Source of the DNA: an uncultured Victivallales bacterium
Lineage (GTDB): Bacteria > Verrucomicrobiota > Lentisphaeria > Victivallales > GWF2-45-14
Assembly: GCA_964651145.1 (NCBI GenBank)
Contig: CAZYVR010000001.1
Location: 6,839-70,838 of the forward strand
DNA: 64,000 bases
Direction: 5' to 3'
Part shown: in pieces, positions 1 through 64,000 of the stretch
Layout: every line of letters starts with the position of its first letter
Position numbering within the stretch: the first letter of the stretch is position 1
Program-made: the position numbers and the translations under genes
The notes under the pieces: model-generated
The model's input: only the letters and a program-made list of their open reading frames with translations
Told to the model about the DNA's origin: nothing
Databases searched by the model: none

Positions 1-92
1 CGCAAAAAAAACAGCGCATTGCCGCTCCATAGTTGTTCAGGCAATAATCTAAGGCTTGAAGGGCAAAACTCAAAGCGGCATATTAAAAAACA

Positions 93-141
93 ACAAAGGA
101 GCTTGACAAAACTCCTTTGTTATGATACACTATGTAGTGTA
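93..141 (+). promoter_or_regulatory. candidate sigma70-type promoter with overlapping palindromic operator upstream of the GntR/PBP regulator gene
   Basis: TTGACA at 103-108, a 17-nt spacer, then TACACT at 126-131. The -10 lies inside the inverted repeat TACACTA-tg-TAGTGTA (126-141, 7-bp perfect arms). The -35 sits in the loop of a 9-bp hairpin acaaaggag/ctcctttgt (93-101/112-120). Motif-level evidence only. Confidence 0.35.
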
Positions 142-184
142 TTGATTGAATGTATTAATGTTATTAATAATTGAGTTGACAATA

Positions 185-1285
185 ATGACAAAAGCGGAAA
201 AAATTTATCCTGAACTGAAAAAAATGATAACGGAGCTTTCTCCGGGTTCCAGAATTCCGTCTGTAAGAGTTATGATGAAAAAATTCCACGTCAGTCAGTC
301 AACAATTGATCAGGCAATGGGAAAATTCAAAGACGAAGGCCTTGTAGTCACTTATGTTGGCGACGGCACATACACTAAAGGTTATAATGAAAAAAAAGAA
401 AGCTTGATGATAGGCGTTGCCGTGTCGAATTATCCATCCCCACTGGCCATAAATCTCATAAGAAAAACAGAAGAAGAGATAGCAAAAGCAGGGCACTCCA
501 GCAAAATTATCAGATACGACTGGCGCGAGCCGCTTTCAGCGTCAATTGACGCAAAGCCGCTTGATGCTCTTATGCTGTCGCCGGATGCTCTTTTTTCCGC
601 TCAGGACTTTTTTTATATTAATAAGCTAAAAATTCCCACAGTTATTTTAGGCTTTCGCCTGAAGGGAATTGACATTGACACAGTGGGATCTGACAACGAG
701 TACGGCGGCGCGCTTGTGGCGGACTGTTTTATAAAGTCGAATCATAAAAAAATGGCCATTCTTCTTGCGGAGCCTGACAACGTTATATTCCAAAGCCGCC
801 GGGAAGGATTCATCAAGCATGCGCGCCTTTCCGGCATTGATGAAGTGGAGCTGATTAACACAAACACTCAATCAGGCGAAGATGCGTTTGCCAAAGCTTA
901 TTCGGTCATGAGCGATATTTTTAAGAGCAATAATTTTGACTTCAATGCCTTGTTTGTATTGAGCGACGGCAGTGCGCTTGGCGCTTTGAAGGCCGCTCAT
1001 GACAATGCTCTGCGCTTGCCCGATGATCTTAGCTTGATTGGGTACGATGACATTCCGGAAGCCGAATACTATTTCCCTGCCCTTTCGACTGTTCGGCAAA
1101 ATTTGTCAGAATGGGGAAAAGAGGCAGTGAAAATCATAATCAAAAGACTCGCCGGACACAATGGATCGTCAACTCAGAAAATAGTATTCCCTGAAATAAT
1201 TTTGAGGGACACCACCGCGCCAGACACGTCTTTTAACGTCACGAAGGAGATTTCCAATGAGGAAGCACAAATTAAGGTTGTGTAA
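185..1285 (+). CDS. hybrid transcriptional regulator: GntR-type winged HTH fused to a LacI/PBP1-type sugar-binding domain
   Basis: ORF 146-1285; the ATG at 185 (MTKAEK) is preferred over the TTG at 146. N-terminus [41 protein letters not shown] is GntR-like. The C-terminal part ([49 protein letters not shown]) is typical of LacI-family periplasmic-binding folds. Confidence 0.85.
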
Positions 1286-1988
1286 TTCAACAAGATTTAC
1301 ACTTATCGAATTGCTCGTTGTAATTGCCATAATAGCCATCCTTGCGAGCATGCTTCTGCCAGCCCTAGGAAAGGCGAGGGATGTCGCAAAAAAATCATTT
1401 TGCGCCAACAATCTCAAACAAATTTTTCTGGCACAAAACGGCTATGCCGGAGACTATGGATGGTATATGCCCGGCCTGCTTGACCCAAGCGAAAGCTATA
1501 ATCAGCATTGCTGGACTCACAAACTTCGCGAATATATGGGAAATGATGAAGTTCCAACAAGCTGGACGGACATGATACGGCTTAACAGGCTGTCCTTCTA
1601 TTGGTGTCCAAACACCAGAGACGGAGGCAATGACACGCTTTCATATGCAGTAAACAGTTTTGGCTATCTTAAGAACTATTTTGGACTGAAGCCATGCAAG
1701 CCGTCCACTTCCGGCACAGCGGACTCGTCGGCTTACATGATCAAGCCAGACTCGTCTTCCAGAATACCCCCCTCGAAGACCATGTTCTTCAGCGAGCTTG
1801 GAATTTCCGTGTCAAGTTCAAACGGATATGTGCACCACTCAATTAGGAATGGCACATATTTTAATGGCACGGATGGCAGCACGGAGCCGGCTTTCAGGCA
1901 TGGCGGCAAAAAAAATGTTCTTTGGCTTGACGGACATGTTAATTCAGTCAAGCGGAATGAAATGGAATGGCACAACTACATCAAATAA
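1257..1988 (+). CDS. prepilin-type N-terminal cleavage/methylation domain protein, H-X9-DG (DUF1559-like) pseudopilin-like family
   Basis: N-terminus [29 protein letters not shown] is a class III signal with methylation motif. C-terminal [16 protein letters not shown] gives an exact H-X9-DG. SD aaggag lies 8 nt upstream of ATG 1257. The gene overlaps the regulator 3' end by 29 nt. Confidence 0.9.
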
Positions 1989-1999
1989 AGGAAATATCT

Positions 2000-4900
2000 A
2001 TGACAAAAAAACATCTGTTAAGCGTGTTCTTTTCTGCGTTTTTCTCTCTTGTTTTATCTGCTGAAAAAATGGAAAATTTTGAAAACAGGCCGGAGCTAAA
2101 GGTATATAAAGGCGAAGAAAGAGGGGGCTCTTTTGAATTGGCCGAAGCCCCTGACTCAAAAGGAATGTCTGGGAAAGCTTCGTGGAAAGACAAGCATTTT
2201 AAATACAATGAATACAGCTTTAAAAAGTCCTTGAAGCTGCCCGAAAACAAAGATGAGCTCAAAGGAGTCTTGAGCGTTTGGATATACAGCCCAGGCACAA
2301 AAAAAGTCAAAAACATTGGCCTGAGGCTAAGAGACACCAAAGGGGAAATGTTTCAATGGAACCGCAAAAAAACGGATGTTCTGGCGAATAAAGGCTGGCA
2401 CAAATTTGTCTTTGACTTGAAGCCTGGTAATTTTGACGTCTCATGGGGACGCAAAGCCGACCGCAATATTGATTTGCCCATTTTTTTGCATGGCTTTTCC
2501 ATAGACTATAATCCGAAGGCTCCTGGAAAAGGGGAAGTTTATTTCGATGAAATTGAATACATGCCAGCCAAAGACACCAAAATAAGCTCTTATGAAGCTC
2601 TTTATAATTTTGACAGAAAAGAGAAGTGGTTTACTTGGAATTGGAAAGACAAAAAATTTGAAATCAAGCCTGAAAAAGATTGCGTCGCCTTTGCTCGCAA
2701 GCCTTCTCCCCAAAAAACTTATTATCCGCTTGTCTCCAGAAAGATGAGCCTTTTGCCTGCTGGTCGACTGAACAGAATTGAGCTTCAAGCCAACTATGAA
2801 GGCTCGGGGAAAAGTTCTATTGCAATTGATCTGTTTGACTCCGCCAACAAAAGGTTCAGGCTTCCTTTTACGCAGCTTGCTCCTGGCAATAATAAGTTGC
2901 TATGGGACATGACGAAGGAAAACAAAAAATTTAAGCCTCCATTTCATATAAAAGACATAATGTTTTTATGTGCTCCTTCAGAAAAAGAGACTGTGTTGAA
3001 GCTTTTTTCTTTAAACATAGAACAAAAGCTAAGTCCCATGGAATGCATTAAAATAGATATGGAAACAGGAACGCCCATACATGTTTTAAAGGCCGGAGAA
3101 GAGAAAAAGCTTGCCTTGAAATTGACGAACACAGCAAACAAAACATTAAGTTTTGTTATGGAGGCAAAACTCAGTGATTTTTTCTGCGAAAATACTGTTT
3201 TGATTAAGAACTTTGTTGTTCCAGCACAGTCCCAAATAGTTTGGCCCATTCCATTTATTCCCAGAAAATATGGGATATGGCAACTTGATTGCGCTCTCAG
3301 AGAAACAGGAGAAAAAGAAATAACCTGCAAGCGCCGCTCTTTTGCTTATATGAATCCTGCTGGACCGACTCCAGGCAAGGCAAAAGGCTTTCTTTTTGGA
3401 ATATGCACGCATACAGAAAGATGGAGCTGGAAGGATCATGAATTGGAGGTTCTTGCCGCTGTTTTGTGCGGAGCCAAAGTTGTGAGAACGGGCGTTACAT
3501 GGGGAAGCCTTGAAAAAGAGAAAGGCCAATGGGATTGGGCTCTTATGGATAGGTTGGTCAAACTCTACTGGGAAAAAGGCATAGAGCTGCAAACGATTTT
3601 TGCCTTCACCCCCAAATGGGCTGCTCCAGAAAACGCTCAGAAAAGTCCCAAATGGACTGATTGGAGCCGCGCGGTTCCACAAATGGACGCATGGAGAAAT
3701 TATGTCTCAACATTTTCAAAGCGCTACAATGGGAAAATAAGATTTCTGGAGGTCTGGAACGAGCCTGATCTTTCCGGCTTTTTCAAGGGGAAACCTGAGG
3801 AATATATTCAAATGCTCAAAGCGGCATATGAGGAGGTTAAGAAAGTAAATCCTGACCTAAAAGTAATGACCGGCGGCTTTGCCACTCTTCGATATCATCC
3901 TGGAAAAAAATATCCTGATATGCACGAGCAAGTAATAGAAAAAGCTCAAGACTGGTTTGACATACATGCCTTCCATCAGCATGGCACTTTTGGAACCTTT
4001 CAGCCTGAAGTTGACGGAATGTTGACTGAAATAAGGAAAAAACTTAAATCACACAAGCCCTTGTACTTCAACGAAACAGCTGTGAGTTCAATGGATGACA
4101 CACAGAAGGCACAAGCGGAAACTCTCTTCAAAAAAATCATGTTTTCCTTTGCCAGGGGCGCCATGGGATACACATGGTATGACTTGAGAAACGATGGCTA
4201 TAATCCAAAGAACGGCGAGCATAATTATGGACTGTTGACAAATGATTTTTATCCTAAAGCAGCTTATCCGGTATTTAATGCCCTTGCTCTGAATTTTTCA
4301 GACAAAAAGTTTTTGGAGCAACTGGACGCTGGAAAGAATCGTTTTGCTTTTGTGTTTGACGGAAATGGCGAGCAAATAGTTGCTTCATGGAACGAGGAGA
4401 CAGCTACTGCCGACGAGCATCTTATAATAAAAACAAACGCCTCAAAAGCTTATTTTATGGATATTATGGGCAACAAAAAGCCATTGCCAGTTAAAGAAAA
4501 TATGGTGGTCGTCAAAATTTCTTCAATGCCTTCCTGCACTGTTCTGGAAGGAGCAAAAGAGAATGCGGAAATTATAGGAAACATGGTTAAGGTAACTGAA
4601 AAAGAAAATATAATTCCTGGGCGCACGGCAAAAATAACCGTAGAGCTCTTAAATCCTTTCAGCAAAAAGCATGAATACAAAATCAATTGGCTTGTGCCTG
4701 AAGGAATTGAAACAACAAAGATTGCGGACAGCTTCTCTATATTGCCGAAAAGCAAAAAGACAATTCAGATTGTGGCAATCCTCGACAAGAAAGCCGCAGT
4801 TTTGCTAAATGACAAATTTGTTTTGGAGCTTTACTATGAGATTAAAGGAACAGATTGGAAAGGCAACGTTCCTGTTCCATTAAGCGTGGCTAAGCTTTTT

Positions 4901-5491
4901 CCGCCCAACGCGGATAATAAAAGGCCTGCCGACTTTATAATCGACAAGCGGGAGAATGTTTTTAATTTTTCGGAAAACAATCCAGCTACTGCGCATTTGA
5001 ACTGGAAGGGGCCCGAGGACTTGAGCGCAAAAATTTGGCTCGGAAAAGAAGACGATTCATTAACCGTCAAGATCAAGGTTGTGGACGATGTATTTACCCA
5101 AAAATGGAAAGGCGGCAATGTCTGGAAAGGAGACAATGTTCAGATGGCTCTGCAAATTCCAGGACAACAAGGCTTCTGGGAGCTTGGGCTTACAAGATTG
5201 GCTGACGGCTCCGCTGAAGTTTACAACTGGGCAAGACCCTCAGGGTTTGATGATCCTTCTTTGGATACAGGTTTGATCACAGAAAAATTGAATGATGGAA
5301 TTATTTATAAAGCTTCTCTGCCTTTCAAGGCTTTCGGACTTTCAAAAGAAATTCTTGAGAAAGGCATAAAGTTTAACCTGATAATCAATGACAATGATGG
5401 CGAAGCAAGAGAGGGATGGATTCAAATAGCCCCCGGCATCGGAGACAGCAAGAACCCAGAGCCTTTTCCGTTTGTTGTGCTTGACAAGTGA
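2000..5491 (+). CDS. large secreted glycoside hydrolase-like protein (clan GH-A TIM-barrel core, C-terminal CBM9/DOMON-like module)
   Basis: ORF 1967-5491. The ATG at 2000 opens a signal-peptide-like MTKKHLLSVFFSAFFSLVLSAEK. The core carries RFLEVWNEPD (acid/base-like NEP) and LYFNETAV (nucleophile-like). The C-terminus GDNVQMALQIP...FNLIINDNDGEAREGW resembles carbohydrate-binding family 9. The exact GH family was not determined. Confidence 0.7.
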   Translation: MTKKHLLSVFFSAFFSLVLSAEKMENFENRPELKVYKGEERGGSFELAEAPDSKGMSGKASWKDKHFKYNEYSFKKSLKLPENKDELKGVLSVWIYSPGTKKVKNIGLRLRDTKGEMFQWNRKKTDVLANKGWHKFVFDLKPGNFDVSWGRKADRNIDLPIFLHGFSIDYNPKAPGKGEVYFDEIEYMPAKDTKISSYEALYNFDRKEKWFTWNWKDKKFEIKPEKDCVAFARKPSPQKTYYPLVSRKMSLLPAGRLNRIELQANYEGSGKSSIAIDLFDSANKRFRLPFTQLAPGNNKLLWDMTKENKKFKPPFHIKDIMFLCAPSEKETVLKLFSLNIEQKLSPMECIKIDMETGTPIHVLKAGEEKKLALKLTNTANKTLSFVMEAKLSDFFCENTVLIKNFVVPAQSQIVWPIPFIPRKYGIWQLDCALRETGEKEITCKRRSFAYMNPAGPTPGKAKGFLFGICTHTERWSWKDHELEVLAAVLCGAKVVRTGVTWGSLEKEKGQWDWALMDRLVKLYWEKGIELQTIFAFTPKWAAPENAQKSPKWTDWSRAVPQMDAWRNYVSTFSKRYNGKIRFLEVWNEPDLSGFFKGKPEEYIQMLKAAYEEVKKVNPDLKVMTGGFATLRYHPGKKYPDMHEQVIEKAQDWFDIHAFHQHGTFGTFQPEVDGMLTEIRKKLKSHKPLYFNETAVSSMDDTQKAQAETLFKKIMFSFARGAMGYTWYDLRNDGYNPKNGEHNYGLLTNDFYPKAAYPVFNALALNFSDKKFLEQLDAGKNRFAFVFDGNGEQIVASWNEETATADEHLIIKTNASKAYFMDIMGNKKPLPVKENMVVVKISSMPSCTVLEGAKENAEIIGNMVKVTEKENIIPGRTAKITVELLNPFSKKHEYKINWLVPEGIETTKIADSFSILPKSKKTIQIVAILDKKAAVLLNDKFVLELYYEIKGTDWKGNVPVPLSVAKLFPPNADNKRPADFIIDKRENVFNFSENNPATAHLNWKGPEDLSAKIWLGKEDDSLTVKIKVVDDVFTQKWKGGNVWKGDNVQMALQIPGQQGFWELGLTRLADGSAEVYNWARPSGFDDPSLDTGLITEKLNDGIIYKASLPFKAFGLSKEILEKGIKFNLIINDNDGEAREGWIQIAPGIGDSKNPEPFPFVVLDK

Positions 5492-5507
5492 CGCAACAAA
5501 AAGCTCT

Positions 5508-7487
5508 TTATTTAAGCCCGTATTTTCTTTTTTTGCGGTAGAGTGTGCTGCGTCCGACATTCAGGATTTTTGAGGCTTTGCTCATGTTCCCGTTTGCCAT
5601 TTTGAAAGCTTTTTGATACAGAGCCTTTTCGCTTTCCGCCATGCCTTGGCGCTCCTGATGCAATGGGTCGTTATTGCTTTGGGATTCGGGCGGCTCGGTG
5701 TAAAGCAGAGCCATGCGGAGTTGCCCGGGGAGGTCTTTCCAGTCAAGAACGTCTTCTCCGGAGTTGAGCATCACGGCAAATTCGATGGCGTTCCTGAGTT
5801 CCCTGATATTGCCGGGCCATGGATAAGTTTTCAGTTTTTCCATTATCTGAGGAGTCGCGCCCTTTACCTTTTTGCCCATCACCTCGTTGAAGTATTCAAT
5901 GAAATTCTGGATCAGCTCCGGGATGTCGTCGCTGCTGTCCGCTAGTGACGGCAAGCGTATTGAAGACACGTTCAGGCGGTAGAAAAGGTCTTCTCGGAAA
6001 TCGCCCTTTTCAACCAGTTCGGGAATGTTTTTATTTGTTGCCGCGATGATTCTGATATTAACCGGATGGGGCTTGCTTGAGCCGATGCGCGTTATGGTGC
6101 GGTCTTCGAGCAGCCGCAAAAGCTTTGCCTGGAGCTCGATTGGCATGTCTCCTATTTCATCCAGAAAGACGGTGCCTTTGTCGGCGTCTTCCAATTTTCC
6201 GGCTTTTCCTTTTTTGCTGGCTCCGGTGAAAGAGCCTGGAGCGTATCCGAACAGTTCGCTTTCGGCTATTTCGCTGGGGATTGCGGCGCAGTTGATGGCA
6301 ACAAACGGATGTTTTTTTCTTTCACTGGCGTTGTGTATGCTTTGCGCGAACATCTCTTTGCCGGTTCCGCTCGGGCCTGTGAGAAAAGCGTTTACGGATG
6401 TTTCCGCCACGCGCCGGGCCAGTTCGCGGGCCATGGTTATGGCGTGAGTCTGGCCTATTATGTCGTCAAAGGTGTATTTTGCCTCTGTCGAGGTTGAATT
6501 TTCGCTGGCGTGTTCGGTCTTTTCGTGAAAAATAAAAATGCACCCGAGAAACTCGTCATTTTCGCTGAACACCGGATCCTTTTCAAATTTTACCCCGATT
6601 CGCTTGTCAGGCAGGCGAATTTCCATTTTGCCTTCTTTGCATGCGATGGCGCTTTGTGCCAGTTCTTTTATTGTCGGGGTAAATTTTGCGATTTTGTCCA
6701 GAGTTTTTTCTTCAATAAATTTGTCATCAATTTCAAACAGCTTCATGGCCGCCGGATTCATCTGGCGGATATAGCCATTGCGGCTGACCATCGCGGTCGG
6801 CTTATTGTCTTCTTTGAATAGTTTTCTCAGTTGCTTTTTTAGTTCCTGATGCAAAAATTTAGAGCGGGTAAGCCGCATTTCCCTGTCAAGAACGCTGATA
6901 AGCAGTCTGATATTGACTCTCAAAGACATTACTGTCACGTTAGGAAGGAGGCCAAAAAGGGCGATATATCCTTTAAGGACTCCGTCGGCGTCATAAAATG
7001 GCGCGGCGGCTCCAGCCAATGGGTGCAGTTGTTCAAAATAATGCTCGGCGCCTTCGCAGACGGCTGGCAATTTGCTTTCAAGCGCAAGAGACACGGCGTT
7101 GGTTCCTGCTGATTTTTCATTGAGTTTGACGGAAAGGACGATGCCCGCCAGATCCAGAAAGTCTGTAATTTCCTGATTGCAGGAGCCCCGTTCAATAATT
7201 TCGCCTTCTGTTCCGCAAAGGAGCCAGGCTACTTTTAAGCCTGGGAGACCTCTCAAGGACTTGTCGACCAGAGACTTGAGCATATTGTAAAGGGCGTTGT
7301 CCTTAGGGGCGATTGCCAGTTCGTTTTTTTCCAGAAGGAGAGGGCCGAACGCGTCAAGCGTGGAATCGCGGGACCTGGACCAACTGTTGAGAATTTGTTC
7401 CCTCACCGCTGGAAGTTTCCGCTCTTTAATAAAAGAGGACCATTCGTTGTATGTGGCGAAGCTCATTTTTTTTCGCGCCTCCGGCAT
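5508..7487 (-). CDS. sigma54-dependent transcriptional activator (enhancer-binding protein) with N-terminal GAF/PAS-like sensor region
   Basis: AAA+ motifs GPSGTGKEMFAQSIH, ESELFGY, GSFTGA and GTVFLDEIGDMPIELQAKLLRLLE. C-terminal Fis-type HTH GNMSKASKILNVGRSTLYRKKRKYGL. An alternative start at MSFATYNEW (7466) is possible. Confidence 0.9.
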   Translation of the reverse strand: MPEARKKMSFATYNEWSSFIKERKLPAVREQILNSWSRSRDSTLDAFGPLLLEKNELAIAPKDNALYNMLKSLVDKSLRGLPGLKVAWLLCGTEGEIIERGSCNQEITDFLDLAGIVLSVKLNEKSAGTNAVSLALESKLPAVCEGAEHYFEQLHPLAGAAAPFYDADGVLKGYIALFGLLPNVTVMSLRVNIRLLISVLDREMRLTRSKFLHQELKKQLRKLFKEDNKPTAMVSRNGYIRQMNPAAMKLFEIDDKFIEEKTLDKIAKFTPTIKELAQSAIACKEGKMEIRLPDKRIGVKFEKDPVFSENDEFLGCIFIFHEKTEHASENSTSTEAKYTFDDIIGQTHAITMARELARRVAETSVNAFLTGPSGTGKEMFAQSIHNASERKKHPFVAINCAAIPSEIAESELFGYAPGSFTGASKKGKAGKLEDADKGTVFLDEIGDMPIELQAKLLRLLEDRTITRIGSSKPHPVNIRIIAATNKNIPELVEKGDFREDLFYRLNVSSIRLPSLADSSDDIPELIQNFIEYFNEVMGKKVKGATPQIMEKLKTYPWPGNIRELRNAIEFAVMLNSGEDVLDWKDLPGQLRMALLYTEPPESQSNNDPLHQERQGMAESEKALYQKAFKMANGNMSKASKILNVGRSTLYRKKRKYGLK

Positions 7488-7788
7488 ATACTATACAGTT
7501 GCTTGCGTGACCCGTCAGCTTTTTTATAAAAATTTCAAGAAAATAACTGGCGTCCAGCAAGGCGATGGCTCCGCCGTCTATTTAAATTAAAATTATTGGA
7601 ATTACTTGAACTATTGCTTGAAGATTTGGAAAAGCAAGGTCAATTAATATTCTGGTTTTTTAATTAAGGTTTGATGTTTTGATTGCCACAACAATCAACA
7701 ACAATACAGTAACTGAAACAGTTTCTTAGCACAGCTTATAAAATCCGGGAAACTGTACAAATTTAGAATTCAAAAAGAGGCAATTCAC

Positions 7789-9264
7789 TTGATTAGTCGT
7801 TTTAAGAAAAAAATAAGAAGCATATTCGGGTCAGGAAAAAGCGATTCTCCTTCTCCTGAAAATTCTGTCCGCTATGCCGAAAAAAAAGAGCCAGAGCCGC
7901 CATCTGGCGCTCATTCTCGAAAAAGCTCCACGCACAACGAGCGCAATGTCCGGAAACCTGCGCGAAATGTGCGTCATAGTTTCGGTGACAAAAAAAGCTC
8001 CACCCCGCACAAAATATCAAAAGCCCCAGAGATGCCCGCCCTCAAAGAGGTAGAGCCTGAAGAAGGCAAATGTCGCTTTTCCGAGCTGGATGTCAACAAG
8101 GAAATACTTTGCGCTTTGCAGGATTTGGACTTTAAATATTGCACTCCGATCCAGCAGAAATGCCTGCCCGACGCTCTAAATGGAAAAGACATTACAGGCA
8201 AAGCCCAAACTGGCACCGGCAAAACGGCGGCTTTTCTTATAGCCGCTTTTACAAAACTTTTGCGCAATCCCAAAAATGCCCTGAAACGCGGCAGTTGCCG
8301 TATTTTGGTGCTTGCTCCGACACGGGAGCTTGCCATGCAAATTCATAAAGACGCGGAGGGCATCAGCAAGTACTGCGGCTTCAATAACCTTGCCGTTTTC
8401 GGAGGAATGGACCACCGCAAGCAGCGAGACAGATTGGATTATCCCATTGACGCTCTCGTTGGAACGCCAGGCAGAATTTTGGATTTTTGCAACAGCAGGC
8501 ATCTTAATCTTGCCGACACAGAAGTGCTGATCATTGACGAGGCCGACCGAATGCTCGACATGGGCTTTATTCCTGATGTCAGACGCATTGTCAACAAACT
8601 TCCGAAGACTGGTGTGAGACAGACTATGTTTTTCAGCGCCACGCTTACGGATGAAATAACCCGTCTCGTTGACAAATGGCTGGAAGACCCGGTGACTGTG
8701 GAAACAGAGTCGGACCAAGTGGTTACTGACCTGATAGACCAGAAATTCTATTCGGTTTCTCGCAGCGAAAAATTCGCGATGCTCCTTTGGATTTTAAACA
8801 ACAGCGATATTGAGAGAATGCTTATTTTTGGCAATCGCAAGGATTACAATACGGATCTTTACAACAAATTGCGCCGCAATAATATAGAGTGCGAACTTTT
8901 ATCCGGCGACATTCCTCAGAAAAAGCGAATGAATATTCTTGAGGATTTTAGGTCCGGACGCATCAAAGTTGTAGTGGCCACCGATGTGGCGGCGCGCGGA
9001 ATCCATGTTGAAGGCATAAGTCATGTGGTAAACTATGACCTGCCTGAAAGACCGGATGATTACATCCATCGCATCGGACGCACTGGACGGGCGGGAGCCA
9101 CAGGCAAAGCCATAAGCTTTGTATGTGAATACGGAGCTTACATGCTCGAAGAGTTGGAAAAAACTCTTGAGGAAAAAATAAACTGCATTTATCCTGACGA
9201 GGAAATGGTCAAGCTTCCTCCTCTTCCTCGCAATGGCCAAAGAAACCGTTCCAGAAACTACTAA
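7789..9264 (+). CDS. DEAD-box ATP-dependent RNA helicase with basic N-terminal extension
   Basis: Q-motif TPIQQKCLP, then AQTGTGKTAAF, PTRELA, DEAD (IIDEADRML), SAT and HRIGRTGRAG. TTG start at 7789 follows agagg. A 300-nt upstream leader is present. Confidence 0.9.
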   Translation: MISRFKKKIRSIFGSGKSDSPSPENSVRYAEKKEPEPPSGAHSRKSSTHNERNVRKPARNVRHSFGDKKSSTPHKISKAPEMPALKEVEPEEGKCRFSELDVNKEILCALQDLDFKYCTPIQQKCLPDALNGKDITGKAQTGTGKTAAFLIAAFTKLLRNPKNALKRGSCRILVLAPTRELAMQIHKDAEGISKYCGFNNLAVFGGMDHRKQRDRLDYPIDALVGTPGRILDFCNSRHLNLADTEVLIIDEADRMLDMGFIPDVRRIVNKLPKTGVRQTMFFSATLTDEITRLVDKWLEDPVTVETESDQVVTDLIDQKFYSVSRSEKFAMLLWILNNSDIERMLIFGNRKDYNTDLYNKLRRNNIECELLSGDIPQKKRMNILEDFRSGRIKVVVATDVAARGIHVEGISHVVNYDLPERPDDYIHRIGRTGRAGATGKAISFVCEYGAYMLEELEKTLEEKINCIYPDEEMVKLPPLPRNGQRNRSRNY

Positions 9265-9333
9265 GGCGGCAAAGCCATAATAAAGGCGCTTGCGCAAGCA
9301 AATCGATGTTGCAGGCGCTTGCCCGACGGATAC

Positions 9334-9378
9334 AAAAAAAACCGTTTCTCCAGAAATTCCGAAGAAACGGCTTATTTA
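9334..9378. terminator. bidirectional intrinsic terminator between convergent genes
   Basis: 8-bp stem ccgtttct (9342-9349) / agaaacgg (9363-9370). It is preceded by A8 (9334-9341), which reads as U8 on the minus strand after the oxidoreductase gene, and followed by cttattta. Confidence 0.6.
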
Positions 9379-9395
9379 TAATTTTGTCGTTTGTT

Positions 9396-10607
9396 TTATT
9401 TTTTCATCAACTCATCAACAAACACCATGCGTTCTTCGCGCCCTGACAGTTCCGCGGCTTGTCCGATTGCAGTTGAAAGCATTCCGTGCTCCGCAGTTGA
9501 AGTGTTGTTTGAATTTCCCCTTATAATTTCAAGGAATGAGTTGACCAGGCCGGGATCTGCTCCGCCATGTCCACCATGTGTTTCAGGAATTTTGTATGTT
9601 ATTACTTCCTCTGACCAACGAGGCTGGACAGTTATTTTTTTGTCATGAAGACTTACTTCTGCTTGTCCCCGGTCGCCAATAATAGTGTAGCGGCGGTCGG
9701 AGATGGGGGTTACAAAACATTCCAAGTGGCTGGCTCTTACTCCATTCTCGTATTCGACTATGGCTATGCCGTTGTCATGTGTGTCTTTGTCTGACAGATA
9801 CATGCAAAGGTCCTTGGAATAATTATCCTCTTTAATCGCCTCTTCACCCCATTCTTCAGTTGTGCCGACGTCTTTATAGCAATCCGGGCAAATCTTTTTG
9901 TAAGCGCATTTTGTGCAGGTAGGACCAGCCGGTTTTCCTTCTTCGACTTCAAAGGGAAGATTTTTGTCATTCAACACATTGATTCCGGCTGTCGCGCTGA
10001 CTTTTACAGGCTTCGGGAAATTGAGCAGCCAGTTGAAAACGTCAAAGTCATGGCTTCCCTTGTGAATCCAAAGGCCGCCGGACAGCGCATATTTGCGGTT
10101 CCAGCGGGACATGTATGTCCTGCCGCCATTGTAGAATTCACGATTTTCTATCATGAACACTTTGCCAAGGATGCCGTCGTCAATGATTTGTTTCAAGCGC
10201 TTGAGAGTTGGATCGTGGCGCAGATTAAAGCCGATCATCACAGTTTTGCCGGTTTCTTTTGCGGCCGCGAGAATATCTTTACAGCCTTTTACTGTTGTTG
10301 CAAGGGGCTTGTCCACAAGCACATTGATTCCTCGCTTCAGAGCGGCTACTGAATTGTCTGCGTGACAGTAATCCGGGCTTGTTACTATGACAGCGTCAAG
10401 CTCCTCATTGTCTGCCATCTCATCGACCGAAGAGTAAAGATTTGGAGTTTTGGCAAACCTTTTGGCGGCTGCCTTCATGCGCACTGCATTGGGGTCGCAA
10501 AGAGCAATGACTTCCGTATCTTCGCATTTTTCCAGATGCATGCCAAAGCAACTTATCCCTCTGCTTCCTGAACCTATTATTCCGAATTTCATGATTTTTT
10601 TTGACAT
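9396..10607 (-). CDS. Gfo/Idh/MocA family oxidoreductase
   Basis: N-terminal Rossmann segment KFGIIGSGSRGISCFG...VIALCDPN, then VIVTSPDYCHADNSVAALKRGINVLVDKP, typical of this family. It lies downstream of the LacI gene on the same strand. Confidence 0.85.
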   Translation of the reverse strand: MSKKIMKFGIIGSGSRGISCFGMHLEKCEDTEVIALCDPNAVRMKAAAKRFAKTPNLYSSVDEMADNEELDAVIVTSPDYCHADNSVAALKRGINVLVDKPLATTVKGCKDILAAAKETGKTVMIGFNLRHDPTLKRLKQIIDDGILGKVFMIENREFYNGGRTYMSRWNRKYALSGGLWIHKGSHDFDVFNWLLNFPKPVKVSATAGINVLNDKNLPFEVEEGKPAGPTCTKCAYKKICPDCYKDVGTTEEWGEEAIKEDNYSKDLCMYLSDKDTHDNGIAIVEYENGVRASHLECFVTPISDRRYTIIGDRGQAEVSLHDKKITVQPRWSEEVITYKIPETHGGHGGADPGLVNSFLEIIRGNSNNTSTAEHGMLSTAIGQAAELSGREERMVFVDELMKK

Positions 10608-10659
10608 TTTTTCTTCCTTGTTTTTATTATTGTCTGGATTTAATGAAACATAATCAACG

Positions 10660-11709
10660 TTAGTTTAATTTCATGAAAACCTCTTCTCTAAGTTTTTTGT
10701 CAGGCATAGGAGCGCTTTCGCGCACTATTAAATTTGTCGAATATATCAGGCTCGCTATTTTGCGGCCTGGGTCATCTAAGCTTTTCTTGCAAAGCTCAAT
10801 AACGGCGTCAGTCATTTCCTGCGCTGGCTGTCCTACGGTTGTAAGTGGCGAAGCCGCGAATTTGGCTTCGGGAATATCGTCGAAGCCCACCACTTTGACA
10901 TCTTCCGGAACCCGAAGGCCATTTTCCTTTACGGCTTTCAAAGCGCCTATTGCCATTTCATCGTTGGAGCAGAACAGAGCGTCCACAGCTTTAGTCCTTA
11001 AGGCTTCCAGCGTTGCCTGATAGCCGATGTTGAAACCGTCCTTCGTTATTGAATTGAAGCGTTGAAAAGGGAAAAGATTTATTGAAGAAAGCGGTTGTTT
11101 CAAGGATTTGTAGGCAGCGATGATGCTTCGCAAACGGTCATTGGGATCTTCAAAGGAGCTGTCGTTGTAGAAAAGAATATTTTTGCATCCGCCAAGAAGC
11201 AGCAGACGCGCGGCCTGGAACATCCCGTTCTCCCGGTATATTTCCACTGAATCAAATTCTTCGCTTGCGCATTCCATAAGGACCACATGCGCCGCGCTGT
11301 TCTTTAGCAAATTTATGGTCTTTTGATCAAGCTTTATGCCGTTTATGACAAGGAATCGGCATTTCTGAGCCAAAGCTGTCTGCACTGCTTGCGCTGCGGA
11401 CATGGAGCCGCTTTTCATTTGTATGTTTGCCGCTCCGAATTCCTTTATCGCTTTTTGCAGCAAAATGTAATTCTTAAGGGTTCCGATTGAATTGTAGCTG
11501 TATTGCGAGGTAATTATAGTCATGCCAACGCTTTTTCCTGTCCTCAGAGAGCTGGCCTGAAAGTTCGGCACATAGTCCATTTCATCCGCAATCTTGAGTA
11601 TTGCTTCGCGTTTCTTTTCTGACACTCCAACTTTTCCTGATAGGGCGCGGGATACTGTTCCTGTCGTGACTCCGGCTTTCGCGGCTATATCTTTGAGCTG
11701 GCTTGACAT
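10660..11709 (-). CDS. LacI family transcriptional regulator
   Basis: HTH LKDIAAKAGVTTGTVSRALSGKVGVSEKKREAILKIADEMDYVPN. C-terminal VVGFDDIPEAKFAASPLTTVGQP. The ATG at 11709 is preferred to the TTG at 11718. Confidence 0.9.
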   Translation of the reverse strand: MSSQLKDIAAKAGVTTGTVSRALSGKVGVSEKKREAILKIADEMDYVPNFQASSLRTGKSVGMTIITSQYSYNSIGTLKNYILLQKAIKEFGAANIQMKSGSMSAAQAVQTALAQKCRFLVINGIKLDQKTINLLKNSAAHVVLMECASEEFDSVEIYRENGMFQAARLLLLGGCKNILFYNDSSFEDPNDRLRSIIAAYKSLKQPLSSINLFPFQRFNSITKDGFNIGYQATLEALRTKAVDALFCSNDEMAIGALKAVKENGLRVPEDVKVVGFDDIPEAKFAASPLTTVGQPAQEMTDAVIELCKKSLDDPGRKIASLIYSTNLIVRESAPMPDKKLREEVFMKLN

Positions 11710-11711
11710 AA

Positions 11712-11780
11712 TAAACAATCGGTTTAACTTTTTCTTTTATAAATTTTACAACTTCCTAATTATTATAAAGCAATCGATTG
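11712..11780. promoter_or_regulatory. candidate LacI-type operators in the divergent LacI/PHP promoter region
   Basis: Perfect 10-bp palindrome CAATCGATTG at 11771-11780, whose AATCGATT core resembles LacI/CcpA-type sites. A second, related site taaacAATCGgttta lies at 11712-11726. Motif-level evidence only. Confidence 0.3.
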
Positions 11781-11878
11781 AGTTGTCAATATAAAAATGA
11801 TGAAAAAGTTTCTTTTTTTTGATTGTTTGCCACAAAGAGTGTAGCTTATTTAAAGCAAAAGTACAGAGAGCAACAACA

Positions 11879-12793
11879 ATGGACAATAACGAAAATCACG
11901 CCTCTTACGATCTTCACCTTCACACATGCTGGAGTTATGACGCAACCGCGCCGGTGGAATACTATTTCAAGCGCGCGCGGGAATTGAAATTGCGGACAAT
12001 AGCCATAACTGAACACTTTTCGATGGATTCTCTGCCTGAAATACTTTCAGTTTCAAAACAATATCCTGATGTCAGATTTATTCCCGCCGCGGAAATGACT
12101 GTCAGCGTTTCCGGAGGCGGAGCCGTTGACATGGTCTGCCTTGGTTTGCCGACTGAGATTCCAAACGAGCTCGAAAAAGTTTTTGAAGCCTACCGCCAGT
12201 GGCAACGCGATTTTGGAGACGCTATTTCAGAAGGTCTGCGCAAAAAAGGCTTTGTATACGAGAAGGATGATCGATTTTCCTTAATAAAGCAATACCGTCC
12301 GCAAAATACTATTGACAAGCAAGGCATGACTCTTGTACAAAACGGAATTCAGCGAGACCATCTGATTGGCCTCGGCGCCATAAGGAATAATATGGAATAT
12401 TCAGAATTATTGCAGGGATTTGACCTTCCAAAGCTTCCAGGGCCGGACAAGGTCTTGCCTGTCATAAAAAATTGCGGAGGACTTGTTGCCATCGCGCACC
12501 CAACTGGATATTTCAACAGAAACGATTTGAAGCGCATGGACGCTTTGCGTGAAGAGTTGGGGTTTGAAGGAATCGAATGCGCGCATGACCTTGTCCCGGA
12601 CGAACTGACTCCATTTTATCGCGAATATTGCCTTAAGCACGGTCTTTTTTCCACAGCGGGCTCCGACAACCACGCAGATCCGGCCAACAATCCTTATAAA
12701 ATCGGAGCTCATCATAAATTTGCGCGCCACAAGGGGCAGCCCGAATGGCTTGAAGAAATTTTACAGAGATTGACTCTTCGCAAACAGGCATAG
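11879..12793 (+). CDS. PHP-domain metal-dependent phosphoesterase
   Basis: The ATG at 11879 gives MDNNENHASYDLHLHTCWSYDA. Further PHP His/Asp motifs are AITEH, IAHP and GSDNHAD. Confidence 0.75.
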   Translation: MDNNENHASYDLHLHTCWSYDATAPVEYYFKRARELKLRTIAITEHFSMDSLPEILSVSKQYPDVRFIPAAEMTVSVSGGGAVDMVCLGLPTEIPNELEKVFEAYRQWQRDFGDAISEGLRKKGFVYEKDDRFSLIKQYRPQNTIDKQGMTLVQNGIQRDHLIGLGAIRNNMEYSELLQGFDLPKLPGPDKVLPVIKNCGGLVAIAHPTGYFNRNDLKRMDALREELGFEGIECAHDLVPDELTPFYREYCLKHGLFSTAGSDNHADPANNPYKIGAHHKFARHKGQPEWLEEILQRLTLRKQA

Positions 12794-12813
12794 GCATTTC
12801 AAGCGAATTAAGA

Positions 12814-13953
12814 TTAAAACAGATTCACAGCTTTAATGCCGTGCTTGGCGAGGAGCGGTTTCCAGTTTTCTTCTGTGTCGGTCCGCGCCGAGTGCCCGCA
12901 TATAAACTGAAAGCCTTTTTTCGCCAATGACGGCATTTTCTCGGGACAAAGAACTGTGTATTTTGAGTAGGTTTGTTCTATCAGTCCAGGATTAAAGTCC
13001 GAGATCAAAACTTCAGGGATGCCCCTGGATTTCAGGAATCCGGCCCAAAGGGTCGGGAATTTGCCGCAACCGCAAAGAACTATGGATTTGCCCTTCTCCA
13101 GCTTGCCGCTTTCAACAAGTTTTTTAAAATCAGAAAGCAGGCTGAAAGCCTCAAAACTTTCATCCGTCATTTTGCCGTCATACATCCGTATATTTATTTT
13201 CTCACTCATTGCTTTGAGAAAAGCATCTTGAACTCCTTCTTTTTTTGCGATGAGCTCATAGCGGCGCGCGGTGTCATATTCTGTTTTTTTGAGGTATTGT
13301 TCGGGGACAAAAGGCAGCCATGTTCGACGATTGTTCAATGTCAGGCGATAAAGTATTTTTGTTTTCTCGCGTCCTTTGGAGCTCATGCGGTGGCAAACCT
13401 TGAATTCCGGGACAAAGTCAAAGCGGCATCCTGCTTTGAAAAACAGAAGAGTTGACAAATATTCTTCGCCGTAAAAACAAAAATCTTCCGGGTAAAAAGG
13501 GTTCAGCTTTTTCAACACGTCCGCCCGAAACATAACCCCGCAACCGTGAAATGCAGTAGGAAGGAGCGGCGGATTTTCGCGTCCGCCATCTGGTCTGAGA
13601 ATTGGTCCGTTTATACCCGTCACTTCAGGAGGCGAGTTTTCCAAAGCGCTCAAAGCCGTCTCAACGCTTCCTGGAAATGGGTGCGAATCATCGTCAAGCA
13701 ACAATATATATTTTCCGCGTGCTTTTTCTATTCCGATATTTCTTGAGGCGGTTCCCATGTTTTCGTCAAGGAATATGTATTTTTCATTGTCTTTCAAATC
13801 AAAAGAATACGCGTCCGGCGAATTGTCCAGAATAATGACTTCGTAAGGAACTGGAATATGCTTTGACAGCAGGGCAAGCGTTTCAGCCGCCTCGGCCGGG
13901 CGGTTGTATGTTGGAAAAATTACAGAAAGTTCGCAGTTTTTATTTTGGCTCAT
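12814..13953 (-). CDS. family 2 glycosyltransferase with extra C-terminal domain
   Basis: LSVIFPTYNRPAEAAETL...VIILDNSPD...ILLLDDDSHP (GT-A fold with DxD-type motif). The C-terminal ~110 aa contains a Rossmann-like VLCGCGKF. Confidence 0.8.
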   Translation of the reverse strand: MSQNKNCELSVIFPTYNRPAEAAETLALLSKHIPVPYEVIILDNSPDAYSFDLKDNEKYIFLDENMGTASRNIGIEKARGKYILLLDDDSHPFPGSVETALSALENSPPEVTGINGPILRPDGGRENPPLLPTAFHGCGVMFRADVLKKLNPFYPEDFCFYGEEYLSTLLFFKAGCRFDFVPEFKVCHRMSSKGREKTKILYRLTLNNRRTWLPFVPEQYLKKTEYDTARRYELIAKKEGVQDAFLKAMSEKINIRMYDGKMTDESFEAFSLLSDFKKLVESGKLEKGKSIVLCGCGKFPTLWAGFLKSRGIPEVLISDFNPGLIEQTYSKYTVLCPEKMPSLAKKGFQFICGHSARTDTEENWKPLLAKHGIKAVNLF

Positions 13954-13978
13954 TAATCAATCTTTGCTTTTGCGTTTG

Positions 13979-14791
13979 TCAGTCGTCGTCCGTCACTTCC
14001 AGGACAATGTCAAGCTGCATGGCTCCCTTAGGCGGTTTGGGCAAAGCTGAAAGTTCAGCGAGAAGGCGTTTGACAGATATATCCATTGCGGAAATGCCGC
14101 TAGATTTTATGATCTTTGTCGACTTCACTCGTCCAGCCGCGTCAATCGAAACCTGCACTGTCACTTCCGGGGTTCTGCCGCCCAATTCGGTTTTGAGAGG
14201 CTGTTTCCAAATTTTGTAAATATATCCGGAAACGACTTCATTATATTCCATTTCGGATTGGGACATGCGCGCGCCAGGCTCGGAGACAGTCACTGTCGAC
14301 TGCAAACTTTTCAAACGGCTGGCAATATTTTTCGCCGAAACTTTAGGTCGAGCTTTCTGAACCTTGCCTTTTACCTCGTTTTTTGAGATTTTTATCTTGG
14401 AGATATCCAGAGGTTTCCATTTTGGTTTTTTCGGCTTGGGCTTTTTGGGCTTCGGCTTGGGCTTCGGCTTGGGCTTCGGCTTGGTTTTCGGCTTCGGCTT
14501 TTGAGGTGGTTTCGGCCTTTCGGCTTTTGGCGGAGTTGGAGCAGGCGGAGCAGCGGAAGGCGCATTGGCGCTTTGCTCAGGCATGGGCTTAACCAGATTT
14601 ACCTGGATGCTTTTTGGACGCTTCGGCTTAAGCCACTGTATCATAAAATATACGCAAAGCGGAAGAATGACCAGAACGACATGCGCAATGATTACAATAA
14701 TTAAAATGCGCTTTTTTAAGCGTCTGCTTATCAGGCGCTTCTCTTCGTCTTTATTATGAAAATCAGAATAAAACTGTTTTTCTTTGCTCAT
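13979..14791 (-). CDS. tonB: TonB-like energy transducer
   Basis: Single N-terminal TM (ILIIVIIAHVVLVILPLCVYF). Pro/Lys-rich spacer PKPKTKPKPKPKPKPKPKKPKPKKPK, encoded by tandem ggcttN repeats at about 14431-14500. C-terminal TonB-like domain. The start overlaps the exbD stop (ATGA, 14788-14791). Confidence 0.8.
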   Translation of the reverse strand: MSKEKQFYSDFHNKDEEKRLISRRLKKRILIIVIIAHVVLVILPLCVYFMIQWLKPKRPKSIQVNLVKPMPEQSANAPSAAPPAPTPPKAERPKPPQKPKPKTKPKPKPKPKPKPKKPKPKKPKWKPLDISKIKISKNEVKGKVQKARPKVSAKNIASRLKSLQSTVTVSEPGARMSQSEMEYNEVVSGYIYKIWKQPLKTELGGRTPEVTVQVSIDAAGRVKSTKIIKSSGISAMDISVKRLLAELSALPKPPKGAMQLDIVLEVTDDD

Positions 14792-15198
14792 TGCGCATCA
14801 GCCTGAGTTACGAGCGAAATATTGGAAAAGCCAATATTTTTCGCCATTTTCATTAATCCCATGACTTCTTTGTAGGGCCGCGAGCCGTCCGCGCGAATTA
14901 AAAGCGTGGTCTTGCGATTCCTCAAATATAAAGATTCCAAGTCCTTAAAAAGCTCCTCCCGCGTGACTGTCAGCCTGTCGAAGACAATATTTCCGCTTTT
15001 TTCCAGATTGATGACTCTGCTGTTTTCGTCCGGCAGTTCATCCGCGTTCATTTCGGGAGGCGAAACATCCACGCCGTATTCCAGAAGAGGTGCTGTTATC
15101 ATAAAAATAATCAGCAGAAGGAATGTCAAGTCGATCAACGGAGTCATATTGATCTCGTCAATTGCATCCAGTTGCGATCTGTGTCTTTGTCTGCTCAT
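14788..15198 (-). CDS. exbD: ExbD/TolR biopolymer transport protein
   Basis: INMTPLIDLTFLLLIIFMITAPL motif and the expected size, sitting between exbB and tonB. Confidence 0.9.
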   Translation of the reverse strand: MSRQRHRSQLDAIDEINMTPLIDLTFLLLIIFMITAPLLEYGVDVSPPEMNADELPDENSRVINLEKSGNIVFDRLTVTREELFKDLESLYLRNRKTTLLIRADGSRPYKEVMGLMKMAKNIGFSNISLVTQADAQ

Positions 15199-15204
15199 GC
15201 GCGC

Positions 15205-15945
15205 TTATTCCACATCCAATTGTTCAAGTTTGATCTTCGCGAGAAATTCTTCCACAAAATTGTCCATATAAACTATGATCTTGCGAATGGTCACCTTCAG
15301 AAGGTTATGCCCGATGAGCGATGGTATCGCAACGAGCAGACCCACCACTGTAGTGAGCAGCGCCCCGCTCACGCCAGGCGCCAGGGCTGAAATGTCGGCG
15401 CGTCCCTGCGAGGCAATGCTGCAAAAAGCCATCATCACTCCCCATACCGTGCCGAAAAGCCCGAAGAAAGGGCTCACGCTTACCGCAGTGGCAAGCAAGC
15501 CAATTTTGTCTTCAATCGCGAGGATCTGGTCTGATACCTCACGTTCAAGAGCAGTGCGGATAGCCTCGATTTCAGCAGAGCTAAGATTCTGCCGTGGAAT
15601 TTGCCCGGCTCCGTAAAGAGTCGCATCCTCTTTTGATATTTTATGGAAATCAAGCAGTCTTTTTATGCCGTTCTCGCAGACTCTGGCTACAGGGCTGATA
15701 TTTTGCTCTGAGTCGCGGAGCAGGGAAAGGGGATATTTTTTGTTTCTGAACAACCTTATAAATACTTCGGACGCTTTTTGCGCGCGATACAATGAAATGC
15801 CTTTTTCTATCATTATAGTCCAGGTAAGAATGGAGCCTAAAAAAAGCAGCAGAACCACGCCTTTTCCGACGCCATCGCTTTGTTGAAACGCATAATATGG
15901 GCTCGCGTCGGCGAGGCAAACAGTGAAGAATGCAGTCATTTTCAT
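15205..15945 (-). CDS. exbB: MotA/TolQ/ExbB proton-channel protein
   Basis: C-terminal channel region LATAVSVSPFFGLFGTVWGVMMAF...APGVSGALLTTVVGLLVAIPSLIGHN. First gene of the exbB-exbD-tonB operon. Confidence 0.9.
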   Translation of the reverse strand: MKMTAFFTVCLADASPYYAFQQSDGVGKGVVLLLFLGSILTWTIMIEKGISLYRAQKASEVFIRLFRNKKYPLSLLRDSEQNISPVARVCENGIKRLLDFHKISKEDATLYGAGQIPRQNLSSAEIEAIRTALEREVSDQILAIEDKIGLLATAVSVSPFFGLFGTVWGVMMAFCSIASQGRADISALAPGVSGALLTTVVGLLVAIPSLIGHNLLKVTIRKIIVYMDNFVEEFLAKIKLEQLDVE

Positions 15946-16071
15946 TCCTTAAGTGTTGAATTTTAACATAGATAACTTTAATAATTAACATAGCAGGATA
16001 TATTCAATAATTCGAATGCCTTAAGGCCTTTTTCAAGTGATAAAAGAACAAAAAACAATAGGGAGTCAGAG

Positions 16072-17073
16072 ATGCAGAACAATTTTCCTGTTTTAGGATA
16101 CGATATAGGCGGAACCAAAATAGCTGTGAGCCTTGGAACAAGCGATGGGAAAATTTTGGGATCAAAGCGCATCAACAACAAGGACAGGCTCCCTGATGAA
16201 GTTTTGCCGGAATTGGTGGCCTTTGGCAAGGAGCTCCTGGAAGACGCAGGAATAGACAAAAAAGATTTGCGCGCAATAGGCATCGACTCGCCAGCGCCAA
16301 TGGACATCCCGAAAGGCCTTATACTCAATCCGCCCAACAATCCCGGCTGGATAAATGTGCCTATCCGCGACTATATCTCCGACGCCTTCGGAGTGGAAGC
16401 CTTCTTTGAAAACGACGCCAACGCGGGCGCCTTGGCTGAATGGATGTTCGGAGCCGGCAAGGGCACAAAAAACATGATTTATCTTACAATGAGCACTGGC
16501 ATCGGCGGCGGCATAATAGTAAACGGACACCTCTTGCACGGAAAAGGCTACATAGCCGGAGAGCTCGGACACACTGTTATCGATGTCCACGGCCCCGTCT
16601 GCAACTGCGGAATGAAAGGCTGCTATGAAGCGTTTTGCGGCGGGCGCGCCGTCGCTCAGAGAATTCAGCGCGAGCTGGCGGACCAACCCAACCACCCGAT
16701 AGTCCAGCACGCTGGCGGAATACTAAAAAACGTGGATTTTATAGCATTTGAAAAAGCAGTGAGGGACGGCAACGGATACGCTATGGCGCTGTGGGAGGAA
16801 GTGGCAATCCGCAATGCGCAGGCAATCGGCATGTTTATCAATATTTTCAACCCGGAAATGATCGTTATGGGCACCATTGCAAAGGCTGCGGGCGAACTTT
16901 TCATGGATCCTATAATCAAACATCTTCCCATGTTCTGCTGGAAACAGACCCTTGATGTCTGTGCGATTAAAGCATGCGAGCTCGGAAGCAAAATCGGCGA
17001 CTATGCCGGCATTTGCACAGCGCTGAACTGTCTATACGAAAGAGGAGAATTTTCCCTGCCGTCATGCCCCTGA
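16072..17073 (+). CDS. ROK family sugar kinase (glucokinase/N-acetylhexosamine kinase-like)
   Basis: LGYDIGGTKIAVSLG, ENDANAGALAEW, GTGIGGGII-like STGIGGGIIVNG, and the ROK zinc motif GELGHTVIDVHGPVCNCGMKGCYEAFCGG. Confidence 0.85.
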   Translation: MQNNFPVLGYDIGGTKIAVSLGTSDGKILGSKRINNKDRLPDEVLPELVAFGKELLEDAGIDKKDLRAIGIDSPAPMDIPKGLILNPPNNPGWINVPIRDYISDAFGVEAFFENDANAGALAEWMFGAGKGTKNMIYLTMSTGIGGGIIVNGHLLHGKGYIAGELGHTVIDVHGPVCNCGMKGCYEAFCGGRAVAQRIQRELADQPNHPIVQHAGGILKNVDFIAFEKAVRDGNGYAMALWEEVAIRNAQAIGMFINIFNPEMIVMGTIAKAAGELFMDPIIKHLPMFCWKQTLDVCAIKACELGSKIGDYAGICTALNCLYERGEFSLPSCP

Positions 17074-17098
17074 TGTAGAGAGACGGCAAAAAAAGAAA

Positions 17099-18568
17099 AT
17101 GCCAAAAAAAATCATATCTTTTTATCCCGGCGATATACCCGCCAAACCAGGCGTGTATATCTACAGGGACAGATTTGGCAAGGTTATTTACGTTGGCAAA
17201 GCCTCTAATCTGCGCCGGAGAATGTCCCAATATTTTCAGCCTTCGCGCGACAAGCGCTCTGACCCGAAGGTGCGTTCGCTTATAAAATCCATTGCCGAAT
17301 GGGAAGTGTATGTCGTGAAAAACGAGGATGAATCCCTCCTGCTGGAGTCGCGCCTGATAAAACAATACGCGCCGCGCTACAATGTGCTGATGCGCGACGA
17401 CAAGCGTTTCCTGCTTATTAAAATAAATCTGCGCGAACACTTCCCGAAACTCTCCATGGCAAGAGTCCGCAAAGACGACAATTGCCGCTATTTCGGCCCC
17501 TTTCCCAAAGGCGGCGTTCTGCGTCCAGTTGTGGATTTTCTGACACACTACTTTGGAATACGCTCATGCCGCCCGGCCCTTCCAGACGAAAACAACCATA
17601 AGCATTGCCTGGCCAGCATAGTCAAAGATTGCTGCGAGCCGTGTATAGGCAAGACCACGCGCGAAGAATATATGGAAAAAGTCAACTCCATGGTAAGCGT
17701 TCTCGAAGGCGACGTCAAAGAGCTTGTGGGAGAGGTTAAAAGGCGCATGCTGGAAGCATCTGAAAAGAAAAAGTTTGAGAAAGCCGCGCAATGGCGGGAC
17801 ATCGCAAGCGGACTGGAAGAAGTGTTTGGAGCCAGAAACCGCACCTTCCGCTTCGCCTCAATATCCTCGGCGCCCGGCGAAGAAGCAGTCAAAGACCTTC
17901 AGAAAGTCCTCGGCATAAAGAAAGCCCCGGAAAGCATAGAAGGATTCGATATATCAAATACTGGCGGCGAACTGGCCGTGGCAAGCATGGTTTGCTTTAA
18001 AAACGGAAAGCCAAGCAATAAGGACTATCGAAGATTCAGAATAAAAAACGTCAAACAAATAGACGATTTTGCCATGATGGAGGAAGTCCTGACGCGCCGC
18101 TATTCAAGGCTGCTTGACGAAAAAAAGCCTTTGCCGGATTTGATAATGGTCGATGGCGGGAAAGGCCAGCTCAGCTCTGCCCTCAAAGCCCTGACAAGCA
18201 TAAAATGCCCGCCGCTGGCGGTAATAGGACTGGCCAAAAAAAATGAGGAAATATTTATACCGGGCAGATTAGAGCCCATTGTGCTTGACAGGCGCCGACC
18301 CGCTTTGCGTCTCCTACAGGCGCTTCGCGACGAAGCCCACCGCTTCGCCGTGGGATACCACCGCGACCTCAGAGACAAACGACTCAAAGAATCGCTTCTG
18401 GACGAAATCCCGGGCATAGGCCCGGCTCGCAAAAAGATCATGCTGACAGCCTTTGGCTCCGTCGCAAAAATCCGCAAGGCAAGCCCGGAGGAAATAGCGC
18501 AAAAAGTACCCGGCATAGGAGCAAGCTTCGCCCGGACCATTTATGAATTTCTCAAAAAAAAAGACTGA
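17099..18568 (+). CDS. uvrC: excinuclease ABC subunit C (compact, 489 aa)
   Basis: GIY-YIG domain (PGVYIYRDRFGKVIYVGKASNLRRRMSQY...YNVLMRDDK). UVR-like KKKFEKAAQWRDIASGLEEV. Endonuclease domain IEGFDISNTGGELAVASMVCFKNGKPSNKDYRRFRIK. C-terminal HhH pair IPGIGPARKK...VPGIGASFA. Confidence 0.85.
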   Translation: MPKKIISFYPGDIPAKPGVYIYRDRFGKVIYVGKASNLRRRMSQYFQPSRDKRSDPKVRSLIKSIAEWEVYVVKNEDESLLLESRLIKQYAPRYNVLMRDDKRFLLIKINLREHFPKLSMARVRKDDNCRYFGPFPKGGVLRPVVDFLTHYFGIRSCRPALPDENNHKHCLASIVKDCCEPCIGKTTREEYMEKVNSMVSVLEGDVKELVGEVKRRMLEASEKKKFEKAAQWRDIASGLEEVFGARNRTFRFASISSAPGEEAVKDLQKVLGIKKAPESIEGFDISNTGGELAVASMVCFKNGKPSNKDYRRFRIKNVKQIDDFAMMEEVLTRRYSRLLDEKKPLPDLIMVDGGKGQLSSALKALTSIKCPPLAVIGLAKKNEEIFIPGRLEPIVLDRRRPALRLLQALRDEAHRFAVGYHRDLRDKRLKESLLDEIPGIGPARKKIMLTAFGSVAKIRKASPEEIAQKVPGIGASFARTIYEFLKKKD

Positions 18569-18632
18569 CATCTTGACTTCTTTTCGAGTTGCTATTATTA
18601 TTTACCATTAGTAAACAAAAAGGTAAACATCA

Positions 18633-19379
18633 ATGAAAATAATAGCACATCGCGGAGAGTCCATGGACGCGCCTGAAAACACGCTTGAATCATTTATGCT
18701 GGCATGGGAGCGCGGCTCCGATGGAATTGAAGGCGATTTCCATGTGTTGAAGGACGGCGGCATCGCGTGCATGCATGACAGTGACACATTCCGCACAACC
18801 GGGACAAAAGCGGAGCTGGCAAAGCTTGACACAGCGGAATTAAAAAGGCTTGACGCAGGCTTCTGGAAAGGCTCTGAATGGAAAGGGGCAAAGGTTCCGC
18901 TTCTCAAAGAGGTAGTTGATGCGATGCCGGAAGGCAAAGAGATCTTTGTTGAAATAAAAGACAACAGCAATGATATTCTGTTCTTCCTTGCAGACATGAT
19001 CAAAGCCGGAGAGCTTAACGCTAAACAAGTTGTAGTAATATCATTTGCCGAAGATGTAGTCGGAAAAGCTAAAGAAATCTTGTCTGAATCAAAAGCTCTG
19101 CTGCTGACTGGAATGAAATACGAAGAAGGCAAGGGCCTAGCACCGTCTGCGGATGAACTGATTCGCAGAATGACCCGAATCAATGCGGATGGCATCGACT
19201 GTTGCGCCTGTCAGGAAATCGACAAAACGTTCATAGACTCTATAAAGAATAAAGGATTTGAGGTTCACATGTGGACCGTAAACGATATTGTTCATGCCAA
19301 AAAGCTAGTGGAAATGGGGGTTGATTCGATTACCAGCGATTGCGCTTTTAAACTTAAACAGGCTTTGGCCGGGGAATAA
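18633..19379 (+). CDS. glycerophosphodiester phosphodiesterase family protein
   Basis: MKIIAHRGESMDAPENTLESF...GSDGIEGDFHVLKDGGIACMHD (GDPD catalytic His/Glu/Asp pattern). Confidence 0.85.
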   Translation: MKIIAHRGESMDAPENTLESFMLAWERGSDGIEGDFHVLKDGGIACMHDSDTFRTTGTKAELAKLDTAELKRLDAGFWKGSEWKGAKVPLLKEVVDAMPEGKEIFVEIKDNSNDILFFLADMIKAGELNAKQVVVISFAEDVVGKAKEILSESKALLLTGMKYEEGKGLAPSADELIRRMTRINADGIDCCACQEIDKTFIDSIKNKGFEVHMWTVNDIVHAKKLVEMGVDSITSDCAFKLKQALAGE

Positions 19380-19472
19380 ATTTAATTAAAGGCTATGAAG
19401 AGTTGCAGAAGTTAATTCAAACTAGCAACAAAAACTAACTTTTAGAATGCACTTGTGTATAAGGCTTACATT

Positions 19473-20057
19473 ATGGATTTGTTGAATCTCTCTCAAAAGA
19501 TAAGAATGATCAGGCAAAAGCAGAATATGACAGTTTCTCAACTTGCAGAGAAAAGCGGCCTGAGCAAAGGGTTTATATCGCGTCTGGAAAATTTTCGGAT
19601 CAACGCTTCCGTCAAAGCTCTGGCTCAGATTTCCGAGGCTCTTGGAATTTCTATGAGCAACTTGTTCTCTGATGAAGACAAAACGGCCGGATACATATTT
19701 GGCAATCTGGATCAAGGAGAAAAAGTCATCCGCAACGAGAGCGAGGCTTTCGGAATAAACTATTTCTCTCTGGCGTTTGCAAAAACAGACCGCAAACTGG
19801 AGCCTTTCCTGATAGAGTACAAGCCATCAAAACGCCAACGCCGCTTTCTTATGCACGCCGCCGATGAATTTTTTGCATTGCTTGAAGGCAAACTTATATT
19901 TTGCGTCGGCGATGAAAAAAATTGTCGTGAGATGAAATCAGGCGACACGCTGTATCTCTCGAAAAATATTCCTCATGCCGTGAGGCTCGCCGATGACTGC
20001 AAGCACGCCAGAGCGCTTATTGTTTATGACAAGGACAACGAACACATCCGCGTTTGA
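19473..20057 (+). CDS. XRE-family HTH plus cupin-domain transcriptional regulator
   Basis: HTH IRMIRQKQNMTVSQLAEKSGLSKGFISRLEN. C-terminal cupin GDTLYLSKNIPHAVR. The ATG at 19473 is preferred to the GTG at 19455. Confidence 0.85.
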   Translation: MDLLNLSQKIRMIRQKQNMTVSQLAEKSGLSKGFISRLENFRINASVKALAQISEALGISMSNLFSDEDKTAGYIFGNLDQGEKVIRNESEAFGINYFSLAFAKTDRKLEPFLIEYKPSKRQRRFLMHAADEFFALLEGKLIFCVGDEKNCREMKSGDTLYLSKNIPHAVRLADDCKHARALIVYDKDNEHIRV

Positions 20058-20089
20058 ACAAAGATAAATATCATACGCCGCTGTGTTTT

Positions 20090-20854
20090 TCAGCGCATAA
20101 TAGGCAAATCGCATGTCTTTATAATAAACAATACAGCCATGGAAATAAAATTATGGAGGGAATGCAACAAAATACATGGATAAAGAGAGCGACAGTAAAT
20201 AAACAAGATTTGAAGAACTACTCCCAGTAAAAAAAGAGCAGGCAAATGCGTGAGAGTCTGATGCACTCCGGCAAAAAAAACAGCCGTTATAAAAATGGCT
20301 GAGCCAACGCTCATATAACGATTCAGAAAACTGAAAATAATCCGCCTGAAAATGATTTCCTCCACGATTGGAGCAATAACAACCGCGCCAAAAGCTATAA
20401 TAATAAAGCTTGTCATCGAAGATTGCTTTATGATGGTCTGCAGCAAAGGAGCCTCTCCGCTAATGCCATATGAAGACAACAAAAAGTTGAATATAATAAT
20501 TACCGCGGCCAAGGCTGGAAGAAGCGGCAATTCTATTCCTATGACCAAAGGAATATAGAAAAACTTCCAATTGACCAGTTTCAGCCTTTCAGCAACAGAC
20601 GGGCCGCCTTTGATGACAAATGCTATCATCAAAACAGAGCCCAGCATGATTAACTGATGAGGAATAACGCTAATAAAAACCTTGACTTCTTCAGGCATTT
20701 TCGCCAAAACGGACAGATCAGGCAAAATAAATCCCAGAGCCGCCGGAATAAGCACAAAACATATTATCAGAAACAACAGCGAAATCATAAAAGAAGCGGC
20801 AAGCCAATGATCGCTTCCCACCTCTTTTTCAATGTTTTCAGACAATGTGTCCAT
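20090..20854 (-). CDS. CPBP family intramembrane glutamic endopeptidase (CAAX protease-like)
   Basis: Polytopic membrane protein with EEIIFRRIIF (motif 1) and FAGVH...HSLHNF (His motifs). Confidence 0.8.
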   Translation of the reverse strand: MDTLSENIEKEVGSDHWLAASFMISLLFLIICFVLIPAALGFILPDLSVLAKMPEEVKVFISVIPHQLIMLGSVLMIAFVIKGGPSVAERLKLVNWKFFYIPLVIGIELPLLPALAAVIIIFNFLLSSYGISGEAPLLQTIIKQSSMTSFIIIAFGAVVIAPIVEEIIFRRIIFSFLNRYMSVGSAIFITAVFFAGVHQTLTHLPALFLLGVVLQILFIYCRSLYPCILLHSLHNFISMAVLFIIKTCDLPIMR

Positions 20855-20878
20855 AAACCTTATTTTTTTTAGACGGCG

Positions 20879-21739
20879 TCACTTTGCGCTTTTAGCCGGT
20901 GTTGAATTAGGGGCAGGCACTTTTTCTGTTTTCTTGGCCGGTTGTTTTTTCGGAGTAGACTTTGCCTTTGCTTTTGCCTTTGCCTTTGCCTTTTTTGCGG
21001 CAGCTTCGCTCTTAAGCCTTTCCTGGTCTTGTTTTTCCAGCTTTTTTAATTTTCGAATGGCATAATAGCCTATTTTCTTTTTGAACTTCTTGGACAACTC
21101 TTTATACTTCAGAAACTTAACTCCGCCATCATAAGCTATGTCTATCCCTCTCGGGTTCATATTGGTTATTTTTGCTTTTTTATAGGTTTTATTCTTTGTT
21201 TTTATGGTAAACAGAGAATTTTCCCTGAGCTTGTCGCTTTTTGAAATTTCTGTTTTCAAATCGCTTTTTGCCATTTCGCGTTCTCTCTCGGCTTTCAGAT
21301 TTGCAAGCAATTTTTTCTTCAAAGCATTTCTTTTTTCTTCCGTTGCCTTGCGTCTTTTTTCAGCGTCAAGCTTCTTTTTTTTAGCCGCCTTGCGTCTTTT
21401 TTCAGCGTCAAGCTTTCTCTTTTTAGCCGCTTTCTTTTTATTTATCTCCGCTTGTTTCTTTTTATTTATCTCCGCTTGTTTCTTTTTTTCCTCATTGTCT
21501 TTTTTGGCTTGTTCGCGCATCTGATCTTCCTTTGCCAGCCTCATGCGCTCGCCTTCTATATATGCTTTATGAAAGAAAAAAGCTATGACCCCGGCTATCA
21601 AAAGAATAATGATAAGATAGCCCATATTGCGGTTTTTCTTCTTCTTCGCAAATTCTTTAGCCATAGCCTCAGCCAAAGCGGCCTGCTCAGCAGGACTTTG
21701 CTCTGCTTCTTTATCTTTTTTATCCAAACTCAAACTCAT
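20879..21739 (-). CDS. lysine-rich, tandem-repeat, single-pass membrane protein of unknown function
   Basis: One TM (MGYLIIILLIAGVIAFFF), then a K/E/A coiled low-complexity region with exact peptide repeats (KKQAEINK x2, AAKK[R/K]KLDAEKRRK x2, (KA)6). A short beta-rich C-terminal segment follows (FTIKTKNKTYKKAKITNMNPRGIDIAYDGGVKFLKY). No family recognised. Confidence 0.6.
   Translation of the reverse strand: MSLSLDKKDKEAEQSPAEQAALAEAMAKEFAKKKKNRNMGYLIIILLIAGVIAFFFHKAYIEGERMRLAKEDQMREQAKKDNEEKKKQAEINKKKQAEINKKKAAKKRKLDAEKRRKAAKKKKLDAEKRRKATEEKRNALKKKLLANLKAEREREMAKSDLKTEISKSDKLRENSLFTIKTKNKTYKKAKITNMNPRGIDIAYDGGVKFLKYKELSKKFKKKIGYYAIRKLKKLEKQDQERLKSEAAAKKAKAKAKAKAKSTPKKQPAKKTEKVPAPNSTPAKSAK
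20961..20994. repeat. hexanucleotide tandem repeat (gcYttt)n inside the Lys-rich gene
   Basis: tttgcctttgcttttgcctttgcctttgcctttt read directly. It encodes AKAKAKAKAKAK on the minus strand. Confidence 0.9.
21345..21489. repeat. two adjacent coding tandem repeats (42 bp x2, 24 bp x2.4)
   Basis: The 42-bp unit gccttgcgtcttttttcagcgtcaagctt... occupies 21345-21386 and 21387-21428. The 24-bp unit tttctttttatttatctccgcttg occupies 21431-21454 and 21455-21478, with a partial third copy. Confidence 0.9.
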
Positions 21740-22023
21740 TTTAAACGCCCTTCAGTCAATTTTATAACTTCAATTAAGATACACTCAAAATAGCATATCA
21801 TCTTTTTAAATCAAGCGTAAAGCATAAAGGGACTTGCCGTTTGACGCTAAAATTCAACCTTTAACAAATTGCTCATATCTCTTTTGATTGCAATTACATA
21901 TGGAATAAAAGGTCATGCTGAAATTTACATTATACCACCTGAAAACAATCAAATAAAAACGCTTTTGTTTGACGCTCGACAATTTTTTAAAGAAAGGATC
22001 AAATTAAACAGGATAATCTAAAA

Positions 22024-22542
22024 ATGGATAAATTTAAACAATGCCTTGAGGCAGACTTGAGAAAGCGTCAGCTTCTCCCAGGCAAAAACATCAAAATAGA
22101 AAAAACATCGGACGGTTGGAAAATAAACGCAAATTTTTCTAATAAAACAGACGCAATCGAATCCTACAACGGATATTTTGCCGCCACAAATACTAGTGAT
22201 GAAGACAATCAAAAGGTAAAAATAACAAGCGGATATGCGTCTGTTAATGGAAACTCATTTGAAGTAAAAGATGATGAGTTAACAGATGGCGAAATAACAT
22301 TTGCGGCAGAATTAACAATCACGGCAGAAGCATATATTTTTCTGCAAGCAGTTTATGACACTGGATCCGGCACAATAAGCGCGCCAACTATTGAACAATC
22401 GGCAACATTTCCACCACAGGGAGCAAATGTATTTAGAGGCCCAATAGCTCACATAAAATGGAATGGAACCGATTCAGTAATAAAAAGCATTTTTCAGATT
22501 CATTATGGCATGATGTATGGAATAATAACGGGGACTTGTTAA
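22024..22542 (+). CDS. hypothetical protein (172 aa), first gene of an AT-rich orphan trio
   Basis: Long ORF in a region of about one-third GC. Its stop overlaps the next start (TAATG at 22540-22544). No TM or signal peptide. The segment LPGKNIKIEKTSDGWKINA resembles short beta-strand repeats seen in fibre-like proteins, but no family is recognised. Confidence 0.55.
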   Translation: MDKFKQCLEADLRKRQLLPGKNIKIEKTSDGWKINANFSNKTDAIESYNGYFAATNTSDEDNQKVKITSGYASVNGNSFEVKDDELTDGEITFAAELTITAEAYIFLQAVYDTGSGTISAPTIEQSATFPPQGANVFRGPIAHIKWNGTDSVIKSIFQIHYGMMYGIITGTC

Positions 22543-24104
22543 TGAAACCTTGGCTTAAAGACAATAAAATAGTTAGCTCAAACGGGCTTATTTGTCAGGA
22601 TGTAAAATGCCCTTGTGGCGATGGCATTTATGTACCTCGCTTTTCTTCTTTTTTTCCAATGTCATGTACATTGATACCGGGCGCTGAACCTTTAACTTCT
22701 ACAAATAGTGAATGGGAACTATGTTTTTATGATGAATTTGATATAGAAACTCAAACATGGGAGAAACCACCATTGCATGAGTGCGAAGACGAAACTGATT
22801 CAAGAACTGATTTCTTTTTTGGTTTAACTGAACATTATGCCCAATTCATTTGTTATAATGGTTTTTTATATTTTTATACTGGGGTAAAATCCACTAGATG
22901 GGATGGATTAAGACCTTCGCCTGCTTATTTTATAGCTCTTGATTACACTAATCAAACAGATAACGAAGGTAATATTTATTCTTTTGAAATAACAAATAGA
23001 CCAAGTGATTCAGTTGATATAGCAGCTAGTCATCTTGCTGTTATTAGTGATTACTTATATGAATATAATGTATATGTAACCGATGGTGTAAGTTCTCCAG
23101 TGTTAGTTGGTAATTATAAAATAAAAATTTCTTTTGCCCACTTTAGGCACACAGACCCTGAACCAGTTCCTGTAGTTGCTGATTATGTAAATTATGGTGA
23201 TTTTCCAGATGGACAGGATAAATACATCCCAGCCGCAATAACTGCATATGATAGTTCAGACACAGAAATATTTACAGACACTTATTGGGTTCATGTAATA
23301 GGTATATTGTTTCAAGATTGTATACCAGATATTAAGTATTGTGTCGTTGGAAGCTGTTCGTATCACGCGAGCGATTGCAGTGGTTGCTTGCGCTCCAGTA
23401 GTGTTTTCGTAACTCAAGAACAGACGGCGGCAAAGCTTTCTGGCGATTGCAGACATAAATCACAATTGACTGCCGGAATGACTTCCAAAAAATACACAGT
23501 GCTGGCTTGTGGTTTTGACACGCAAGCAGAGGCTAATCAGTATATAGATGACCATGATTTACGGGCTGGGCTAGAAGAGTCCTGTGGCAATGGTGGATGG
23601 TACATTATAGGCACATGCAACTGTGATGATAATAATTGCGAATATTGTGAAAGCGGCTCTTTGTCCATTGCCTGTGATTCTGATTTTGAAACTGGTTGCG
23701 TTGATTCTGAATCAATAAATATAATGGCAGGCCCATTTAATACACTAACGGAAGCTCAAAATACTTTAGATGACAATCGTTCAAGTTATGAGGATGACCT
23801 TGACGGAGTTTGCGGCGATTGCGGCGATTGCGGTGGAGGTGAATGGTATGTTGTCTTGCTTGATCTCTATGTTTGGGCGGCTGTTGGTGCCTGTGCTGAA
23901 CATAATTTTTATAAAAATATATACGCCATTGTCACACAAACGTGGATAGATGACGCTGTAGCAACAGGCAGAGATTGTGTTAGAGCGCCTAGTGGATGGT
24001 CTATGCATTATAACTGTACATATGAAATAGTAGAAGGACCCTGTGAGCAGGGCTATGCTGGTTGCAGAGCTTCTAAATTAAATAACGCACATGGTTATTC
24101 TTAA
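22542..24104 (+). CDS. hypothetical Cys-rich acidic protein (520 aa) with internal repeats
   Basis: ORF 22458-24104; the ATG at 22542 (MKPWLKDNK) is coupled to the upstream stop. About 40 Cys, many in CxxC/CxC clusters. Contains the CGDCGDCGG run (9-bp tandem repeat, 23811-23837). No TM or signal peptide and no family recognised. Confidence 0.55.
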   Translation: MKPWLKDNKIVSSNGLICQDVKCPCGDGIYVPRFSSFFPMSCTLIPGAEPLTSTNSEWELCFYDEFDIETQTWEKPPLHECEDETDSRTDFFFGLTEHYAQFICYNGFLYFYTGVKSTRWDGLRPSPAYFIALDYTNQTDNEGNIYSFEITNRPSDSVDIAASHLAVISDYLYEYNVYVTDGVSSPVLVGNYKIKISFAHFRHTDPEPVPVVADYVNYGDFPDGQDKYIPAAITAYDSSDTEIFTDTYWVHVIGILFQDCIPDIKYCVVGSCSYHASDCSGCLRSSSVFVTQEQTAAKLSGDCRHKSQLTAGMTSKKYTVLACGFDTQAEANQYIDDHDLRAGLEESCGNGGWYIIGTCNCDDNNCEYCESGSLSIACDSDFETGCVDSESINIMAGPFNTLTEAQNTLDDNRSSYEDDLDGVCGDCGDCGGGEWYVVLLDLYVWAAVGACAEHNFYKNIYAIVTQTWIDDAVATGRDCVRAPSGWSMHYNCTYEIVEGPCEQGYAGCRASKLNNAHGYS

Positions 24105-24125
24105 TAAAAACAAAAGGAAAATAAA

Positions 24126-24707
24126 ATGAATATAAATATCTCAAGCGAAGTACTGGAAATGAACGACAAGCACATTGTCAAATTTATGAAAAACAATGAC
24201 ACTAAAAAACTTTTAAAATCATTCAATGGAAGAACTGATATTGGGTTTAGAAACGGAATGATTGTTTTGCTCAATAAAGAGGCTGAAATAAAAGAAAAAA
24301 CAAAACTGGGAATACAAATTCCAATAAGAAGCGAAAAAAGAAACATAAACACAGAGCATTGCATAAAATGCACGATGAAACATCTTGCGGCGGCAATCGT
24401 TGAAATGGGCGAACTCCGCAAAGGTTACTGGAATACAGACCATGAGATTTATTGCGCTGGAAACCTTAACGAAGCATCCGAGCAAATAGACGCTTATTCA
24501 AATAAAACAGCCATGACAATAAGAGGCATAAGGATAGATATTTTTGAGACAAAAAAAGAAGTGACTGAGCAGCACATTCAAGATGCAAAAGACATATTTT
24601 GGGATGTGAAAGAAATGCTGAAGAATCCGCCAGAATTGAAACCCAAAAAAGAGTGCGGATGCAATAAACGTAAAAAAACTGGAGATAATGAAAAACGCGT
24701 CTCTTGA
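24126..24707 (+). CDS. hypothetical protein (193 aa), third gene of the orphan trio
   Basis: SD-like aaaagga upstream, 21 nt after the previous stop. Contains HCIKCTMKHLAAAIVEMGELRKGYWNTDHEIYCAGNLNEASEQ and a basic C-terminus with CGCNKRKK. No family recognised. Confidence 0.55.
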   Translation: MNINISSEVLEMNDKHIVKFMKNNDTKKLLKSFNGRTDIGFRNGMIVLLNKEAEIKEKTKLGIQIPIRSEKRNINTEHCIKCTMKHLAAAIVEMGELRKGYWNTDHEIYCAGNLNEASEQIDAYSNKTAMTIRGIRIDIFETKKEVTEQHIQDAKDIFWDVKEMLKNPPELKPKKECGCNKRKKTGDNEKRVS

Positions 24708-24723
24708 ATAGACTTCTTAATTT

Positions 24724-24918
24724 TGATGGCTCCGTCAAAAGTCCTGAAAAATAAAAAAGCCGACGGAGTCGGAATAAAAACCGGACTATGTCAGGACGGC
24801 ATCCAGCGGCGGAATCGCTGGTCGGCAAAGCCGAAAGCTGTTGGCGCATAAAAGATTGCGCGACAGCAAGCTTTATTTCATTGCAGCGGCAGCTCCCTGG
24901 ACTTTTGGCGGCTTCGTC
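24724..24918 (+). mobile_element. MITE-like structured repeat, copy A (archetype)
   Basis: 195 bp with no ORF. Terminal inverted repeats CCGTCAAAAGTCC (24732-24744) and GGACTTTTGGCGG (24899-24911). Flanked by direct TAATTT (24718-24723 and 24919-24924). Interior hairpins at 24760-24772, 24781-24795, 24803-24821 and 24823-24833. Related copies occur elsewhere in the window. Confidence 0.6.
24747..24795 (-). terminator. tandem intrinsic terminators for the mscS-gmhB operon, supplied by repeat copy A
   Basis: Read on the minus strand: cctgacatagtccgg followed by tttttat, then ccgactccgtcgg followed by cttttttattttt. They lie 146-194 nt downstream of the gmhB-like stop (24941). Confidence 0.55.
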
Positions 24919-24940
24919 TAATTTCCAGAGCAGGCGCCAA

Positions 24941-25513
24941 TTAGCTGGCTTGAGAATTGCCTTTAAGGAGTAGTTTAACGGCTTCTTTTATGTTTTGGGC
25001 TATGATTGCCCCTTTTGCTTCTGGCGAAGCGGCTTCCTGTTCGCCATGCCCAGTCTTGACTAGAACAGTCTGCTTGCATCCCGCGTTTTCAGCCGCTTTA
25101 AGGTCGCTTAATTTGTCGCCTATCATAAAGGATTCGGCTAGATTTATAGAGTGGTCTTTTGCGGCTTGCAAGATCATTCCAGGCTCCGGCTTGCGGCAGC
25201 GGCATTCCAAAGAATATTTTGAAATGTTGCCATCTTTGTGGTGTGGACAATAATAGTACGCGCTGATCGCGGCTCCTGATCCGGCAAGGAGCTCGTCTAT
25301 TCTGGCGTTGACTTTTTTTACGCTTTCCTCGTCAAACATTCCTCTGGCCACGCCGGATTGATTGGATGCTACTATTGCTAAATAGCCGTTTTCTTCAAGC
25401 AGCTTGATGGCGTCTGAGGCTCCGGGGATAAGCCTGACTTTGTCTGGCGAATCTATATAATGCTCTTCTTCGATGAGCACTCCGTCTCTGTCCAGAAAAC
25501 ATGCTTTTTTCAT
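24941..25513 (-). CDS. gmhB: HAD-IIIA phosphatase, D,D-heptose 1,7-bisphosphate phosphatase-like
   Basis: MKKACFLDRDGVLIEE (DxDGT/V motif), SNQSGVARG, CRKPEPGM and MIGDKLSDLKAAENAG. The ATG at 25513 is preferred to the TTG at 25534. Confidence 0.75.
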   Translation of the reverse strand: MKKACFLDRDGVLIEEEHYIDSPDKVRLIPGASDAIKLLEENGYLAIVASNQSGVARGMFDEESVKKVNARIDELLAGSGAAISAYYYCPHHKDGNISKYSLECRCRKPEPGMILQAAKDHSINLAESFMIGDKLSDLKAAENAGCKQTVLVKTGHGEQEAASPEAKGAIIAQNIKEAVKLLLKGNSQAS

Positions 25514-25550
25514 TATGTCAAAAACTTTCAACAAGTTTGCGTTTTATTGG

Positions 25551-26486
25551 CTAAGATATTGCTGATTCAGTCGCGGCTTTGGATTTTTTTTCATTCATAT
25601 TATCGTAAAAGCGTTGCGTTGGGTATGCAAAATCAATGTCATTGTATTTGGCAAATTCTTCAAGGATGCTTTCCCACATGGCTTCTTCGCTTCCCCTGCG
25701 ATTGCGCGGCTGGACAAGGTATCGCATTGTCAGCAAAACTCCTGATTCAGTCACCGACGTGTAAACAATAGGCGTGAGATTTTTATAGAATATCAGATAT
25801 TTTTTGCTGGCTTCTTTTATCCTTTTTTCAGCCGGGCCTGAAAAATCATCTGAATTTCTTTGAGCAATTTCAAGAAGAACTTTTTTGCCTTTTTTCCAAT
25901 TGCTTTCAAAAGTCACAAGCACTGGCACTTCGTTCCAGATAAACTTGAAGCCTTCTGTATAGTTTATAATGTTGTCAGTAAGAATCTTGCTGTTTGACAC
26001 ATGAATAACCCGTCCTGTGCTCTGATCCGCATGGACCCATTTGCCAACTTCATTCAATGAGAATTTAAAGGGGCTTATATCAATGACATCTCCTTTTATC
26101 TCGTTGTCTATCTCAATGCGGTCGCCTATTTTAAACGGTCTGCGCCATAAAATAAAAAGCCATCCCGCCAGACTTTTAATCAAGTCCTGAAGCGCAATTG
26201 TAAGACCGGCGGCAATAAGTCCAAGCACATAAACCACCGATTCAGTCGCTTCAACCCATATTCTGGCAAGAGCCAGGAGAAGGATAATCAGATATGCGTA
26301 TCCTATACCCTTGCGCCAACGGTAACGCGCTTGCGGGTCGCTTGTTTTGCGCCAGATAAGCCTTTTGAAAAGAGTTTTTAATAGCCATAAGAGCAAAATG
26401 GCAATCAGGGAAACAAGCATTCTGGCTTGCCACTCCGAATCTAAGCCGGTAATCGCTTGTACCCAAATTCTAATGTCTTCTATCAT
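25551..26486 (-). CDS. mechanosensitive ion channel (MscS) family protein
   Basis: Three N-terminal TMs, then RPFKIGDRIEIDNEIKGDVIDISPFKFSL (MscS beta-domain signature). Confidence 0.8.
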   Translation of the reverse strand: MIEDIRIWVQAITGLDSEWQARMLVSLIAILLLWLLKTLFKRLIWRKTSDPQARYRWRKGIGYAYLIILLLALARIWVEATESVVYVLGLIAAGLTIALQDLIKSLAGWLFILWRRPFKIGDRIEIDNEIKGDVIDISPFKFSLNEVGKWVHADQSTGRVIHVSNSKILTDNIINYTEGFKFIWNEVPVLVTFESNWKKGKKVLLEIAQRNSDDFSGPAEKRIKEASKKYLIFYKNLTPIVYTSVTESGVLLTMRYLVQPRNRRGSEEAMWESILEEFAKYNDIDFAYPTQRFYDNMNEKKSKAATESAIS

Positions 26487-26592
26487 AATTTAACAAATGT
26501 CCTCTATGCTGCCTCTACAATATTGGACTTTCCCCAAGATTCAAGACTGGAGAAAGGGAACAGGAAAAATATTACCCTCACTTCAGTAATGC

Positions 26593-26841
26593 GACGAAGC
26601 CGCCAAAAGTCCCGGGAGCTGTCGCTGCAACGAAATAAAGCTTGTTGTCGCTTCGCGCCCCAACAAGCCGCAGGCTTTTAACGCGCCATGCGCGCTGTCG
26701 CGCAATCTTTTATATGCCAACAGCTTTCGGCTTTGCCGACCAGCGGTTCCGCCGCTGGATGGCGTCCGGACAAAGTCCGGTTTTTATTCCGACTCCGTCG
26801 GCTTTTTTAAAGTTTTAAGACTTTTAAAACTCAGTTTATCC
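26593..26841 (-). mobile_element. MITE-like structured repeat, copy B (inverted relative to A, with a ~48-nt internal insertion)
   Basis: The reverse complement of copy A aligns end to end: gacgaagccgccaaaagtcc...cgcgcaatctttta...ccagcggttccgccgctgg...ccggacaaagtccggtttttattccgactccgtcggctttttt. Flanked by direct AATGC (26588-26592 and 26842-26846). The right 58 nt overlap the pdxB 3' end. Confidence 0.6.
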
Positions 26842-27932
26842 AATGCTTCCTGAAGCGCTTGCGGAGCGTTAACCACTGTAAATGCCGGGAATTCTCTTCT
26901 TAACGGATAATCGCCGCGCTGTTTCTCAAATGTTTCCGGGTAATTGCGCAGGCGGGCGTCGTCATCCAAAGCGTTATAGCTTTGGGACACGGCTTTCAGC
27001 AGAATTTCCTCCTTTGAGCCGGAAGCAGACAAAAGATTTATTTCCGTTTCATCTGGAAGAGGCACATTTTCCGGCTTCCAGTCATCCAGGCCGAGTTTGA
27101 GAAATTTAGAAATTGCGTTGACGCTCATTTTTGTTCCATTGGCTTTGCCGTCCGCGGAGTAGCCCGCAATATGCGGCGTGGCTATGTCTGTCAATCCAAG
27201 CAGTTCCCTGTTTATGTTCGGCTCGTTTTCCCAGACATCAACTGCTGCGCCGGAAATAAGTTTGTCTTTTATTGCGGAAATCAGGGCTCCGGTTTCCGCC
27301 ACTTCACCTCTTGAGGAATTTATAAAAAACGGACGCTTGTTCAGGGATGCGAAAAATGATGAGTCGGCAAGATGAAATGTTTTGTCTTCGCCATCTCTGT
27401 TGAGCGGGACATGCATTGTGATAAAGTCCGCCTCTGAGCGAATATCTTTCAGAGAGCAAAATCCTTCAGGCCCTTCTTTCCTTGCGCGCGGAGGGTCGGA
27501 AAGCAATACGCGCATTCCAAGAGCTTCGCCGACTTTCGCAACCTTGCTTCCCACATTGCCAACGCCTACAACGCCAAGGGTTTTGTCTGTTAGGCTGATA
27601 TTGTTTTTCACGGCAAGATTCAGCAGGACTGATGTTATGTATTGCGCCACAGATGACGAATTGCAGCCCGGCGCGTTTGTCCACGCTATGCCGTTTGAGT
27701 CGCAGTACGCTCCGTCTATATGGTCGTGTCCTATTGTGGCCGAAGCTATAATTTTCACGGACGATCCGGCAAGCAGCTTTTCATTGCATTTTGTCCGCGT
27801 CCTGGTTATCAGCGCGTCAGCGTCTTTGACTATTTCAGGTGTAGTCTCTTTGCCTGGCATGTAAACGACTTCCGCAACGCCTTCAAGCGCCCCTCTTAAA
27901 AACGGTATCTTGTCATCCGCTATTATTTTCAT
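26784..27932 (-). CDS. pdxB: 4-phosphoerythronate dehydrogenase (D-2-hydroxyacid dehydrogenase family)
   Basis: MKIIADDKIPFLRGALEGVAEVVYMPGKE (PdxB-like N-terminus). NAD-binding LGVVGVGNVGSKV, catalytic HIAGYS, and a PdxB-type C-terminal extension. The last ~19 codons lie inside repeat copy B. Confidence 0.8.
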   Translation of the reverse strand: MKIIADDKIPFLRGALEGVAEVVYMPGKETTPEIVKDADALITRTRTKCNEKLLAGSSVKIIASATIGHDHIDGAYCDSNGIAWTNAPGCNSSSVAQYITSVLLNLAVKNNISLTDKTLGVVGVGNVGSKVAKVGEALGMRVLLSDPPRARKEGPEGFCSLKDIRSEADFITMHVPLNRDGEDKTFHLADSSFFASLNKRPFFINSSRGEVAETGALISAIKDKLISGAAVDVWENEPNINRELLGLTDIATPHIAGYSADGKANGTKMSVNAISKFLKLGLDDWKPENVPLPDETEINLLSASGSKEEILLKAVSQSYNALDDDARLRNYPETFEKQRGDYPLRREFPAFTVVNAPQALQEALDKLSFKSLKTLKKPTESE

Positions 27933-28141
27933 TTTTTTCTTTCTTATATTACTGTATCAAATATTCCGAAAAATAAACTTTCTCAATAACGCCTTTAGCA
28001 TTTATCTCTTCAAGCATTTGGTTTGCGACTGCCTTTATTTCTTTCGCAAACATTTGAAATTTTAAATATATCATTTAAGAGGCTAAACGCCAAAAAAATA
28101 GTTAAAAAGTAGCCATCTGCACAGCCGCACCAACATAATAG

Positions 28142-28260
28142 GTTTAAAAAGTGGCTTTGCCACCGGCTTTGCAGACCAGCGATTCCGCCGCTGGATAGCG
28201 TCAGGACAAAGTCCGGTTTTTATTCCGACTCTGTCGGCTTTTCTTTTTGAGAGAGCCATT
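28142..28260 (-). repeat. MITE-like repeat, copy C (partial, same orientation as B, alternative arm)
   Basis: gtttaaaaagtggctttgccaccggctttgcagaccagcgattccgccgctggatagcgtcaggacaaagtccggtttttattccgactctgtcggcttttc. The three hairpins are shared with copies A and B. The other arm matches the short form at 40450-40470. Confidence 0.8.
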
Positions 28261-28373
28261 CATTTTCTCATTCAACGCAAAATTGCATAAAAAAAACTTC
28301 TTTCCTTTTTAAATAGGACATTTTCGGCTATATTTATAATGTATTTGGGAGTTAAAATTTCAGGAGAAGGAAT

Positions 28374-28706
28374 ATGGGGTCAGAATCACCAGACAGCATT
28401 AGGGGAATATCCGATTATCTTCGCGAAGAATTCGATCTTGACAAAGAAGACGTAGAGGAAATGCTTGATGAATTTATCAAAAATATAAACTCGCTTGTAC
28501 AGACAGGCAAAGAACAAATTGAGAAATCTTCCTGGGAGGACTTGAAAAGAACAGGCCATTCTGTAAAGGGAGCCGCCGCAAATATTGGCGCAAATTTTAT
28601 TTCAAAAGCGGGGAAACAGCTCGAAGAACATGCTTTGTCAGCAAATAAAAGCGAATGCGAATTATTTGTGGAGCAAATAGCCAAAGGGCTTGACTGCCTG
28701 AGATAA
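28374..28706 (+). CDS. stand-alone Hpt (histidine phosphotransfer) domain protein
   Basis: Phosphorylatable His motif RTGHSVKGAAANIGA within a ~110-aa helical protein. The stop overlaps the nth start (TAATG). Confidence 0.75.
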   Translation: MGSESPDSIRGISDYLREEFDLDKEDVEEMLDEFIKNINSLVQTGKEQIEKSSWEDLKRTGHSVKGAAANIGANFISKAGKQLEEHALSANKSECELFVEQIAKGLDCLR

Positions 28707-29383
28707 TGAATATAAAAAAAATGACTGAAGACCGCTCAGGAGCCGCGACAAAGTCACGCTTGGTTAAAATTTACAATGTGCTCGAAAAACGCTACGGGCA
28801 CCCGAAGTGTCCGCTGACGCACAACAATCCTTTGCAGCTGATGGCGGCCACTATACTTTCCGCCCAATGCACGGACAAAAGAGTGAACACAGTTACTCCT
28901 GAGCTTTTCAGCCGCTACTCCGATGCGGAATCTTTTGCCAACGCCGCTCCGGCCGATGTTGAAAAAATAATCAGGCCGCTCGGATTTTACAGGTCAAAGG
29001 CCAAAAGCATCATTGAATCCTGCAAGCGTATAGTCAAAGATTTTGACGGGAAAATTCCTTCGACCATGGAAAAGCTTGTGTCGCTTCCAGGGATCGGCAG
29101 AAAAACCGCCAATGTCATTCTCGGCAATGCCTTCGACACGCCCGGCTTCCCCGTCGACACGCATGTGAAAAGACTGCTCAACCGGATCGGAATTGTCAAA
29201 GACCTTGACGATCCCGTCAAAATAGAAATGGTTATAATTGACGCAATGCCAAAAAAATACTGGACAAATTTCTCTCATCTGCTAATTTTCCACGGCAGAG
29301 ACAGATGCAAGGCAAGAAAGCCTGACTGTGAAAATTGCGAAATACTAAAATACTGTGAGCATGGAAAGAGAAATAAAAAATGA
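28706..29383 (+). CDS. nth: endonuclease III
   Basis: HhH-GPD motif LVSLPGIGRKTANVILG, catalytic VDTHV, and the C-terminal 4Fe-4S cluster CKARKPDCENCEILKYC. Confidence 0.9.
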   Translation: MNIKKMTEDRSGAATKSRLVKIYNVLEKRYGHPKCPLTHNNPLQLMAATILSAQCTDKRVNTVTPELFSRYSDAESFANAAPADVEKIIRPLGFYRSKAKSIIESCKRIVKDFDGKIPSTMEKLVSLPGIGRKTANVILGNAFDTPGFPVDTHVKRLLNRIGIVKDLDDPVKIEMVIIDAMPKKYWTNFSHLLIFHGRDRCKARKPDCENCEILKYCEHGKRNKK

Positions 29384-30042
29384 AGCTGCTTAAGAAAAAA
29401 TTCCGCCAAATAAAAAAATTTCCGACTTGGATTTTCTTTTTCCCGGCAAGTCTGCTTAAAATAATGAAATTCTGTATGAGAACTGAAATCAAGGATCCTT
29501 GCGGATACGTAAATCCCGACAAGCCGTTGGTGTCTGTTACATGGCATAACAGGTTGCTTTTTTTCCCAGCCATGTGCCCGGCATTGAGCAGAAAACACAC
29601 ACTGGCCGTGGTCAGCCCTTCGCGCGACGGACAATATGTAACCGACCTTATTTCATATTTTGGCCTGAAAAGCCTCAGGGGCTCAAGCTCTAAAAGGGCC
29701 GCGCCTGTGTTGCGCGAAACAATAAAGGCGATAAACAACGGATTCAATGTGAGCTTTACTCCGGACGGGCCGCGAGGCCCAAAATATAAAATGAGCAAAG
29801 GGCCAATTATCCTCGCCAGCGTCACTGGAAGCAAACTTGTTCCCATTTCAATCAACGCCAGCTCGTACTGGGAAATCAAAAGCTGGGACAATTTTCAGAT
29901 TCCCAAGCCATGGGCCAAGCTCACGCTTGTCCTCGGAGAAGGAATGGAAATACCGCCGGATCTCGATGATGAAGGCATTGAAAAATGCCGGGAAGCCGCG
30001 GAAAAGGCCCTTATGGAAATAACCATAGACAAAAACGCGTAA
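29380..30042 (+). CDS. DUF374-type lysophospholipid acyltransferase-like protein
   Basis: VVSPSRDGQYVTDLISYFGLKSLRGSSSKRAAPVLRE...FTPDGPRGPKYKMSKGPI, characteristic of the DUF374/LPLAT group. ATGA overlap with nth. Confidence 0.7.
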   Translation: MKLLKKKFRQIKKFPTWIFFFPASLLKIMKFCMRTEIKDPCGYVNPDKPLVSVTWHNRLLFFPAMCPALSRKHTLAVVSPSRDGQYVTDLISYFGLKSLRGSSSKRAAPVLRETIKAINNGFNVSFTPDGPRGPKYKMSKGPIILASVTGSKLVPISINASSYWEIKSWDNFQIPKPWAKLTLVLGEGMEIPPDLDDEGIEKCREAAEKALMEITIDKNA

Positions 30043-30121
30043 GCTTTTTTTTATTTTTTACAGAAACAGGCTATATTATGCGACAATTATTAAGAAGCAA
30101 AACATTTTGGAGGATATAAAA

Positions 30122-31165
30122 GTGAGCAATTCAGCTAAAAGCGACATGTACAAAGAAGCTGGAGTTGATATAGATCTGGCGCAGAGCCTTTTGAAAAAAG
30201 TCAAAGAAAAAATAAGCTCCACGCGCCGCCCGGAAATGCTAGCCCCGATAGGAGGCTTTGGAGGACTTTTTCAACTCGACCTGAGCAAATACAACAAGCC
30301 AGTGCTCGTGTCAAGCATTGACGGAGTAGGCACAAAACTGATGGTCGCGGCCATGGCCAACAACTATAAAAACGTGGGAAGAGACATAGTCAACCACTGC
30401 ATCAACGACATTTCAGTTCAAGGCGCCGAGCCATTGTACTTTCTTGACTATATAGGCATTGGCAAACTGCACAGCCCGCTGTATGAACAAGTTCTTGAAG
30501 GCGTGGCCGACGCCTGCAAAGAAGCCGGATGCGCGGTCCTTGGCGGCGAAACCGCCGAAATGCCGGGAATGTACGGCGACGACCTGGATCTGGTCGGCGT
30601 TATATCAGGCGTCGTTGAAAAAGACAAGATCATCACTGGGGAAAACATCAAGCCTGGACACGCCGCAATCGGATTGGCATCCAATGGTCTGCACACTAAC
30701 GGATACAGCCTCGCAAGAAACGTGCTCTTCGAAAAATGCTCTCTCACCGTGGATTCCAAGCCCGAGGGCCTTGGCGAGACAGTTGGCGAAGCTCTTTTGC
30801 ATCCTCACACATGTTACTGGCCAGCCGTCAAAAAAGCCATGGAATCCGGACTCCAGCTCGACGGAATCGCGCACATAACAGGCGGCGGGCTTTACGACAA
30901 CGTCCCGCGCATCCTGCCCAAGTCAGTTAATGTTGTGTTTGACAAAACAGCCATGCCAATCCTCCCCATATTCAAGCTTATAGTAGAAGGCGGGAATATT
31001 CCGCAGGAAGAAGCCTATCGCGTCTTCAACATGGGAATAGGCATGGTCTGGTTTGTCCCTCGGGACAAGGCTGATGAAGCTTTGAAAATATGCAAAGAAT
31101 ACGGTTATGAGGCCGCTGTTTGCGGAGAAGTGACCGAAGGCTGTGGAAAGGTCGAAGTGAAATGA
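30122..31165 (+). CDS. purM: phosphoribosylformylglycinamidine cyclo-ligase (AIR synthetase)
   Basis: YKEAGVDIDLAQ, GGFGGLF, DGVGTKL, and the DLVGVISGVVEK region. The GTG at 30122, 7 nt after ggagga, is preferred to the TTG at 30107. Confidence 0.9.
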   Translation: MSNSAKSDMYKEAGVDIDLAQSLLKKVKEKISSTRRPEMLAPIGGFGGLFQLDLSKYNKPVLVSSIDGVGTKLMVAAMANNYKNVGRDIVNHCINDISVQGAEPLYFLDYIGIGKLHSPLYEQVLEGVADACKEAGCAVLGGETAEMPGMYGDDLDLVGVISGVVEKDKIITGENIKPGHAAIGLASNGLHTNGYSLARNVLFEKCSLTVDSKPEGLGETVGEALLHPHTCYWPAVKKAMESGLQLDGIAHITGGGLYDNVPRILPKSVNVVFDKTAMPILPIFKLIVEGGNIPQEEAYRVFNMGIGMVWFVPRDKADEALKICKEYGYEAAVCGEVTEGCGKVEVK

Positions 31166-31166
31166 G

Positions 31167-33044
31167 ATGAAATTGCACAGCATGTTTTCATCGGGATTTT
31201 CCGGAGCGAAGAGTCTTTTTCAAAGACCCGCGCACAGGGCGATGGATTCATTGTCGGCAATATTTGCGAAAGAGGAAGGCGGCAAAACCGAAAAAGAAAC
31301 TGCATTGCATGTGGTTTCCCTCATAAGCGCAGTGGCTTTGGCGGACGGGAAAATTGACGAACAGGAAGTCGAAGAACTTCGTAGATATCTTTTCAAGAAA
31401 TTATCAAAAGGCCATGTGGAAGAATTGATAAATATTTTCAAGGAAGGAAAAAGCGAAGACGCAGAAAGCGCCGCTAAAGCGCTTTCCAAACTGTCTGAGG
31501 ACGAAAAGATTTCTATTGTTTCCGCATTGATGGACATCGCTTATTCCAACAACGATTATACTGCCAATCAACGCAAAGTGATCATTGACATATCCCGAAA
31601 ATTGGGATTTGACGACGCAGTCGCGGAAGAACTCGAAATACAGTGTATTGAGTACAGAAAGAGGCGGGACAGCTTTCTCAAATCCAGCGCCGGGATTATT
31701 GTCGCTTTGATTATCATATCAATATTTATCCTCGCCGCCACTTTCCTGAAGTCTGTCCTGTTCGGACTGATTCTCGCTTATTTTTTCCTGCCTTTGGAAA
31801 GATGGTTTGAACACAAGTTCTTTAAATTCCCCATGATAAAAGCAATATCCGGAGTCTTTTCCCGCGTGATGGCTCCAGTTCTCTCCATGCCGGGAAAAGT
31901 CAAAAAGGCATTTGCGCGAAAAACGGAAATGGATGAAGAGCCGGATGAAAAAAGCGTTGAATTGAAACGGCGGGAATTTGAAGTGTCCCGGGCATGTTCC
32001 GCCACTGTTTTTGCATTTGTGTCCTGCGCCCTCGGCGTCCTCTTCTTGTTTTTATTCCTTTCCGCTTCATATGTCACAAACATGGGCAAATCCATGAAAA
32101 AATGGGCAGACCTGCAAGTCAAGCAGGCTCAGAAAGCGGAAAGCCAGGCAACAAAAACAGGCGGAAAAAAAGAAGTTGTCAAAACATCTTTGGAAAGCAA
32201 ATATGCCAGCTCATTCATAGCCCAGAACATGCACAAGCTCGAATCATACAAGCCGCGTCTGGAAAAGATCCCTTTCTTTAACTGGGCCGTAAGAAAGGTC
32301 AAGGAATTCCTGCAAAACGACAAAGAACGCGACAAGCTTATTGAAGCTGTGCTCAGCAAATCCGGCGGCGTTTTTTCATTTACTGCTGGATTTGTCGGAA
32401 ATGTCTTCGCTGTTCTTCTGAACATAATGCTCTCAATTTTCTTCTTCTCGCTTTTTCTCCAGAAAATAGCCATATCAAGCTCATCATCCGCCCGCCCCGG
32501 CGGCGGCAATATTGTCCAAGGCATTTTCAGTTCCAAGTGGATGCCTCAAACCAACAGAAAAACCCGCGAGGAAGCGGCGTCAATACTGGACAATATCATT
32601 TTAAAGCTAAGAGCATGGGTAAGAGGATATCTTTCCATTATAATAATAGAAAGCATTGTTTACATCACAATTTTTTCAATTATCGGCGTGCCGTACTCGT
32701 TTGTCCTGGGTTTTTTGGCCGGATGCACGGTGCTGCTGCCATATATCGGGCCGGTCTCAAGCGCTTTGCTTACCACTGTCGTATGCCTTGCGGCAGGCGG
32801 CCCTTCAAGCATGCTGATCATTGTCATTGTCATTTTGGTCTATATAATCATGAATGGGATCGTTGAGCAGCTGTTCCTTTATCCTGCACTTGTTGGAAAC
32901 GCCTTGGGGCTCACTACCATAGAGACTATCATAGTTGTCTTGCTGGGCGGGCTTTTTGCGGGCTTTTCGGGGATGATATTCGCCGTCCCGGCGGCGGCAA
33001 CGCTAAAATATCTTGTGCCTAAAATTTACAATTGCTGGCAATAA
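31167..33044 (+). CDS. fusion protein: N-terminal TerB-like domain plus AI-2E (PerM/UPF0118) family transporter
   Basis: N-terminus LISAVALADGKIDEQEVEELRRYL...ALMDIAYSNNDYTANQRKVIIDISRKLGF (TerB-type two-helix repeats). The C-terminal half is polytopic, with VLLPYIGPVSSAL typical of AI-2E transporters. Confidence 0.65.
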   Translation: MKLHSMFSSGFSGAKSLFQRPAHRAMDSLSAIFAKEEGGKTEKETALHVVSLISAVALADGKIDEQEVEELRRYLFKKLSKGHVEELINIFKEGKSEDAESAAKALSKLSEDEKISIVSALMDIAYSNNDYTANQRKVIIDISRKLGFDDAVAEELEIQCIEYRKRRDSFLKSSAGIIVALIIISIFILAATFLKSVLFGLILAYFFLPLERWFEHKFFKFPMIKAISGVFSRVMAPVLSMPGKVKKAFARKTEMDEEPDEKSVELKRREFEVSRACSATVFAFVSCALGVLFLFLFLSASYVTNMGKSMKKWADLQVKQAQKAESQATKTGGKKEVVKTSLESKYASSFIAQNMHKLESYKPRLEKIPFFNWAVRKVKEFLQNDKERDKLIEAVLSKSGGVFSFTAGFVGNVFAVLLNIMLSIFFFSLFLQKIAISSSSSARPGGGNIVQGIFSSKWMPQTNRKTREEAASILDNIILKLRAWVRGYLSIIIIESIVYITIFSIIGVPYSFVLGFLAGCTVLLPYIGPVSSALLTTVVCLAAGGPSSMLIIVIVILVYIIMNGIVEQLFLYPALVGNALGLTTIETIIVVLLGGLFAGFSGMIFAVPAAATLKYLVPKIYNCWQ

Positions 33045-33139
33045 AATTTGCAAATTGTGTGAAATTTTCTTTTTGGAGCGCTATATTTGCTCTATATGTT
33101 TTTGATAATGAACTAAACATAAAAAAAGGGGGACTGACA

Positions 33140-33445
33140 ATGTTGGATCTGCTAAAAAAAAACTTGTATCTGGGAGCCGGACTTCTGTCTATGACTCAAA
33201 ACAAAGTCAAAGAACTCGGTGAAAAACTCGTAAAAGAAAGCAAAGTAACCGAAGAGGAAGGCGAAAAATTCATAAACGAACTTATGAAACAAGCCGAAGA
33301 TACAAAAAACAGCTTCGAAAAACAAATCACCGAGATTGTTGAAAAAGTCATGACGAAAATCAAGCCGCCTTGCATGTGCGAAATTGAAAAGCTTAAAGAA
33401 GAAGTCGCCGCATTGCGTAAAACATTGGAAAAGCACAAAAAATAA
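33140..33445 (+). CDS. phasin-like / PHA-synthesis-regulator-like small coiled-coil protein
   Basis: The ATG at 33140 follows aaggggga. [47 protein letters not shown] resembles the COG3937 phasin-type N-terminus. Confidence 0.5.
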   Translation: MLDLLKKNLYLGAGLLSMTQNKVKELGEKLVKESKVTEEEGEKFINELMKQAEDTKNSFEKQITEIVEKVMTKIKPPCMCEIEKLKEEVAALRKTLEKHKK

Positions 33446-33782
33446 TAAGCAACGCTCTTTAAAGACAAACACAGGAGCTTGCAAAGCAAAAAATTATTTT
33501 TTGCTTTTGGGTTCTTGTTTGTTTGTCAGTTTATTTGTTTTCTTGCCATGACATGACTCTTTAATGTTGAATATGGGCATGCCTTCCTCAATATTTTCAG
33601 AGTTTTTCTTTCTGAGCGCAAGTCTTGTTATGCGCCAATCCTCGCCAATTTTCTTTGCTTGAAAAAGACACCTGGCCCGCCAGTATTTAACAAAAAAATC
33701 TGATTTTGTTTGCCTCTTGGCTCAGTCGCCTGTACTTTCCCTGCTTGCAGTATGAATGTGTTTGCGGAAGGACATTTCCAGT

Positions 33783-34904
33783 ATGGACAAATATGATGTT
33801 GTTATTATAGGCGGCGGGCCAGCCGGAGCCACGGCGGGATATCTTTTGGCCAAAAACGGGTTTTCAACAGCAATAGTTGACTCCATGAAGTTTCCGAGGC
33901 CAAAGCTCTGCGCCGGAGGGATAACCTCTAAAACGAAGCGGGTTTTCGAGAAAATTTTTGATTTCAAAATGGAAGATCTGGCTGTTTCGGACAGCGACCA
34001 TGTCAATTTTTTCTTTGGCGGCAGACGCATTTCTTCTGTCGATGGGATTCCTTTGCATTTTGTCGACAGAGGCAGCTTTGACCATGAATTGATCAAGCGT
34101 TTTGTGTCTGTTGGTGGAGTTTTGCATGAAAATGAGCGCGTCAGGCGCAAAGACATAGGCGATGATTTTTTGCGTTTGCGTTCGGGGGAAAAAATAGGAT
34201 TTTCAGTTTTGATTGGAGCGGACGGGGCTCTTAGCGAGGTTAGGAAGCTTATGGAGCCGAAGTATAAGCCTTCGGGTTTTTGCGTTGAGCTGGAAGTTCC
34301 TTCTAAAGAACGGCTTCCCAAGGCAGTGGACTTGTATCTGGACACAGTCAAAATAGGATATTTATGGGATTTCCCATCGAAAAATGGCCGATGCCTTGGC
34401 ATAGGAGCCGACATGAGCGAAGCTAAAATGATTAAACCCAAATTAATTGACTTTATGAAGAAGCATTCATGTTACGACCCCGCCATAAAAATAAAAGGAG
34501 CAATGATTCCTTTTAAAGAATATGTAAAAGTCGACAATTTTAAAGAAAAAGTATTGCTTATAGGCGACGCAGGCGGCCTGGTAGACCCTGTCACTGGCGA
34601 AGGCTTGTATTTTGCGGCATGTTCCGGCTTGTTTGCGTTTGAGGCAGTCAGAGCTTGCTTGAGGGATGGAGAGTCCCTACCGCAGACTTATCAGGGCTAT
34701 GTGAAATATATCCACAGGATTATAGACCTCATGGCTTTTGCCAGGCATAAGTTGTATTTCCCATTGATCAGAAAAATACTGCTTAACACTTTGGGGCGCC
34801 AGAATTGGTTTATGAGAAGATCATGCAACCGGATACTTGATGGATTTTCCTTCAAGGGCACCGCGCGAAGCGTTGAATTTCTTCTGAAAAAGCATTGCCG
34901 ATGA
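33783..34904 (+). CDS. geranylgeranyl reductase family FAD-dependent oxidoreductase
   Basis: MDKYDVVIIGGGPAGATAGYLLAKNGFSTAIVD (dinucleotide fold), LIGADGALS, and LIGDAGGLVDPVTGEGLYFA. Confidence 0.8.
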   Translation: MDKYDVVIIGGGPAGATAGYLLAKNGFSTAIVDSMKFPRPKLCAGGITSKTKRVFEKIFDFKMEDLAVSDSDHVNFFFGGRRISSVDGIPLHFVDRGSFDHELIKRFVSVGGVLHENERVRRKDIGDDFLRLRSGEKIGFSVLIGADGALSEVRKLMEPKYKPSGFCVELEVPSKERLPKAVDLYLDTVKIGYLWDFPSKNGRCLGIGADMSEAKMIKPKLIDFMKKHSCYDPAIKIKGAMIPFKEYVKVDNFKEKVLLIGDAGGLVDPVTGEGLYFAACSGLFAFEAVRACLRDGESLPQTYQGYVKYIHRIIDLMAFARHKLYFPLIRKILLNTLGRQNWFMRRSCNRILDGFSFKGTARSVEFLLKKHCR

Positions 34905-35884
34905 AAAGCCAGAATATAAAGGGCTGGCTTGATCCATTGAGCTTGACAGGAAACAAGGAGCTTCCAAACAGAACCGTTCCAAGTCCTATGGACGGCGTAA
35001 TGAGTCCTGTTTTTTGCCGCGCAATGAATGAATTGCGTCTTATTGACTGCTGGATAACGCCGTTTATCAGAATATCCAATTCAATTCCTGGGCTTCTGCG
35101 CTTGAGCCGCAGAATTGAGCCGTTCATGCAAAGCGGACTGCCTGTAATAGTCCAGCTTCTCGGCAATTCTCCAGAACTTTTGTCGGAAGCTGCCAAAAGG
35201 CTGGAAACATTGGGGATTGACGGTATTAATCTGAATTTTGCCTGTCCGAGCAATACAGTTGTCAGAAATGGCGGCGGCGGCAGTCTCCTCAAATCGCCGG
35301 AATTAATGACCAGGATTCTGGCCGCAATCCAAAAAGAATGTCCAAATCTTTCTTTAAGCGTCAAGCTTAGGACGGGTTTTTCATCTCCCGACGAGCTTGC
35401 GGAAATAATTAAAGCTGTAAGGAAAGCGCGGCTGGATTTTATAATATTACATTTCCGAACTGTTGCCGAAGCTTATTTAAAAGTTGAAAACGCTTACGAA
35501 AGACTCGGCGAGGCGGTCGATTGCGCCGGAGAAGTTCCGCTTATAGGGAGCGGCGATGTTTTTGCGCGCGCGGACGCTGAACAAATGTTTGAAGCCAGCG
35601 GATGCGCCGGAATTGCCGTCGCTCGCGGCTTGCTTAGAAATCCTTTTCTGATCAGAGATATTCAGAATATGATTGTCGGGTCGGAAAGCGCCCTGCCGGA
35701 AAATGAGCAATTTATTTTCTTCAACAAAATGCTGGATTTTGCCAACGAAAATCCGAAATTATATTGGAGGCGCTCCTTTTTTATGGAAATAGCCTCGCAT
35801 CTATGGGGGAGCGGGCATCACTTTTTTGAGGAACTGAAAAATATGTCAGACAAAGACATGCTCGGTCGAAAAAACTCTTTTTAA
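34895..35884 (+). CDS. tRNA-dihydrouridine synthase (Dus) family protein
   Basis: PMDGVMSPVF, GIDGINLNFACPSNTVVRNGGGGSLL (catalytic Cys loop), VKLR, and the FMN-binding TIM-barrel pattern. Confidence 0.8.
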   Translation: MPMKSQNIKGWLDPLSLTGNKELPNRTVPSPMDGVMSPVFCRAMNELRLIDCWITPFIRISNSIPGLLRLSRRIEPFMQSGLPVIVQLLGNSPELLSEAAKRLETLGIDGINLNFACPSNTVVRNGGGGSLLKSPELMTRILAAIQKECPNLSLSVKLRTGFSSPDELAEIIKAVRKARLDFIILHFRTVAEAYLKVENAYERLGEAVDCAGEVPLIGSGDVFARADAEQMFEASGCAGIAVARGLLRNPFLIRDIQNMIVGSESALPENEQFIFFNKMLDFANENPKLYWRRSFFMEIASHLWGSGHHFFEELKNMSDKDMLGRKNSF

Positions 35885-35917
35885 CGAGTATATTTCAGCA
35901 AAGACAGGGAGAATTGA

Positions 35918-36340
35918 ATGACAGGGACAAAACCGGATTATTATTACAGGCAATCAGCGGTTGTTCCTTTCCTTGAAGAAGACGGCAAAATAAAGATTAT
36001 GCTTATAACCTCAAGGAAACAAGGCCGTTGGATCATCCCCAAAGGGATAGTGGAGGAAGACATGTCTCCGGCTGATTCAGCCGCCAAGGAAGCCTGGGAG
36101 GAAGCCGGCGTAAAAGGAATTTTTTTAGAAAAGCCGCTGGGCAGCTACAAGTATGAAAAATGGGGCGGGATATGTTCGGTGGAGGTGTTTGCCATGAAAA
36201 TAGAGCGCATATTTGACTCATGGCTTGAAGATGATTTTCGGAAACGCAAATTGTTAAAATTAAAAAAAGCAAAAGAGCTTATAGACGATAAGCCTTTGAT
36301 AAAGATTTTTGAAAAATTAAATGAACTTAAGGAAAAATAA
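35918..36340 (+). CDS. NUDIX hydrolase
   Basis: Nudix box GRWIIPKGIVEEDMSPADSAAKEAWEEAGV (GX5EX7REUXEEXGU-like). Confidence 0.85.
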   Translation: MTGTKPDYYYRQSAVVPFLEEDGKIKIMLITSRKQGRWIIPKGIVEEDMSPADSAAKEAWEEAGVKGIFLEKPLGSYKYEKWGGICSVEVFAMKIERIFDSWLEDDFRKRKLLKLKKAKELIDDKPLIKIFEKLNELKEK

Positions 36341-36343
36341 AAA

Positions 36344-37126
36344 ATGAAAAGATTTGCTGTTTTATTTGCTGCCGCCTCACTGTTAATCCTGAACTCGTGC
36401 GCATTGTTTCAAAAGGAAAACGCAGTCACTCAAGTGTCAACAATCGACGCGCTTATCAACGGCGTTTATGAAGACAAAGTAACATTGGCTGATTTGAGGT
36501 CAAGTGGGGACTTTGGCATCGGCACGCTTAACTTTATTGACGGCGAATTGCTTCTGGTGGATGGAGAGTTCTACCGGGTAAAAGCGGACGGAACTGTTGA
36601 CCAGCCGTCCGATGAGGATATGACGCCTTTTGCTTCTGTTGCCTTCTTCAGAAACTACTCATTACAGAGAGTTCAGGAAGGAGTGGATTATAAAAATTTC
36701 AAAAAAGACACAGATAAAAGCATTGAGACAGAAAATATTTTCTACGCAATCAGACTGGAAGGAACTTTCACGTCGGTAAAAACCAGAAGCGTTCCCAAGC
36801 AGGAAAAGCCATTCAAGCCTCTTATAGAAGTGGTTAAAAAACAGCCGGTGTTCAAGTTTGAAAATGTAAAAGGCGTCATGGTTGGATTTCGCTGCCCGCC
36901 TTTCGTAAAAGGAATAAACGTGCCCGGTTACCATTTGCATTTTTTGACAGACGACAAAAAAGGCGGAGGACATGTCCTGGACTTCACTGTCGACAATGCC
37001 AAAGTGAAAATATGCCGCGTGTTTAATTTTAAGATGATATTGCCGGACAACAAAGCATTTTTCAAAACGGATCTGTCCATAAATCGCGAAAAAGAACTTA
37101 AAAAAGTCGAATCAGATAAGAAATAA
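36344..37126 (+). CDS. budA: alpha-acetolactate decarboxylase with lipoprotein-type signal
   Basis: VSTIDALINGVYEDKVTLADL...GDFGIGTLNFIDGELLLVDGEFYRV and HLHF metal ligands. The N-terminus MKRFAVLFAAASLLILNSC is lipobox-like. Confidence 0.8.
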   Translation: MKRFAVLFAAASLLILNSCALFQKENAVTQVSTIDALINGVYEDKVTLADLRSSGDFGIGTLNFIDGELLLVDGEFYRVKADGTVDQPSDEDMTPFASVAFFRNYSLQRVQEGVDYKNFKKDTDKSIETENIFYAIRLEGTFTSVKTRSVPKQEKPFKPLIEVVKKQPVFKFENVKGVMVGFRCPPFVKGINVPGYHLHFLTDDKKGGGHVLDFTVDNAKVKICRVFNFKMILPDNKAFFKTDLSINREKELKKVESDKK

Positions 37127-37146
37127 CCTCCAAATAAGAGGTGTAA

Positions 37147-37881
37147 ATGTTTGCTTTCTTAAATAATTTTTTGCCATTGACTATATCGCTTATTTTTCTT
37201 TTTGCCTTTTCGGGATGCGGGAAAGATGTTGCAGCAGAAAAAGACTATAAAATGCTGCGCAATCAAATGATCAATACGCAAATAAAGGCTAGAGGAATTA
37301 AGGACAAAAGGGTTCTTAAAGCTTTGCTCGAAGTGGAGCGGCATAAGTTTATGCCGCAAAAATATCGCCGTTTCGCTTATAATGACCATCCCGTTCCCAT
37401 CGGGGAAGGCCAGACTATTTCACAGCCATATATTGTGGCTCTTATGACCGAAGAGCTGCGCTTAAAGGGCAATGAAAAAGTGCTGGAAATAGGAACAGGC
37501 TCGGGTTACCAGGCCGCAGTTCTTTCAAAATTGTGCGCCAAAGTTTTCTCAATTGAAATTTTTGAAACGCTCGGGGAAAAAGCGAAAAAGCTGCTTTTGG
37601 AGCTGGGATTTGACAATGTGAAAATAAAAATAGGGGATGGGCACAAAGGCTGGAAAAAACACGCTCCTTTTGACGCAATAATAGTGACTTGCGCCCCTGC
37701 GAATATACCTGCTCCATTGATAAAACAGCTTAAAGAAGGCGGAAGAATGATTATTCCGGTAGGAATGCATGTTCAGGAGCTTATTCTTTTGACAAAGAAA
37801 AATGGCAAAATAATACAGGAAAAAATTTTGCCGGTAAGATTTGTCCCGATGCTGAAAAAAAATGGAGGCAAGGCTATTTAA
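37147..37881 (+). CDS. pcm: protein-L-isoaspartate O-methyltransferase with lipobox-like N-terminus
   Basis: QTISQPYIVALMTE, SAM motif VLEIGTGSGYQAAVLS, and DAIIVTCA. The N-terminal LIFLFAFSGC suggests export or lipidation. Confidence 0.88.
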   Translation: MFAFLNNFLPLTISLIFLFAFSGCGKDVAAEKDYKMLRNQMINTQIKARGIKDKRVLKALLEVERHKFMPQKYRRFAYNDHPVPIGEGQTISQPYIVALMTEELRLKGNEKVLEIGTGSGYQAAVLSKLCAKVFSIEIFETLGEKAKKLLLELGFDNVKIKIGDGHKGWKKHAPFDAIIVTCAPANIPAPLIKQLKEGGRMIIPVGMHVQELILLTKKNGKIIQEKILPVRFVPMLKKNGGKAI

Positions 37882-39670
37882 AACAGTACATTCGGCAAAC
37901 TAATTCGGAAAAAACTTTTTTCCCGTTGACAAGCGTTCTTCCATAATCGCGCTGGCTGTCAAGAATATAATAAAGTTCACCGTCAGTCTTGAGCAAAATT
38001 ATTTTGACGATTCCATCTTTTGGAAAAGGAATTTTTAATTTGATCGTGTTTAATCCAATAGTATTCTGAATGATCAACTTTTTTGACCCGTTAATTTCGA
38101 TTTCAGCTTTCCCACTTTTTTCCCAATAAGTTGTAAGTTCAAAATCAGCGGTCTTGTATGCCTTGAAATCAATTCCGGCAAATTCCTTTTCCAAAACTTC
38201 ATGTGGTTTAAACTTGCCGACTACCCAGCCGCCAAAAGGCCTTGGCCCATTGTCAAGAACCATTGTTTCCTTGTTTGAAATATCAACAATTATCCCGTTT
38301 GGACGCGCAATTCTCATTAAGATAGGCTCATAATTTTTGCTGTACACATCATATGCTATATAACAAATGAAGAGGCCGAAAATAAGAAATGGCAGACAAC
38401 GCTTTAAAAGCGCTCCAAAATCTTTTTTGCGAATAATCGAAAAGCACGCGGCCAAATATCCGCCGGCAAAAACACCAAGCAGCGGAACAAGCGGAGCGCG
38501 GAATCGACTGAGTATGTAAAAAGCGGCGGTGGCCATCCAGAAGGCGGCGACAAAATAATACAGCAGACAGATTTTTCGGCTCCTTAAAATTCTGGAGCCA
38601 AACATAAACATGCCTGCTATTGCAAGACTGATTATCACAGAGTTCGGAATAAACCCCAATATCGGCAACAACTTGCTTTTGGCTCCATGATGCGTCAATA
38701 CAACATTGTATCCTATTTCGCGGCTGTCCCAAAACAAAAGCATTTTTCTGAATGTTAGCTCAATATACGCAAGAGGCTCTCTTTCAAACCAGTCCCATAT
38801 TTTGCTGTATACCGATATTCCTTTTTTTGTATCGTTCATCCATGCCTGGAAAGCGGGGGGATATTCCAAAGCCCCAGGAGAAGTTTCCGGGGTGTTTCCA
38901 AGAGCCAGAACCACTTGAGCCGCAGTGGAGGGCCCTGTCAGCTTGCCCAGCTCTTTTGTGTTGTGCCAAGAAAATGGCAACTGTGGCAGAAAAATAAAAA
39001 TAAGCAGGAGCGCGGCTGGCGCGAGTTTTTTCAAAATGGATTTTTTCGGTTGAGCGTCCTTGAAAGATTTTGGCGCAAATTCAAGATACAATGCGGCAAA
39101 AAGAAGCCCAGGCACAAAGAACCAGACGTTTCCTCTTGTGAGAATAGAAAGAGCGGTGACCGTGCCCAGTAAAATCCACCATCGCAGCTTGCGGTATTTT
39201 ATGGCATTCAAGGTCAGATAAAAAACAAGCACAATCCAAAATGCCTGCAAAGTGGCTATAAGCATATAAGGTGTATATATGACAAGTACGTTGCAAAAAG
39301 CAAGAAGCAAAGCCGCTGTAATGCCCGCACGCTTTCCAAATATGCGTGCGCCAATCAAGGCTGAAATATAGACAGTCAGCGCGCCGAGCAAAGACTGAAC
39401 GGCAATGACTCCCCATATTGAACTGCCGCTGCAAAAAAAGATGACTGGAAGGAATGCCGCATAGTAAAAAGGCTGATAATAGTAAACCCCTTTATGTCCG
39501 CCATTTAAAATTTCTTTGGCTAGCTTATTGTAGGTGAACATGTCGCTTTGCGATACAGGATTTATGACATCAGAATCGTGAAAATACAAGTCCGCGCAAA
39601 CCAGAATGCGCGCGGCAAATGCAGCAAACGCCACAGATATGACAATAAAGAGAAATTTTTTTCTCATCAA
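37874..39670 (-). CDS. ArnT/PMT-like (GT-C, family 39-type) membrane glycosyltransferase
   Basis: About 12 predicted TM segments over the first ~430 aa, an early loop with acidic residues (YFHDSDVINP), and a soluble C-terminal ~150 aa. The architecture is typical of GT-C dolichyl/undecaprenyl-phosphate sugar transferases. Confidence 0.6.
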   Translation of the reverse strand: MMRKKFLFIVISVAFAAFAARILVCADLYFHDSDVINPVSQSDMFTYNKLAKEILNGGHKGVYYYQPFYYAAFLPVIFFCSGSSIWGVIAVQSLLGALTVYISALIGARIFGKRAGITAALLLAFCNVLVIYTPYMLIATLQAFWIVLVFYLTLNAIKYRKLRWWILLGTVTALSILTRGNVWFFVPGLLFAALYLEFAPKSFKDAQPKKSILKKLAPAALLLIFIFLPQLPFSWHNTKELGKLTGPSTAAQVVLALGNTPETSPGALEYPPAFQAWMNDTKKGISVYSKIWDWFEREPLAYIELTFRKMLLFWDSREIGYNVVLTHHGAKSKLLPILGFIPNSVIISLAIAGMFMFGSRILRSRKICLLYYFVAAFWMATAAFYILSRFRAPLVPLLGVFAGGYLAACFSIIRKKDFGALLKRCLPFLIFGLFICYIAYDVYSKNYEPILMRIARPNGIIVDISNKETMVLDNGPRPFGGWVVGKFKPHEVLEKEFAGIDFKAYKTADFELTTYWEKSGKAEIEINGSKKLIIQNTIGLNTIKLKIPFPKDGIVKIILLKTDGELYYILDSQRDYGRTLVNGKKVFSELVCRMYCFK

Positions 39671-39725
39671 CGGCCTTTGTTGTGCGGCTTTCCTGAAAAA
39701 GCTGCAAACACGGAGCTTTCCGTGA

Positions 39726-40292
39726 TCATACGGTCATCAATTCTTTATCTTTTGCCTCAAGGTCTTTGTCTATATTTTTGATGTATTCATCAGTCTGCTT
39801 CTGAATATCATCAAGGATTACCTTAAGGTCGTCTTCTGTTATCTCGCTGCTCTTTTGAGATTTTTTGGCAATGTCGTTGCCTTCGCGGCGAATATTGCGA
39901 ATAGCTACCTTTGCCTCTTCGGCTCTGATTTTGACCTGCTTGGCAAACTGAGTGCGGCGCTCTTCGCTGAGCTCAGGGATAGGGAGACGCAATACGCGTC
40001 CGTCGCTGACTGGAGATATTCCGAGGTTCGACGTCAGCAAAGCTTTTTCAATAACAGACACCGACGAGGGGTCCCAGGGCTGAACAACCAAGAGGCGCGG
40101 CTCGGGTGTGGTTATTCCGGCGAGCTCTTTCAATTTAGTAGGCGTGCCGTAGTAGTCGATGGTCATGTTTTCGACAAGCGCGGGCGAAGCTTTGCCCGTG
40201 CGAACAGCGGCAAAATCGTGTTGCATGGCCTCTTCGGCTTTCATCATCATTTCTTCGAGATAATCCATCAATTCTTCAATGGCAACACTCAT
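39726..40292 (-). CDS. frr: ribosome recycling factor
   Basis: The ATG at 40292 gives MSVAIEELMDYLEEMMMKAEEAMQHDFAAVRTGKASPALVENMTIDYYGTPTKLKELA...IRNIRREGND. Classic Frr sequence and length (188 aa). Confidence 0.92.
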   Translation of the reverse strand: MSVAIEELMDYLEEMMMKAEEAMQHDFAAVRTGKASPALVENMTIDYYGTPTKLKELAGITTPEPRLLVVQPWDPSSVSVIEKALLTSNLGISPVSDGRVLRLPIPELSEERRTQFAKQVKIRAEEAKVAIRNIRREGNDIAKKSQKSSEITEDDLKVILDDIQKQTDEYIKNIDKDLEAKDKELMTV

Positions 40293-40408
40293 TTTAAATT
40301 TCTCCCAAATAGATTTATTAGTATATAATCCAAGGTTAAAATTATCACGCAATATGCATATTCGCAAGCCATGTAGAACGTTTTTCACAAAAGCTCATCA
40401 GGGAAAAG

Positions 40409-40470
40409 GAATGGTCGGAACCGCCAAAAGTCCTTAAAAATAAAAGAAACCGGCAAAGCCACTTTTAAAC
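40409..40470 (+). repeat. MITE-like repeat, short form (copy E)
   Basis: gaatggtcggaaccgccaaaagtccttaaaaataaaagaaaccggcaaagccacttttaaac. The left arm of A/D is joined directly to the alternative arm seen in copy C, and the hairpin core is absent. Confidence 0.7.
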
Positions 40471-40493
40471 TCACTTCGTGGGGGCGCCGACGT

Positions 40494-41708
40494 TTAAAGA
40501 GTCAAATCGGGATTTTTTGGGCCAAAATGTTTAAGCATAACAATGGGGTCGGCTTGTGATGAATTGCTTATGATTATGCCTTCCCGAGCCGCTTTTTCCG
40601 TTACAAAAAACTCATCGTTTGTCAGTTGTCCGAAACGGATAAGAGCTGGTGTTTCAATGTTCAAGCCATTCATCTTTCCATGTCCTTGCATCATAATCAT
40701 GCCGTATGCGGCATTGTCTTTTATCGTTATCGTCTGCCCCGGGAGAACCGTCAACTCTTTTGCGCTGAAGTCTGTGGATTTATAACATATCCATTTTTCA
40801 ATGTATCCTTCCGCGCGCATTTCGTTTTCGTTTTTGACTGGAATCGGGCGCATAAACCGGTTTTTTCCGAATTCCGGGTCTGTGTTTTTCTCCCAGTCTA
40901 TGACTTCGACAAGCCAGTCAAAATCGCCGATGCGCTCCTTGGGCGAGTCTTTCCAGAGAAGCTCTTCGGGCACTATCTGATTGTCCACAAGAGACTCATA
41001 CATTGCAAAAACGTCCGAAGCCTTTTGCGGCTCGTAAGTGCACAAGCTCCCGGGCGCGTGGAGGATTCCAGGCGGCACATCCCATCCCGTTCCAGGATCA
41101 AGGCTGTAAGCCTTTGAAAGGCTGGTTATCTTATTGTCGCCCTTTGTGAAGTTCACAAGACATTCCCTCACTTGCTCCTTGCTCACTCCGGGCTCAAAGC
41201 CAAAAAATGTAAAGCCGAAATGTCCTGGATGATTATTCAATTGCGGCGGAAAGTAATAGGCTTCCGGCTTGCCTTTCTGATTCACAAGGCGCGCGTGTTC
41301 CTCTCTGTGATGGATATGAAATGGCAGAGGGCCGAGATTGTCGAAAAACTTTGAATACATAGGCCAGCATTTGTGTTTGCTCCATATTCGCTCGCCCACG
41401 ATGTCTGCTTTAAGCTCTTCAATCGCGTCCCTCAAAAGGAATTGTTCGCTTTTTCCGCCGTCCTCAAAAACAATATTGCTCAGGCCTTCGTTGCGTCCGG
41501 TCAAAGGGCCGTTGTCCGCTGGCGTGGTCGATGCCAGCCAGCGTTCGTCAATGCCCCCTCTTTGGCCGCCGAGCGCGTAATAATCGTCCGGGTGCAGTTT
41601 GATTCTTCTGCCGGGGATGCAGAATGAGCGCGGCACCCAGTTCGGGGCAAGCCTTAATACTCCATTGCCTTGCTCCAAAGCTTTTTCAGTCAAATTTTTA
41701 ATGGACAT
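40494..41708 (-). CDS. cupin-fold sugar (phospho)isomerase-like protein
   Basis: LGPLPFHIHHREEHARLVNQKGKPEAYYF (metal-binding His cluster plus Glu in a cupin-like context). It sits next to a glycoside-hydrolase-like gene and an AraC regulator. The family assignment is tentative. Confidence 0.35.
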   Translation of the reverse strand: MSIKNLTEKALEQGNGVLRLAPNWVPRSFCIPGRRIKLHPDDYYALGGQRGGIDERWLASTTPADNGPLTGRNEGLSNIVFEDGGKSEQFLLRDAIEELKADIVGERIWSKHKCWPMYSKFFDNLGPLPFHIHHREEHARLVNQKGKPEAYYFPPQLNNHPGHFGFTFFGFEPGVSKEQVRECLVNFTKGDNKITSLSKAYSLDPGTGWDVPPGILHAPGSLCTYEPQKASDVFAMYESLVDNQIVPEELLWKDSPKERIGDFDWLVEVIDWEKNTDPEFGKNRFMRPIPVKNENEMRAEGYIEKWICYKSTDFSAKELTVLPGQTITIKDNAAYGMIMMQGHGKMNGLNIETPALIRFGQLTNDEFFVTEKAAREGIIISNSSQADPIVMLKHFGPKNPDLTL

Positions 41709-41719
41709 TTTTCCCTCCG

Positions 41720-43783
41720 CTATTTAAGAGTTATTTCAAACATTTCAATGGTTTCAAGCCTGGCAAGTTTGAGCGTTATTTGCCCGTTATCCTCTGAATA
41801 ATCCGCGCTTTGGAAATTGGACACAGTTCTAATTGAGCGCGGCCTTTCGTTCCCTGGGAGTCGCAATGTTATTTGCAAGTCGTAGACGGACAGATTGGGA
41901 AGCTCTTTTTGATAGTTGACCAGGCACAGAATAAAGGCGTTTTCGGTCGAGCTTTTAAGAATTGTGATCTCAACGCAGAAAGGCGCGTTGGACGATTCTA
42001 TAATTCCGGCAGGGATATATTTTCTAAAAAGCGACTTTATGAATTCCCGCTGTGAATCTTGCTCGGACTCCATTACGGAGGAATACAAATAAACAGCCTT
42101 TCCATCTCCATGCAAATGTTCCGCCAGCCCGCAGAATTCAGTCAATTTCCCTGGAGGGTTCGAGTGTATTGACGCGTATGTTTCTTGATCGTCGCATTCA
42201 AAGAGCGGCTCCGCAACTTGCGCCAAAACCTTTGTGCTTGTCGCTTTTGTCCTGGGGGCTTTTCTTGAGCACGACACAAATTGCTGATTGTCATAGTCAA
42301 GCGCCAGATAACTTACGCGTTCCGTCATCTCCCCGGTATATGACACTCCAAAGACATCAGCAAGCGCAAAATCCCCGGAGCTGGCCCCTTCCTGATCATA
42401 ATATGAAGTCATTCCGGTTGCGATCAGCGTCCCGCCGTTTTTGACGAAAGCGCGCAATTTTTCAGTTTCTAGCTTCGAAAGAAAGGCGGCGTCATTTATT
42501 ACAATTGTTTTCAGGCCTTCAAAGTTGCTTGTGGTTTCTGTTATTACTTTGTAGGGGATGTTTGACTGTCCTAAAATTGTAGCCGCGCCCATTGTCTCTT
42601 GCAGCATTGGCACATTTCTTACAGAGTCCATGTTAAAGTCCTTTTGAACAAACTCCTCCAGTTTTGTGCCGTTGCCGTCGCTGTTCACACGCGAAGGCAT
42701 TGAAAAGTACAAGCCGGTTTCCGCGCACAAATCAGGCCTGTGCTTTTGGACGCAATCCTTAAAAGGCTTCAAAATGGCAGACACAGCCCCAAGCCGTTCG
42801 TAGGTGTCAGGGCACAGCGTGCCGTCTGGGTTGATGGCGTCTATGAAAAAGTAAGCGCCTCCATTGGCGAGAGTGGTCGCGGCGTTGCAAAGAAGCTCAT
42901 CTTTGGATTTTGTTGATGTGTGGTCCCTTAGATTGACACATCTTGAAGTCATGAATTCATAGGGCTTATTTTTTGACAAGGCGGCAAAAGCTTTTGCTCC
43001 AAAGCGCTGTTGTTTTATTTCCCCATAAAAGTCGCCGGACGCATAATCTGACGCTTCGGCTATCCCAGAGCTTTGCCCCAAAAGCCAGCCATGGAGCATT
43101 GGGGAAAACTGATGAACTACAGTCACTTCCGGCTTTATTTCTTTTATGGACGCTGTCAGCTCCGCCGCAAATTCAGCCATCCATCTTTCACGGGCGCGCT
43201 GAAAAATGACCCACTCGGGATTCCCCCAGTCTATTGTGTCGGGCATTTCTTTTCCGAATTCACTTTGATATTTTTCAAGACATGAATCGCAGCGGCAAAC
43301 CATTGGCCAGAACGTCATGTCTATAAATATGCCGCGCACGTTGTATGCGATTATTTCCGCTGACTGCTTTTTGCAGAACTCCACGTACTCTTTGTTGTTG
43401 ACGCAGGAAAACCAGTAGCGCTTGTGATGATCTTTGCCGGAAATGTCTTTCATTCTCCAGGACGGATGTTTTTTGGCGGAGTCATTGTGAAAAATGACAG
43501 TGGTGTAAGCCACTGGCGCAATGTTTTCTTTGTCGAGGAGCTCAACGGTCTCTCCAAAAATGTCTCTTCCGTCAAGATTTTTGTGCATGTGCCCGACCTT
43601 TGTCGGATAATAGCAATTGCCGTTGTGGCAACACGCGTAAACCATCGCCGAATCAACGCCTGATTTTTTTGCCATAGCCACATATTTGCGCGGATCAAAT
43701 TTTTTCATAAATGAAGGATCGTCTTCGCTTATATGATTGTCTATCAAAAGTCTCGCGTAGCATTTCTCAGTCCAGCAACTCAC
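41720..43783 (-). CDS. putative glycoside hydrolase (GHL6-like N-terminal TIM barrel plus GH42-type trimerisation/GATase-like domain)
   Basis: N-terminus RLLIDNHISEDDPSFMKKFDPRKYVAMAKKSGVDSAMVYACCHNGNCYYPTKVGHMHKNL resembles 'hypothetical glycosyl hydrolase 6'. The middle segment LKTIVINDAAFLSKLETEKLRAFVKNGGTLIATG resembles the beta-galactosidase trimerisation domain. Confidence 0.45.
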   Translation of the reverse strand: MSCWTEKCYARLLIDNHISEDDPSFMKKFDPRKYVAMAKKSGVDSAMVYACCHNGNCYYPTKVGHMHKNLDGRDIFGETVELLDKENIAPVAYTTVIFHNDSAKKHPSWRMKDISGKDHHKRYWFSCVNNKEYVEFCKKQSAEIIAYNVRGIFIDMTFWPMVCRCDSCLEKYQSEFGKEMPDTIDWGNPEWVIFQRARERWMAEFAAELTASIKEIKPEVTVVHQFSPMLHGWLLGQSSGIAEASDYASGDFYGEIKQQRFGAKAFAALSKNKPYEFMTSRCVNLRDHTSTKSKDELLCNAATTLANGGAYFFIDAINPDGTLCPDTYERLGAVSAILKPFKDCVQKHRPDLCAETGLYFSMPSRVNSDGNGTKLEEFVQKDFNMDSVRNVPMLQETMGAATILGQSNIPYKVITETTSNFEGLKTIVINDAAFLSKLETEKLRAFVKNGGTLIATGMTSYYDQEGASSGDFALADVFGVSYTGEMTERVSYLALDYDNQQFVSCSRKAPRTKATSTKVLAQVAEPLFECDDQETYASIHSNPPGKLTEFCGLAEHLHGDGKAVYLYSSVMESEQDSQREFIKSLFRKYIPAGIIESSNAPFCVEITILKSSTENAFILCLVNYQKELPNLSVYDLQITLRLPGNERPRSIRTVSNFQSADYSEDNGQITLKLARLETIEMFEITLK

Positions 43784-43826
43784 TTTGCATTCTCCTATTA
43801 TGATATCTTAAATTTATCTATAATCT

Positions 43827-43855
43827 ATATTAAATTATATTTAAGCTTGAGTCAA
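43827..43855 (-). promoter_or_regulatory. candidate sigma70 promoter for the 41720-43783 gene
   Basis: On the minus strand: TTGACT (43855-43850), a 17-nt spacer, then TAATAT (43832-43827). It lies about 45 nt upstream of the start. Confidence 0.35.
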
Positions 43856-43916
43856 CACTGATTTTATGCTATTGTTTGCACATAAATGATATTAAGGAAT
43901 CAATAAATATTTGTCA

Positions 43917-44783
43917 ATGGATGAGTGGCTCAATATAATTTCGCCGTGCATAAGGCTTATTGGCGACGCAGAAACACGGCCCGGATGGGTCGAAGCTATG
44001 CGCGTCATTTATGATCACGAGCTTGTTTTTTTTGAAAAAAGCTCGTATGCGCTCGACATAGAAGGCGAAAAAATTGACTGTCCGCCTAATTCATTTATTA
44101 TTGTTCCGCCTGGGAAAAGGCATATTTCCAGAGACGCATCATACAAGCGCGGACACAGGCGCTGGATTCACTTTGATTGGAACTACCATGAGAGCAAAGC
44201 GGAATATCCAGTGATGACATATTGTCCAGCTCGCCCCCAGGAAGCTCTTTTCAGAAAAGCCCCGCCTCATGTGCCTGAAAAAATAATTAGAGGGCCAATA
44301 AAGTCCCCTCGGGCAATAGAACTGTTTGAGAGGATATCCAATCGTTGGCGCTATGGCAATCTCCACAGCAGGTGCGCCTGCCGCGGTTTATTGCTAGAGT
44401 TGTTGCTGGAACTGCTTTGTTCCGGATACAATCAATTTGAGGAGCAGTCGGAAGGGAATCGTCTTGGCGGAAGGATTAGATACTTGTTGAATAAGCTTGC
44501 GGAAGAGCCGCTTTGCAAAATGGGCTCCATTTCGGACGCGCTTGAAAAACAGGGAATGAGCTATGCTCATCAATGCCGTGTCTTTAAGCAATGTTATGGA
44601 ATTTCTCCTTTAAGCTATGTGAATGCCCTGCGAGCGGAGCGCGCGAAAAATCTTTTGCGGGACACTCATTTCGATATTTCAGAAATTGCGGAGAGGCTGG
44701 GATACAACAACCTGGGGTATTTTTCCAGATTTTTCAAAAAGAATGTTGGCGTCAGCCCCAGCTATTTCAGATTGAATCCTTGA
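43917..44783 (+). CDS. AraC family transcriptional regulator
   Basis: C-terminal double HTH CRVFKQCYGISPLSYVNALRAERAKNLLRDTHFDISEIAERLGYNNLGYFSRFFKKNVGVSPSYFR. N-terminal cupin-like domain. Confidence 0.88.
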   Translation: MDEWLNIISPCIRLIGDAETRPGWVEAMRVIYDHELVFFEKSSYALDIEGEKIDCPPNSFIIVPPGKRHISRDASYKRGHRRWIHFDWNYHESKAEYPVMTYCPARPQEALFRKAPPHVPEKIIRGPIKSPRAIELFERISNRWRYGNLHSRCACRGLLLELLLELLCSGYNQFEEQSEGNRLGGRIRYLLNKLAEEPLCKMGSISDALEKQGMSYAHQCRVFKQCYGISPLSYVNALRAERAKNLLRDTHFDISEIAERLGYNNLGYFSRFFKKNVGVSPSYFRLNP

Positions 44784-44870
44784 ATTTATAATAATAATAA
44801 ATCAATTGCGGCCGAATCCCATACAACACACACTGACTTTTTATACAATCTTAAAAAAACTCAATAAATA

Positions 44871-44899
44871 TTGACGCAATTAAAATTATATGCTATACT
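44871..44899 (+). promoter_or_regulatory. candidate sigma70 promoter for the histidine kinase/response regulator operon
   Basis: TTGACG (44871-44876), a 17-nt spacer, then TATACT (44894-44899). It lies 58 nt upstream of ATG 44957. Confidence 0.45.
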
Positions 44900-44956
44900 T
44901 ACCAAGTTAGACAAGCTAAGTTGACTAAGGGGGCTATTTAAAATTGGGGTAGTGAG

Positions 44957-47434
44957 ATGCGTGAGCAGGGGAAACCGGAAACTTTACTTCATTCTCTCAA
45001 CAATAAAATATTATATTTATCCCTAAACAACGCCCAAATACCCTCAAAAGAAATTGATGAGATCAAGAATCTGCTTGATGAGCTTCAGGATAACTTCAGA
45101 AACAGCCCATCAGATAATACAGTAGCATTGCTTGAAAGAGAGCTAGGAAAATGCAAACGCGCTTTGAACATGTCTCAAAAGTTGACCAATATAGGGAATT
45201 GGGAAACAGACATTCAGACCGGAAAGCTTGTATGGTCCGATGAAATGTACCGCATTTTTGGCTATGAACCAGGCGAAATAAAAGACATAGATTTTGATTT
45301 TTTCCTTTCGCATATTCATCCCGAAGACAAAGAAATGGTAGCTCGCAAAAGAGAAGAAAGCAAAAAAACCAACAGTTTCAAAGCAGAATTTAGAATAATA
45401 TCCAAAGATGGCTCAGAGAAAATAATATCAGCGATGGGAGAATGCGCTTCAAGCTTAGACGGGAAGGCTCTTAAGCTGTTTGGAACCAATCAGGACATCA
45501 CAAAATATAAAAAGACAGAAGACCGCTTAAAGTTTATTCTGGACGCAACCAGCGACGGCATATGGGAGCTGGATCTAAAAACCAACATGATGCGCGTAGA
45601 AGGCAAGCTGTACCTGGATCTCGGCTTCCAGAATGGAGAAACAATTCCTATGAAACATCTCAGGGATTTAGTTTATCCTGAAGATCTTTTGCGCCTTGAC
45701 AACCAATTGGCAGCTTGCTCCGACAATAAAAGCTACACCTTTGACTCCGTTTGCCGCATCCGCAAAACAAATGGGGAATATTTCTGGTATCTTGTGAGGG
45801 GCAGCCTTATCAAAGATGCTTCAGGCAAGGCCGTTAAGGCGCTTGGAAGCATTGAGGATCTTGCAATTCACAAAAGAATGGACCAGCTTAAAGAGAGAAT
45901 AGAGTTCCAGCAAAAAGTTCTCGATGCAATTCCAGTGCCTGTTTTTTATAAAGGCAAAGATGGAAAGTATTTGGGGTTCAACAATACTATGGCTGATTTA
46001 TTGGACTTGACCAGCGATATAATTGGCAAAAGTTTTTCCCAAAGAGCTCATGAAAACAAGAGGCCAAATTTGGAAAAGTTAATTTTAAAAAGCGACAAAG
46101 AACTTATTGAAGGAGGAGGTCAGACACGGTTTGAGATCAATGACATTTCCATTGACGGCAACAAATATGACTTTATTGTCTACAAAGCCGCGCTTCCTGA
46201 CAGCAAAGGGCAGACAGAATATATTGTTGGCGCGGCAATAGACATCAGCAAGATCAAAAAGGCACAAAAAGAGCTTGAAACCGCCGAAGAAAAACTCAAC
46301 ACCATCCTCAATTCCATGAAAGAAGTCATCTTGCGCTATGATAAAGACTGGCGAGCAATGTGGGCCAATCGCGAAGCCCATGAAGTCCTTAATAAAAATG
46401 AGGGCGAGATAATAGGGAAATATTGCCATGAACTTTGGTTTAAAACTGACAAACACTGCGAAAATTGCCCTATGGAAAATGCGAATAAAAAGGGAGAAAA
46501 GCAAGAGAAAGTCATAACACTCCCAGACGGGCGCATATATGACATGACATGTTATCCAGTGATTGAAAAAGATGGCAAAATAGGCGGCGTTGTGAAGGTG
46601 GCCTTGGATGTGACTGAAAGCGTGAAAAACCGGGAAAAAGCCGAAATTCAAAAAGAACAGCTGCTGCAGGCTGATAAAATGAAATCTTTGGGAACTCTTG
46701 TGTCCGGCGTTGCGCATGAAATAAACAATCCCAATAATTATATAATGATGAACATTTCTGTCTTAAAAGAAGTTTTTCGCGACCTGATAAACTTCAAAAA
46801 TGAAAATTCTGAAACATTCAAGGACACAATGCTTGGCGGTTTTGAGTCTGATGAATTTGACGGATGCCTTTCCGATCTTGTGTCCGGAATAGAGGAAGGG
46901 GCTATGCGGATACGCGGAATAGTTGACAGCCTAAAAGAATATTCCAGGCGCACGCCGGTTGACTTGTCAGCTTCATTTGAGATAAACTATGCATTGAAAA
47001 AATCATTGCAGCTTCTTGGCAACCTTATAAAAACTTCGACAAGTTCCTTGACTGTAAGCTATGCGGAGAACATTCCCAAAGTCCAGGGAGACATGCATAA
47101 GATTGAACAGGTAATAGTGAATGTATTGCAAAATGCTTGTGATGCCCTGGAGGACAAAAGCAAAGGAATTGCTGTCAGAACTTATTTTGACGCTGAAAAG
47201 AAAATGGCTGCCCTGGAGGTAAAAGACGAAGGAAAAGGAATACCCCCGGAGAATATAGAACACGTGACAGATCCTTTTTTCACAACCAAAAAGAAACAGG
47301 GCGGAACTGGGCTGGGACTCTCAGTTTCTTCCAATATAATGGATGAGCATCGCGCAAAACTGGAAATTGATTCTTTGTCTGACAAGGGGTCAACTGTGAG
47401 AATGCTTATCCCGATAGCGGAACGGAAACTTTGA
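44957..47434 (+). CDS. multi-PAS sensor histidine kinase (cytoplasmic)
   Basis: Several PAS-like segments (e.g. IGNWETDIQTGKLVWSDEMYRIFGY, ATSDGIWELDL). H-box GVAHEINNPNNYI. ATPase boxes VLQNACDAL, DEGKGIPPENIEHVTDPFFTTK and GGTGLGLSVS. No TM segments. Confidence 0.9.
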   Translation: MREQGKPETLLHSLNNKILYLSLNNAQIPSKEIDEIKNLLDELQDNFRNSPSDNTVALLERELGKCKRALNMSQKLTNIGNWETDIQTGKLVWSDEMYRIFGYEPGEIKDIDFDFFLSHIHPEDKEMVARKREESKKTNSFKAEFRIISKDGSEKIISAMGECASSLDGKALKLFGTNQDITKYKKTEDRLKFILDATSDGIWELDLKTNMMRVEGKLYLDLGFQNGETIPMKHLRDLVYPEDLLRLDNQLAACSDNKSYTFDSVCRIRKTNGEYFWYLVRGSLIKDASGKAVKALGSIEDLAIHKRMDQLKERIEFQQKVLDAIPVPVFYKGKDGKYLGFNNTMADLLDLTSDIIGKSFSQRAHENKRPNLEKLILKSDKELIEGGGQTRFEINDISIDGNKYDFIVYKAALPDSKGQTEYIVGAAIDISKIKKAQKELETAEEKLNTILNSMKEVILRYDKDWRAMWANREAHEVLNKNEGEIIGKYCHELWFKTDKHCENCPMENANKKGEKQEKVITLPDGRIYDMTCYPVIEKDGKIGGVVKVALDVTESVKNREKAEIQKEQLLQADKMKSLGTLVSGVAHEINNPNNYIMMNISVLKEVFRDLINFKNENSETFKDTMLGGFESDEFDGCLSDLVSGIEEGAMRIRGIVDSLKEYSRRTPVDLSASFEINYALKKSLQLLGNLIKTSTSSLTVSYAENIPKVQGDMHKIEQVIVNVLQNACDALEDKSKGIAVRTYFDAEKKMAALEVKDEGKGIPPENIEHVTDPFFTTKKKQGGTGLGLSVSSNIMDEHRAKLEIDSLSDKGSTVRMLIPIAERKL

Positions 47435-47490
47435 GAGTCGTTTATAATTTGAAAAGCAAATGATATTTTTATTTGAACTGAGGTCAAAAC

Positions 47491-48912
47491 ATGAAGAAAG
47501 ACCTGTATCCTGTCAATCCGATATTGATCGTTGACGATGAAGATCATGCTTTAAACAGCTATAAGTATGCTTTTCTTTCCGCTGGAATAAACAACGTGCT
47601 ATGTTGCTCTGACAGCAGAAAAGTTATAGATATAATGAATGGCGGCAATATAGAACTGGCATTGCTTGATTTGCTGATGCCGCATGTTTCAGGCGAAAAG
47701 CTATTGCGCGAAATAGTCGAAAAATACCCTGGCGTCCCCGTAATAATGGTGACGGGCGTAAGCAAAATAGACTCGGCTGTTGAATGCATGAGGAGCGGAG
47801 CGTTCGATTATATTCTAAAGCCTGTTATTCCAAAAGCTCTCTTGAGCAGAGTAAAGCGATGCCTGGAGATGAAAGAGCTTCAAACAGAAAATGTAATGCT
47901 TAAAAATAGGATACTGTCCGAAGATCTTAATCAGCCGGAGGCTTTCTCAGACATAGTTACACGCAATAAGCATATGATCAAAATTTTTCAGTATTGCGAA
48001 GCTGTAGCGGCCAGCAGGCAGCCTGTCCTGATAACAGGCGAAACCGGTGTTGGCAAAGAGCTTTTCGCCAATGTCATCCATAAACTGAGCACGCGCTCCG
48101 GCGCGTTTGTTCCGGTGAACATTGCCGGTTTTGACGACAATCTGCTTTCAGACACTTTGTTTGGACACAGGAAGGGCGCGTTTACAGGAGCTGTTGACAA
48201 TCGCACAGGAGTAATTGAAAAAGCATATGGCGGCACACTTTTTCTTGATGAAATAGGCGACTTGAGCTTGCCATCGCAGGTAAAGCTTCTTCGCCTGCTT
48301 CAGGAAAACGAATATTCACCGCTCGGCTCCGACATTCCCAAAATTTCTGACGCAAGGGTGGTCTTGGCAACCAATAAAAATTTGGCGGACCTGCAAATGA
48401 ATTCTGACTTCAGAAAAGACCTCTACTATAGGATTTCAACCCATCATGTCCATATTCCACCTCTCAGGGAAAGAAAAGATGACATTAAGCCGCTGATCGA
48501 TCATTTTATTGATATAGCGGCGAAGGAGCTCAACAAAAAAAGACCGCAGTATCACCCTGAATTGATTACCCGCTTGAAGTTGTATCATTTTCCTGGAAAT
48601 ATAAGGGAGCTTCAGGGGATGGTCTATGACGCAATCAGCAATCACGACTCAAAAATGTTGTCGATGGATATATTTAAAAAACACATAGAAATGAATATTG
48701 ACATGAACAGCCGTCTTCATGCCAATAATAATTCCAATTCATCGTCAGATCTTTTTGATGAGACGCAGGATTTGCCTTTGCTGAAAGCAGCCACCAATGC
48801 TCTGGTAAAAGAAGCCATGAAAAGAGGCTGCGGCAACCAAAGCGTGGCGGCTAAACTCATAGGAATTTCTCCTCAAGCCATCAGCGCAAGATTGAAAAAA
48901 ATGAAACTATAA
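47491..48912 (+). CDS. sigma54-dependent response regulator (NtrC family)
   Basis: REC domain (ILIVDDEDH...LALLDLLMPHVSG...MVTG...K). AAA+ motifs GETGVGKELFANVIH, GAFTGA and GTLFLDEIGDLSLPSQVKLLRLLQE. C-terminal HTH GNQSVAAKLIGISPQAISARLKK. Confidence 0.9.
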   Translation: MKKDLYPVNPILIVDDEDHALNSYKYAFLSAGINNVLCCSDSRKVIDIMNGGNIELALLDLLMPHVSGEKLLREIVEKYPGVPVIMVTGVSKIDSAVECMRSGAFDYILKPVIPKALLSRVKRCLEMKELQTENVMLKNRILSEDLNQPEAFSDIVTRNKHMIKIFQYCEAVAASRQPVLITGETGVGKELFANVIHKLSTRSGAFVPVNIAGFDDNLLSDTLFGHRKGAFTGAVDNRTGVIEKAYGGTLFLDEIGDLSLPSQVKLLRLLQENEYSPLGSDIPKISDARVVLATNKNLADLQMNSDFRKDLYYRISTHHVHIPPLRERKDDIKPLIDHFIDIAAKELNKKRPQYHPELITRLKLYHFPGNIRELQGMVYDAISNHDSKMLSMDIFKKHIEMNIDMNSRLHANNNSNSSSDLFDETQDLPLLKAATNALVKEAMKRGCGNQSVAAKLIGISPQAISARLKKMKL

Positions 48913-48930
48913 ATCATTGCGGCCCAAAAA

Positions 48931-50337
48931 TTAATCCTTCTCCACAAACTCCTTGTGGAGAGCTATTTGAGCTTTCTCAAAATGATTCCTTGTCACGACA
49001 AACTGCATGTTGACCTGCCTCATACACTGGTCAAGAGCAAGGATGTTTATTCCCGCCGCCGCCAAAGCGCTTGCGGCTCTGGATAAAAATCCCGGGATTT
49101 TCATATTGCTGCCGATTACAGTCACTATTGCCACATCGATTGTTGAAAGCTGAGCGTTAGGCAGTGACTGGCTCATCCATTTAAGGCATTCCTTGAGATT
49201 TTTTGCTTTTTTGGGAATAAAGTGAGTTATAGTGTTGGCGTTGGTGTTTTTCGCGATATAGCTGATATTAGCTTTGCGCAGGCTTGCAAGCACCTTGTAG
49301 TCGTAGCCGCTTTCGCCAACCATTTCAGGGTCGTACACTTCTATGGCCACAATGTCATCGCGGCCACAAATCATTTCCACGCGAGGCTTAGGAGAAACGT
49401 AATCGCAACTTATCAGCGTGCCTGGATGATCCGGATCAAAAGCATTCTTTACTCTTATGGGAATGTTTTTCAACTCCATTTCTTTTGACGCCTTGGAATG
49501 AATTGCTTCCATATCCATGTCAGACAACTGGTCAGCTATGTCAAAATTGGTGTTGCCGATTATTTTCACTTTATCCATGCCAATAAGAACAGGATCGCCT
49601 GTGCTCAGGTGGTATTCTTTGTGAATGATCCCCTCTCGGGCATCGGTGAGGACGGCTATTTTGCTGAAAGTTATTTCGCTGTAGCCTCGGTCAAAGCGGG
49701 TCATTATGCCCTCGTCATACTTCACATAGCCTGTAGCTATTAACAATTCCTTATCAAACTTGGAGCCTTTGAAGCAGCGCAATATCATTTGATCAAGGGA
49801 ATAGGATTCTGTTTCTTTCCAGCCGGTCAGATCCATGAACTTTGCGTTGACTCCGTTGCTTTGCAGAATAAGCGCGGAGTTGAAAGCGCTGTGGGCTTCT
49901 CCGGCGGCGCTTAGAAACTCGCGGCTTGCGGGCAGATAATCTGTGGGCTTCAAATGCCCGTAGGAGCGCAGGCGCATAATGTCTTCCAGGCAATCCTTCA
50001 AGCCGTTTATGCGTTCATTGACAAAAGCATCGGCTTTTGACTGATCCAGCCCTATGGGCTCAAAAGAGCGATTGCATTCGAACATTTTATTTTTAACAGT
50101 TTCCAGAGCATCCTGCCATTTTTCATCGCCAGCGGCAAATCTTCCGTAGACTCCGGGCTCCCCTGTTTTTTTGTCCTCAAGAAGCAAATTTGTTATGCCG
50201 CCGTAAGCGGAAACCACAAAGATGCGGTTATAGAGTTCATTCCCGCTGCGTTTGCCGATGATGACGTTTTCCATCACTTTGTTAAATTGGCTCATGGAGG
50301 AGCCGCCTATTTTCTCTACTGTATGCATTCCTGGCAT
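48931..50337 (-). CDS. aspartate kinase (monofunctional, C-terminal ACT domains)
   Basis: The ATG at 50337 gives MPGMHTVEKIGGSSMSQF...FVVSAYGGITNLL. C-terminal ACT-like VAIVTVIGSNMKIPGFLSRAASALAAAGINILAL. The start lies 1 nt after the hom stop. Confidence 0.8.
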   Translation of the reverse strand: MPGMHTVEKIGGSSMSQFNKVMENVIIGKRSGNELYNRIFVVSAYGGITNLLLEDKKTGEPGVYGRFAAGDEKWQDALETVKNKMFECNRSFEPIGLDQSKADAFVNERINGLKDCLEDIMRLRSYGHLKPTDYLPASREFLSAAGEAHSAFNSALILQSNGVNAKFMDLTGWKETESYSLDQMILRCFKGSKFDKELLIATGYVKYDEGIMTRFDRGYSEITFSKIAVLTDAREGIIHKEYHLSTGDPVLIGMDKVKIIGNTNFDIADQLSDMDMEAIHSKASKEMELKNIPIRVKNAFDPDHPGTLISCDYVSPKPRVEMICGRDDIVAIEVYDPEMVGESGYDYKVLASLRKANISYIAKNTNANTITHFIPKKAKNLKECLKWMSQSLPNAQLSTIDVAIVTVIGSNMKIPGFLSRAASALAAAGINILALDQCMRQVNMQFVVTRNHFEKAQIALHKEFVEKD

Positions 50338-50338
50338 A

Positions 50339-51628
50339 TTACATATCCTCAATTCTAAATATTTTTGCCTTGTTGCGCACTTCCGCCATTTCCTCAATTT
50401 TTTTGACAGCCATATTGACTGATGATTCGAGCGCGTTGTGTGTAAGTATCAGCAATGATACATTTTCTTTTGATTGGCCTTCGCGCTGGATAAAGCACGA
50501 AATGTTGATCTGGTTTTTTCCAAGGATGTCTGCCACTTTTGCAATGACGCCAGATTTGTCCTTCACCTGAAAACGCAGATAATAGCGTGACTCTATGCTT
50601 TCCATCGGCGTGAGCTTTTTAAATTGTGGTCCGATCCGGAATGCCGGCACGCGCCTGTCAGAGCCAAATTTCAAATTCAAGCCGACATCCACAAGGTCTG
50701 CCACTACGGCGCTGGCGGTCGCGTCGCGTCCGGCGCCACGGCCGTAGAAAAGAGAGTCGCCCACTGTGTCGCCATTGACCATTATCCCGTTGAACACGCC
50801 GGATATGTCCGCAAGCAAGGTGTTTTTGGGAACAAGCGTGGGATGAACGCGTATCTGCACATCGCCTTCGACTTGCTTGATTATAGCGAGAAGCTTAATG
50901 CGATAGCCTAGCTCGTCGGCATATTTTAGGTCATCAAGAGAAATGTCGCGAATTCCCTCAACGTGAACAGGCTCCATGCCGAACCATTCCCCATATGCCA
51001 GAGAGGCGAGTATTGCGGCTTTGTGAGCGGTGTCGTAGCCGTCAATATCCAGTGAAGGCTCGGCCTCTGCATAGCCCAGTTTCTGAGCGTCATCCAAGAC
51101 AGGCTCGAAGTCCACATTTTCCCGTTCCATTCTGGTCAGGATGTAATTGCATGTGCCATTCATTATTCCGTAAATTTTATTGATCCGGTTGCCGACCAGT
51201 CCCTCGCGAAGGGCTTTGATTATAGGAATTCCTCCCGCCACGCTGGCTTCGTAATAAATATCGGCTTTGGATTTTTCAGCGGCGGCAAAAAGCTCTTCGC
51301 CTTTTTCCGCAAGCAGAGCCTTGTTTGCCGTAACCACAGGCTTGCCCTGCTCAAGAGCTTCAAGTATCAGGTCTTTTGCTATTGTGGTTCCGCCGATGAG
51401 CTCGACAACAACGTCAACTTCTTTAATAAGCTGATGCGCGTCGGTTGTAAGTATTTCCTTTGGGACATCCACTCCGCGATCGCTCTCTATATCTAAATCG
51501 GCAATTTTAGCAAGTATCAGCTTGATGCCGCTGCGCTTGGCTATCACATCGCCGTTTTTAAGCAGACAAGCAGCCACTCCCGAGCCAACTGTTCCAAAAC
51601 CTATTATCCCTATCTTCACTTCTTTCAT
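50339..51628 (-). CDS. hom: homoserine dehydrogenase
   Basis: KIGIIGFGTVGSGVAACL, VVTANKALLA, YEASVAGGIPII, NGTCNYILT, and the C-terminal ACT domain YYLRFQVKDKSGVIAKVADILGKNQINI. Confidence 0.9.
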   Translation of the reverse strand: MKEVKIGIIGFGTVGSGVAACLLKNGDVIAKRSGIKLILAKIADLDIESDRGVDVPKEILTTDAHQLIKEVDVVVELIGGTTIAKDLILEALEQGKPVVTANKALLAEKGEELFAAAEKSKADIYYEASVAGGIPIIKALREGLVGNRINKIYGIMNGTCNYILTRMERENVDFEPVLDDAQKLGYAEAEPSLDIDGYDTAHKAAILASLAYGEWFGMEPVHVEGIRDISLDDLKYADELGYRIKLLAIIKQVEGDVQIRVHPTLVPKNTLLADISGVFNGIMVNGDTVGDSLFYGRGAGRDATASAVVADLVDVGLNLKFGSDRRVPAFRIGPQFKKLTPMESIESRYYLRFQVKDKSGVIAKVADILGKNQINISCFIQREGQSKENVSLLILTHNALESSVNMAVKKIEEMAEVRNKAKIFRIEDM

Positions 51629-51780
51629 TTCAGTATCCTTAAAATATGTTCTTTATTTTTTGTAAACTAACCAATATAACTGCAATAATGCTTTTTAAAA
51701 CCAATGATATGACAGAGGACTGCAAAAAATAAAAAAATGAAAAAATAGGCGAAGGCGCAAAAAGCCTTAAAAAAGTTTAT

Positions 51781-52182
51781 TTACTTTCCGGGGAGTTTTT
51801 TTGGAAAAGTTCTTTTTGACCCACATTTGGGGCAAGAGCTTTCATTTATGCGATATTTGCTTATTTCTTTTTTTGTCATTTTGCCAAGAATCGGAGTTCT
51901 GAGAAGCGAGAATTCATATTCGCATTCAATGCATTTCCAATCATAGCCCAGCTGGGCTTTGCATTTTGGACATCTCGACCCTTCAATCTTCCCGACTTCC
52001 TGCATGCCTTTATAATGGCAATTGGGGCACAAAACATATCTTAAGCGCTTGAATTCCTGTTTCTTTTGGAACATCGTCAAAATGAGAATGAACACAAGAA
52101 GAATTGACAAAGCAATAAGCAAGAGGAGCTCCCTGCGTTTTTTGTCGCGCAAAACAAGGCTTATATAAGTTTTTAGTTCCAT
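51781..52182 (-). CDS. membrane-anchored double zinc-ribbon protein, unknown function
   Basis: The ATG at 52182 lies 6 nt after aaggaaggggg. One TM (LLLLIALSILLVFILILTMF), then CPNC...CPKC and CIEC...CPKC (two four-Cys ribbons). Confidence 0.6.
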   Translation of the reverse strand: MELKTYISLVLRDKKRRELLLLIALSILLVFILILTMFQKKQEFKRLRYVLCPNCHYKGMQEVGKIEGSRCPKCKAQLGYDWKCIECEYEFSLLRTPILGKMTKKEISKYRINESSCPKCGSKRTFPKKLPGK

Positions 52183-52249
52183 TACGAGCCCCCTTCCTTT
52201 TTTATATATTATAAAGTCAGGCACAATTCCACTTATGTCAATTGAATGT

Positions 52250-52278
52250 TTGCTTTTTTGGACAAATTATTGTATAAT
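52250..52278 (+). promoter_or_regulatory. candidate sigma70 promoter for the third pseudopilin-like gene
   Basis: TTGCTT (52250-52255), an exact 17-nt spacer, then TATAAT (52273-52278). It lies 15 nt upstream of ATG 52293. Confidence 0.5.
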
Positions 52279-52292
52279 TGTAAAAAAGGCAG

Positions 52293-52988
52293 ATGGAACA
52301 TATGAGCAAAATAAAGATGAAATTGCTGTTTTTCAAAAAATGTTTCACTTTTATCGAAATGCTTCTTGTTTTTGTGGTTGCCGGAGTGCTTCTCGCAATT
52401 TTGCTCCCAAGCCTCTTGAGGGCTCGCGAATATGCCCGCCAGTCGTATTGCATGAATAACATGCGACAGATAGCGCTGGGCTTCAAGTCTTACATGCATG
52501 ACTTCGACAACTATATGCCGCCTCAATTGTATTGGATGACAGATTTGTCGCCAGTGCATCCATATGCCGAAGACCTTGGATTGTATGTTTGTCCCAGCTC
52601 CGGGAAAGAAGCGCTTGCGTCAGCGGATGACTTATACCAGAGAGACGATGACGAGTTCGAGGAAAATAAAGACAAGGTTGATTATTATGTTGGCGGGAAA
52701 ATGCAAGACGTTGAGCTTTGCAACAGCATCCAGAATGCTGGTCATGGCAACAATGCCTACCATTTTGACATAAGCAACCCTAGCCCTTTGACAGCGGCGG
52801 TTGTTGCCTCCAAAAAAGATGACAGACTGCTTTATGATAAAAACCATGACAGCCATCTAGGCAGTTTCAATGTGATTTACATAAAAGACGCGCACTACGA
52901 GGTGGAACGAGGCGGCTTTACAAACTACTGGACTCTGGATGACAGGGGATGGGTAGAAACCAGTTTGGATCCGTACCCGGAATACTGA
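52293..52988 (+). CDS. prepilin-type N-terminal cleavage/methylation domain protein, divergent H-X9-DG-like
   Basis: CFTFIEMLLVFVVAGVLLAILLPSLLRAREYARQSYCMNNMRQI (class III signal plus a conserved Cys-containing helix). The C-terminal HLGSFNVIYIKDAH has H-X9-KD in place of H-X9-DG. Confidence 0.85.
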   Translation: MEHMSKIKMKLLFFKKCFTFIEMLLVFVVAGVLLAILLPSLLRAREYARQSYCMNNMRQIALGFKSYMHDFDNYMPPQLYWMTDLSPVHPYAEDLGLYVCPSSGKEALASADDLYQRDDDEFEENKDKVDYYVGGKMQDVELCNSIQNAGHGNNAYHFDISNPSPLTAAVVASKKDDRLLYDKNHDSHLGSFNVIYIKDAHYEVERGGFTNYWTLDDRGWVETSLDPYPEY

Positions 52989-53003
52989 CGAGAAAAATAT
53001 TAT

Positions 53004-53189
53004 TTATTCAGATAATTCTTTGTCTAAATCAAATTCATCTTCTTCGTAATCATCACTGTCATTGTCTTTTTGATCGCCGAAAAGACTTGACGCGGTAATA
53101 ATAGAACCACACTCAGGACAGCAACCGCTTTCAGCTTCAACAGAACTCTCAGAAATTTCGATCTCGCAATAAGGACAAATCATAGCCAT
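53004..53189 (-). CDS. small zinc-ribbon protein with acidic tail (61 aa)
   Basis: MAMICPYCEIEISE...CCPECGSII (CxxC...CxxC), followed by DQKDNDSDDYEEDEFDLDKELSE. Candidate minus-strand promoter TTGGCT-17-TATAGT at about 53234-53262. Confidence 0.5.
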   Translation of the reverse strand: MAMICPYCEIEISESSVEAESGCCPECGSIITASSLFGDQKDNDSDDYEEDEFDLDKELSE

Positions 53190-53267
53190 TATTTAAACTC
53201 CTCCGCATTAATTAAAATATTCGCGCCCAACTATATAACAACGTTGCAAAAAAGCCAACTCTTGGAT

Positions 53268-53347
53268 TAAAAAAAGTTGAATTTTCATGTTGACAGGCAA
53301 GGGATGGAAGAGTAAAAAGTCCTGAAAAAGAAAAGACACCGGCAAAG
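53268..53347 (+). repeat. composite repeat, copy F: A-run/TTGACAG module plus short-form MITE-like arm
   Basis: ttaaaaaaagttgaattttcatgttgacaggcaagg (53268-53302) matches 56342-56378. gatgg...aaaagtcctgaaaaagaaaagacaccggcaaag (53303-53347) matches copy E up to ccggcaaag and then diverges. Confidence 0.75.
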
Positions 53348-53359
53348 ATAGTATGAGAA

Positions 53360-53441
53360 GGTCAATCTCCTCGCATGTGATATAATATAATCATATCGCT
53401 TTGACATTAACGCACTTTAAGTGCAAAAAAGGAGATTGACC
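53360..53441 (+). promoter_or_regulatory. structured leader of the IS110-type transposase gene (SD-sequestering inverted repeat)
   Basis: ggtcaatctcct (53360-53371) is perfectly complementary to aggagattgacc (53430-53441), which covers the SD aaggag (53429-53434) directly before ATG 53442. An inner hairpin gcact-tta-agtgc lies at 53412-53424, and TATAAT at 53381-53386. Confidence 0.5.
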
Positions 53442-54255
53442 ATGAGTAAATGTAACACAGGAATGGTAATAGGCATGGACATGAGCGACAAAAACAGTGA
53501 GATTTGCGTTATTGACCAAGACTGCAAAGTTTTGGAAAGGAAAAAGGTGGCAAATACTTTTGATGGATTGGAATATTATTTTTCGGCTTTCAAGGAGCCT
53601 TCTTAAGGTTCTTATCGCAATGGAAGCAGGGACTCATTTGCCTTGGGTAAGCATCAAACTGTCCGAAATGTGCTTTAATGTTTTGGTTGGCAACAGCCGC
53701 AAGTTGCGGGCTATCTGGGCCTCTGAAAGAAAAAGCGACAGACGTGATGCTGAAATGCTTGCTAGAATAGCTCAATTTGACAAAAACTTATTCTATCCGA
53801 TTAAACATAGAAATACAGAAAGTCAGGCGATGCTTGCCGTTTTGAAAGCGCGAGATATCATGGTTGGAAGCAGAAAATTAATTTTGTCTATCCGTGGAAT
53901 GCTTAAAAGCATGGGAATTGCCATTTCTTCCTGTAGCGCCAGATCGTTTGCTAAAAAAGCTTTTGAAAAAATGCCTTCTGAATACCTTTTTGCCTTTAAG
54001 GACAATCTTCAAGCAGTAGCGTTTCTGAGCAAAAAAATAGATTTTTGTGATAAAAAAGTAGAAAGGCTTTGCACTAAAAAATATCCTGAAACAGAGTTGT
54101 TGAGGAACATAAAAGGAGTTGGGCCAATAACTGTATTAAGTTTTGTTTTAACAATTGAAGATCCTGATCGCTTCAATAAAAGTCGTGATATAGGCGCGTT
54201 TCTTGGTCTAGCTCCCAAGCGCGATCAATCGGGCAAAACAGACAAAAAGTTGGGA
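53442..54255 (+). pseudogene. IS110-family transposase, frameshifted and 3'-truncated (IS remnant)
   Basis: N-terminus MSKCNTGMVIGMDMSDKNSEICVID (DEDD-type start). Frame 1 stops at 53604-53606, and similarity continues in another frame (VLIAMEAGTHLPW...KSDRRDAEMLARI...LLRNIKGVGPITVLSFVLTIEDPDRFNKSRDIGAFLGLAPKRDQSGKTDKKLG). The expected C-terminal ~100 aa are missing after about 54255. Confidence 0.8.
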
Positions 54256-54394
54256 TTTCCGCATTTACGACCGGTGCGAATAAATGAACCGGACATGAAA
54301 ATCCTGCTTTCATCCAGTTTTTTTATTCTTGCGTTAATGCGTTTTTTTTAGCATTTCTGTTGAAATTTTGTCCTTCACTCTCAATTCCTCTCAG

Positions 54395-54425
54395 ATAATG
54401 TCAAACAAAAATCTATCGCGAAGAA
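54395..54425 (+). repeat. 31-bp direct repeat, copy 1
   Basis: ataatgtcaaacaaaaatctatcgcgaagaa is 29/31 identical to 56291-56321. The minus strand reads ...tttgTTTGACAttat (contains TTGACA). Confidence 0.85.
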
Positions 54426-54765
54426 ATTTTCTTTTAAAAAAAATGAAAGCATGACTAAATTAATTTGAGATGCTGCCGACTTAATAAATATAGAGTCATG
54501 CAGGGAAGCAGGACGCTGAAAGAACCCGTTTTTTTATTATGTTTATTCGCATTTTTGAATGCGAAACAGAGCAAAACCCTTTACAGAAAGGAGTCTGTAA
54601 TGAGACAAAATATTGTGATTTTTATTTTTGAAAGCCATTAAATAGTTCCGTCAAACAAGTGTCACAAGCAAATCAATTTCCCGTCATCCGTCAATATAAG
54701 CCATGTATTTCGAGTTTGGATGCGTGATAAGTTCCATTTCATTTACTCAGGGAGGAGTTTGAAGG

Positions 54766-55932
54766 ATGAAAATCGACGATTATGCCATAAGCATGGCCAG
54801 CAGCCATGATTTGACCAAATATTCACACAAGGAAGAAACTCTTGTCCAATGGACAGGAGGAGAAACAGCTCAGCAGGCCGCCTACGAAACCCCGGTGAGT
54901 GTAAAGCTTTCCTCGCAAGCCCTTGAAAATCTTCAAGAGGAACATTCTTCTTTGCCCATAAGAGAAATTGGAAATGGCGGAGCAAGCTTGAAGCTCTCGC
55001 CTCTCTCGCTGAAGTATATGATTCCCAAAATTAAGGCTGAGAAGGCAGAAGCAAATTCCTTTTTGTCTGAAATGGACAAATTGAAAATCCAATTGATTGA
55101 AGAACTGCTTTACCGCGCAACTGGCAAAAAAATAAAGATTAAAATATTTGATCCATCTAAGTCAAAAAAAGAAAGCTCTTCAGCCTCATTAAGTGATGAG
55201 GCCAGCTCTGAAAAGTTTCAGAAAGCATTAAAGATCGGAGAAGGCGAAAAGGAAGAGCAGCGAGTTGGCTGGGGCTTGGATTATCACTATCTGGAAGAAC
55301 ATTACGAAAGCGAAAAGACCAGTTTTGACGCGCAAGGCGTGGTCAAGACAAAAGATGGCCGGGAAATTCATCTTGATGTAAGCGTTAACATGAGCAGGGA
55401 ATTTTACACTCGAAAAGAAATTTCACTAAAAGCCGGCGATGCCCTCATAGATCCCCTTGTCATCAACTTTAACGGCAATCTGGCTGAATTGAGTGACAAT
55501 GATAAAATTGAGTTTGATCTGGATATGGATGGCAAAAAGGATCAGATATCGCGCCTTGCATCTGACAGCGGGTATCTTGCTTTGGATAAAAATAATGATG
55601 GTAAAATAAATGACGGAGGCGAGCTTTTTGGCCCCGAATCAGGCAATGGGTTTGACGACTTGGCCAAATATGACGAAGATGGCAATGGATGGATTGACGA
55701 AAATGACAGTGTTTTTGACAAATTGCGTGTATGGAATAAAGATTCGAGCGGAAAAGAAGTTCTGATGGCGCTTGGACAAACTGGAGTCGGCGCTATATAC
55801 CTGGGGCGTGAAAAAACTGAATTTGCCATAACTTCCAATGAAAATTTGAATGGTCAACTGCGGGAAAGCGGCATTTATTTGAAAGAAAACGGAATAGTGG
55901 GGACTATCCAGGAGCTAGACTTAGTTGTATAA
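54766..55932 (+). CDS. calcium-binding-motif protein (EF-hand/RTX-adhesin-like DxDxDG loops), unknown function
   Basis: SD ggaggag lies 7 nt upstream. The C-terminal half carries DPLVINFNG..., FDLDMDGKKDQI, LDKNNDGKINDGGELFG and YDEDGNGWIDENDSVFDKLRVW. This resembles the Ca-binding module found in large RTX-type exoproteins. No signal peptide is seen. Confidence 0.6.
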   Translation: MKIDDYAISMASSHDLTKYSHKEETLVQWTGGETAQQAAYETPVSVKLSSQALENLQEEHSSLPIREIGNGGASLKLSPLSLKYMIPKIKAEKAEANSFLSEMDKLKIQLIEELLYRATGKKIKIKIFDPSKSKKESSSASLSDEASSEKFQKALKIGEGEKEEQRVGWGLDYHYLEEHYESEKTSFDAQGVVKTKDGREIHLDVSVNMSREFYTRKEISLKAGDALIDPLVINFNGNLAELSDNDKIEFDLDMDGKKDQISRLASDSGYLALDKNNDGKINDGGELFGPESGNGFDDLAKYDEDGNGWIDENDSVFDKLRVWNKDSSGKEVLMALGQTGVGAIYLGREKTEFAITSNENLNGQLRESGIYLKENGIVGTIQELDLVV

Positions 55933-56290
55933 TTGGCCTATAATGTAATTATAAGCCAATCGCTCTGTGGAGGATAAAATTATATAAATATTAATTCAGC
56001 ATATGGAGTGACTCAAAGCGCGTTGAATGACAATATGAGCAAAATGGATGAAATGTTCGAAGGTCTTATCGGCATGAGATAAATTTAAGTGGATTTCTGT
56101 TAATTTGTAAAATTTCAAAAAGATGTCAGATAAACCAACCTGAAATTTTTGAACTGTCTGGTTTATTCTTGAAGCCTTGCGCAAAAACACAGGACTCCAG
56201 GAAGCTGCGATATTGCCGCCTTTGCCGACATTTATGCTGTCTTTCACGCCCAATTCTTCCTAGTTAATATGATATAAGTATAAAAATCAT

Positions 56291-56321
56291 ATAATGTCAA
56301 GCAAAAATCGATCGCGAAGAA
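56291..56321 (+). repeat. 31-bp direct repeat, copy 2
   Basis: ataatgtcaagcaaaaatcgatcgcgaagaa. The minus strand gives TTGACA (56300-56295) with a TA-rich -10-like stretch about 14-17 nt further on. Confidence 0.85.
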
Positions 56322-56341
56322 TTCCTGATTCTTTGTAGCTG

Positions 56342-56480
56342 TTAAAAAAAGTTAAGTTTTTATGTTGACAGACAATGCGATGGCTCCGCCAAAAGTCTTG
56401 AAAAATAAAAGACCCCGCTAGAGGCGGCATAAAAACCGGATTTCATCCGGGCTTGATCCAACGAAGAATGCGTTGGCAGC
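56342..56480 (+). repeat. composite repeat, copy D: A-run/TTGACAG module plus diverged MITE-like element
   Basis: ttaaaaaaagttaagtttttatgttgacagacaatgc (56342-56378), then gatggctccgccaaaagtcttgaaaaataaaag. Three hairpins follow (56415-56427, 56436-56450, 56458-56476) in the same order and spacing as in copy A, but with different stem sequences. Confidence 0.75.
56401..56450 (-). terminator. tandem intrinsic terminators for the 56501-59965 hydrolase gene, supplied by repeat copy D
   Basis: On the minus strand: ccggatgaaatccgg followed by tttttat, then ccgcctctagcgg followed by ggtcttttattttt. They lie 51-100 nt downstream of the stop at 56501. Confidence 0.6.
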
Positions 56481-56500
56481 CACCGCCTGCGTTGATTTTT

Positions 56501-59500
56501 TCAGTCTGTTCCGGTCTCGATTATATACCAGGCGCTTGCGCGGCCCTTTTCGCCAATCTTGACAGATACCTCACTGTCATCGTCCTGAAAAAGAATATTT
56601 CTTTCAAACCAGTTAGGCTTCGAGCCTTTGCCTTTTATCTTTTTTACAGATGCCATAGCTGTCATATTCGGATTCAATGGCGTGATTCTGGCAGATTCAG
56701 CCTTAAGCTTTATTGCAGCCTTCACTGGTTCAATTCTGACTTGTCCGCGGCCCGGCCCTCTCGGCCTTTTTACTATCATTCCTGTGCCATAATCAAAGCC
56801 GGAAGGCGATTTTTCAACCGCCGAGAAAGACGCTGTTTCGCCGTCATTTCGCACTCTGCCCACAGAAGAGACCAGAATTTTTTCCGATTTATCCAATGGT
56901 TTGCCGTCCAAAGAGCTGAGGACAATTGTGCAGTATGGAGTTTTAGGAATTATTTCAATGTCTCTGAATTTTATAGTTCCTTTTGGGAACCCGGTGAATC
57001 CCTGAGTTCGAGGCGTGTCCACTTTGAGAATGTTTTCTTTCCAGTTACGTTCGATTTCTCCTGTGTCGCTTATTATTTTCCCGTCCTGCAAACCTTTGTC
57101 TTTGTCAATCAGCCCTTGTTCTTTCATTGCTTTGTCGAGTTTTTTTGCAAGCTTTGCGCCGTCATCGCAATCCAACAGGTCAGCCTTGAAATCGCAGTCA
57201 TTGCCTTTGCCGATGACAATGTCTGCGCGTCCGTCAGCTTTGTCGAACACGTTTTCTACTCTGGATACAAAAGTCATATAGTTCCATGGAGCCGTCCCAG
57301 CTCCTCGAAAAATGCCTTTGGCGGAAAGTTTTTCATCTCCGGCAAATTTGACCTGCGCCAGTTTTTTTGCGGGAGCGACATCGCGTCTGTGGAACATAAG
57401 CGCGGCCATAGGAAACATTCCCATCAGGGCAGGGTCGTTAAACTCCACAGTCCCCTGCAAAACTCCCTTGGCGTTGTCCGCCACATCCCACGAATATCCC
57501 CAGCCGCCGAAATAACAATAGTGAAAGATGGCGTCCCAATCCTGCAGCGCTGAGGTTGAGCCTACCGACATGAAATATCCAGAGCGCCAGTCATGCGGCC
57601 ACATCATATCAGACTCGGTGCTTGTCAACGGCATAGTGTTTACTTTAACAGCCGCAAGCACAGGCTCGATAAGGCTGGATTCCAAAGGATTGACGCTTAC
57701 AAAAGGAATGTTTGCGTTAATTTTTTCATTCTTTTTTAGGCTTTTTTTGTTGTGTGCGTAATACATGTTTTGCGATGTGTAGTCCGTAAGCCTTTGAGTG
57801 TCCAATGAAGCAGGGCTGTATAATATGTTTGTTCCCGCCACCGGGACTTTGCAGCCAAGGGATTTCACGTATTCAATCATTTCTTTGTGATAATCGCTTT
57901 GAATTTTTTTGTAAAATGCAACCGCGTCTTTGACTCTGGCACCCGACCATTTTCCTTCTCCCTGGATATTGGAGATGTCCGGGGTTTTAACTGTTCCTTT
58001 TGCTGGGTCTTCATCTTTTTGCAGGCAAGGAGAGCCATCTTTTGCGCCCCAGGCTTGCTTTAGTTTTTTTCTGTCTCCATATTTGTCCAGAAGCCATTTA
58101 TTGAACATTTGCGTTAGAAGCTCATGATAATAGACTGGGTCGTTTTTGTTTTTTTTCCAGTCAAAAAAAACAGTTTGTTCATTTATCAGCATCAGCATCG
58201 ACACAGCGGGCTCTTCAAGCAAAGATTTTCCGGTATATTGGTTTTTGCGCGTCATGAATTCTTTCATATATTTTTTGCCCATTTCAATGAGGCGCCTGCT
58301 GTAATATGCCCAGGGACGATGGGATTTGTAGAGTTTATAGCCTGGGACTTCATCGCCGGGCTTTATTTTTCTTGCTGAAAGGCCGGTAATGGAATCTATA
58401 AGGATATAAATGCCCTTGTCTTTCAGGCATTTCACAAAGTAGTCAAATTTTTCAAGCTGTTTTTCCGGAACAAGCTTGTCGGTAGTTTTTCCGTTTGGGT
58501 CGATTGTCACACCTTCCGTAAGATGAAAGCGAATTATATTTACACCCATCCGCGACAATGTGTCCGCCACTCTTTCCGCCTGTTCGTGAGTGGGATAAAG
58601 CCCTCTGTTTGAGTGGATGTTTGTTCCGAAAAACCTTGCCGGCGTTCCGTCTTCAAACACAAAATGCCCATTTTGGACCTTCAAAAAGCCATGCTTTCCG
58701 GCAGGCGCGTCAAGCAGAAAAGACAAATCAAGCAATGTGTCTTTTTTTGTTTTGCAGTTTTGAATGTTGAATGGAATCCAGTCAGAGGTGTCCAGAGCCT
58801 CGACTGCGGCGGTTTCTTTGGAGCATGGCGCGCTGCCAGTTGTGGCGGCCAAAATCATCCAGATCGCATTTCCGTCAGAAAAAGCCTTAAAAACAATGTC
58901 CTTTACTGTTTTTTGTGGAGATGGATTTTTTATGGATGCCGCAAAAAGTCTTGCTTTGGGTTTCATTGGATTGGCGTCGACTATTTTAAGGGAGGCTTCG
59001 GAGGCAAAACCGCCCCACCAGTCGGCAACCTGACGGCTTGATGTTATTTCCGCTGTTTGCTTTGAGCCATCGGCATAATTAAATTCTATCTGGCTTTTTG
59101 CGCCAGCCTTCATCCAGGCTCCTGAGCTCAGAATACTGAGATATTTGAATTTTCTGTTTACTGGGATTTGAGCTGATTTGAGGAAAAAGCTGTTTTCAGT
59201 CTCCTTCAGGACAATCGCTGATTTTCCTTTGTTCTTAGCAGGATCGATTATCTCAAAAGGAATGCCGCCAAGCTCAAAGTTTTCGATATTCATTCTTCTC
59301 AGGTCATTTTTTCCCTGATCGGTCCATCCGCCTTTTCCATCTCCGCTTTTCTCGTCCTTAAATCCTCTGTTTGCGACTTCCTTCAAGCTTAAAGGAGAAT
59401 TATTAATTTCAATAAAACTAAGATCATCGGCAAAAATTGCGCTTTTAAATTTTTTATTATTACCTGCCACGGGAAATATTGCAGGCCTGAGAAGCGTGGC

Positions 59501-59965
59501 TGTTTTGGGAATAAAATTCAAGTCAAGTGTGAATTTTTGCCATTTGGATGACAAGGTCAATTTTTTCATTTCGAGCCATCGGACAAATCCGCCCTGCTTT
59601 TCGGCAGCTACCCCAACTCTTACTTTCAAAGCTTTTTTTCCAGCGCTTTTCAGCCAGCCGGAAAATCGATATTTTGCGGCGGAATTTATTTTTATCGGCT
59701 TCCTTAATGAAAGATAAGGATTGAAGGAGTCCAGCTCATCGTTTATCTGGAGGCACTTGCCGCCGAAATGAGGCGTTTGAGTGGAAATTTTCACAATATG
59801 TTTTATTTTTTCTTTGGGAATGCCGTTTGTGCCCCATGCTCCCCATTCTTTGTCATTTTCTCCTTCAAATTGCCAGGAAAAATCGACCGCTTCATCTGTG
59901 GCGCAAGCCAGGAAATTAATTCCAAAGAACAATCCCATAAACATTCCAAAAATTTTTCTTTTCAC
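56501..59965 (-). CDS. large secreted glycoside hydrolase-like protein (N-terminal CBM-like beta-sandwich, clan GH-A TIM-barrel core)
   Basis: Signal peptide MKRKIFGMFMGLFFGINFLACA. N-terminal jelly-roll-like region (YRFSGWLKSAGKKALKVRVGV). Core with ARFFGTNIHSNRGLYP...MGVNIIRFH...GIYILIDS...MLMLINEQ (NE acid/base-like). The exact GH family was not determined. Confidence 0.7.
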   Translation of the reverse strand: MKRKIFGMFMGLFFGINFLACATDEAVDFSWQFEGENDKEWGAWGTNGIPKEKIKHIVKISTQTPHFGGKCLQINDELDSFNPYLSLRKPIKINSAAKYRFSGWLKSAGKKALKVRVGVAAEKQGGFVRWLEMKKLTLSSKWQKFTLDLNFIPKTATLLRPAIFPVAGNNKKFKSAIFADDLSFIEINNSPLSLKEVANRGFKDEKSGDGKGGWTDQGKNDLRRMNIENFELGGIPFEIIDPAKNKGKSAIVLKETENSFFLKSAQIPVNRKFKYLSILSSGAWMKAGAKSQIEFNYADGSKQTAEITSSRQVADWWGGFASEASLKIVDANPMKPKARLFAASIKNPSPQKTVKDIVFKAFSDGNAIWMILAATTGSAPCSKETAAVEALDTSDWIPFNIQNCKTKKDTLLDLSFLLDAPAGKHGFLKVQNGHFVFEDGTPARFFGTNIHSNRGLYPTHEQAERVADTLSRMGVNIIRFHLTEGVTIDPNGKTTDKLVPEKQLEKFDYFVKCLKDKGIYILIDSITGLSARKIKPGDEVPGYKLYKSHRPWAYYSRRLIEMGKKYMKEFMTRKNQYTGKSLLEEPAVSMLMLINEQTVFFDWKKNKNDPVYYHELLTQMFNKWLLDKYGDRKKLKQAWGAKDGSPCLQKDEDPAKGTVKTPDISNIQGEGKWSGARVKDAVAFYKKIQSDYHKEMIEYVKSLGCKVPVAGTNILYSPASLDTQRLTDYTSQNMYYAHNKKSLKKNEKINANIPFVSVNPLESSLIEPVLAAVKVNTMPLTSTESDMMWPHDWRSGYFMSVGSTSALQDWDAIFHYCYFGGWGYSWDVADNAKGVLQGTVEFNDPALMGMFPMAALMFHRRDVAPAKKLAQVKFAGDEKLSAKGIFRGAGTAPWNYMTFVSRVENVFDKADGRADIVIGKGNDCDFKADLLDCDDGAKLAKKLDKAMKEQGLIDKDKGLQDGKIISDTGEIERNWKENILKVDTPRTQGFTGFPKGTIKFRDIEIIPKTPYCTIVLSSLDGKPLDKSEKILVSSVGRVRNDGETASFSAVEKSPSGFDYGTGMIVKRPRGPGRGQVRIEPVKAAIKLKAESARITPLNPNMTAMASVKKIKGKGSKPNWFERNILFQDDDSEVSVKIGEKGRASAWYIIETGTD

Positions 59966-60031
59966 TTCTTCTCCTTATTAGATTTTGTATTTTTTGCTGT
60001 ATTAATAATAGCAGTGGCTTAAAAGCGGCAA

Positions 60032-60766
60032 TTACCTTTTTGCTCGAAAATACCAGTCAACGTCTCCATTTTTGCCGCTTAGAAGCTCGGATTGAGACAT
60101 CCGTTTGACATGTCCGTCAGCCCAGGCCGCGTTTATGCCGCCGGAGTGCCTGTTCCCAATGCATGGGTTTGGACACCAAGTGTTTCCGTTTGACGATGAA
60201 TTTACTATATAACTATAATCCCAATAATTGGTCGCGCCGCTAAGCCAGTCTGTTGTGTCTCCGCAAATCAATGACTCAGATGGCATTGTCACATTGGAAA
60301 TTTTCATTCTTTTGCGGAATTCAGCAGAAGTGTCGCTGTATCCGAATGCTCTGGTTCCACTGTTAAAACTGCAATTCCAGCCATAGCCTGACCTATATGA
60401 CATTGGAACATTGTCAGGCGGAACAAAAGACAAACAATGAAATGTTCCAGTGTTCAATTTTTCGTAATCGGTGACAGAACTGGCATTTACTCCCAGATAT
60501 TCCGATATCTCTAATTTCCAATTGTTCATATTTGTCCCTAAGCAGCTGATTGGCATCCAGCCGTCATAGTCATTTGCGTACATTGCAATTCCTTTTTCGA
60601 TCTGCGAAAGATTGGATGCGCAGGATATTTCTTTGGCTTTTCCCCTGGCGCGGTTTAAGGCAGGCAGCAACATGCTGGCCAAAATGGCTATTATGGCGAT
60701 TACAACGAGCAATTCGATGAGTGTAAAAGGCAAAGAAATGCGTTTTATGGCTGCTTTTGAAAACAT
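60032..60766 (-). CDS. prepilin-type N-terminal cleavage/methylation domain protein, H-X9-DG (DUF1559-like) family
   Basis: [45 protein letters not shown]-terminal [16 protein letters not shown] gives an exact H-X9-DG. It lies directly upstream of the hydrolase gene on the same strand. Confidence 0.9.
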
Positions 60767-60859
60767 ATTGACCTTTGCTTGTAAAAATTTTCCAACACTA
60801 TAATATTAGCAGAAGAATACCGTTATGTAAATGTATAAACGCACAAAAGATTTGTCAAA

Positions 60860-61648
60860 ATGCACAAAACCTTTAACTTTTCAGCCTCCGATAGCAAAAT
60901 TAAGGCTCTTCCTGTTTTGCTTTTTGCCCATCATTTTACAGAAATGCAAAACAACAAGGCTCCGTTGCATGCTCATGACTTCTGGCAGCTGGAAATAATA
61001 GTTTCCGGTTCAGTGTCTGTAGAATCAGGAGCTTCGACTCTTAAAATTTCAAATGGTGGCTGTGTTCTTATTCCCAAGGGAGTCCCGCACCGTTTTGTTT
61101 ACGAACAAGAGCGGGAAGTATGGTCTTTAAAATTTGAGATGGAAGCTGAAAATTTGCCGAAAAGCCTTTCCAAAATACAGACAAGCAATCTTTCAGAAAA
61201 TATATTGAAAGAAATGCTGCACATATTGAATTCAGACTCCTTGAGGAAAGACGCCAGCCTCTCTTTGCCATGGTTGCTGGGACTTTTTTTTGAGCTTGCT
61301 TTTCAAGCCTCCCATGACAATTATCATGGCGCAAACATGGCTGAAAAAGTAAAAATGTTTATCAATGAACATGAAGGCAGACGCCTGACAGTTGATGACG
61401 TCGCCACTTATTTGGGTGTGTCAAGAAACACTATTTCCAAACTTTTCCACGACAAGACAGGGCTTCCCCTCAAAACTTATATAGATTTGCGCCGCATGGA
61501 GATAGCAAAGGAAATATTAAAGTTCAGCAATATGACTATTTCTGAAATATCCCGAATCATGGAATTTCCTGACATCTACGCGTTTTCCAAATTTTTTTCG
61601 CGCGTTGCGGAAATTTCGCCAAGCGAATTCAGGGCTTCAAAAAAATAA
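60860..61648 (+). CDS. AraC family transcriptional regulator (cupin plus HTH)
   Basis: N-terminal cupin (LHAHDFWQLEIIVSGSV...IPKGVPHRF). C-terminal HTH VDDVATYLGVSRNTISKLFHDKTGLPLKTYIDLRRMEIAKEIL...ISEISRIMEFPDIYAFSKFFSRVAEISPSEFR. Confidence 0.88.
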   Translation: MHKTFNFSASDSKIKALPVLLFAHHFTEMQNNKAPLHAHDFWQLEIIVSGSVSVESGASTLKISNGGCVLIPKGVPHRFVYEQEREVWSLKFEMEAENLPKSLSKIQTSNLSENILKEMLHILNSDSLRKDASLSLPWLLGLFFELAFQASHDNYHGANMAEKVKMFINEHEGRRLTVDDVATYLGVSRNTISKLFHDKTGLPLKTYIDLRRMEIAKEILKFSNMTISEISRIMEFPDIYAFSKFFSRVAEISPSEFRASKK

Positions 61649-62543
61649 AAATTCCGGCTTTTATTTCGAGAGCCTGCGCGCTTGACCTGAATTCACGCGC
61701 GGAAAGCCCGGTTATTTTCCGGAATTGCCTCGAAAAATAATTGCTGTCTTCAAAGCCTGATTCAAAAGCCGCCGAACTGATGGGGCAAGCGCTTGAAATC
61801 AAAAGCTTGCAGGCATGATTTATCCTAAGCCTTATCACATATTCAACAGGACTGAACCCTGTTGCCTTTTTGAAAACACGCAGAAAATTATTGACAGACA
61901 TGTTTGCTTTTTCGGCAAGCAGGATCAAAGGCAGATTTTCCGCAAAATGCTCTTCCATATGATTTATCACCGACGCTATTTCAAGCAATGAAGCCTGGCT
62001 GTCCGTGCGCGGCTCCTCTGAATAGCGCCTGGACAGACAAACTATCAGCTCTAAAAAGATTCCGGAAATCGCCGCTTTGTGTCCTGCTTTCTTTTCGCGC
62101 TGCTCTTTTTCTATTTTTTCCAAAAAGACACTCACATCGCGCAATTGTGGAGGCAGCAAACGCAAACGGCTTTTGAACGCATGGCTTTTGCGGTAAATAG
62201 GCTCAAGCGCAAAAAGCGCTTTGTAGCCCGGCATCCTTTGAAGCTCCTCATTGTCAAAAAGACAGTCCGAGGGCACATACATCAGATTGACGATTTCAGC
62301 ATTTTTCATATCCTTAAAACCATGCGCCTGCCCTTTGTGAATGACAAAAATATCGCCAGCTTCAATGCCGTATTCTTCTGTCTCTGCAATATGCGTTCCG
62401 CTTCCATTGACAACAATGGAAAGCTCAAGGCAGTCGTGAGTATGCATAATAAAGTTTGACGAATCCAGCACGCCTCTTCGACACGAAAATCTGAAATCTT
62501 CAGCTATGGCAGTCTCTTTGATGCAAAATTTATATGCTTCCAT
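61629..62543 (-). CDS. AraC family transcriptional regulator (cupin plus HTH)
   Basis: Cupin HTHDCLELSIVVNGSGTH...GDIFVIHKGQAHGF. HTH LAEKANMSVNNFLRVFKKATGFSPVEYVIRLRINHACKLL...FESGFEDSNYFSRQFRKITGLSAREFR. Convergent 20-nt overlap with the previous gene. Confidence 0.88.
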   Translation of the reverse strand: MEAYKFCIKETAIAEDFRFSCRRGVLDSSNFIMHTHDCLELSIVVNGSGTHIAETEEYGIEAGDIFVIHKGQAHGFKDMKNAEIVNLMYVPSDCLFDNEELQRMPGYKALFALEPIYRKSHAFKSRLRLLPPQLRDVSVFLEKIEKEQREKKAGHKAAISGIFLELIVCLSRRYSEEPRTDSQASLLEIASVINHMEEHFAENLPLILLAEKANMSVNNFLRVFKKATGFSPVEYVIRLRINHACKLLISSACPISSAAFESGFEDSNYFSRQFRKITGLSAREFRSSAQALEIKAGIFIFLKP

Positions 62544-62667
62544 TTAAGCTCCGTTTGTCTTTGGTGATATTGTGCTGTTATTTGATGATAAAGTCAAGGT
62601 TTTTGAGAAAATAAAGCATAAATTATAAGTAATGACAAAATGCTACACAATATAGGAGGAAAGAGTT

Positions 62668-63732
62668 ATGGATATGATAAAAGAATGGTTTGGCTCAGAA
62701 AACTATGCTAACAGACTTGAAAGAATCCGTCGTTTCTGGGATGGAGAGGAAAGGTTCATGATAACTGTGAATTCATCTCAATCGCGTTATAGACAAGTTT
62801 TTGACAACAGCAAAACACTTGATTTGTTGAAAAAAAACCTTGAAGCTCAGTCAAAGCTTCCCGGCTGCAATCTCCCGACGGTGTTCTCTGATTTCGGCAC
62901 TGTGTCAACCGCAAAATACTGGGGCGGCAATACATTTTTTCCGCATGAAGACTCAGATGATATTTTTATAAACCCAATGGTTCAGACAATTGAGGAAGCA
63001 TTGGCTTTGCCGCATCTTCCTCCAGACGCGCCCGACATGGACGCCGCCAGAGGCATTGATATTTTCAAAAAAGCCTGCAAAATGCTCGACACTGATGATC
63101 TCTGGCTGCGCACGCCGGACATGCAGGGGCCCTTAAACACGGCAGGGCTTGTAATGAACCAGGAAGAAATGATGATGGCCATGTATGCCGACCCGGATCT
63201 GGTCCATAAATTTCTTGACAAAACAACTGATTTTTTGATTAGCTACGCGCAATATTTGCGAAAAGAGACAAATAATCGCATTTGCGGAAACTTATGGCCG
63301 TACACTTTTTTCCCTTGTGAACTGGGAATCAGTCTTACGCAGGACTTTATGCCTTTGCTTTCGGCGGAGCTTTATCTTAAATTCGGAATTCCATGCCTGG
63401 AAAAATTTTCTGAAGTTTTCGGAGGCCTGCTTATTCACTGTTGCGGAGACTGGGGAAGGCACGCCGAAAATCTCGCGAATTCAAAAGCAGACATCAAGGC
63501 GATAGAATTTCATCATCCCTTTACAAAGTTCGAAGAGCTCGAGCCGTTATGGAAAGACACAGTTTTTATCCCATATCTTACTTCGCTTAATAAAGAAGAA
63601 GTTCAATTCAAGACAGCCACTGAATATTATGAACATCTTCTCTCAAGCACAGACAAATCTGTCCGCTTCTGGTTCGCCTTCCCGGAAGACACGCCAGAAG
63701 CGGTGGAATTTGCCATAAAACACGGCTTTTAA
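62668..63732 (+). CDS. uroporphyrinogen decarboxylase (URO-D)/MtaA-like family protein
   Basis: Size and pattern ([40 protein letters not shown]...[11 protein letters not shown]) resemble URO-D-fold enzymes. The assignment is tentative. Confidence 0.4.
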
Positions 63733-64000
63733 GCCAAGGACGCCAAGTTAGGCTTTCTTGCGGCGGCTGTCTCGTCCAAACGGCCCACAGGGGTCGTTTT
63801 GGGACAGCTTATAATCGCCTCGGGATTTTCATCCGCAATTCTAGCCAGATCAATCATGGCGTCAATAAATGCGTTTATTTCCTCCAATGATTCCGTTTCA
63901 GTCGGCTCAATCATCAGAGCTTCCGGAACTATCAGCGGAAAATACATTGTGGGAGGATGAAATCCCTTGTCAATAAGACCTTTGGCTATGTCGAGCGCAT
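63729..64000 (-). CDS. gcvPB: glycine dehydrogenase (decarboxylating) subunit 2, C-terminal part; the 5' end lies beyond the window
   Basis: ...[60 protein letters not shown]...[16 protein letters not shown] matches the conserved GcvPB C-terminus. The ORF stays open to position 64000. Confidence 0.85.

What the first reader, a model, noticed from the sequence alone, without database searches (positions are those of the whole stretch)
26588..26846. MITE-like insertion into the 3' end of pdxB creates an element-encoded C-terminal tail
Copy B is flanked by direct AATGC (26588-26592 and 26842-26846). The right-hand AATGC and the adjacent element sequence lie inside pdxB. The last codons ...EAL-DKLSFKSLKTLKKPTESE-stop are read from the element, and the stop (26784-26786) falls in the T-run linker between two element hairpins. 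Deleting the element and one AATGC copy in silico restores gaa gca tta ctg aag tga. That is an ORF ending ...QALQEALLK-stop, just two codons past the junction. The reconstruction fits a genuine insertion event that swapped the last 2 residues for an 18-residue tail.
Basis: partly seen in the sequence, partly recalled or inferred. Interest (0 to 1): 0.6.

Follow-up and report, generated by a model that had tools for sequence, protein, structure and literature searches.

The report
Truncated MITE supplies pdxB's stop codon

Summary
The repeat is a real MITE. In related metagenome contigs it is 244 bp long, has 20-bp terminal inverted repeats (GACGGNNCCGCCAAAAGTCC) and perfect 6-bp target duplications, and occurs in at least 57 copies. 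The pdxB ORF (26784..27932, minus strand) does run into copy B and stops at a TAA between two element hairpins.

115 of 119 homologues carry [LIF][GS]F there. L364 and F369 sit in columns at least 90% conserved. The Salmonella crystal-structure sequence ends ...KLGFNA. An AlphaFold helix (358-366) crosses the proposed junction with pLDDT about 94.

Copy B is 96.7% identical to the family consensus up to 26810, but it lacks the outer 12 nt of its right inverted repeat and has no right-hand target duplication. The right-hand AATGC is codons A363/L364. The reconstructed "EALLK-stop" ancestor is therefore not supported.

Only S371-E382 (12 residues, predicted disordered) and the stop come from the element. 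They replace roughly 1-5 native residues. The most likely history is an insertion at or just past the gene end, followed by a short deletion at an AAA(AG) microhomology. At least five other genes in the metagenome loci end inside this MITE. This is a new member of a known kind, of low interest.

The parts
26784..27932 (-). pdxB ORF as it now stands (382 aa, stop included)
   Evidence: ORF list. NCBIfam PdxB NF001309 scores 439.9 bits against a cutoff of 434 and aligns residues 1-370 to model positions 1-377 of 379. Pfam finds 2-Hacid_dh, 2-Hacid_dh_C and DUF3410.
26826..27932 (-). Native pdxB coding sequence, M1 to F369.
   Evidence: L364, G368 and F369 lie in columns at least 90% conserved across 50 sequences. 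115 of 119 homologues have [LIF][GS][F..] near the C-terminus. PDB 3OET aligns through residue 371. AF2 helix 358-366, pLDDT 94 for residues 361-370.
26842..26846 (.). Right-hand AATGC of the finding. It is part of codons A363 (26844-46) and L364 (26841-43) and is not a target-site duplication.
   Evidence: Codon map. L364 is nearly invariant. There is no element sequence between it and 26826.
26819..26825 (.). Junction zone. GACTTTT is the inner part of the right inverted repeat. It covers codon K370 (26823-25), all of codon S371 (26820-22) and one base of L372. AAA(AG) is shared by the native and element readings, so the exact breakpoint is ambiguous.
   Evidence: Alignment of B to the consensus of 25 canonical copies. 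Orthologues have K/T/R at this position.
26784..26822 (-). Element-derived tail S371-E382 (SLKTLKKPTESE) plus the TAA stop (26784-26786)
   Evidence: Sequence shared with copies A and C and with the family consensus. pLDDT is 55 for residues 371-380 and below 50 for 375-382. The window protein has 13 residues after F369, against 1-10 (mode 2) in 115 homologues.
26593..26825 (+). MITE copy B, truncated at its right end (233 nt of a 244-nt element)
   Evidence: 205 of 212 positions (96.7%) match the consensus over 26593-26810. The left inverted repeat is intact and the right outer 12 nt are missing.
26593..26612 (+). Left terminal inverted repeat of B (GACGAAGCCGCCAAAAGTCC)
26587..26592 (.). TAATGC, the hexamer flanking the left end of B. 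It is the surviving half of a 6-bp target duplication. Its reverse complement GCATTA is the family's favoured target.
   Evidence: Perfect 6-bp duplications in 16 of 32 full copies. GCATT[AG] is the commonest flank.
26766..26801 (+). Two hairpin-plus-T-run modules of the element (26766-26780 and 26789-26801). They are terminator-like on the plus strand only, which is antisense to pdxB.
26811..26831 (.). Perfect 8-bp palindrome (AGTTTTAA, 5 nt, TTAAAACT) straddling the junction. One arm is element sequence and the other is codons S368-K370.
   Evidence: 15 such palindromes in 64 kb. A B-specific 3-4-nt patch on the element side completes it and removes the in-frame TAA seen in other copies.
24725..24918 (-). 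MITE copy A (194 bp, internal 50-nt deletion, both inverted repeats present). It lies 22 nt downstream of the gmhB stop, with its terminator-like hairpins in the sense orientation for gmhB.
   Evidence: The flanks are TAATTT / TAATTT, offset by 1 nt on one side.
28087..28261 (+). MITE copy C, a degenerate member of a roughly 176-bp subfamily, in the pdxB / Hpt-gene divergent spacer. Boundaries are approximate.

Best explanation
Copy B belongs to a high-copy, non-autonomous transposon (MITE) family. The family element is 244 bp long, has 20-bp terminal inverted repeats and 6-bp target duplications, is built from several short hairpins, and has no coding capacity.

Copy B lies antisense to pdxB and has lost the outer 12 nt of its right inverted repeat and the adjoining target duplication. 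Native pdxB runs uninterrupted through F369. K370 is ambiguous, because AAA is shared by both readings. The reading frame then enters the element at the inner-repeat sequence AAAAGTC and is translated for 12 more codons (SLKTLKKPTESE). It ends at a TAA in the A/T linker between two element hairpins.

Shown:
- the family and its ends;
- the truncation of B;
- that DKLSF(K) is native;
- that the tail and the stop lie in element sequence.

Inferred:
- The element first inserted canonically at a GCATTA site at or just past the gene's last codons. A short deletion then removed the last 1-5 native codons, the stop, the right target duplication and the outer repeat. The deletion probably used A-rich microhomology, perhaps after transposase cleavage at that end.
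- A B-specific 3-4-nt change then removed the in-frame TAA that ends the ORF after 5 residues in other copies (KSPEK-stop, KSSEK-stop).
- The catalytic and dimerisation domains are intact and the new tail is predicted to be disordered, so the change is probably near-neutral.
- The element offers no terminator in the pdxB direction, so pdxB is probably co-transcribed with mscS and gmhB and terminated in copy A.
For: Family:
- A 19-nt core found 60 metagenome loci, 57 of them true unique copies.
- 16 of 32 full copies have perfect, differing 6-bp duplications directly abutting the repeats GACGG..CCGCCAAAAGTCC.
- The modal length is 244 bp.
- No Rfam family matches.

Copy B:
- It is 96.7% identical to the consensus over 26593-26810, against a family mean of 88.9%. 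It is therefore a little-diverged copy, so point mutation cannot have erased its repeat.
- The outer repeat matches at most 4 of 10 positions at any offset.

Native C-terminus:
- The PdxB HMM aligns to residue 370, model position 377 of 379. Pfam DUF3410 reaches residue 367.
- L364, G368 and F369 are at least 90% conserved.
- 115 of 119 homologues carry the motif, with 1-10 residues (mode 2) after the F position, against 13 here.
- Orthologue L009 encodes KKLSFKMG-stop with different synonymous codons.
- Salmonella 3OET aligns as ...LLCKLGFNA.

Assembly: an independent ENA assembly has the identical pdxB/MITE junction and breaks inside the element.

Recurrence:
- GH2 and RidA-like genes end ...D[DG][ST]AKSPEK-stop inside copies that keep the right-end inverted repeat.
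- QueH (Pfam 174 of 175 at residue 183 of 186) and HydF end in copies that lack the outer part of that repeat and break at or within 2 nt of the same AAAAGTC boundary.
- A class-V aminotransferase gene ends inside a degenerate copy.
- Full copies sit 0-40 nt beyond gene ends in 16 of 35 cases.

Precedent: Coxiella QMITEs overlap gene 3' ends by 1-50 bp and supply 33 C-terminal residues of EnhC (PMC5896051).
Against: - A 5/6 copy of the left flank hexamer (GCATTG against GCATTA on the minus strand), followed by GAT (the repeat starts GAC/GAT), lies 15 nt from the AAAAGTC boundary, where a canonical copy would have it at 12 nt. 'GCATTA at 5/6 or better, then GAY' occurs at 6.25e-5 per position in the window. 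That makes it roughly a 1-in-1000 coincidence that this model does not explain.
- No empty-site or full-repeat allele of this locus exists in the collections searched. The 90% cluster has a single member and the nearest orthologue is 73-76% identical. The deletion step is therefore inferred, not observed.
- Continuity from the element to the left flank (below 26645) rests on one assembly.
- Half of the full copies in the metagenome contigs lack matching duplications, so rearrangement or chimeric assembly at this repeat is common.
- The family consensus comes from contigs that do not overlap the window.
Confidence: 0.75

Rival explanations
1. A complete element inserted at AATGC inside pdxB and duplicated it. 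The ancestral protein ended ...QEALLK-stop, and all 18 residues DKLSFKSLKTLKKPTESE are element-encoded.
For: - AATGC occurs on both sides.
- The span 26593-26840 is 248 bp, close to the canonical 244 bp.
- GAT follows the right-hand hexamer, as in some inverted repeats.
- The in-silico excision gives an ORF that stops two codons later.
Against: - DKLSF matches the conserved PdxB C-terminal motif in the correct register. The chance that 12 arbitrary bases encode K-L-[SG]-F is about 1e-5.
- The 15 nt 26826-26840 have no similarity to the outer repeat, although the rest of B is 96.7% consensus.
- The proposed ancestor would lack a motif present in 115 of 119 homologues, and would be 366 aa against 370-377 for nearly all close homologues.
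- The family's duplication is 6 bp and the match here is only 5/6.
Confidence: 0.03
2. Hybrid model. A canonical insertion did occur at GCATTR (26841-46). The outer 9 nt of the repeat were later replaced by 12 nt that restored the KLSF motif, for example by recombination with an intact allele joined at the AAA microhomology.
For: It would explain both the conserved motif and the 5/6 hexamer plus GAT at the canonical distance.
Against: - After such an insertion the displaced native tail (GAT AAA CTG AGT TTT...) should follow the left-hand GCATTA. It does not, and the two flanks are not significantly similar (84% of shuffles score as well).
- It needs an extra, unusual event.
Confidence: 0.04
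3. The truncation is larger. AGT CTT AAA ACT (S371-T374) is also native, and element sequence begins only at about 26810 (TTTAAAAAAGCCGAC). The element-derived tail would then be only about 7-8 residues (KKPTESE).
For: - The stretch 26811-26825 matches the majority consensus poorly (5 of 15 in the MAFFT alignment; 11 of 15 when re-aligned by eye with a 1-nt shift).
- It is A/T-rich, so chance similarity is easier.
Against: - GACTTTT matches the inner repeat exactly and in register to within 1 nt.
- TTTTAAGACTTTT occurs as a natural variant in other copies (L018, L035).
- No homologue has more than 10 residues after the F position.
- Other copies that lack the outer repeat also break at or within 2 nt of the AAAAGTC boundary.
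Confidence: 0.08
4. Assembly artefact. The contig is chimeric at the repeat, so the left flank (mscS side) is not truly adjacent to pdxB.
For: - The independent ENA contig stops inside the element at window 26645.
- 16 of 32 full copies in short-read contigs have unmatched flanks.
Against: - The pdxB-to-element junction and the whole tail, including the stop, are identical in two assemblies.
- The main conclusion does not depend on the left flank.
Confidence: 0.1

Closest known systems
Coxiella burnetii QMITE1/QMITE2 (Wachter et al. 2018, PMC5896051)
   Same: Both are high-copy bacterial MITEs with terminal inverted repeats and direct repeats. Their copies overlap the 3' ends of functional genes by 1-50 bp. 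In strain Dugway an indel links enhC to a QMITE2 copy, so the last 33 residues are read from the element. That is the same two-step logic proposed here: an element next to the gene end, then a small lesion that fuses the frame.
   Different: The sequence, host phylum (Lentisphaerota-like MAG) and architecture are unrelated. Here the fused end of the element has lost its outer inverted repeat.
Rickettsia palindromic elements (RPE; reviewed in PMC10969869)
   Same: A small palindromic repeat contributes translated residues to housekeeping proteins without destroying them.
   Different: RPEs insert in frame inside genes and are read through as an internal peptide. Here the element is entered only at the extreme 3' end and terminates the ORF. 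There is no evidence of a conserved element-encoded peptide with a role.
Terminator-like MITEs such as SPRITE of pneumococcus and Correia/NEMIS of Neisseria (named in PMC10969869; details from general knowledge)
   Same: Both are short non-autonomous elements carrying hairpin-plus-T-run modules that sit just downstream of genes. 16 of 35 full copies here lie 0-40 nt past a gene end.
   Different: Termination activity was not tested. In copy B the terminator-like modules are antisense to pdxB. The target duplication is 6 bp, whereas Correia duplicates TA.

Membership tests
MITE (miniature inverted-repeat transposable element) | Small size (under about 500 bp) with no transposase gene | tested here: met
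   The canonical length is 244 bp. Only short chance ORFs lie inside B.
MITE (miniature inverted-repeat transposable element) | Terminal inverted repeats | tested here: met
   GACGGNNCCGCCAAAAGTCC occurs at both ends of 32 full copies and of window copy A. Copy B itself keeps only the left repeat and the inner 7 nt of the right one.
MITE (miniature inverted-repeat transposable element) | Target-site duplication that differs between copies | tested here: met
   16 of 32 full copies have perfect 6-bp duplications of differing sequence. For copy B itself this is not met: the right-hand duplication is absent and the 5/6 match lies in conserved coding sequence.
MITE (miniature inverted-repeat transposable element) | Many dispersed copies in one genome or population | tested here: met
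   60 loci were found, 57 of them unique true copies, almost all from two JGI metagenomes. There are 3 copies plus 3 variant or solo ends in the 64-kb window.
MITE (miniature inverted-repeat transposable element) | A cognate autonomous IS with the same inverted repeats | tested here: inconclusive
   No repeat pair 0.6-4 kb apart was found in the window or the 60 loci. There was no hit in viral contigs. The source genome is not among the GTDB representative genomes.
PdxB (4-phosphoerythronate dehydrogenase) | Score above the curated family cutoff, with catalytic, NAD-binding and C-terminal dimerisation (DUF3410) domains | tested here: met
   NF001309 scores 439.9 bits against a cutoff of 434. 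Three Pfam domains are found. PDB 3OET, 5DT9 and 2O4C match at E = 6e-74 to 6e-61. AF2 mean pLDDT is 91.
PdxB (4-phosphoerythronate dehydrogenase) | Conserved C-terminal L-x-K-L-[GS]-F motif, followed by 1-10 residues | tested here: met
   The motif is present (L364...L367 S368 F369). The tail after it is 13 residues, longer than in all 115 motif-bearing homologues.
RPE-type in-frame coding insertion | The element is read through in frame, with host coding sequence resuming on the far side | tested here: not met
   The ORF stops 12 codons into the element. Nothing resembling pdxB follows the element.
Rfam structured RNA families | Covariance-model match | tested here: not met
   No match at gathering thresholds in 64 kb, and none at E <= 1 in 24600-28400.

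The most novel reading that the evidence does not exclude
Loss of the outer half of the inverted repeat may not be random decay but a recurrent, mechanistically defined outcome for this family. The proposed mechanism is transposase cleavage at one end, followed by resection up to the protein-protected inner repeat and microhomology joining. Four of the seven right-end-truncated copies break within 2 nt of the same AAAAGTC boundary, and three of those four fuse the element to the last codons of housekeeping genes (pdxB, queH, hydF). This process, together with a strong habit of landing 0-40 nt past gene ends and inside the duplications of existing copies, would make the family a systematic rewriter of gene 3' ends, stop codons and short C-terminal tails in this lineage.
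Probability: 0.2. Interest if true: 0.45.

Novelty: new member of a known kind. Interest (0 to 1): 0.22.

Why it matters
For annotation, the pdxB here is intact and should not be called disrupted or chimeric. Only a 12-residue, probably disordered tail is foreign.

For method, the case shows that a flanking short direct repeat read by eye is weak evidence for an insertion junction. Comparing the protein's C-terminus with orthologues and building the element's own consensus moved the junction by 15-21 nt and reversed the inferred ancestral state.

The MITE family itself (244 bp, 6-bp duplications, favoured GCATTA target, tandem insertion into existing copies, frequent position just past gene ends) appears undescribed in the literature searched. 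It could be useful as a marker of this Lentisphaerota-like lineage and as material for studying how MITEs reshape gene ends. MITE/gene 3'-end overlaps and element-supplied C-termini are already documented, for example in Coxiella and Rickettsia.

Tried and rejected
- The genome-contig scan with the core hairpin gave 5 chance hits in unrelated taxa. The source genome is not among the GTDB representatives, so no same-species copies or empty site could be obtained there.
- Rfam, both at gathering thresholds on the window and at E-value thresholds on 24600-28400, gave nothing. The element is not a known RNA family.
- I looked for an empty-site or alternative allele. The 90% cluster of the protein has a single member and the nearest orthologues are 73-76% identical with different neighbours. 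No direct test of the ancestral state was possible.
- I tested whether the left flank carries a decayed copy of the pdxB tail, meaning a longer duplication or a displaced native tail. The local alignment scores no better than 84% of shuffles, so this was rejected.
- I tested whether the outer repeat survives in diverged form at any offset in 26819-26850. The maximum is 4 of 10, so this was rejected.
- I asked whether the copies lacking the outer repeat could have transposed as shorter units. Neither B (TAATGC against AAAACT) nor L035 has a duplication abutting the truncated end, so this was rejected.
- I searched for the autonomous IS through repeat pairs 0.6-4 kb apart and by a scan of viral contigs. 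Nothing was found.
- I considered a quasi-palindrome templated mutation at the junction. It was weakened on inspection, because 6 of the 8 bases of the element-side arm also occur in natural variants (L018, L035). Only a 3-4-nt patch is specific to B. I keep it as a low-confidence note.
- One fuzzy-regex survey of repeat ends under-sampled the copies and was not used.
Full report
**What is at the coordinates**

The window carries a 382-codon ORF on the minus strand (26784..27932). It is PdxB:
- NCBIfam NF001309 scores 439.9 bits against a cutoff of 434.
- Pfam finds the catalytic, NAD-binding and DUF3410 dimerisation domains.
- The solved PdxB structures 3OET, 5DT9 and 2O4C match at E = 6e-74 to 6e-61.

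The ORF ends ...QALQEALDKLSFKSLKTLKKPTESE-stop.
- AATGC lies at 26588-92 and at 26842-46.
- The stop, at 26784-86, lies in the T-rich linker between hairpins 26766-80 and 26789-801.
- Deleting 26593-26846 leaves gaa gca tta ctg aag tga.

**The repeat is a genuine MITE family**

Within the window there are three copies:
- Copy A, 24725-24918, is inverted relative to B.
- Copy B starts at 26593.
- Copy C, about 28087-28261, is degenerate.

The source genome is absent from the GTDB representative genomes. A 19-nt core from the element found 60 loci in JGI metagenome contigs, nearly all from two samples. 57 of them are unique true copies.

Aligning these copies defines the element:
- The modal length is 244 bp.
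- The terminal inverted repeats are GACGGNNCCGCCAAAAGTCC.
- In 16 of 32 full copies a perfect 6-bp direct duplication directly abuts both ends. The sequence differs from copy to copy (CAATTA, TAGTTC, CATGTC, TCACTA, GCATTA...).

This is the signature of transposition. Other properties of the family:
- Flanking hexamers are strongly biased towards GCATT[AG]-like sequences.
- Copies often lie head to tail with exactly the duplicated 6-mer between them.
- 16 of 35 full copies sit 0-40 nt beyond the 3' end of a long ORF.
- One strand carries two hairpin-plus-T-run modules.
- The transcript folds into a chain of local hairpins.
- No Rfam family matches.
- No autonomous partner was found.

**Where copy B really ends**

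Against the consensus of 25 canonical copies, B matches 205 of 212 positions (96.7%) over 26593-26810. The family mean is 88.9%.

Further to the right:
- GACTTTT (26819-25) matches the inner part of the right inverted repeat.
- From 26826 onwards similarity ends. The outer 12 nt (GGCGGNNCCGTC) are not present at any offset; the best match is 4 of 10.

A copy this close to consensus cannot have lost its repeat end by point mutation. B is therefore truncated at its right end and has no right-hand target duplication.

The 15 nt 26826-40, plus the hexamer 26841-46, encode A363 L364 D365 K366 L367 S368 F369. The evidence that these residues are native:
- The PdxB HMM aligns through residue 370, model position 377 of 379.
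- DUF3410 reaches residue 367.
- In a 50-sequence alignment L364, G368 and F369 are at least 90% conserved.
- 115 of 119 homologues (60-76% identical, mostly Lentisphaerota/Victivallales MAGs) have [LIF][GS][F/Y..] followed by 1-10 residues, with a mode of 2.
- The closest matches in register are P0004 ...DALKKLSFKMG-stop and P0054 ...KNAPDSVKESLKKLGFTVLD-stop.
- Orthologue loci L007 and L009 carry no repeat. L009 spells KKLSFK with different synonymous codons (aaa aaa ctt tca ttc aaa), as expected for selection on the protein.
- Even the Salmonella PdxB structure sequence aligns as ...LLCKLGFNA.
pLDDT is 94 for residues 361-370, 55 for 371-380 and below 50 for 375-382.

The proposed ancestor ...EALLK-stop would lack a near-universal motif.

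**Corrected anatomy**

- Native coding sequence runs to F369 (26826-28).
- Codon K370 (aaa) falls within the AAAAGTC of the element, so the breakpoint is ambiguous over 26819-25.
- S371-E382 (SLKTLKKPTESE, 26787-26822) and the TAA stop are element sequence, shared with copies A and C and with the consensus.
- The protein has 13 residues after F369, more than any of the 115 homologues.
- About 1-5 native residues were therefore exchanged for a 12-residue, lysine-rich tail that is predicted to be disordered.
- An independent ENA assembly carries the identical junction and tail and breaks inside the element at window 26645.

**How it probably arose (inference)**

The left end of B is flanked by TAATGC, whose reverse complement GCATTA is the family's favourite target. 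The simplest history has three steps:
1. A canonical insertion occurred at a GCATTA at or just beyond the last pdxB codons.
2. A short deletion then removed the remaining native codons, the stop, the right duplication and the outer 12 nt of the repeat. It joined at A-rich microhomology.
3. A B-specific 3-4-nt patch (AAAG instead of ATT, 26810-13) removed the in-frame TAA that ends the frame after five residues in other copies (KSPEK-stop, KSSEK-stop). The same patch completes a perfect 8-bp palindrome across the junction (26811-18 and 26824-31). There are 15 such palindromes in 64 kb.

Whether that patch was templated by the palindrome is uncertain. Six of the eight bases also occur in natural variants.

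**This is recurrent in the family**

In the metagenome loci other genes end inside this MITE:
- A GH2 glycosidase (...DDSAKSPEK-stop) and a RidA-like protein (...DGTAKSPEK-stop) end inside copies that keep the right-end inverted repeat.
- QueH (Pfam model complete to 174 of 175 at residue 183 of 186, then HQKS-stop) and HydF (...YKSSEK-stop) end in copies that, like B, lack the outer repeat.
- A class-V aminotransferase gene ends in a degenerate copy.

Four of the seven right-truncated copies break within 2 nt of the AAAAGTC boundary. That hints at a preferred breakpoint, but the sample is small.

**The unexplained residue**

GCATTG followed by GAT sits 15 nt from the AAAAGTC boundary. A complete copy would have GCATTA followed by GAC/GAT at 12 nt. 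The pattern occurs at 6.25e-5 per position in the window, so this is about a 1-in-1000 coincidence.

I weigh it against three points:
- The chance that arbitrary sequence would encode K-L-[SG]-F in register is about 1e-5.
- No displaced native tail lies beyond the left end.
- The finding was selected precisely because of this match.

A hybrid history, with a canonical insertion followed by patch repair, cannot be excluded, but it needs more events.

**Comparison with what is known, and verdict**

MITEs that overlap gene 3' ends and supply C-terminal residues are documented:
- Coxiella QMITE1/2 overlap functional genes by 1-50 bp, and an indel links enhC to a QMITE2 copy that provides 33 residues (PMC5896051).
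- Rickettsia RPEs are translated in frame inside genes (PMC10969869).

The present element meets the defining features of a MITE, apart from an identified parent IS. It is not an RPE-type read-through insertion. A literature search for MITEs in Lentisphaerae found nothing relevant.

Verdict:
An element-derived tail and stop exist, but the junction, the duplication and the ancestral reconstruction are wrong.
- This is a new member of a known kind and is probably near-neutral for PdxB.
- Interest is low.

Noticed in passing
L010:133-627; also L015, L017, L023, L051, L064, L068: MITE copies lie head to tail with exactly 6 bp between them, and the same 6-mer is repeated after the second copy. A new copy has inserted into the target duplication of an existing copy. 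This looks like targeting of element ends.
   Followed up: partly
flanks of all copies in L010-L069 and the window: The hexamers next to either end are strongly non-random (GCATT[AG], GCCTT[AG], TAATxx). GCATTAC recurs at independent sites, which indicates a sequence-specific target preference.
   Followed up: partly
L010-L069, 32 full copies: Half of the full copies (16 of 32) have unmatched flanking hexamers. The cause is either frequent recombination between copies or chimeric short-read assembly across the 244-bp repeat.
   Followed up: no
L035:5114-5671 (QueH), L052:1-444 (HydF), L040/L049, window 26819-26825: Four of the seven right-end-truncated copies break within 2 nt of the same point, the boundary between the outer 12 nt and the inner AAAAGTCC of the inverted repeat. 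Three of them are fused to the last codons of a gene.
   Followed up: partly
L034:761-2479 and L058:1414-2550: Copies that keep the right-end inverted repeat sit at the 3' ends of a GH2 glycosidase gene and a RidA-like gene. Both proteins end with the element-encoded peptide D[DG][ST]AKSPEK-stop, in the same frame as the pdxB tail.
   Followed up: partly
window 56342-56500: A variant element has the same terminal repeat (GATGGCTCCGCCAAAAGTCT at 56379), but three internal hairpins have stems changed on both sides relative to copies A and B. It abuts the stop codon (56501-56503) of a 1154-aa minus-strand ORF. A 70-nt stretch upstream is repeated at 53267-53339.
   Followed up: no
window 40414-40480 and 53303-53339: Solo right-end-like repeat motifs (CCGCCAAAAGTCCTTAAAAATAAAAG...) are followed by different internal modules, one of which resembles the left part of copy C. 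The family appears to be a mosaic of exchangeable hairpin modules.
   Followed up: no
L014 and L045 (right end of the element): The terminal hairpin/T-run module (GGTTTTTATTCCGACTGCGTCGAGCTTTTTTGGCTACGCC) is tandemly triplicated within one copy.
   Followed up: no
window 26811-26831: A perfect 8-bp palindrome (AGTTTTAA, 5 nt, TTAAAACT) spans the pdxB/MITE junction. The element-side arm contains the only B-specific departure from the family sequence, and that change also removes the in-frame TAA used by other copies.
   Followed up: partly
window 24725-28261: Three copies of the family lie within 3.6 kb around pdxB-mscS-gmhB. Copy A presents its terminator-like hairpins in the sense orientation 22 nt after gmhB. 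Copy B presents none in the pdxB direction, which suggests that pdxB-mscS-gmhB is one transcript ending in copy A.
   Followed up: no
window 14430-14500 and 21345-21487: Tandem repeats occur with a 12-nt unit (TTCGGCTTGGGC, about 6 copies) and with 42-nt and 24-nt units (2-2.4 copies, 93-100% matches).
   Followed up: no
L035, L047, L062, L041 flanks: Several MITE copies are flanked by a second shared sequence (..AGTGAAGCTGGCGCAACTGGCAAGCTTAGC..). This suggests another repeat family that this MITE inserts next to.
   Followed up: no
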